Source: Deltaproteobacteria bacterium (GTDB taxonomy: Bacteria > Desulfobacterota > Binatia > Binatales > Binataceae). From it: 26,050 nt of DNA. The stretch is taken from contig DAHZDR010000164.1 in the NCBI GenBank assembly GCA_027403435.1, positions 1-26,050 on the forward strand, read 5' to 3'. The notes beneath the pieces are model-generated. The model was not told where the DNA came from, did not search any database, and saw only the letters and a program-made list of their open reading frames with translations. The position numbers and the translations under genes were made by a program. Positions 1 to 26,050 of this stretch are shown here, one piece after another. Positions within the stretch are counted from its first letter, which is position 1; the number at the start of each line of letters is the position of its first letter.

Positions 1-2
1 CC

Positions 3-101
3 CTGTTCTCCCCCTACACTTGCCAGGTCCCCACCGACCAGGAGCAGGCGGTGACCACTAAAATGGTGGGGATCGTCCGCCAACACCTCACGATCCCATA
101 A
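3..101 (+). CDS. 3' end of an upstream gene (partial, LFSPYTCQVPTDQEQAVTTKMVGIVRQHLTIP*), product unknown
   Basis: Frame 3 is open from the window edge to TAA at 99-101, with mostly G/C third positions. It is too short to assign a family. Confidence 0.35.
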   Translation: MFSPYTCQVPTDQEQAVTTKMVGIVRQHLTIP

Positions 102-240
102 TGCGCGGCGCGGTCCCAGGTCCGCGCCAACGAGGAGAAAAAAGGTCGATCCGGTAACCAATCCCCAATCGCCGGGCGAGGCGCCGTCGAAGCCGGTTTT
201 CGCCCCGATACGGTCCAAAATTGCGGTTATCGCGCGGATT

Positions 241-320
241 TGCGACTAATAATAAATTTTTAGTTTTTTAAGCATATCTCTACTAGCTGAATAATATAAA
301 TGGCGCAAGCTAATCTTTTT
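241..320 (+). promoter_or_regulatory. AT-rich upstream/promoter region of the LLM monooxygenase gene
   Basis: Strongly AT-rich tract (gactaataataaatttttagttttttaagc...gaataatataaa) in a GC-rich window. It contains ACTAA-N10-TTAGT (245-264) and a TAATAT -10-like hexamer (292-297). Confidence 0.4.
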
Positions 321-420
321 GAACTCGAAGGCGTTGTGTGGAAAATGCGGGCGCAATCGGCGATGCTGTCCTCGCCGTCCGTGACACTACGGCGGGAAAA
401 CCATCAGGAGCCACGAATCG

Positions 421-1578
421 ATGAAGGTTTCGCTTTTTTATCTCCCGTCAGTCGGCAGCCGCGCCGAAATCGAACAGGGGATGGTCGGATTGCGCGGCGA
501 CGTCTATGACCGGATGCTGCGCGAAATCACCGAGCAGGCGCAGTTGGCGGACCAACTCGGCTACGACTCGATCAGCTTCACCGAGCATCACTTTCACGCC
601 GAGGGTTTCGAGGTTTCGAACAATCCGGTGATGCTCGATCTGTATATCGGGATGCAGACCAAGCGGCTGCGCGTCGGCCAGCTTGGGATTGTTCTGCCGG
701 CGAATAATCCGATTCGCGTGGCCGAGGATACCGCGATGCTCGACCATATGACGGGCGGGCGCGCCAACGCCGGCTTCGCGCGCGGCTATCAGCGCCGATG
801 GGTCGATATCATGGCGCAGCAGACCCACGGCATCCACGGCGCCCAGCCGCATCAGCACGACGCGATCGACGACGCCAATCGAGCGGCGTTCGAGGAATGT
901 TACCGGATTATCAAAAAGGCCTGGACCGAGGACATGCTTTCCTACGACGGGCGCTACTGGCGGATTCCGCCGGGCGAGACGCCGTGGAATATCGAGGCGA
1001 CCCAAAAATGGGGCCGCGGCGTCGAAAACGGCGTCGTTAAAGCGGTCAGCGTCGTGCCCAAGCCGGTGCAGAAGCCGCATCCGCCGATTTTTCAGCCCTT
1101 TGCGTCCTCGGAGCGCAGTATCCGCTGGTGCGCGCAGGAAGGCGTGACCGCGGTAATTCCGCCGCTATTTCCCGACTACGAACGCCAATTGGCCGATCTC
1201 TACGCCGAGGTCTCGGGCAAGCCGGTGGGCGAAGGCATGGGCGTGCTGCGCGACGTGATTATCGCGGATACCGACGAAGAGGCGCGCGCGCTCTGGAAGC
1301 AGAGCGGCTATTTCTGCGGCCACGAATGGTTCGAGCCGTTCGGTTTTTCCAAGGCGATGAACGATCCCAAGACCGGCGTGGCGCCCGACATCTTCGAGAA
1401 CAGCCTGGCGCTGGTCGGCTCGCTCGACACCGTGACGCGCCAGCTCGAACGCTTGCAGGCGCGGCTGCCGGTCAAGTGGCTTTTCGCCTGGATGTACAAC
1501 GGCCTGGTTTCGCACGAGCGCAACCTGAAGATCCTCGAGCAGTTCTGGACCAAGGTGCTGCCGCGCGTCGCCGGATGA
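421..1578 (+). CDS. LLM-class (luciferase-like) flavin-dependent oxidoreductase/monooxygenase, 385 aa
   Basis: Motifs A-x-LADQLGYDSISFTEHHF, PIRVAEDTAMLDHMTGGR, GFARGY, PKPVQKPHPPI and ALVGSLDTV. AGGAG RBS at 406-410. Confidence 0.93.
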   Translation: MKVSLFYLPSVGSRAEIEQGMVGLRGDVYDRMLREITEQAQLADQLGYDSISFTEHHFHAEGFEVSNNPVMLDLYIGMQTKRLRVGQLGIVLPANNPIRVAEDTAMLDHMTGGRANAGFARGYQRRWVDIMAQQTHGIHGAQPHQHDAIDDANRAAFEECYRIIKKAWTEDMLSYDGRYWRIPPGETPWNIEATQKWGRGVENGVVKAVSVVPKPVQKPHPPIFQPFASSERSIRWCAQEGVTAVIPPLFPDYERQLADLYAEVSGKPVGEGMGVLRDVIIADTDEEARALWKQSGYFCGHEWFEPFGFSKAMNDPKTGVAPDIFENSLALVGSLDTVTRQLERLQARLPVKWLFAWMYNGLVSHERNLKILEQFWTKVLPRVAG

Positions 1579-1740
1579 CCGCGGCGTCCCGCGCGGCCGG
1601 CGCGAATAGTCGGCTGACGCAATCAAGCGCGTGCGGCGCGGCGCAAGAAGGCGCCCGCGCGCGGGACTCGGGATTTTCTTTACCCAGCGCCCGCCGCGAC
1701 GCATGATAGTGGCCGATCATTCATCTAGCGCGAGGTTGCC

Positions 1741-2508
1741 ATGAATTTGCAGGATGCGGTTGCGATAATCACGGGCGGCGGTTCCGGACTGGGCGAAGCG
1801 ACGGCGCGCGCCTTCGCCGCCGACGGCGCCAAAATCGCCGTGCTCGACCTGCCCAATTCTCCGGGCGCGAAAGTCGCCGAAAGCTTTGGCGAGCGCGGCC
1901 TGTTTACGCCCGCCGACGTCGTCTCCGGCGAAGGCGTGGAGGCGGCGATTGCCGCCGCCGTCAAACGCTTCGGCACGCTCCATATCGCCGTTAATTGCGC
2001 CGGCGTCGGCCGCGCGATGCGCACGGTCACCCGCGAGTCGCCGCATTCCCTCGAACTCTTCACCAAGGTCATCCAGATTAATCTGATCGGCACCTTCAAC
2101 GTAATCCGGCTGGCGGCGAATCAGATGGCGAAAAATTCGCCGAACGGCGAGGGCGAGCGCGGGGTGATTATCAATACGGCGTCGATCGCCGCTTACGACG
2201 GCCAGATTGGGCAGGCCGCCTATGCGGCGTCGAAGGCGGGCGTGGTCGGGATGACCTTGCCGATCGCGCGCGATCTGGCCTCGTTCGGCGTCCGCGTCTG
2301 CACGATCGCGCCGGGCACGTTCGACACGCCAATGCTGGCGCTGTTGCCGGAACCGGCGCGCAAGGCGCTCGGCGCCCAGATCCCATTTCCGCCGCGGCTC
2401 GGCCATCCGGAGGAATACGCCTCGCTGGCGCGGGAAATCGTGCGCAATTCGATGCTGAACGGCGAGACGATCAGGCTGGACGGCGCCTTGCGGATGGCGC
2501 CGCGTTGA
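1741..2508 (+). CDS. Short-chain dehydrogenase, HSD10 / type II 3-hydroxyacyl-CoA dehydrogenase-like, 255 aa
   Basis: TGGGSGLG, NCAG, GERGVIINTASIAAYDGQIGQAAYAASK (YxxxK) and C-terminal LNGETIRLDGALRMAPR, typical of the HSD17B10 subfamily. GAGG RBS. Confidence 0.93.
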   Translation: MNLQDAVAIITGGGSGLGEATARAFAADGAKIAVLDLPNSPGAKVAESFGERGLFTPADVVSGEGVEAAIAAAVKRFGTLHIAVNCAGVGRAMRTVTRESPHSLELFTKVIQINLIGTFNVIRLAANQMAKNSPNGEGERGVIINTASIAAYDGQIGQAAYAASKAGVVGMTLPIARDLASFGVRVCTIAPGTFDTPMLALLPEPARKALGAQIPFPPRLGHPEEYASLAREIVRNSMLNGETIRLDGALRMAPR

Positions 2509-2516
2509 GGTCGCGG

Positions 2517-2539
2517 CCAGCGCCGCTGACGGCGGCTGG
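2517..2539. terminator. Possible hairpin between the convergent SDR and secreted-protein genes
   Basis: ccag-cgccg-ctga-cggcg-g-ctgg gives a 9-bp stem with one bulge. There is no adjacent U-tract. Confidence 0.25.
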
Positions 2540-2595
2540 AGGGCGATGGGTCGTTTTTCCGCCGCCCCGCGCGCGCAGCGTAAATCGTCGCGCGG

Positions 2596-3207
2596 TTAGT
2601 GGGTCGCGGCGGCCTGGGGCTTCGGCGCGGACGCGACGGCTGGCGCCGCCCCACTCGCTGGCGGCGTGGCGGCGGCTTTCACCGGACTGAGCGGCCGCGC
2701 GCCGCCCGGCTTCACCGCCGTTTCGTCCGCATTCGGGGTGTCGGTCGTGATGGCCGTGATTAGCATCCCCTGCTGGTAGCGCGGGCCGCCGACGATCAAA
2801 ATGCCGTGATTCATCAGTTTGACGTCGGTTGACATGATCGGCCGCGCGCCGTCGAACAGGATCAACTCCATCGCGATCATCCCGTCTTCGATTGCGCGCG
2901 GCGCGATATGGAGGATACGGCCGCCGGGCAACTCGAACGCGACCATCCGGCCGATTACCGTGTTCTGCTCCTGACGGTAGAGCAGCCGATAAGTGCTGAA
3001 TTGGAAGAGCGCCTGTAGCCGATCGCCCATCGCCGTATGCGCCAGCCGCTGGTCCATGCCTTCGGCGGTGTTGGCGGCCAGCACGGATTCGACTTTGATG
3101 CGGATTTTGTGGGCGCCTTCATGAGCCCAGGCGCCGCCCACCCAAGTGCCCGTCAGGACGATCAGGAAGAGCGGCAGCATGGGCGCAAAGGCGCGACGCG
3201 AAGTCAT
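2596..3207 (-). CDS. Secreted hypothetical protein, third gene of the ECF operon, 203 aa
   Basis: Starts 2 nt after the anti-sigma stop. Signal peptide MTSRRAFAPMLPLFLIVLTGTWVGGAWA|HEG, a predicted beta-rich core (FQFSTYRLL...LIVGGPRY) and a Pro/Ala-rich tail. Confidence 0.85.
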   Translation of the reverse strand: MTSRRAFAPMLPLFLIVLTGTWVGGAWAHEGAHKIRIKVESVLAANTAEGMDQRLAHTAMGDRLQALFQFSTYRLLYRQEQNTVIGRMVAFELPGGRILHIAPRAIEDGMIAMELILFDGARPIMSTDVKLMNHGILIVGGPRYQQGMLITAITTDTPNADETAVKPGGARPLSPVKAAATPPASGAAPAVASAPKPQAAATH

Positions 3208-3209
3208 AA

Positions 3210-3833
3210 TTAGCGCGACTGATCGGGCAGCCAGATGACGGTCGTATCGTTTTCCGGCTCGCTCCAGACGGCGACCGATGGATTGTCCGCCTCGAGCCGC
3301 GAAATCACGGCGCTCGGGCGATTCCCCTTGCTTGAGTTGGCGAGCGCGTCGTCAACCGGCTGCACGGCGGACGCGACCGGCGTGGCGCTCGCCCGGCGCG
3401 GGATCGCGGGCGGCGTCTGGCTGGCCGACGCGAGTTGGCTGGCGCGCGGCGCCGCATGGCGGCTCAGCATAAATTGGCGCGCGTAAGGCGTGATTAACAC
3501 GGCGGTGACAATCGCCACGGCCGCAGCCGCCATCCCGCCGGTTAGCGCGCCGCCGAAGCTGGCGGCGAGTTCGCCGAAAAACTTTCTTACCCGCGTCGGG
3601 AACGGCGCTGGCAGGCGCTCGATACGCGCCGTTACGGCGCTGGCGAAACCGTTCAAATCGGGCAGCGGCAGCGTGCCCCGCAGCGCGACGCCCAGCCGCC
3701 GATAGGCGGCAAGCTCAGCTTCGCAGTCGGCGCAGCCGACGACATGCCGCGCCACCTCCTGCATCTCGTGCGGTTCCAACTCGGCGTCTTCAAAGGCGCC
3801 AAGCAACAGCTTGATGTCGTCGCATCGTGCCAT
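3210..3833 (-). CDS. Zinc-finger (ZAS / zf-HC2) transmembrane anti-sigma factor, 207 aa
   Basis: N-terminal C4...HVVGCADC (HxxxCxxC), one TM segment (GMAAAAVAIVTAVLITPY) and an extracytoplasmic tail ending ENDTTVIWLPDQSR. It lies 6 nt downstream of the sigma gene. Confidence 0.9.
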   Translation of the reverse strand: MARCDDIKLLLGAFEDAELEPHEMQEVARHVVGCADCEAELAAYRRLGVALRGTLPLPDLNGFASAVTARIERLPAPFPTRVRKFFGELAASFGGALTGGMAAAAVAIVTAVLITPYARQFMLSRHAAPRASQLASASQTPPAIPRRASATPVASAVQPVDDALANSSKGNRPSAVISRLEADNPSVAVWSEPENDTTVIWLPDQSR

Positions 3834-3839
3834 TGTGGT

Positions 3840-4418
3840 TCAATCCCCGTCCAGGTCCTTGAGGATGGAGCGCAGGCGGCTGCGCGCATAATGCAGCCGG
3901 CTCATCACAGTGCCGCGCGGAACGTCGAGCATTTCACTTATCTCGTCGTATGAGAGGCCTTCCACTTCGCGTAGCAGTATCACGGCGCGATGTTCCGGCG
4001 TCAACTGCGCCAATGCGCCGGAAAGGCGCTGATGGAGTTCGCCGCGCGCGGTTTCACGGAACGAATCGCCAAGCTTGCTTGGCATTCGCTCGATTTCGTT
4101 TTCCGCCTCTTCGCCGCGCAAAATCGTGTGACGACCCTCGCGCCGGCGAAAGTCGATCGCGAGGTTTGCCGCGATTCGGTAAAGCCAGGTGGAGAAACTC
4201 GAGCGCGATTCGAACTTGCCGACATTTTCATAAGCGCGAACAAAGGTTTCCTGAGCCAGTTCGACAGCGTCGTCCAGGTTGTGCACCACCGCTTGCGCGA
4301 CGCCCACCACGCGCCGCTGATAACGCTCCACCAACGCGCCAAAGGCCTGCGTGTCACCCTGTTGGGCCCGCCGGATCAGTTCGGTTTCGTTGGCCTCTGG
4401 GGACGTTGGTCTACTCAA
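3840..4418 (-). CDS. ECF sigma-70 family RNA polymerase sigma factor (RpoE/SigW-like), about 192 aa
   Basis: Region 2 AFGALVERYQRRV...DAVELAQETFVRAY...FSTWLYRIAANLAID and region 4 LREVEGLSYDEISEMLDVPRGTVMSRLHYAR. I moved the start from TTG 4445 to the in-frame TTG 4418 because 4445 lies inside the predicted promoter. Confidence 0.95.
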   Translation of the reverse strand: MSRPTSPEANETELIRRAQQGDTQAFGALVERYQRRVVGVAQAVVHNLDDAVELAQETFVRAYENVGKFESRSSFSTWLYRIAANLAIDFRRREGRHTILRGEEAENEIERMPSKLGDSFRETARGELHQRLSGALAQLTPEHRAVILLREVEGLSYDEISEMLDVPRGTVMSRLHYARSRLRSILKDLDGD

Positions 4419-4423
4419 GAGGT

Positions 4424-4451
4424 TTAGACGGCGGTAAGGCGCCAAAATTCA
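4424..4451 (-). promoter_or_regulatory. ECF (sigmaE-type) autoregulatory promoter TGAATTT-N15-GTCTAA
   Basis: GAATTT (4450-4445), exactly 16 nt, then TCTAA (4428-4424). This matches RpoE/AlgU geometry (GAACTT-N16-TCTAA) and lies directly upstream of the ECF gene. Confidence 0.6.
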
Positions 4452-4472
4452 TGCGCAATGGGCGGTTTTTTT

Positions 4473-7079
4473 CTATTCAGGCGTCAGTTCCGCCCAGTTC
4501 GCTCCGGATTTCAGTTCGACTTTCAGGGGCGCCCGCAACGCCGCCGCGCCCTCCATCTCGCGCCGCACCGCGTCGCTGACCGCCGCAAGGCTGTCCCGCG
4601 CCACTTCGAGCAGCAGTTCGTCATGCACTTGAAGCAAGATGCGCGCCGCCAGCTTCCGATCGCAAATCACGGAATGCAAGCGCACCATCGCGAGCTTGAT
4701 CAAATCCGCCGCGCCGCCCTGAATCGGCGTATTGATCGCGATGCGCTCGGCCTGGGCGCGCGCGCCGCCTTGCGGACCGTTCAAATCCGGCAGATAACGC
4801 CGCCGCCCGTACATCGTTGCGACATAGCCGCGTTCGCGCGCTTCGGCGAGCGTCCGTTCGAACCATTCGCGCACGCCGGGCAGCCGCTCGAAATAGCGCT
4901 TGATATAGTCCCCCGCCGCATTTTGCGAAATGCCCAGCTCGCCCGCCAGCCGCTGCGGCCCCATCCCATAGATAATGCCGAAGTTGATGACCTTGGCGCG
5001 CCGCCGCGCCTCCGCGTCGAGCCGATCCGGCGCCACGCCGAGCACTTCGCTGGCGGTGCGCGCATGAATGTCCTCGCCACGCACGAAGGCTTCGATCAGC
5101 GTCGCCTCGCCGGCCAGATGCGCCAGGATGCGCAGTTCGATCTGCGAATAATCCGCCGACAACAGGAGCTGTCCGGGCGGCGCCGTAAAGGCGCGGCGGA
5201 TACGCCGGCCCGCCTCGGTGCGAGTCGGGATATTCTGCAGATTCGGCTCGGTCGAGCTGAGCCGGCCAGTGGCGGTCAGCGCCTGATGGAAATTCGTATG
5301 GATACGGCCGTCGGCGGGGTCGATCAGCGCCGGCAGCGCGTCGCAGTACGTTGACTTAAGTTTGGCCAAAGCGCGGTATTCCAGAATCAACTGTGGCAAC
5401 GGATGGATCGCGGCGAGCTTTTCGAGCGCGTCGGCGTCGGTGGAATAGCCGCTTTTAGTCTTCTTCAGCCCCTTTGCGGTCAGTTTGAGCCGCTCGAACA
5501 AAACCTCGCGCAGTTGATTCGGCGAATTCAGATTGAACGGTCCGCCCGCCTGTTCATGAACTTGGCGTTCGAGCCGCTCCAGATGGCCGCCGAATTCCGC
5601 CGAGAGCGCCGCCAGCGCGTCGGCGTCAACGGCGATTCCGGCCGCCTCAAGCGCGGCCAATACGCGCGCCGTCGGCAATTCGATTTCGTTGAACAGGCGT
5701 TCAAGCTGCTGTTCGCGCAGTTTCGGCGCGAGCGCCGTCCGCGCCGCTTCGATCGCCGCCGGCTCCGCGCCCGGCGCGATCGTTGCGGCGGGGCCGATTC
5801 CGGTGTGCGATAAATCTTCAAGTGATGGTTCAGGTTTGGCCGGATTGGCGAGAAAACCGGCGAGCAGCGTATCGAAATCGACGCCGTTCAGGCCGCTCCC
5901 GAGTCCTTGCGCGATCCGGAGCTGGCGTTTCAGGTCGTGGCAGGCTTTGCCTGGCGCGGGCGCGGCCAGCAGCGGCAACGCGGCGGCGAGCGAATCGTCC
6001 GAAAAGACGAAGATGCGTTCGTCGTCGGCCGCTTTCACCGCGAGCGACGCGCCCGCGGCCGCGCTGGCCGGCGTCAAATGGACGGCGAGCCGTGAGGCGC
6101 CCCGGAGCGTCCCGAGCGCCGCCGCGACGCCATCTTGGGTGACCGGACACAACGTCTCCTGGCGCGCCGCCGGCGCCTCGGGAGCGCCGCCCAGCTCCGT
6201 CAGCATCGTATGGAATTCGAGTTCCCGCAGCAGCGCGCGCATCGCGTCAAGGTCGATGCCCGGCCAGACGAGGTCCTCGGGGCCGAAATCCAGCGGCACG
6301 TCGGTGTCGATGCGCACCAGCTTGCGGGCCAGCTCGATTTCAGCGCGATGGGCGGGGATGCGCGCGGCGAGATCCTTCGGCAGGCGCGCCTTAATTTCGT
6401 CCAGACGGTCGAGGCCGGCAAAGAGCTTATCAAGGCCGCCGAAATGCTGAATCAGCGCGGACGCGGTCTTGGGGCCAACCCCGGGCAGCCCTTTGACGTT
6501 GTCGATCGCGTCGCCGGTGAGCGCCATGATATCGACCACCGCGGGCGGTTCGACGCCGAACTGTTCGCGCACCTCGCGCAGGCCCACGCGCCGGTCGTTC
6601 ATGGTGTCCCACAGCGTGATTGCGGGCGTGACCAGTTGCTTGAAATCCTTGTCGCCGGTGACGATTACCACCTTCATGCCGGCGCGCGCGGCGCGCCTGG
6701 CGAGCGTGCCGATCACGTCGTCGGCTTCGACGCCGGAGATCACGATCGGCCGAATCCGCATCGTGGCGACCGCCCGCTGGATGTACGGGATTTGCGGCGC
6801 GAGGTCGGGCGGCGTGGCGGCGCGATTGGCTTTGTAGGGCGTGAAGAGATCGTCGCGGAAAGTCTTGCCGGCCGCGTCGAAAACCACCCCGATATGGGTG
6901 GGATGGGCGTCCTTCAGCAGCTTCAGCAGCATCCGGATGAACCCGTAGGTTGCGCCGGTGGGCAGGCCGCGGGAATTGCTCAACGGCGGCAGCACGTGGA
7001 AGGCGCGAAAGATAATCCACGTGCCGTCAACCAGGTGGAGGGTGCGCTCGCCGTCAGCCGCGATGGATGGAGCCGCCAT
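4473..7079 (-). CDS. polA: DNA polymerase I, 868 aa
   Basis: 5'-3' exonuclease (LVDG...FRAFH, EADDVIGT, TGDKD, DNVKGLPGVGPKTA) and polymerase motifs A (DYSQIELR), B (RRRAKVINFGIIYG) and C (QVHDELL). Start trimmed from 7229 to ATG 7079 (MAAPS). Confidence 0.98.
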   Translation of the reverse strand: MAAPSIAADGERTLHLVDGTWIIFRAFHVLPPLSNSRGLPTGATYGFIRMLLKLLKDAHPTHIGVVFDAAGKTFRDDLFTPYKANRAATPPDLAPQIPYIQRAVATMRIRPIVISGVEADDVIGTLARRAARAGMKVVIVTGDKDFKQLVTPAITLWDTMNDRRVGLREVREQFGVEPPAVVDIMALTGDAIDNVKGLPGVGPKTASALIQHFGGLDKLFAGLDRLDEIKARLPKDLAARIPAHRAEIELARKLVRIDTDVPLDFGPEDLVWPGIDLDAMRALLRELEFHTMLTELGGAPEAPAARQETLCPVTQDGVAAALGTLRGASRLAVHLTPASAAAGASLAVKAADDERIFVFSDDSLAAALPLLAAPAPGKACHDLKRQLRIAQGLGSGLNGVDFDTLLAGFLANPAKPEPSLEDLSHTGIGPAATIAPGAEPAAIEAARTALAPKLREQQLERLFNEIELPTARVLAALEAAGIAVDADALAALSAEFGGHLERLERQVHEQAGGPFNLNSPNQLREVLFERLKLTAKGLKKTKSGYSTDADALEKLAAIHPLPQLILEYRALAKLKSTYCDALPALIDPADGRIHTNFHQALTATGRLSSTEPNLQNIPTRTEAGRRIRRAFTAPPGQLLLSADYSQIELRILAHLAGEATLIEAFVRGEDIHARTASEVLGVAPDRLDAEARRRAKVINFGIIYGMGPQRLAGELGISQNAAGDYIKRYFERLPGVREWFERTLAEARERGYVATMYGRRRYLPDLNGPQGGARAQAERIAINTPIQGGAADLIKLAMVRLHSVICDRKLAARILLQVHDELLLEVARDSLAAVSDAVRREMEGAAALRAPLKVELKSGANWAELTPE

Positions 7080-7093
7080 AGATGGATTCGCCC

Positions 7094-7121
7094 AGCCTAA
7101 CGAAACGCGCGGGCAAAGCAA
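7094..7121 (-). promoter_or_regulatory. Candidate sigma70 promoter for polA, TTGCTT-N16-TAGGCT
   Basis: Hexamers at 7121-7116 and 7099-7094, 14 nt upstream of the ATG. The match is weak. Confidence 0.3.
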
Positions 7122-7148
7122 AAGTCGGCGGGAATTAATTGAGCTATA

Positions 7149-7177
7149 TTGACAGTTTGGGCGTGGGAGTCTTAACT
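7149..7177 (+). promoter_or_regulatory. Candidate sigma70 promoter for the ABC operon, TTGACA-N17-TTAACT
   Basis: Perfect -35 at 7149-7154 with a 17-nt spacer. The -10 is imperfect and lacks the conserved A at position 2. Confidence 0.35.
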
Positions 7178-7202
7178 GATCCATTCGACTGGCCATGCAA
7201 CC

Positions 7203-7230
7203 TGAATGAAAGCTCAGCGGTAACGTCAAT
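7203..7230 (+). promoter_or_regulatory. Candidate ECF-type promoter TGAATGA-N15-GTCAAT upstream of the ABC operon
   Basis: Same TGAAT and CGTC-W-A elements, with identical spacing, as the promoter in front of the neighbouring ECF gene (4451-4424). Confidence 0.45.
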
Positions 7231-7287
7231 TTTGATTAACGCGAGATGGGCGCGGGGGTTCGCGGCGCCGGCGGAGCGGTCGAGCGG

Positions 7288-8058
7288 ATGATAGACGTTA
7301 AGCATCTAACCAAAGCCTACGGCAGCTTCGTTGCGGTCAAGGATGTTTCTTTTCGCGCCGAGCGCGGACAGATTCTGGGTTTTCTCGGTCCCAACGGCGC
7401 CGGCAAAACCACCACTATGCGGATTATCACCGGCTTTATGCCGGCGACCGCGGGCACGGTCGAAATCGACGGGCTGGATATTTTCGAAAATTCGCTGGAG
7501 GCGCGCCGGCGGATCGGCTATCTGCCGGAAAATCCGCCGCTCTACCTCGATATGCGGGTGGAGGCTTATCTGCGTTTCGTCGCCAAGCTACGCGGCGTCA
7601 AGCGCGGGGAAATCGAAGCCGCGCTCGACCACGCGCTCAAGACCACGGGCCTGACCGACATGGCGCATCGAATCTGCGGACAGCTTTCGAAGGGTTACCG
7701 CCAGCGCGTCGGACTCGCCCAGGCGCTGATTCACGATCCGCCGGTGATGGTGCTGGACGAGCCGACGATCGGCCTCGACCCGCGCCAGATTCATGAAATC
7801 CGCGACCTGATTCGCGGCCTGGCCGGCGGCCGCACGATCGTGCTGTCAACGCATATCCTGCCCGAGGTTTCGCAGATCTGCGACAAAGTTGTGATTATCA
7901 ATGACGGCCGGGTGGCGCTCGAGGAGATGGTCAAGGATATTCCGGAGGGAACCTCGCTGGAGGAGGTTTTCCTGCACGCGATCGCCCGCGAAGGCCATGC
8001 CGAAGGCGTCAGCGCCGAAGAGGCGCTCGAGGAAGTGGGCGCGGGCCATAGCGCCTGA
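7288..8058 (+). CDS. ABC transporter ATP-binding protein, GldA-like, about 256 aa
   Basis: Walker A GPNGAGKT, LPENPPLY, signature LSKGYRQR, Walker B VMVLDEPT and H-loop STH. Start set at MIDVKHL (7288); ATG 7246 is the alternative. Confidence 0.93.
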   Translation: MIDVKHLTKAYGSFVAVKDVSFRAERGQILGFLGPNGAGKTTTMRIITGFMPATAGTVEIDGLDIFENSLEARRRIGYLPENPPLYLDMRVEAYLRFVAKLRGVKRGEIEAALDHALKTTGLTDMAHRICGQLSKGYRQRVGLAQALIHDPPVMVLDEPTIGLDPRQIHEIRDLIRGLAGGRTIVLSTHILPEVSQICDKVVIINDGRVALEEMVKDIPEGTSLEEVFLHAIAREGHAEGVSAEEALEEVGAGHSA

Positions 8059-8090
8059 CCGGGCCGCAACCGCCAGAAAATTCGATCGCC

Positions 8091-8864
8091 ATGCGTAACA
8101 CATTTACGATTGCGGGCAAGGAGCTCACCGGCTATTTCGTTCAGCCGGTCGCTTACGTGGTGCTGACCGTCTTCATTCTGCTCGGCGGATGGTTCTTTTT
8201 CGCCATGCTGCGGCAGTTCGACGAGATGGTGCAGCTCGTGCAGATGATGGGGCGGCCGGAGACGCTGAGCCAGATGAACCTGAACACGCGGGTGATCGAT
8301 CCGCTGCTGCACGATCTTTCGATCGTGCTGGTGATCGTGATGCCGGCGTTGACGATGCGGGTGTTCGCGGAGGAAAAACGCGCCGGCACTTACGAGTTGC
8401 TGCTGACCGCGCCGGTGCGCACCGGCGAAATCGTGGCCGGAAAATTTCTCGCCGCGGCCGCCTTCACGCTGGTGATGGTGGCGCTGGCGTGGATTTTTCC
8501 GCTGATCCTGATGGTCTTCGGCAATCCCGAGCTGGGCGTGATGTTCGCGGGCTACCTGGGGCTGTTCCTGCTGGCGCTGTCCTTCGTGTCGGTGGGGCTG
8601 TTCACCAGTTCGCTGACGCAAAACCAGATAATCGCGGCGATCAGTTCGTTCGGAATCCTGATTTTATTGTTCGTCATCTCGTGGCCGGCGGAGGCGGGCG
8701 GCGGCGTGGTCTGGGCGCTGCTCAAGTATCTTTCGCTGCCGGAGCATTTTTCGACCATGACGCGCGGCGTAATCGACACCAGCGACGTGGTGTTTTTTTT
8801 GAGCGTGGTGGCGACGGCGTTGTTCCTGACCCAACGTTCGGTGGAATCGGCGCGGTGGCGCTAG
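8091..8864 (+). CDS. ABC-2 type permease, GldF-like, 257 aa
   Basis: IAGKELTGYFVQPVAY start, LTMRVFAEEKRAGTYELLLTAP, about 6 TM segments, and a GVIDTSDVVFFLS...SVESARWR end. Confidence 0.9.
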   Translation: MRNTFTIAGKELTGYFVQPVAYVVLTVFILLGGWFFFAMLRQFDEMVQLVQMMGRPETLSQMNLNTRVIDPLLHDLSIVLVIVMPALTMRVFAEEKRAGTYELLLTAPVRTGEIVAGKFLAAAAFTLVMVALAWIFPLILMVFGNPELGVMFAGYLGLFLLALSFVSVGLFTSSLTQNQIIAAISSFGILILLFVISWPAEAGGGVVWALLKYLSLPEHFSTMTRGVIDTSDVVFFLSVVATALFLTQRSVESARWR

Positions 8865-8880
8865 AAGGGCGAAGCGGGGC

Positions 8881-10452
8881 ATGAAGCGGTCTTCGGCGCT
8901 ATCCGGGCTAATCGGACTGGTACTGCTGGCTTTCGGCGTTCTCGGTTATCTGCTCACCTCGGGGGCGTTCGCGCGGCTCTTCAGCGGCGTGAATCTGATC
9001 GCCGGCGTAATCGCGCTGATCGGATGGCTGGCGTCGAGCCGGGGTTCGTTCGGCGCAATGGCCGGCGCCCGGCGCGCCCGTTACGGCGCCAACGCCGCCA
9101 TCTATACGATGGCGTTTTTGGGCGTGCTGGTGGCGCTCAATTACCTCGCCGCGAAGTATCATCGCCAGTTCGACATGACCAGCGAGGGCGCTTTCAGCCT
9201 TTCCCCGCAGTCGCTCGAGGTGCTCAAGAACCTCAAAAAGCCGGTCAAGCTCTACGGCTTCGTCGCGGGCGGACGCAGCGCGCGCGCCGAGACGCTGTAC
9301 CAGGAGTACGCTTACGCCTCGCCGCTGGTCACTTACGAGCTGGTCGATCCGACGCGCCATCCGGAACTCGCCGAACGCTACAAAGTCACGGTGATGAACA
9401 CCACGCATATTCAGTACGGCGGCGACTCCGGCGCGGGCGTCAACGTGACCGATCTGAACGAGCAGACGCTCACCAACGGGATCGTCAAGGTCACCAAGGC
9501 CAGCCAGAAAACTATCTGCTTCCTGACCGGCGAAGGCGAAGACGACCCCGGCGAGGCGACCGCGGGCGACGGGATGGGGCAGTTCAAGGAAGCGTTGCAG
9601 GGCGAAAGCTATATCGTCAAAAAAATTAACCTGGTGACCGAGCCGGCCGTGCCCGGGGAATGCGCCGTGATGGTGGTCGCGGGACCGACCCGCCCGCTGG
9701 TGCCGCATGTCCTCGCGGCGTTGACCGATTATCTGAATAAGGGCGGGCGCGAGCTGATCACGCTGCGGCCGCCGCGGCCCGATCAGTCGATCGACGAGAC
9801 CGCGCTGGTGGGGTGGCTGCAAGATTGGGGCGTGACCGCCGGCAATAACGTGGTCGTCGATCAGGTGGTGCGGCTGTTCGCCGGACCGGCGCTCGGCCTC
9901 GATCCGCTGGTCAACGCCTACGGGCCGAGTCCGATTACGGCGGGCTTCGATAAGCAGACGGTTTTTCCGATGGTGCGGACGGTCGCGCCGAGCGATCCGC
10001 CGAAGCCCGGCCGCGAAGTGATTTCGCTGGCCAAAACCAGCGATACTTCGTGGGCGGAAACCGATCTGGAAGGGCTGTTCAAGCGCCAGGAGGCGAAATT
10101 CGACGCGGCGAGCGATCAGAAGGGACCGGTCAGCGTCGCGGTAGCCGTCAGCGCGAATCTCGCCGCGCTCAAACTTGGCCAGGGCGAGGCGCGGATGGTG
10201 GTGTTCGGCGACACCGATATCGCCAACAACACCTACCTCGGGAACTTCTTCAATCGCGACTTCGTGATGAATTCGATCGATTGGCTGGCCGGCGAGACCA
10301 ACTCGATCACGATTCGGCCGCGCACGCTGCGGGCGTCGCGCTTCAGCCTGACGGTCGCGGAGTTCGACGTGGTGTTCGTGCTCTCCGTGCTGTTGCTGCC
10401 CGAGTTGCTGCTGATCGTGGGGATTGCGGTGTGGTGGGAACGGCGCAACTGA
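8881..10452 (+). CDS. GldG-like ABC auxiliary / uncharacterised transport component, 523 aa
   Basis: Three N-terminal TMs, FDMTSEGAFSLSPQS, VDPTRHP, FLTGEGE, VVFGDTD, NRDFVMNSIDWL and a C-terminal TM ending WWERRN. This is the usual GldG-family layout, and the gene follows the GldA/F-like genes. Confidence 0.88.
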   Translation: MKRSSALSGLIGLVLLAFGVLGYLLTSGAFARLFSGVNLIAGVIALIGWLASSRGSFGAMAGARRARYGANAAIYTMAFLGVLVALNYLAAKYHRQFDMTSEGAFSLSPQSLEVLKNLKKPVKLYGFVAGGRSARAETLYQEYAYASPLVTYELVDPTRHPELAERYKVTVMNTTHIQYGGDSGAGVNVTDLNEQTLTNGIVKVTKASQKTICFLTGEGEDDPGEATAGDGMGQFKEALQGESYIVKKINLVTEPAVPGECAVMVVAGPTRPLVPHVLAALTDYLNKGGRELITLRPPRPDQSIDETALVGWLQDWGVTAGNNVVVDQVVRLFAGPALGLDPLVNAYGPSPITAGFDKQTVFPMVRTVAPSDPPKPGREVISLAKTSDTSWAETDLEGLFKRQEAKFDAASDQKGPVSVAVAVSANLAALKLGQGEARMVVFGDTDIANNTYLGNFFNRDFVMNSIDWLAGETNSITIRPRTLRASRFSLTVAEFDVVFVLSVLLLPELLLIVGIAVWWERRN

Positions 10453-10480
10453 CGGCGCCGGAAGCGGCGGAAACGGCGAG

Positions 10481-11956
10481 ATGAGTACGCGCAAGACGAT
10501 CGTGGCGCTGGTGGCGCTCGCGATAATCGGCGGTTTCGCCTATTACACGAGCCTGCAACCGGCGTCCTCGGGAAATCAGCCGATCTTCCAGATTAAGGCG
10601 GACCAGATTCGGCGCATCGAGCTCAAAGGCCCCGCGCATGACGTGGCGCTTGAGCGCGCCAAGCCGGGGATCTGGAAAATCGTCAAGCCGGTCGAGGCCA
10701 ACGCGGATAATTCCTCCGCCGACGCGCTGGCCGCCGCGATCGCCGGACTGCATAGCACGGAAACCGTCGAGGCCAATCCGCAAGACCTCGGAATCTTCGG
10801 CTTGGCGGATCCGGCGGTTACGGTTTTCGTCACCGCCAGCGACGGGCGCAAGCTGCCCGGAATCATGGTCGGCAAGAACACGCCGGTGGGCGCCGGCGCC
10901 TATATAAAAATGACCGACGCGCCGGCGGTGATGCTGGTTGAGGCGGGGTTTGCGGGCGAGGCGATGAAATCGCTCGACGATCTGCGTTCGCGGGTGTTGT
11001 TCAATTACACCGCCGATCAGATAAATCGCGTGGTTTTGACCAAATCGGACGGCTCAACGCTGGAATTGGCGCGCACCGCCGGCAAGTGGTCGATCGTCAA
11101 GCCGCGTCCTTATCCCGCCGACCAGGCGGCCGTGGGGCATTTGCTCGACACGATCGCCGCCGCCCGCGTGGAGCAGTTCGTCGATGACCATCCGGAGGAT
11201 CTCAACCGTTTCGGACTCGGCGCGCCTTCGCTCAAGCTGCAAGTCTTCGGCGGCAAAGATAACGCGGAAGAATCGCTGGGATTCGGCTTCGCGCAGTCCC
11301 AGGCCTATCGCAACGCGGTCTATGCCCGGCGCGGCGAGGGCGATCGGCCGGTGTGCACGGTGGCGTCCTATGTGGTCAAAGAGTTCAACCACGGCTTCGA
11401 CCATTTCCGCGACAAGACCGTGTTGCGCTTCGACCCCAAAGACGTGGCGCGAATCATGATTGTCGGCGGCCCCGTGCAAATCGTGATCGAGCGCGCGGGC
11501 AAGGACCAATGGACGGTGACCGGAGCCGGCCGCACGGCGCCGGCCGAAACGCTGGTGGTGCGGAGCCTGCTCGACCAATTGCACGATCTCAAAGGCGGCG
11601 CCATCGTCGAAAATCCGATGACGGACGCGGCCCGCTTCGGGATGGCGGAGCCGACGCTGACCGCGACGATCTACGACGCGGCGGGCAAGGAGCTCGGCGC
11701 GCTGCATGTTTCCCAGGTCGAGGAGACGGCGACGCCGAGCAATCCCACGCAAAAACCGGTCACCAAGTTCAGGGGCTACGCGACTTCGACCGCGGACCAG
11801 GCGGTTTACGCAATTCCCCCGCATCTGGTGCGCGACCTCGAGAGCACCGCCACGCGGCTGCGTAGCGACGCCGCGCCGAAACCGGCGCCGTCCGCCGCGC
11901 CGTCTGGTTCAGCGGCGGTCACGCCGCCGGCGCCGGGCGCCACGCAGGCGCCTTAG
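10481..11956 (+). CDS. DUF4340-type membrane-anchored periplasmic protein with three internal repeats, 491 aa
   Basis: N-terminal TM (MSTRKTIVALVALAIIGGFAYY), three W-x-[IV]...AD/AE...FG[LM]xxP units and a Pro/Ala tail. It occupies the usual fourth position after GldAFG-like genes. Start moved from 10424 to 10481. Confidence 0.8.
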   Translation: MSTRKTIVALVALAIIGGFAYYTSLQPASSGNQPIFQIKADQIRRIELKGPAHDVALERAKPGIWKIVKPVEANADNSSADALAAAIAGLHSTETVEANPQDLGIFGLADPAVTVFVTASDGRKLPGIMVGKNTPVGAGAYIKMTDAPAVMLVEAGFAGEAMKSLDDLRSRVLFNYTADQINRVVLTKSDGSTLELARTAGKWSIVKPRPYPADQAAVGHLLDTIAAARVEQFVDDHPEDLNRFGLGAPSLKLQVFGGKDNAEESLGFGFAQSQAYRNAVYARRGEGDRPVCTVASYVVKEFNHGFDHFRDKTVLRFDPKDVARIMIVGGPVQIVIERAGKDQWTVTGAGRTAPAETLVVRSLLDQLHDLKGGAIVENPMTDAARFGMAEPTLTATIYDAAGKELGALHVSQVEETATPSNPTQKPVTKFRGYATSTADQAVYAIPPHLVRDLESTATRLRSDAAPKPAPSAAPSGSAAVTPPAPGATQAP

Positions 11957-12355
11957 CTAGTCGTCGCGCTCGGCGATCACGTGGGCGATCGCCGCGTCCG
12001 CCGTGTGCGTGATGCTCAGGTGGAAGCGGGCGATGCCGCGGCGGGCCGCAAACTCCGCCGCCTTGCCGTTGAGGCGAATGGTCGGCGGCCGGCCGCGTTC
12101 GCGATAGACCTCGATTTCGCTCCAGCCGACGTTGCGGTTCCATCCGGTGCCGAGCGCCTTCATCGTCGCCTCCTTGGCGGCGAAGCGGGCGGCGTAGCTC
12201 TGAAAGCGCTGGCGCCCGCGCGCCTCGCAGTAGGCGACTTCGCCAGCGGTGTAAACGCGCGCGCGAAAGCGCGCGCCGATCAAGGGACGTTCGAGCGCGC
12301 GTGTGACGCGCCGCACCTCGATTACGTCGATTCCGGTTCCGGCGACACGAGCCAT
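11957..12355 (-). CDS. acpS: Holo-[acyl-carrier-protein] synthase, 132 aa
   Basis: GTGIDVIEV, YAARFAAKEATMKALGTG, WSEIEV, GRP and HLSITH are AcpS signature motifs. Start at MARVAG. Confidence 0.96.
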   Translation of the reverse strand: MARVAGTGIDVIEVRRVTRALERPLIGARFRARVYTAGEVAYCEARGRQRFQSYAARFAAKEATMKALGTGWNRNVGWSEIEVYRERGRPPTIRLNGKAAEFAARRGIARFHLSITHTADAAIAHVIAERDD

Positions 12356-12462
12356 GACGGATTGCAGCAAAGTATGAAATCGGCGGCGGCGCAAGGCCCT
12401 CGCGCGCTTGCGGCGCGCCGGCGCGCAATTCTATCCTTGACGCCGATAGCCGGGAGGCGCAC

Positions 12463-12693
12463 ATGGCGAAACTGACGGTTACGGTCAACCAGGGGCGATG
12501 TATCGCGAGCGGCGATTGCGCGGAGCTGGCGCCGGGCGTGTTTCAGCTCGACGCGGACGGGAAGTCGGAAGTTTACAATCCGGCGGGCGCGTCCGACCAG
12601 CTAATCGTCGCGGCGGCGCGCGCCTGTCCCGCCAAAGCGATCACGGTGATCGACGAAGACAGCGGGACGCAGCTTTTTCCCGTAAAGAAGTGA
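12463..12693 (+). CDS. Single-cluster ferredoxin (probably [3Fe-4S]), 76 aa
   Basis: C-I-A-S-G-D-C...APGVF...CPAKAI motif. GGGAGG RBS. Confidence 0.92.
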   Translation: MAKLTVTVNQGRCIASGDCAELAPGVFQLDADGKSEVYNPAGASDQLIVAAARACPAKAITVIDEDSGTQLFPVKK

Positions 12694-12725
12694 TCATGCG
12701 GCGGGGCGGAGCGGGGCGCTGAGCG

Positions 12726-13238
12726 ATGCGGGTCGCGGCGAAAAAAATCCGCCGGCCGCGAATCCCCGGCGAAATCGTGATCGAGCAGAGCCGCGACGCG
12801 GCGCTGCTCGCGCGGATGCTCGGCGCGGCCGCGATGACGACGGCGGGAATCGACGCGCCGGGCGGATGCTTCCTTGCCGCCTTCGACGGCGCCGAGGCGG
12901 CTGGCGTGATCGGCGTCGAAACCAGGGTTGACGCGGCGCTGTTGCGCTCGCTGCATGTGCGCGAGCCGCTGCGCCGGCGCGGTATCGGCGCGGCGCTGGT
13001 CGCGGCGGCGCGGCTCGCGGCGCATACGCGGGGCGCGCGCCGGCTGTACGCGATCGCGCGCGCGGACGCGGCCGGGGACTGGTTCCTCAAGCGCGGATTT
13101 TCGCCCGAATCAGCCGCGTCGATTCTGGCGGCGATGGCCGGAACGCCATACCGCGAATATCTGATCGCGACTTGCGATCCCGCCGGCTTGAGCGGCTTCG
13201 CGCTGGATATTTCCAGGGACGGCGTGATCGAACGTTAG
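12726..13238 (+). CDS. GNAT family N-acetyltransferase (divergent, ArsN2/ArgA-like), 170 aa
   Basis: LLRSLHVREPLRRRGIG (acetyl-CoA binding R/Q-x-x-G-x-G/A) and WFLKRGF. Confidence 0.82.
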   Translation: MRVAAKKIRRPRIPGEIVIEQSRDAALLARMLGAAAMTTAGIDAPGGCFLAAFDGAEAAGVIGVETRVDAALLRSLHVREPLRRRGIGAALVAAARLAAHTRGARRLYAIARADAAGDWFLKRGFSPESAASILAAMAGTPYREYLIATCDPAGLSGFALDISRDGVIER

Positions 13239-13248
13239 GCGGCGCGGA

Positions 13249-13289
13249 CCGCCGGCCCCGCCACGATTAGCCGTTGGCGGCGCCGGCGG
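13249..13289. terminator. Probable bidirectional hairpin between the convergent GNAT and ABM genes
   Basis: ccgccggc-c-ccgcca / tggcgg-c-gccggcgg gives 14 bp with one C-C mismatch and an 11-nt loop. An A5 tract follows nearby. Confidence 0.45.
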
Positions 13290-13301
13290 CGAAGCGAAAA
13301 A

Positions 13302-13601
13302 TTACTTGCGATCAAGCTCCGTCAGCATCTCGATTTGCGGCGCGCCGTCAAGCAAATCCTTGATCCGGCCGCCCATCTCGCGCATGTGTTCGGTCTTGCG
13401 ATGGGCGTCGAAGGCGGCCTGGTCGGCGTAGGTCTCGTACCAGACGAACTGGGTGGCGTCGCTATTGGCGCGATGCAGGACGTAGGCCTGGCATCCGGGC
13501 TCGGCGGCGCGCACCTTTTTGATCATGTCGCGAAAAGCGGCTTCGAGCTGGCCTTCGCTTCCCGATTTGGCCTTGATTTTGGCGATAAGCGTAACTGACA
13601 T
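13302..13601 (-). CDS. Antibiotic biosynthesis monooxygenase (ABM) / putative quinol monooxygenase, 99 aa
   Basis: LIAKIKAKSG, EPGCQAYVLH and FVWYETYADQAAFDAHRKTEH. GGGAG RBS. Confidence 0.92.
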   Translation of the reverse strand: MSVTLIAKIKAKSGSEGQLEAAFRDMIKKVRAAEPGCQAYVLHRANSDATQFVWYETYADQAAFDAHRKTEHMREMGGRIKDLLDGAPQIEMLTELDRK

Positions 13602-13776
13602 GGCGATTCTCCCTTCGATTTGAAACCGTCGCGCGGCCGCGAGTCAGCACGGCGGCATGGCTCGCGGCAATAATATGGCGTATATGGCGCGAAGCTCCTG
13701 AATGCGCCACAGGCTAGCATGAAACGCCGATTTTTGGTTAACGCCCGGGCGGCTGACGCGACGCGGCGCGGGCGGC

Positions 13777-13792
13777 TTGCCGATCACGGCAA
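13777..13792. promoter_or_regulatory. Palindromic operator candidate TTGCCG-ATCA-CGGCAA upstream of the acyl-CoA dehydrogenase
   Basis: Perfect 6-bp inverted repeat with a 4-nt spacer, about 76 nt before ATG 13869. Confidence 0.3.
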
Positions 13793-13868
13793 AGATTGCG
13801 ATCCGTTAACAGCGCGGCTCGCGGCTGGTAGTCTCGGGGAGCAAAATCAGGCTGGACGGGGATTTTCG

Positions 13869-15011
13869 ATGCTGGGTTTCGAGCTTACCGAGGAACAACG
13901 CGAACTGAAGGCGCTGGCGCGGCGATTTGCGGAGCAGGAGATGATTCCGCGCGCCCGGGAATACGACGACAAGGAGATTTTTCCGCGCGACGTTTGCGAA
14001 AAGGCGCATCGCGCCGGCCTGATGAACTTCGCCGTGCCGCGGGAGCTGGGCGGCGCCGGGATGGGCGTGCTCGACACCTGTCTGATTCAGGAAGAGCTGA
14101 ATTACGGATGCGCCGGGATGTCGAACGCGATTAGCGCCAACGACCTGGCGACGCTGCCGCTGCTGATTGCGGGCAATCCCGCGCAGCAACGCGAATATCT
14201 GGGCGCGCTGGTCGAGAAGCTTTCGTTTTGCGCGTTCGCGATTACCGAGCCGGGGGCGGGTTCCGACGTCGCCGCGATGGCGGCGACGTATCGGCGCGAC
14301 GGCGACAGCTTCGTGCTCAACGGGACCAAGCACTTCATTTCGAACGGCTCGGTGGCGGACTGGATCGTGACCTTCGCCACCAGCGATCGGCGGCTCAAGC
14401 ATAAGGGGATTTCCTGTTTCGTCTTTCCGTCGAAGCTTCCCGGAATCACGCGCAACCGGATGCATGGCAAGCTCGGCCAACGCGCGGCGGATACCGGCGA
14501 AATCGTTTATGACGAATTGCGGATTCCGCAGGACGCGCTGGTCGGACGCGAAGGGGAGGGCTTCAAGTACGCGATGGGCACGTTCGATCGCAGCCGGCCG
14601 GAAATTGGCGCGATTGCGATTGGAGTTGCGCAGCGCGCGCTCGACGAATGCCTGCGCTACTCGCGCCAGCGCAGCGCCTTCGGCCAGCCGATCGCGAATT
14701 TCCAGGCGATTCAGTTCATGATGGCCGACATGGCGGTGAGTATCGAGGCGATGCGGCTGTTGACCTACAAGGCGGCGTGGATGGTCGATCGGGGCGAGTT
14801 GCCGAACGTGGTTTCCAGCCAGGCGAAGCTGTTCAGTTCCGAGGCCTGCATGCGCATCACGATCGACGCCGTGCAAATCTTCGGCGGCTACGGCTACATG
14901 AAGGAATATCCGGTCGAAAAATTGATGCGCGACGCGAAGCTGTTGCAGATTTACGAGGGAACTTCGCAGATTCAACGCATGGTGATCGCGCGCGACCTGC
15001 TGAAGGACTGA
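13869..15011 (+). CDS. Acyl-CoA dehydrogenase (MCAD/SCAD-like), 380 aa
   Basis: CAFAITEPGAGSD, LNGTKHFISNG, KLGQRAADT, RSAFGQPI, QIFGGYGY and IYEGTSQIQR (catalytic Glu). Start trimmed to MLGFELTEEQ. Confidence 0.96.
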   Translation: MLGFELTEEQRELKALARRFAEQEMIPRAREYDDKEIFPRDVCEKAHRAGLMNFAVPRELGGAGMGVLDTCLIQEELNYGCAGMSNAISANDLATLPLLIAGNPAQQREYLGALVEKLSFCAFAITEPGAGSDVAAMAATYRRDGDSFVLNGTKHFISNGSVADWIVTFATSDRRLKHKGISCFVFPSKLPGITRNRMHGKLGQRAADTGEIVYDELRIPQDALVGREGEGFKYAMGTFDRSRPEIGAIAIGVAQRALDECLRYSRQRSAFGQPIANFQAIQFMMADMAVSIEAMRLLTYKAAWMVDRGELPNVVSSQAKLFSSEACMRITIDAVQIFGGYGYMKEYPVEKLMRDAKLLQIYEGTSQIQRMVIARDLLKD

Positions 15012-15024
15012 GGCCGGCGGCTGA

Positions 15025-15804
15025 TCAGGCCGCGGGCGGACGATAGATGCGCCGCGCGATCGCGCTGACCAGCGCGCGCGGGAAGAAGCGATTGGATTGC
15101 GCGGCGATAAAATTGACCACCCCGGCAATATGCACCGAACGGCCGCTCTCCGCCGCCGCGATTCCCTGGGCGACCACAGTTTCCGCGTCGAGATAGACGA
15201 ACGCGGGCATCCGGTCGCTGAGTTGGCCGGCGATCGCCTGAAATTCGGTGCGCACCGGTCCGGGACATAGCGCGGAAACTTTTACGCCCGACCCGGCGAG
15301 TTCGCCCGCCAGCGCTTCCGTGAAGTTCAGCACGAAGGCCTTGGTCGCGGCGTAAGTCGCCATGTACGGCACCGCCTGAAAGGCGGCGACCGAAGCGACA
15401 TTGATAATCGTGCCGGCGCGCCGCTCGACCATCGCGGGCAGGAACAGGCGCGCCATCGCGACCAGCGCCGCGACGTTGAGGTCGATTTCCTCGAGTTCCC
15501 GTTCGAGCGGCAACTTTTCAAAGCTTCCGTGCGTGCCGAAGCCGGCGTTGTTGACGAGATAATCGATATGCAGCCGGGCCGCTTGCGTGCGCGTGAAGAT
15601 TTCGTGCGCGGCGGCGCGGCGGGCAAGGTCGAGCGGAATCGTTTCGGTCGCTTCCGCGCCGAGCTTGCCCGCAGTTTCGGCGACCGCATTCAGCCGGTCG
15701 CCGCGCCGCGCCGTCAGCACCAGCCGGTAACGCCGGCGCGCGAGAGCGTAGGCGAACTGCTCGCCCAAGCCGCTGGAGGCTCCGGTAATCAGCGCGGTCG
15801 GCAT
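15025..15804 (-). CDS. Short-chain dehydrogenase/reductase (classical SDR), 259 aa
   Basis: MPTALITGASSGLG, NNAG, NVAS, YAATK and LCPGPVRTEF. AGAGG RBS. Confidence 0.93.
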   Translation of the reverse strand: MPTALITGASSGLGEQFAYALARRRYRLVLTARRGDRLNAVAETAGKLGAEATETIPLDLARRAAAHEIFTRTQAARLHIDYLVNNAGFGTHGSFEKLPLERELEEIDLNVAALVAMARLFLPAMVERRAGTIINVASVAAFQAVPYMATYAATKAFVLNFTEALAGELAGSGVKVSALCPGPVRTEFQAIAGQLSDRMPAFVYLDAETVVAQGIAAAESGRSVHIAGVVNFIAAQSNRFFPRALVSAIARRIYRPPAA

Positions 15805-15885
15805 GCTGTCGCCTCTTTGCCCGGCATTCGACAATCGTTCGCGCCGCAACCGGCGTGAATCGCGATGCGCGCCGCCGTGACGGAT

Positions 15886-16830
15886 TCAGTCCGCGGCGAA
15901 GCCGAGTTCGCGCCGGAAATGTTCCATCGTGGCCTTGAGGCCATCGCGCAAGCTGGTCTTTGGCTCCCATCCGAGGACCCGCCGGGCGAGCGTGATATCC
16001 GGACGGCGGCGAATCGGATCGTCGGGACGCGCGGGATGAAACTCAAGGCCGGTGGAATTGCCCGCGTATTCCAGCGTGAGCTTCGCCAAATCGAGAATCG
16101 TGAATTCGTCCGGATTGCCAATGTTGACCGGGCCGGTGAAGCCGGCCTCGGTGTTCATCATCCGCACGATCGCGTCGATAATGTCGGGGACGAAGGCGAA
16201 CGAGCGCGTCTGCTGGCCGTCGCCGTAAATCGGCAGCTTTTCGCCCTTGAGCGCCGCGACGCAGAAATTCGACACCACGCGCCCGTCGTTGATCGCCATC
16301 CGCGGCCCGTAGGTGTTGAAGATGCGCACGATCTTGATGTCAACCTTGTTCTGCCGGTGATAGTCCATCATCAGGCATTCGGCGACGCGCTTGCCTTCGT
16401 CGTAGCAGGAGCGCACGCCGATCGGATTGACGTGTCCCCAGTAGCTTTCGGTCTGCGGATGCTGCTCCGGGTCGCCATAGACCTCGCTGGTGGAAGTCAG
16501 CAGGATGCGGGCGTGGACGCGCTTGGCCAAGCCGAGCATGTTAATCGCGCCCATCACGCTGGTCTTGATCGTTTTGACCGGATTGTACTGGTAATGCACC
16601 GGCGACGCGGGGCAGGCCAGATGATAGATCCGATCAACTTCGAGCAGGATCGGCTCGACGATGTCGTGGCGGATAATTTCGAAATTCGGCTTGCCGATCA
16701 GATGGCGGATATTCGCGCGTTTGCCGCTGAAGAAATTATCGAGGCAAACGACCTCGTCGCCGTCAGTGAGCAGACGCTCGCATAGATGGGAGCCGAGAAA
16801 TCCCGCGCCGCCGGTCACCAGTGTTCGCAA
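15886..16830 (-). CDS. UDP-glucuronic acid decarboxylase (UDP-xylose synthase family), about 314 aa
   Basis: [55 protein letters not shown] and [10 protein letters not shown]. Probable TTG start at 16830 (MRTLVTGG), 6 nt after AAAGGAAG. Confidence 0.95.
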
Positions 16831-16917
16831 ATCATTCTTCCTTTGGCGCAAGCATAGGCGATTGCGCCGCCGCGCGGAAGGCGGCGATGTCCAGGCGGCC
16901 GCGGACGGCGGGACATC

Positions 16918-18099
16918 CTAGCGGCGATTCCCGCTGGCGGCCGCGCGCACCGTTTCGATTACATAGGCGACGTCTTCGTCGCTCATCGCGGGGAAAATCG
17001 GCAGCGACAGGCAGCGGCTGTACACGTCCTCCGCGACCGGAAACTGGCCCGCGCGATAGCCATAACGCCGCTGGTAGAAGTGCATCGTATGGAGCGGGAT
17101 GCAATGCACCGACGTGCCGACGCCGCGTTCGCGCAGAATCTCGATAAAGCGGTTGCGATCGATCTTCAACGCTTCCGTGCGCAGGCGCAGCACGTAGAGA
17201 TGCCAGGCGTGCTCGACGCCGGCCTCGGTCACGGGAATTTGCAGCGCCGGATCATCGCCGAACGCCGCGTTATAAGCCCGCGCGATCGCCTGCCGCCGCC
17301 GCGTCAGTTCGTCGGCGCGGCGCAATTGCGCAAGCCCGATCGCGGAATGGATGTCCGAAAGATTGTACTTGAAGCCGGTGTCGTGGATTTCGTAAAACCA
17401 CGAGCCGCTGGAGTCGTAGCGCTTCCACGCGTCGCGATCCATGCCGTGCAGGCTGGCCACCGCGATTTTCGCCGCGAGCGCGTCGTCCTCGGTCGTGATC
17501 ATTCCGCCTTCGGCGCTGGTGATATTTTTGGTCGCGTAAAAGCTGAAACAACTCAGATCGCCGATCGTTCCGATCCGCGTCATGCCGCGCCCTGCGAGCG
17601 TTCGCGCCGAGCCGACCGCGTGGGCCGCGTCTTCGATCACGCGCAGGTGATGGCGGCGCGCCAGCGCCAGGATGCGATCCATGTCGCACGCCTGACCGGC
17701 GAAATGCACCGGCATGATCGCGCGCACGTCGCGCGCCGCTTCGCCCGCCAGCGCCTGTTCGATCTTGGCCGGGTCGATATTGAACGTGTCCGGTTCGATA
17801 TCGACGAAGATCGGCCGCGCGCCGAGATAGCCCATCACTTCCGCGGTCGCGGTGAAGGTAAACGGCGTCGTGATGATCGCGTCGCCCGGACCGATGCCGA
17901 TCGCGAACAGCGCCAGATGGAGCGCGCCGGTGCAATGCGCCACCGCGAGCGCGTTGCGCGCGCCGACGTACTCCGCGAATTCACGCTCGAAGCGCTTGGT
18001 GCGCGGGCCGGTCGTGATCCATCCCGAGCGCAGCGCTTCGATAACTTCGCGCTCTTCGTCCGGGCCGATTGCGGGCCGATGAAAGGGAACTTGACGCAT
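16918..18099 (-). CDS. DegT/DnrJ/EryC1/StrS family PLP-dependent sugar aminotransferase (ArnB/SpsC-like), 393 aa
   Basis: LRSGWITTGP, IEDAAHA, SFYATKNITSAEGGM (PLP lysine), GFKYNLSD and LSLPIFP. Confidence 0.95.
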   Translation of the reverse strand: MRQVPFHRPAIGPDEEREVIEALRSGWITTGPRTKRFEREFAEYVGARNALAVAHCTGALHLALFAIGIGPGDAIITTPFTFTATAEVMGYLGARPIFVDIEPDTFNIDPAKIEQALAGEAARDVRAIMPVHFAGQACDMDRILALARRHHLRVIEDAAHAVGSARTLAGRGMTRIGTIGDLSCFSFYATKNITSAEGGMITTEDDALAAKIAVASLHGMDRDAWKRYDSSGSWFYEIHDTGFKYNLSDIHSAIGLAQLRRADELTRRRQAIARAYNAAFGDDPALQIPVTEAGVEHAWHLYVLRLRTEALKIDRNRFIEILRERGVGTSVHCIPLHTMHFYQRRYGYRAGQFPVAEDVYSRCLSLPIFPAMSDEDVAYVIETVRAAASGNRR

Positions 18100-18163
18100 A
18101 AGCTGAATCGTCGCGAATTACCGGCCGGCGGCCGCGGCGGCTTCCGGAGCGCGGAACGCGACA

Positions 18164-18189
18164 CGGATTCGCGCCGCGGCGCGAATCCG
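18164..18189. repeat. Perfect 26-bp palindrome CGGATTCGCGCCGCGGCGCGAATCCG
   Basis: Read directly from the sequence, and self-complementary over its full length. It lies between the L,D-transpeptidase and aminotransferase genes. Confidence 0.85.
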
Positions 18190-18218
18190 CGGGCGGCGCA
18201 TGCTGGCGATGGCGCCGT

Positions 18219-19349
18219 TCACGGCGCGCTCACATGCGTCCAATTGTCGGGCGCGGGCGCGGGCGCGGCGGCGGCGCGGGCCGATTCGCTCCCGGCGGCC
18301 GTCACCGCGGGCGCGGCGATCGGCATCGCGGACGGCTCGGCGCTCAACCCCACATAGGTCGGCACGCCGGACTTCTCTTCCACCGCTTTTTCGAGCTTAT
18401 CCATGTCGATATCTCCGGTGAGGCCGCGCCGCTTGGCCTCGCCGCGCGCGTAGTTCCACAAGCCGGGATATTTGCCGTACAAATCCTCGTGAACTTCGAC
18501 GTAGAGCGCGCCGCCGCGCCATCCGAACTTGATCGGCTGATAGACGAATATGCCCGGCGTGCCGACCGGCACCTTATGAAACAACCGTTTGATATCTTCC
18601 GGATACAGCCGAACGCATCCGTGGCTCACCGTCATCCCGACGCCCCACGGCACGTTGGTGCCATGCAGGCCGTACTCCGGGATGCTGAGGTCGAGCTTGT
18701 AGTGGCCGAGGGGATTGTCCGGTCCGCCGCCGGGAATGACGTGCTCGGCCTCGCCGTCGCGCTCCAGATGCTCTTCGTAGATATCTTGCGGCAGGACCCA
18801 GGCCGGGTCTTTGACCTTGGCCGTGACGGTCCATTTGCCGATCGGGGTTCTCCAATCGAAACGGCCCAGACCGACCGGAAAAGTATAGACCACGCGGCCG
18901 CTCCGATAGGCCGCCGGCCTCAACCTGGTTTTCCCGTGATAGCGGCGGTACACCGACGAAGGATAATAGTAATAAAGCCGCATCTCGGGGATATTCATCA
19001 CGAGTCCGTTGTACGCGGCGTCCGGCAGAATATGCTCGGTCGGCAGCACAATCACGGCGCCCGGCGGCGGCAGCCACCAGTCCATATGATGATTGGCGTC
19101 GGAAATTTCCTTGGCGCTAAGTCCGAACCAGCGGCCGACGTCGAGCAGGGTGTCGCCGCGCTGGATTTTGTAGGTCGTGAGCGTGCCGATAATGTCGTCA
19201 CGGCCTTCGGGCAGCGGATAGGCGTATAGCGGACGGCTGGCGAAGTCGGCGTCGCGCCAGGTGTGGGCCAGGACCGGAACCGCGCAGGCCGTCACCGCCA
19301 CGATTAACGCCGCCAGCCAGACAAACGATTTTTTGGTCATGGCTTTCAC
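18219..19349 (-). CDS. LysM-containing L,D-transpeptidase (ErfK/YbiS/YcfS/YnhG family), about 373-376 aa
   Basis: Signal peptide, LysM (YKIQRGDTLLDVGRWFG), MNIPEMRLYYY, FPVGLGR, NPLG and catalytic GLHGT...SHGCVRL, plus a C-terminal LYVEVH domain. Start is GTG 19349 or ATG 19340. Confidence 0.95.
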   Translation of the reverse strand: MKAMTKKSFVWLAALIVAVTACAVPVLAHTWRDADFASRPLYAYPLPEGRDDIIGTLTTYKIQRGDTLLDVGRWFGLSAKEISDANHHMDWWLPPPGAVIVLPTEHILPDAAYNGLVMNIPEMRLYYYYPSSVYRRYHGKTRLRPAAYRSGRVVYTFPVGLGRFDWRTPIGKWTVTAKVKDPAWVLPQDIYEEHLERDGEAEHVIPGGGPDNPLGHYKLDLSIPEYGLHGTNVPWGVGMTVSHGCVRLYPEDIKRLFHKVPVGTPGIFVYQPIKFGWRGGALYVEVHEDLYGKYPGLWNYARGEAKRRGLTGDIDMDKLEKAVEEKSGVPTYVGLSAEPSAMPIAAPAVTAAGSESARAAAAPAPAPDNWTHVSAP

Positions 19350-19359
19350 GCTGGAACTT

Positions 19360-19385
19360 GTCTCGCGCGCGGCGGCGCGCGAGAC
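19360..19385. repeat. Hairpin GTCTCGCGCGC-ggcg-GCGCGCGAGAC in the predicted 5' UTR of the L,D-transpeptidase
   Basis: Perfect 11-bp stem with a 4-nt loop, ending 10 nt before the GTG. Confidence 0.75.
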
Positions 19386-19406
19386 CTGCGGCGCCGCCGC
19401 CGCTAA

Positions 19407-19452
19407 GGAAATTCTATAGGGAAATTCTAAGGGATGCGGCGTTAGTCGGCAA
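19407..19452 (-). promoter_or_regulatory. Sigma70 promoter TTGCCG-N17-TAGAAT with a tandem TAGAATTTCC direct repeat
   Basis: -35 at 19452-19447 (inside the pcrA 3' end) and -10 at 19429-19424. The 10-mer repeats at 19429-19420 and 19416-19407. Confidence 0.55.
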
Positions 19453-21637
19453 CGGGCCGCAAATTGGCGAACTTGACCACCAGCAGCTTGAGTCCGGCGC
19501 GGTCGAAATTGACCCAGACCTTGGCGGTTTCGCCACGCCCCTCGCGCCGGCGAATCACGCCCCGGCCGAAAGTCAGATGCTGCACGCGCGCGCCGACCGC
19601 CATATGCGCTTCGCCGCCGGCGCCGTCGTCTTCCGCGATCTGGCTGTCGGCGTAATCGACGTAGGGCTCGCGCGAAGGCGTTTGTAAGACCGGCCGCGGC
19701 GCCCTTTCGGGGACGATCCGCCGCAACAATCCGGGGTCGATTTCAGCCAGAAAGCGCGAGGGCCGCGCCTCCTGCCGATTCCCGTACAGCTCCCGCGAGA
19801 GCGTATTGCTGAGATAGAGCAGGCGGCGCGCCCGCGTCATCCCGACGTAGCAGAGCCGCCGTTCCTCCTCGATTTCGCGCTCGTTGTCCCGCGCGCGCAT
19901 GTGCGGGAACAAACCCTCTTCCATGCCGGCGATAAACGCCACCGGATACTCAAGGCCTTTTGACGTATGCAGCGTCATCAGGGCGACGCGGCCGCCGGCG
20001 GCCTGGATCTGATCGCTGTCGTTGACCAGCGCGATCCGCTCGAGGAACTCGCCGAGCCCGCCCGGTCCGTGTTCGGCGTCGAAGGCGCTGGCCGCGGCGA
20101 GCAGCTCCGCGACGTTTTGCCGGCGCGCGGCGCCGTCGATCATCGCGTCGAGATGGGCGGCGAAGCCGCTGCGCTCGATTACCTGGTCGAGCAACGCGCG
20201 GACGCCGGTTGCGGGCGCGCGCGCGATCAACTCCCGCATCCAGGAGTAAAGTTCGCCGGCGGCCTTGGCGATCCGCAGGGCGACGTTCGATTCGCTTTCG
20301 AGGCGGCCCAGCGCCTCGCAAGCCGAAATCGCGTCGCGCGCGGCGATCGCCGCGATCGTCTCGATCGTTTTCGCGCCGATTCCGCGCGTTGGCGCGCCCA
20401 CCATCCGTTCCAGGCCGACCGCGTCGGCGGGATTCAGAATTACCCGCAAATAGGCGAGTAAATCCTTGATTTCCCGATGATCGTAAAAGCGCAAGCCGCC
20501 GACGATATAGTACGGCACCCGCCGCCGCACCAGCGCCTCTTCGATTACGCGCGACTGCGCATTGACGCGGTAGAAGACCACAATCTCGGCGTGGCGCGCG
20601 GTTCCCGCCGCGGTCAGCCGCGCGATTTCGCGGGCGATGAAATCGGCTTCGTCGCGCTCGGTCAGGCCGGTGTGGTAAGTGACCGGATCGCCGCCGGCGT
20701 TTTCGGTCCACAGACGCTTGGCCTTGCGTTCGCGGTTGTTTTGAATCACCGCGTCGGCCGCGGCCAGAATCGTTTTGGTCGATCGGTAGTTCTGTTCGAG
20801 CTTGAAAATCCGCGCGTTCGGATAGTCGCGTTCGAAATCCAGGATGTTGCCGATATCCGCGCCGCGCCATCGATAGATCGATTGGTCTTCGTCGCCGACC
20901 ACGCAGAGATTGCCGGTCGCCGCCGCGAGCAGGCGCACCATCAGGTACTGCACCCGGTTGGTGTCCTGATATTCGTCCACCAGCAGATGCGCCGCGCGTT
21001 CCTGCCATCGCTGGAGCGCGGCGGGATGGTCGCGCAGGAGCTGGTAGGCGCGCAGCAGCAGTCCGCCGAAGTCGATCGCGTTCATCGCGGCCAGCCGCGC
21101 TTCGTAAAGCGCGTAAATCTGGGCGACCACGCGATCGCGTCCGTCGGCGGCGTTCGCGGCGAGATCGGCGGGCGTCAGCGCCTCGTTCTTCGCCTGATCG
21201 ATCCGGGCGCGCATCAGTTCCGGCGGCGGCGAATCGGCGAGCTGCGCCTCTTCCAGCACGCGCCGGATCGCCGTCATCGTGTCGCCGTCGTCCAGAATCG
21301 TGAAATTGCGATCGTGGCCCGCGCCCAGCAGCGCCGCTTCCATCCGCAGGATTCGCGCGCAGGCCGAGTGGAACGTGCTGACGGCGGGCATCCGCTGGTC
21401 CGCGCCGGTCAGGCCGGCGACCCGCTCGCGCATTTCGCCGGCGGCCTTGTTGGTGAAGGTTACGGCCATGATCCGGCCGGGCGCGACGCCGCGTTCGGCG
21501 ATCATGTGCGCAATTCGATAGGTCAGAACGCGCGTCTTGCCGGAGCCGGCGCCGGCCAATATCAATATCGGACCGTCCGGAGCGAGCACCGCCTCGCGCT
21601 GGACGGAATTCAGATCGTCGAGCTTCAAAGATGACAT
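19442..21637 (-). CDS. pcrA: ATP-dependent DNA helicase PcrA/UvrD (SF1A), 731 aa
   Basis: GAGSGKT, VTFTNKAA, VDEYQD, VGDEDQSIYRWRGA, LEQNYRS, YRVNAQSR, TLHTSKGLEY and EERRLCYVGMTRA, plus a C-terminal Tudor-like VGARVQHLTFGRG domain. True start MSSLKLDDLN; the 989-aa track ORF is over-extended. Confidence 0.96.
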   Translation of the reverse strand: MSSLKLDDLNSVQREAVLAPDGPILILAGAGSGKTRVLTYRIAHMIAERGVAPGRIMAVTFTNKAAGEMRERVAGLTGADQRMPAVSTFHSACARILRMEAALLGAGHDRNFTILDDGDTMTAIRRVLEEAQLADSPPPELMRARIDQAKNEALTPADLAANAADGRDRVVAQIYALYEARLAAMNAIDFGGLLLRAYQLLRDHPAALQRWQERAAHLLVDEYQDTNRVQYLMVRLLAAATGNLCVVGDEDQSIYRWRGADIGNILDFERDYPNARIFKLEQNYRSTKTILAAADAVIQNNRERKAKRLWTENAGGDPVTYHTGLTERDEADFIAREIARLTAAGTARHAEIVVFYRVNAQSRVIEEALVRRRVPYYIVGGLRFYDHREIKDLLAYLRVILNPADAVGLERMVGAPTRGIGAKTIETIAAIAARDAISACEALGRLESESNVALRIAKAAGELYSWMRELIARAPATGVRALLDQVIERSGFAAHLDAMIDGAARRQNVAELLAAASAFDAEHGPGGLGEFLERIALVNDSDQIQAAGGRVALMTLHTSKGLEYPVAFIAGMEEGLFPHMRARDNEREIEEERRLCYVGMTRARRLLYLSNTLSRELYGNRQEARPSRFLAEIDPGLLRRIVPERAPRPVLQTPSREPYVDYADSQIAEDDGAGGEAHMAVGARVQHLTFGRGVIRRREGRGETAKVWVNFDRAGLKLLVVKFANLRPVAD

Positions 21638-21702
21638 TACGGTAAGATTAAGCAGGTCAATGAAACGAACGGGACATGTGCAGAATACCGGCTTCGCGCG
21701 GC

Positions 21703-21766
21703 CGCGGAAAGTCCGCGGCGGAAATCGCGCCGAACGGCCGCGCGCCGGCGCCGCGGACTTTCCGCG
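21703..21766. repeat. 18-bp perfect inverted repeat with 28-nt spacer in the divergent pcrA/rlmE intergenic region
   Basis: CGCGGAAAGTCCGCGGCG (21703-21720) and CGCCGCGGACTTTCCGCG (21749-21766). Confidence 0.85.
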
Positions 21767-21781
21767 CGGGAGCCGACCCTG

Positions 21782-22384
21782 ATGGCGCGTTACCAGCCGC
21801 GGGACAAATATTATTGGCGCGCCCGCGACCGCGGCTTGCCGTCGCGCGCCGCCTTCAAGCTCGACGAGCTGCTGGCGCGCCATCGGCTGATTCGTCCCGG
21901 CGGGCGGGTGATCGATTTGGGCTGCGCCCCGGGCGGATGGCTCGCGGTGCTGGCCGCGGCGATTGGCGCCGGCGGCCGGGTGGTCGGAATCGATTTGGCG
22001 CCGTCGCGCGTCGCGGCCGCAAACGTGATTGCGCTGACCGGCGATCTCAACGATCCCGCCGTTCAGGCCCAGGCGATCGTCCGTCTCGGCGGGCCGGCCG
22101 ACCTCGTCACCTCGGACCTGTCGCCGAAATTGAGCGGCGTCGCCGACCGCGATCAGGCGCGTTCGGCGGAGTTGTTGAGGGCGGCGTTGGAGTTCGCCCG
22201 CGCCGCGCTGAAGCCGGACGGCGCGATGGTTGCGAAGGCGTTTATGGGCGGGGCGTTCGACGAAATTTCCGCCGCTTTTCGCGCGGCCTTCGCCCGCCTC
22301 GAACTTACTCGTCCGCGCGCCAGCCGTCCCGGCTCGGCGGAAATTTATCTGGTCGCGACCGGCCATCGCCCGCCGCCGTCTTGA
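21782..22384 (+). CDS. rlmE: 23S rRNA (uridine-2552-2'-O)-methyltransferase RlmE/FtsJ, 200 aa
   Basis: SRAAFKL, VIDLGCAPGGW, SDLSP, AKAFMG and SAEIY give an intact K-D-K-E tetrad. GGGAG RBS at 21768-21772. Confidence 0.95.
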   Translation: MARYQPRDKYYWRARDRGLPSRAAFKLDELLARHRLIRPGGRVIDLGCAPGGWLAVLAAAIGAGGRVVGIDLAPSRVAAANVIALTGDLNDPAVQAQAIVRLGGPADLVTSDLSPKLSGVADRDQARSAELLRAALEFARAALKPDGAMVAKAFMGGAFDEISAAFRAAFARLELTRPRASRPGSAEIYLVATGHRPPPS

Positions 22385-22404
22385 CCGCCGGCGCGGTTCT
22401 CCGC

Positions 22405-22434
22405 TTGGCATCGCCCGTTTTGCGCGCGTAAGCT
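22405..22434 (+). promoter_or_regulatory. Candidate sigma70 promoter TTGGCA-N18-TAAGCT for the DUF151-PDZ gene
   Basis: Hexamers at 22405-22410 and 22429-22434 in the 65-bp gap after rlmE. Confidence 0.35.
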
Positions 22435-22449
22435 CGGTTGTAGTTATAG

Positions 22450-23274
22450 ATGACGATGGCGTCCCGCTTAATCCATACGCTGGCGCCGCTCGCAGCGGCG
22501 ATCCTGATCGCTTCGTGCGCCCTCGTCTCGTGCGTGCGTGACGGCGCCGGCCGCCAACCGTCCGCCGACGCCGCCGTGACGGTGAAAGTCGCGCGCGTCG
22601 GTTTCGACCAGGACGCGGGAGAGCATTACGTGATGTTGCTGGATCGGCGCGGCGCTCGCGGCCTGGAAATCATGATTGGTCCCGAGGAGGCCCGTTCGAT
22701 TCTATTCGAGCTTAATGGCGTCAAGCCGCAACGTCCGTTGGCCGACGACCTCTTGCGCGCGATCGTCGAACGCACTGGCGTCCATGTGACGCGCGTGGAG
22801 ATTACGAGCGTGCGCGACGCAACTTACCACGCGGCGATTCAGCTTGACGGCCAGCAACGTCCGATCGACAGCCGTCCGAGCGACGCGATCGCGCTGGCGC
22901 TTGGCGTCGGCGCGCCCATCTACGTCGCGGCGCGCCTGATGCGTCCGCGGGCGCCGGCCGCGGACGCGGCGCCAGCGACGGTTCGCGCCGCCGGCGTGAC
23001 CGTTCAGGAACTCACGCCCGATCTCGCCGGCTATTTCGCCGTCGCACCGAACCGCGGCGTGCTGATTGCGGATTTCGCCGCGGTCGGCGCGCAATCCGGA
23101 TTGCGCCGGGGCGATATCGTCACGGCGATCGACGGCCGCCCGATCCATACCCTCGACGCCTTTGCCCATGCCGCCGCGCGGGCGAAATCGCCCCTCGTTT
23201 TGACCGTTTACCGCGACGGCCGTGCGCTTTCGATCACGCTGGCGCCGACCGCCGCGGCCGCCGCCGCGCACTAA
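22450..23274 (+). CDS. Predicted lipoprotein with a DUF151 (bifunctional nuclease, BFN) domain and a C-terminal PDZ domain, about 272-274 aa
   Basis: Hydrophobic N-terminus with lipoboxes IASC and LVSC. DUF151 motifs IMIGPEEARSI, RPLADDL and IDSRPSDAIALA...APIYV. HtrA-like PDZ GVTVQELTPDLA...GVLI...GLRRGDIVTAIDG...LTVYRDG. Confidence 0.85.
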   Translation: MTMASRLIHTLAPLAAAILIASCALVSCVRDGAGRQPSADAAVTVKVARVGFDQDAGEHYVMLLDRRGARGLEIMIGPEEARSILFELNGVKPQRPLADDLLRAIVERTGVHVTRVEITSVRDATYHAAIQLDGQQRPIDSRPSDAIALALGVGAPIYVAARLMRPRAPAADAAPATVRAAGVTVQELTPDLAGYFAVAPNRGVLIADFAAVGAQSGLRRGDIVTAIDGRPIHTLDAFAHAAARAKSPLVLTVYRDGRALSITLAPTAAAAAAH

Positions 23275-23299
23275 GTCCTGGGCGGACGGGGACGGGCGG

Positions 23300-25009
23300 C
23301 TAGCGGCGAATCAACAGACTGCGGATGAAGCGCGGGTCGATCGGCTGGGCCGGATCGATTTCGCCGAGATCCTCTTCGAGCAGATTGAGGCAGGAATTGA
23401 TGAAATCGGCCGAGCGCTTGCGCAGGTCGTCGCCGAGCCGCGCCGTCGTCAACTCGTCGATTCGCCGGCGGAACTCGTCGCTCAGCCGCGCCGGCCGGAC
23501 GCCCCGCGTGAGCATCGCCGCGCGCGCCGGCTCGATCTCGCCCGCTTCCAGCGGCTCGATCTTCAAGCTCCCGTCGATTGCGGCATGCGCCATCGCGGTC
23601 AGCAGAATCTGGCTCAGCCGGATATCAAAGCCCGCGATTTGCGCGCGGAAGCCCGGCCCCGCGATATCCAGGCCAAGCAGGGCGCGAAACAGCTCGGGCG
23701 CCGCGTTGAGCTGTTCGAGGATCGCGTAGCCAAGATGCAAATCGCGCATCGAAGAAAAATCGCGCCAGACCACCGCGCCTTTGCGATCCAATCCGCCGAA
23801 AAAACGCGGCCGCCGCTCCAGAAATCCGGCCAGCCCCTCGCGATAGGGCGAATCCAGATAGGGGATTTCGCGTCCCGCGGCCGGCGTCAGGCCGAAACGC
23901 CGCGTCGCCGCCTCGGCCCGCGTCCGCAAATCGATCGTCAGGCTGACGCCCAGTCGGAAAAGCAATTGCAGAGGCGTGGCGCGCAGATGCTCGATCGCGG
24001 TCTTCAAGTCGCCGCCCGCCAGATGCTCGAGGCCCAGATTCAGATAATTGTGCGTCATCTCGACCGTCAGCCGCACCGCCTCGAGATCGCCGAAATCGAC
24101 CGCCCGCGCCACCAGCACCTGGTTCGTGACGATCGCCATCTCGCTGCGCAACTGACGCCGTCCCTGCGCGGCGAAGCCCGCCGTCAGGGCGGCGTTGAAC
24201 AATGAATTTTCGGAATCCGCCAGGGCGGGCGCCAGTTCCGGCGAGATGATATCGGCCTCTTCGAGCGCGTCGCGGATGGGCGCGGCGTGCTGCGCCAGCA
24301 ACGCCGGAAAGGTCTGCGGGTTCAGATAGGCGAAAACGCTTTGCGCGTCGTAATAGTCGGGAAAGCCGCGATCCGCCAGCCGCGCGCCGCGGAACTGATA
24401 GGCCTGTTCCTCCATCTCCGCCTCGACGCCCCAGTAAATTTCCTCCATCAGCGCGGCGAAGTAGTTGTAATCGCGCTCGAAGCTCTCTTCGAGAAATTCC
24501 AGCAGATGCGCGTGAATCGAATCGTGCCGGATAAATTCGATCAGGTAATTCTCGTCGAATTGCACGAAGCTGTCGGACGGCGTGTCCGGCGAATCCTGCG
24601 GATCGGCCACCCGATGCACCCGGATATATTGGCGCAGCAGCAGCGATACCAGCTCCAGGTCAAGCTCCATCAGGCCGTCGGCCAGCAGCTTGCGCCCGCC
24701 GTCGGCCATCGCCTCAATCCATTCGCGCATCCGCGCCAGATTCGGCCGATCCTTGTCCCAGCAATCGAGATCGAACAGCCAGCGCACTTGTTCCGGCGCC
24801 GAAAGTTCGAGCAGGTCGCCGGCGTCGGCCGTCCCGATTTCCTTGAGCGTGTAGAAAAGCGTCTCCGGCGTGAACGATTGCACCAGCCGTTGGGCCTCGG
24901 GAGCCGAAAGAATCAGGTCGCGCTTCTGGCGCGCGGGCAAGCCGTAGAGAAACTCCAGTTTCTCCTGAAACGGTAAATTGAGAAATGCTTCCTGCTTTGC
25001 GTCAGGCAT
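23300..25009 (-). CDS. DUF6178-like acidic helical protein of unknown function, about 569 aa
   Basis: FYTLKEIG, PEQVRWLFDLDCW and E-x-AYQFRGARLADRGFPD resemble the DUF6178 family as I recall it (not verified). Start set at MPDAKQ. Confidence 0.7.
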   Translation of the reverse strand: MPDAKQEAFLNLPFQEKLEFLYGLPARQKRDLILSAPEAQRLVQSFTPETLFYTLKEIGTADAGDLLELSAPEQVRWLFDLDCWDKDRPNLARMREWIEAMADGGRKLLADGLMELDLELVSLLLRQYIRVHRVADPQDSPDTPSDSFVQFDENYLIEFIRHDSIHAHLLEFLEESFERDYNYFAALMEEIYWGVEAEMEEQAYQFRGARLADRGFPDYYDAQSVFAYLNPQTFPALLAQHAAPIRDALEEADIISPELAPALADSENSLFNAALTAGFAAQGRRQLRSEMAIVTNQVLVARAVDFGDLEAVRLTVEMTHNYLNLGLEHLAGGDLKTAIEHLRATPLQLLFRLGVSLTIDLRTRAEAATRRFGLTPAAGREIPYLDSPYREGLAGFLERRPRFFGGLDRKGAVVWRDFSSMRDLHLGYAILEQLNAAPELFRALLGLDIAGPGFRAQIAGFDIRLSQILLTAMAHAAIDGSLKIEPLEAGEIEPARAAMLTRGVRPARLSDEFRRRIDELTTARLGDDLRKRSADFINSCLNLLEEDLGEIDPAQPIDPRFIRSLLIRR

Positions 25010-25112
25010 ATGCGAACTTTGCGCGGCGCGCGTCCGAGGGTGAACGATACCGCCCGTATCGCCAGCCAATCAAGGCGGCCTGCCGCCGCCCGCTCCGCGC
25101 CCGTCCGCGCGA

Positions 25113-25121
25113 TGCTACACT
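25113..25121 (+). promoter_or_regulatory. Extended -10 element TG-c-TACACT upstream of thiD
   Basis: Lies 9 nt before ATG 25131, with no Shine-Dalgarno in between. Confidence 0.4.
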
Positions 25122-25130
25122 ATTTTTCCG

Positions 25131-25967
25131 ATGGCGAATGCGACCGCGAGCAAATCCGCGCCCCCGGCCGTCGCGATGACGATCGCGGGCGGCGATCCCG
25201 GCGGCGGCGCCGGAATTCAGGCCGACCTCAAGACCTTCGCCGCCTATCGCGTGCACGGATTCTCCGTGCTCACCGCGGTGATCGCCCAGAACAGCGCCCG
25301 CGTCGATCGCGTCGCGCCGGTCGCGCCCGCGCTAGTCGCCGCGCAGATCGCCACCCTTGTCGCCGAACGCCGTCCCGACGCGCTCAAGACCGGCGCGCTG
25401 GCCGACGCCGCGATCGTCCGCGCCGTCGCCCGCGCGATCGTCCGCTTCAAGCTGCCGGCGCCGATCGTCGATCCCGTGATGGTTGCGACCAGCGGCGCCC
25501 GCCTGCTCGATCCGGCCGGCGCCCGCGCGCTCGTCAAATCGCTGCTGCCGATCGCGCGCCTGGTCACGCCCAATCTGCATGAGGCCGAGGCGCTCAGCGG
25601 AATCGAAATCGCCGGTCCGTCCGCCGCGCGCGCCGCCGCCCGCGCGATCTCTCGGCTGGGTCCGCGCGCCGTCCTGATCAAGGGCGGCCATCCGCCGCGC
25701 GACGCCGCCGCCGGATCGCGCCGCCTTGTCGATCTGCTCTTCGACGGCCGCGCGTTTACCGAATTCTCCGCGCCGCGAGTGTCCGGCGCCGGCGCGCATG
25801 GCACGGGATGCGCCTTTTCCGCCGCGATCGCCGCCGGCCTGGCCCGTGGAATGGCGCTCGACGAGGCGATTGTCGCGGCCCAGCGCTATCTCGGCCGCGC
25901 CTTGCGCGCCGCCTATCGCCTCGCGCCGGCGGGCCGTCCGCTGCTCGCTCATGGCGTAAGGCCGTGA
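25131..25967 (+). CDS. thiD: Hydroxymethylpyrimidine/phosphomethylpyrimidine kinase, 278 aa
   Basis: TIAGGDPGGGAGIQADLKTF, KTGAL, VDPVMVATSG, VTPNLHEA, LIKGGH and HGTGCAFSAAIAA. Confidence 0.94.
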   Translation: MANATASKSAPPAVAMTIAGGDPGGGAGIQADLKTFAAYRVHGFSVLTAVIAQNSARVDRVAPVAPALVAAQIATLVAERRPDALKTGALADAAIVRAVARAIVRFKLPAPIVDPVMVATSGARLLDPAGARALVKSLLPIARLVTPNLHEAEALSGIEIAGPSAARAAARAISRLGPRAVLIKGGHPPRDAAAGSRRLVDLLFDGRAFTEFSAPRVSGAGAHGTGCAFSAAIAAGLARGMALDEAIVAAQRYLGRALRAAYRLAPAGRPLLAHGVRP

Positions 25968-25993
25968 CGCCGGCCTGACGGCGGCAATTCCGC

Positions 25994-26050
25994 TTATCCG
26001 ACCAGCTCTTTTATGGCGGCGTGGAAGTTATGGCTCCGTTCGCCGCCGCC
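25994..26050 (-). CDS. Possible 3' end of a downstream convergent gene (GGGERSHNFHAAIKELVG*)
   Basis: Open frame from the window edge to TAA at 25996-25994. It is too short to assign. Confidence 0.3.
   Translation of the reverse strand, partial: GGGERSHNFHAAIKELVG

Follow-up and report, generated by a model that had tools for sequence, protein, structure and literature searches.

Among the closest described systems, the sigma-E-RseA-RseB system of Escherichia coli combines an autoregulated ECF sigma factor with a membrane anti-sigma factor and a periplasmic accessory protein, and degP, of the HtrA/DegP family, is its hallmark target. In Bacillus subtilis, the anti-sigma factor RsiW spans the membrane, carries a zinc-binding HxxxCxxC N-terminal domain and is released by regulated proteolysis. 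The -35 preference of B. subtilis sigma-W differs from the GAAT sites described below, and to our knowledge the sigma-W/RsiW system has no partner resembling orf3, the third protein of the operon studied here. With the AlgU-MucA-MucB-MucD system of Pseudomonas aeruginosa this operon appears to share an autoregulated ECF sigma factor followed by a membrane anti-sigma factor and a periplasmic accessory protein, as well as a target of the HtrA/DegP family. The AlgU consensus reads GAACTT-N16-17-TCtgA in the cited excerpt (PMC3819740). Thermoanaerobacter tengcongensis RpoE1, as far as the cited excerpt describes it, is autoregulated from a promoter tGTTAC-N16-CGTC, in which CGTC is the -13 to -10 determinant, and a DxxR motif in its region 2.4 reads -12G (PMC3397946).

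Organization of the locus

The window, a stretch of 26,050 nucleotides, comes from an uncultured member of Binataceae, a candidate family of the class Binatia; the assembly comprises 2.49 Mb and is 84% complete. A preliminary description of this DNA had linked an ECF operon to an ABC operon by promoters at either end of polA (Table 1). The neighbourhood of the two operons is kept throughout class Binatia in the order ABC operon, polA, sigma factor, anti-sigma factor and secreted protein (orf3). In two relatives (G039 and G031) polA is missing from the locus and the two operons are directly divergent; polA is probably a bystander between them.

Table 1. Features of the locus, numbered from the first letter of the window.
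Feature	Coordinates	Strand	Sequence or match
orf3, secreted protein, 203 aa, third operon gene	2596..3207	-	N-terminal signal-like hydrophobic stretch
ZAS-type membrane-spanning anti-sigma factor	3210..3833	-	Pfam zf-HC2, 24.2 bits (cut-off 22.2)
ECF (group 4) sigma factor, 192 aa, TTG start	3840..4418	-	Pfam Sigma70_r2 7.8e-21, Sigma70_r4_2 1.9e-16, Sigma70_ECF 4.1e-13
Predicted ECF sigma operon promoter	4424..4451	-	-35 TGAATTT (4451-4445), -10 CGTCTAA (4430-4424)
polA (DNA polymerase I), between the two operons	4473..7079	-	Pfam DNA_pol_A 1.4e-155
P1, predicted sigma-70-type promoter of the ABC operon	7149..7177	+	TTGACA (7149-7154), N17, TTAACT (7172-7177)
P2, predicted ECF-type promoter of the ABC operon	7203..7230	+	TGAAT (7203-7207), N16, CGTCAAT (7224-7230)
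ABC ATPase, GldA-like	7288..8058	+	Pfam ABC_tran 5.4e-32; NCBIfam GldA_ABC_ATP 1.4e-87
ABC-2 type permease, GldF-like	8091..8864	+	Pfam ABC2_membrane_2 9.3e-14
GldG-like auxiliary protein (ABC_transp_aux + DUF7088)	8881..10452	+	Pfam PF09822 2.5e-27, PF23357 2.1e-09
DUF4340 protein, last operon gene	10424..11956	+	Pfam PF14238 1e-51, three stretches

The sigma factor belongs to ECF group 4: it contains regions 2 and 4 only, and its three Pfam matches (74.1, 59.9 and 50.1 bits) all lie over the cut-offs, as does the match to TIGR02937 (110.8 bits, cut-off 42.9). It is RpoE/SigW-like yet stays under every NCBIfam equivalog cut-off; the RpoE/AlgU equivalog TIGR02939 gave 132.8 bits (cut-off 236.15), and the SigW models, which are among its best matches, gave 131.8 bits, below the 209 needed for membership. 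Conservation places its start at TTG 4418 rather than TTG 4445. With RpoE1 of T. tengcongensis, as described in the excerpt above, the system has CGTC, the N16 spacing and a DxxR motif in common, the latter being DFRR in the matching place of region 2.4; it differs in the -35 element (GAAT here, GTTAC there) and in the anti-sigma factor, which is TolB-like there. Sigma orthologues were found in 40 of the 41 genomes searched. The nearest homologues outside Binatia come from Proteobacteria (36-45% identity), where the sigma gene is followed by htrA at a distance of about 1-4 kb.

The anti-sigma factor carries the N-terminal motif C4..H30-x3-C34-x2-C37, in which H30, C34 and C37 are invariant across 30 sequences and conservation of C4 reaches at least 90%. 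A single hydrophobic stretch is seen in the hydropathy profile at about residues 91-119, and the periplasmic tail ends in the conserved motif SRLEAxxPSVAVWSEPxxDTTVIWVPDQ. The H-x3-C-x2-C motif, the upstream cysteine and the adjoining ECF sigma gene together assign the protein to the ZAS type, for which zinc and sigma binding are predicted. It is thus of the HxxxCxxC type and not an RseA/MucA relative. Partners of the RseA/MucA and RseB/MucB kind were considered and rejected, the genes downstream of the sigma gene encoding a zf-HC2 protein and a protein of no family. The latter, orf3, follows the anti-sigma gene in 42 of 46 loci searched and does not resemble RseB/MucB; no Pfam family includes it (meaningful matches in 0 of 30 members), and it matches no PDB sequence at E up to 10.

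For the ABC operon, the conserved MI(D/E)VK start puts the beginning of the ATPase at ATG 7288 and not at 7246. Hydropathy profiles give hydrophobic stretches at both termini of the GldG-like protein and one N-terminal stretch in the last protein, which is a DUF4340 member (PF14238, 176.2 bits, cut-off 25). The operon has the three components of the GldA/GldF/GldG gliding transporter of Flavobacterium (ATPase, ABC-2 permease, GldG-like auxiliary protein), and Gld models are the best NCBIfam matches. The scores are, however, far below the cut-offs of the GldA, GldF and GldG equivalogs, which were rejected (TIGR03522, 294 against 402.6 bits; TIGR03518, 145.4 against 288.5; TIGR03521, 72.4 against 389.85). 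The operon further differs in its extra DUF4340 gene, in a host outside the Bacteroidota and in having nothing that ties it to gliding.

Promoter signatures and their conservation

Direct observations of this analysis comprise the signatures in the sequence, their degree of conservation and the synteny. Within the window, TGAAT-N16-CGTCWA matches at 4425-4451 (minus strand) and 7203-7229 (plus strand) and nowhere else, as the preliminary description had noted. Both sites are intergenic once conservation has fixed the starts of the sigma gene, the ABC ATPase gene and polA (ATG 7079 and not 7229, from alignments). Shuffled windows gave 0.03 expected matches, with two or more in 0 of 100 shuffles, for a pattern that was derived post hoc from both sites. 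The whole-assembly scan proposed earlier gave 6 occurrences, compared to 1 for the backwards control. The genome contains 314 copies of the bare core GAAT-N16/17-CGTC; five spacing or letter controls gave 156-281 and a sixth, the core read backwards, gave 22. Since this core is so common, a single genome proves little. Conservation across genomes places both sites above chance, although the genomes compared are kin and the counts overstate independence.

All 47 of 47 orthologous loci retain the promoter of the sigma gene itself, TGAATTTC..CGTCTAA. All of them (44 distinct sequences) contain GAAT-N-GTC with a fixed spacing of 17 or 18 while the spacer letters vary, and the C preceding GTC and the T preceding GAAT are near-invariant. 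GAAT-N16/17-CGTC was also the first-ranked de novo dyad upstream of the sigma gene (36/36). If CGTC occupies -13 to -10, transcription is predicted to start at about 4417, at the TTG start codon.

Before the ABC operon, 27 of 34 distinct Binataceae regions and 6 of 14 regions from other Binatia families carry GAAT-N16/17-CGTC on the sense strand, no more than 200 nt from the ATPase start; the presence of the motif before gldA-like orthologues, on which the earlier proposal depended, is thereby confirmed. Nine controls gave 0-1 matches in the 34 regions, among them the antisense strand (1), four other spacings and three letter controls (0-1 each), and shuffles gave a mean of 0.145. When all 4-mer/gap/4-mer dyads were counted, the P2 dyad was the commonest (27/34) and TTGA-N18/19-TTAA, corresponding to P1, the second commonest (22/34). 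In an unguided MAFFT alignment of 15 genomes with a mean column identity of 38%, the only invariant columns were G7204, A7206, T7207, T7226 and C7227; near-invariant columns completed the GAAT and CGTC blocks of P2 and the hexamers of P1 (alignment A2). P2 has the sequence features of an ECF promoter: a -35 element and a CGTC-type -10 element at fixed spacing, pointing to a gene and conserved in orthologous regions. P2-bearing genomes are found in all main clades of the polA tree, a spread that suggests an old origin.

P1 is the more widely conserved of the two: a loose pattern finds it in 30 of the 34 Binataceae regions and in 7 of the 14 from other families, with no antisense match. A generic promoter scan passed over it, since the -10 hexamer fails the rule of that scan. 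P2 follows the -10 box of P1 at a distance of about 25 nt and has a predicted transcription start at about 7237. It is missing from 8 of 35 family regions and from about half of the other-family regions, all of which retain both the sigma factor and the ABC operon; the P2 link is therefore dispensable. The most fitting reading of P2 is as an additional, stress-inducible promoter of the ABC operon and not as the sole one, such that an operon start at about 7184 is compatible with its use. The conserved P1 alone could suffice to explain expression of the operon.

To score sites genome-wide we trained a PWM on sigma promoters without those of the window. The three top sites of the genome scan lay at the sigma gene (28.7), a type III PKS gene (25.9) and htrA (25.5). 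Eight matches scored at least 22, 7 of them outside core coding sequence, and none did so in the reversed control; at least 14 was reached by 55 matches, compared to 10 in that control. The "twin" promoters of the preliminary description proved unequal, P2 being a weaker, degenerate copy with a score of 13.7. It has CGTCA instead of CGTCT, T or C before GAAT and lacks TTT after GAAT, but falls into the same spacing classes as the sigma and htrA sites. The strict pattern TGAATTT-N14/15-CGTCT gave 51 non-repeat matches in 25 family genomes, 34 of them sigma or htrA promoters, while its backwards control gave 2 matches in 41 genomes.

The clearest candidate member of the regulon is htrA/degP, a protease gene that is unlinked (contig C436 of the same assembly) and lay outside the view of the preliminary description. 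GAAT-N16/17-CGTC is the top de novo dyad before this gene (19/20), and the site is present in 20 of the 20 Binataceae orthologues examined. A high-scoring site at an RND pump gene, on the other hand, is kept in 0 of 13 others, and the type III PKS site is lineage-restricted (5/18); because such sites are unconserved or lineage-restricted, the PWM alone over-calls. The ECF-type signature of fixed geometry had been claimed for three sites. It holds before the ECF operon and, across genera, before the GldAFG-like/DUF4340 operon, but not at the third (TGAAA..AGTCA, 13621-13646), where the letters are present but include neither GAAT nor CGTC. The third-site motif is found upstream of acyl-CoA dehydrogenase orthologues in 0 of 12 relatives' regions. 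Alignments of this dehydrogenase begin about 40-50 codons past the ATG at 13719, so that the site lies farther from the real gene start than had been assumed.

The other four ECF-sized sigma genes recovered in the assembly have different upstream motifs. The one among them that looked similar was set aside, as it has a conserved GGGAACC-type region instead. Upstream of one ECF gene of the assembly other than that of the window (C21), GAAAC-N16-CGTCAAA was read by eye.

A predicted envelope-stress circuit

The sites at the sigma gene (GAATTT-N16-TCTAA) and at htrA (GAATTT-N16-TCTGA) differ from the AlgU consensus, as given in the cited excerpt, by one -35 mismatch, T here for the C of AlgU. The promoter signature, the apparent autoregulation and the predicted htrA/degP target all correspond to the RpoE/AlgU type. 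The proposal of an envelope-stress regulon thus gains from the AlgU-like signature and the conserved htrA/degP site, whereas its description as a new kind does not stand: with GAATTT-N16/17-TCTAA/TCTGA one base off the AlgU consensus, the regulon appears to be of the known sigma-E/AlgU-like kind. Differences from the AlgU and sigma-E systems are the unlinked htrA and the GldAFG-like/DUF4340 transporter as a putative target; from the B. subtilis sigma-W system, the diderm-type organism and the HtrA target.

From this comparative evidence we infer that the sites are used as promoters, that the neighbouring sigma factor reads them, and what the nature of the signal is. A search for RNA runs containing the sequence returned none. 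With a probability of roughly 60%, the window contains the central part of an envelope-stress circuit of the sigma-E/AlgU-like kind, with the sigma factor's own operon, htrA and P2 of the ABC operon as targets. According to its domains, the single-pass ZAS-type anti-sigma factor would hold the sigma factor at the membrane, and the co-transcribed secreted beta-protein orf3 probably participates in sensing. Once the anti-sigma factor is inactivated, the sigma factor would direct RNA polymerase to (T)GAAT-N16/17-CGTC promoters. Its own operon, with a very strong site, would provide positive feedback from a nearly leaderless mRNA, the site lying very close to the TTG start; the unlinked htrA/degP gene would be the second target and the weaker P2 of the divergent ABC/DUF4340 operon the third. 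Constitutive P1 would set a basal transporter level and P2 would boost it under envelope stress, so the transporter is probably part of the response.

Alternatively, P2 may be a real ECF-type promoter that is read by another ECF sigma factor, the neighbouring one controlling only itself and htrA. A CGTC -10 is common to many ECF groups (according to the excerpt of PMC3397946), the positions flanking P2 are unlike those of the sigma and htrA sites, and the C21 gene carries a comparable GAAAC-N16-CGTCAAA; in addition, relatives have 7-49 first-look sigma candidates per genome and the assembly is incomplete. We nevertheless regard this as unlikely: the GAAT -35 is distinctive and among the recovered ECF genes occurs only at the promoter of this sigma factor, plus at htrA, the spacing classes agree, and the two operons are neighbours class-wide, even directly divergent where polA is missing. 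A further reading, in which GAAT..CGTC serves as the operator of a DNA-binding regulator or as an element in the 5' leader of the P1 transcript, would fit its position downstream of the conserved P1 and hence within that leader. However, two short invariant blocks on a single strand, with a spacer between them that varies in sequence but keeps its length (16/17), are the anatomy of an ECF promoter and not of a palindromic operator, and the same dyad ranks first before the sigma gene and htrA. Moreover, Rfam gave no matches on 4300-7400 at E up to 1, no consensus RNA structure was found, and on the opposite strand the motif makes a poor sigma-70 promoter, where the scan found none; this reading appears quite improbable. 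That P2 is a neutral remnant of chance and shared ancestry, with the ABC operon driven by P1 only, is very improbable: the core has low information, P2 scores poorly, the motif was found post hoc and the genomes are related, but the core persists across clades in which polA has accumulated 0.2-0.5 changes per site on terminal branches and spacer and flanks are scrambled, the controls reach only 0-1 of 34, and the non-functional look-alikes (third site, RND site) are unconserved.

If the sigma-E/AlgU-like circuit is correct, a stress-sigma promoter sharing its signature with htrA would place the ABC-2/GldG-like/DUF4340 module, which is widespread and without known function, in an envelope-quality-control response, and the GldAFG-like/DUF4340 transporter gains a testable stress link. 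Excerpts of published work describe a DUF4340 gene as essential in Verrucomicrobium spinosum (PMC12283558), another as induced in a cyanobacterium at very high CO2 (PMC12789804), and DUF4340 proteins of SAR11 as predicted to form an ABC complex (PMC13712998). While the mechanism itself is ordinary to specialists on ECF sigma factors, the analysis gives the uncultured class Binatia a first predicted regulon with a promoter logo; a literature search pairing Binatia with sigma factor found nothing. A broader version, in which the transporter/DUF4340 module is a dedicated sigma-E-type stress effector repeatedly wired to ECF promoters in uncultured diderms and orf3 forms a new sensing module, strikes us as doubtful. 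In that version the transporter could help to mend the outer envelope, for instance by extracting or exporting a lipid or polymer. In five genomes of other phyla with the sigma/orf3 operon, no common motif was found before GldF-like operons.

The structure model of orf3 (pLDDT 81.5) has an all-beta core at about residues 31-160. Its best 12 VIA-align matches are secretin domains (Z 9.7-6.3 over 100-114 residues), compared with the best Z of 7-8 that is typical of unmatched models, and Foldseek gave TM values of at most 0.32. In the broader version above, orf3 would adopt a secretin-like beta-fold, dock onto the conserved C-terminal peptide of the ZAS anti-sigma factor and so sense stress, which the predicted complex of the two weakly supports (ipSAE 0.58 against 0.01 for the best control). 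Folds similar to that of orf3 appear in the Atlas as fusions with zf-HC2 and with ECF sigma proteins.

Gene arrangement around polA

The assembly holding the window comprises 2.49 Mb in 545 contigs and is 84% complete. The sigma gene of the window has 81% identity to its counterpart in a record of a Candidatus Binataceae bacterium, in which the region upstream of the ABC operon is identical to that of G008, a related genome placed in the same genus. Gene families were assigned with Pfam and NCBIfam (see table), while gene starts were set from conservation in relatives. The ABC operon runs divergently from polA and from the genes for the sigma factor, the anti-sigma factor and orf3. For the ATPase the alignments of relatives open at MI(D/E)VK and for polA near MAAPS, and the sigma gene starts at a TTG codon 5 nt past the -10 box in all Binataceae orthologues except one. 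With the starts fixed in this way, the sites upstream of the sigma gene and of the ABC operon (P2) are therefore both intergenic.

Genes around polA (families from Pfam/NCBIfam) and candidate ECF promoter sites with their position weight matrix (PWM) scores; positions without a contig name refer to the window
Feature	Position	Strand	PWM score
orf3, without family	2596-3207	minus	
Anti-sigma, zf-HC2	3210-3833	minus	
ECF sigma	3840-4418	minus	
polA	4473-7079	minus	
GldA-like ATPase	7288-8058	plus	
GldF-like ABC-2 permease	8091-8864	plus	
GldG-like ABC_transp_aux protein	8881-10452	plus	
DUF4340 protein	10424-11956	plus	
Site before the sigma gene itself	4424-4451	minus	28.7
Site P2 before the ABC operon	7203-7230	plus	13.7
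Site before type III polyketide synthase	C244:1358-1386	minus	25.9
Site before HtrA/DegP-family protease (Trypsin_2 + two PDZ)	C436:8418-8445		25.5
Site near AcrB-like pump, 276 nt away	C347:743-770		24.7

At 1717-2508 two open reading frames overlap. The true gene is the plus-strand short-chain dehydrogenase at 1741-2508 (GC3 0.83); the minus-strand frame 1717-2406 is not a gene, so that orf3 is the last gene of the sigma operon. A sigma-70-type promoter candidate for polA lies at 7094-7121 on the minus strand (TTGCTT-N16-TAGGCT), leaving a leader of just about 8 nt before the ATG at 7079; its block (gtaacgaaac..gcaaagcaaaag, plus strand) is visibly kept in the aligned relatives.

The order ABC operon, polA, sigma was found in each of the first 20 Binataceae genomes retrieved and in most Binatia genomes of other families. 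In two genomes, G039 and G031 (loci L137 and L141), polA is absent from this place, leaving the two operons directly divergent across a shared region of about 220 nt.

Promoter-like elements upstream of the sigma gene and the ABC operon

The preliminary description had placed twin ECF-type promoters beside polA. The pattern TGAAT-N16-CGTCWA occurs at exactly these two places and nowhere else in the window, compared to 0.03 matches expected from shuffles, a post hoc figure since the pattern was derived from the same two sites. The proposed scan of the whole genome provided 6 matches versus 1 for the backwards control. The 8-base core GAAT-N16/17-CGTC was found 314 times in the genome, compared to 156-281 times for five spacing or letter controls and 22 times for a sixth, the core read backwards. 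One genome alone cannot decide whether such sites are meaningful.

For the sigma gene we collected 47 orthologous loci: 41 related genomes yielded 30 of them and public records the other 17. The window itself is counted in this set, as is one record that is a duplicate. GAAT and GTC, 17 or 18 nt apart, stand just upstream of the gene in 47/47 loci. The sites comprise 44 distinct sequences with the consensus cTGAATTTC..CCGTCTAA and a variable spacer, and have the look of an autoregulated ECF promoter. For another ECF sigma, CGTC at -13 to -10 was demonstrated experimentally according to an excerpt of PMC3397946. Adopting the position given in this excerpt, transcription of the sigma gene is predicted to start at about 4417, on the TTG codon 4418-4416. 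Since just 5 nt separate the -10 box from the TTG, the sigma mRNA would have almost no leader or none at all, and translation would start at UUG. The arrangement CGTCTAA-N5-TTGAG (4416-4430, minus strand) is kept through the family (loci L002-L023), and the TTG is the sole plausible sigma start. In G004 (L011) a TAG replaces it, and the other Binatia families use a GTG located 7-25 nt past the -10 box. On a short contig of G005 (C65:1902-1927, L286) the sigma promoter and operon start occur once more; a duplication might explain this, as might strain heterogeneity in that assembly.

For the ABC operon we compared 48 distinct 200-nt regions before the ATPase, 34 from Binataceae and 14 from other Binatia families. 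On the sense strand GAAT-N16/17-CGTC was present in 27/34 and 6/14 regions, respectively, compared to 1/34 and 1/14 on the antisense strand. Four other spacings and three letter controls gave 0-1 matches in either group, and shuffled Binataceae regions a mean of 0.145 per 34. Among genomes added later, G015 and G036 did not contain the P2 motif before the ABC operon, and G025 provided a match, but at an ABC operon of doubtful orthology. In a motif-blind MAFFT alignment of 15 genomes with a mean column identity of 38%, the only invariant columns were G7204, A7206, T7207, T7226 and C7227. Near-invariant were A7205, C7224 and G7225, positions in TTGACA (7149-7154) and TTAACT (7172-7177), the ATG start codon and an isolated C136 (window 7253).

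Motif discovery as suggested in the preliminary description returned the same dyad. In a de novo count of all 4-mer/gap/4-mer dyads, GAAT-N16/17-CGTC ranked first upstream of the ATPase (27/34), of sigma (36/36) and also of htrA (19/20). Next in the ABC regions came sigma-70-type dyads, e.g. TTGA-N18/19-TTAA in 22/34. Upstream of the ABC operon there are thus two conserved elements that resemble promoters, P1 of sigma-70 type and P2 of ECF type. P2 lies about 25 nt downstream of the P1 -10 box, and its predicted start is near 7237. A search for transcripts over 3840-8058 returned no RNA data set containing this stretch. Reading the leader as a structured RNA was rejected, with 0 Rfam matches and 0 pairs from RNAalifold.

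P2 is absent in about a quarter of the family genomes. On a quick, midpoint-rooted polA tree, P2-bearing genomes occur in every main Binataceae clade and the absences are scattered; the tree shows 7 changes of the P2 label, at least 5 of them forced by well-supported branches. The simplest reading is that P2 would be an old element with several losses.

The assembly contains six Sigma70_r2 matches, among them four ECF-sized genes besides this sigma. GAAT-N16/17-CGTC was not seen upstream of these four, which speaks for recognition of P2 by the neighbouring sigma, with the caution that the assembly is incomplete (84%) and that relatives hold many more sigma candidates. An apparent TGAAT-N18-CGTCC upstream of the paralogous ECF gene on contig C301 was rejected: the blocks conserved there in 20 relatives are GGGAACCTTT, TTAGAATTT and TGCTATGTT.

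Probable extent and type of the regulon

A PWM was trained on the relatives' sigma promoters, with the window excluded, and run over the assembly. At scores of at least 22 it gave 8 matches, 7 of them outside core coding sequence, versus 0 in the reversed-sequence control; at 14 or above there were 55 versus 10. The htrA site (TGAATTT..CGTCTGA) was found in 20/20 Binataceae orthologues examined and in 0/7 from other families. Of 18 genomes, just the five closest carry the site before the polyketide synthase gene, and this gene is possibly a lineage-specific regulon member; among these five genomes the spacer of the site is variable. The sites at the RND pump on C347 (24.7 and 18.5) were discarded, being absent in 13/13 other orthologous or paralogous loci.

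The strict pattern TGAATTT-N14/15-CGTCT has 1-6 matches per Binataceae genome, a repeat family in G009 aside. In 25 family genomes the 51 non-repeat matches comprise 20 sigma promoters, 14 htrA promoters and others, and the backwards control gave 2 matches in all 41 genomes. A 'third' strict match common to G007, G009 and G012 was rejected, as it lies within a coding frame on the opposite strand. In G009, at about 20 contig ends and inner sites (e.g. L295), an insertion sequence encoding a DUF772 transposase carries a perfect sigma-type signature. This copy (TGAATTTCA..CGTCTGA) overlaps a TATAAT and lies 34 nt before the transposase start; about 20 copies are found in G009 and one in G024 (C26, L290). 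The match may be incidental, or it may link transposase expression to the stress sigma.

From conservation and dyad ranks, the core regulon would therefore comprise the sigma operon and htrA; the ABC operon would be a weaker member and labile in evolution. Comparison across genomes marks 4424-4451 and 7203-7230 as likely ECF promoters of a single sigma-E/AlgU-like regulon; on the ABC side the proposed link between both operons is weak (13.7 vs 28.7) and labile. P2 also differs systematically from the strong sigma and htrA sites. The weak score, these differences and the absences speak against a link between sigma and the ABC operon that is tight or essential. No common motif was seen before the GldF-like operons of five genomes from other phyla that have a sigma/orf3 operon. 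In G010 and G011 searches found neither the sigma orthologue nor the GldF-like permease nor polA; the whole region is probably unassembled, so the co-absence of sigma and permease is uninformative. The link is of value as a testable stress connection for a widespread transporter module without known function.

Read in the AlgU frame, the sites are GAATTT-N16-TCTAA (sigma), GAATTT-N16-TCTGA (htrA) and GAATGA-N16-TCAAT (P2), compared to the consensus GAACTT-N16-17-TCtgA in an excerpt of PMC3819740. The closest sigma homologues beyond Binatia (36-45% identity; Xanthomonas, Acidithiobacillus, Burkholderiales and others) have, like algU-mucABCD, an htrA-like gene about 1-4 kb downstream. However, this sigma falls below the cut-off of the RpoE equivalog (132.8 vs 236 bits), and its partner proteins differ from those of the RpoE/AlgU systems. 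The suggested stress type of the regulon is supported; by its promoter consensus and htrA target it is sigma-E/AlgU-like rather than undescribed. Regarding ECF sigma and GldG, both terms occur in PMC9723704 solely in the reference list, and published ECF classifications may already list this sigma group with its gene neighbours.

A weaker third site, 13621-13646 before the acyl-CoA dehydrogenase gene, had also been put forward as an ECF promoter. It was rejected, with 0/12 relatives keeping the motif. The dehydrogenase frame is probably called too long at its beginning (13719-13860, plus strand), relatives aligning only from about residue 40-50. Immediately before the likely true start, a TTAACA-N17-TAGTCT-like block is conserved.

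The anti-sigma factor and orf3

In the anti-sigma factor the motif H-x3-C-x2-C is invariant, and a Cys upstream of it is nearly so. The protein has one hydrophobic stretch and a periplasmic tail with a conserved motif at its end. This C-terminus (3210-3300, minus strand; SRLEAxxPSVAVWSEPxxDTTVIWVPDQ) is kept across the class and is the only conserved periplasmic part. orf3 follows the anti-sigma gene throughout the class and is also found in some Desulfobacterota-type and Kiritimatiellae records. Its product has a signal-like N-terminus and is predicted to be secreted and all-beta; it has neither a Pfam family nor a sequence match in the PDB. The structural model (pLDDT 81.5, core >90) gave only low-TM matches in Foldseek. 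With VIA-align the first 12 rows were secretin domains at Z 9.7-6.3, barely above the Z 7-8 that unmatched models reach with this tool, so the secretin likeness is a lead only. The ESM Atlas contains folds similar to that of orf3 as fusions with zf-HC2 proteins in Binatota (TM 0.49) and with ECF sigma factors in Methylomirabilota (TM 0.58).

The complex of the anti-sigma tail (residues 120-207) and the orf3 core (residues 30-165) was predicted using custom alignments. An ipSAE of 0.58 (runs 0.54, 0.60 and 0.58) was obtained versus 0.01 for the best of three controls; in the calibration the mark was reached by 116/157 solved complexes and 2/215 mismatched pairs, with just 18 of the 157 and both passing mismatches at 0.60 or below. 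Between runs at least 82% of the contacts agreed, and the pLDDT of the partner was at least 74. The model weakly suggests that the anti-sigma tail may bind the orf3 core, and we infer that orf3 is probably part of the sensing module.
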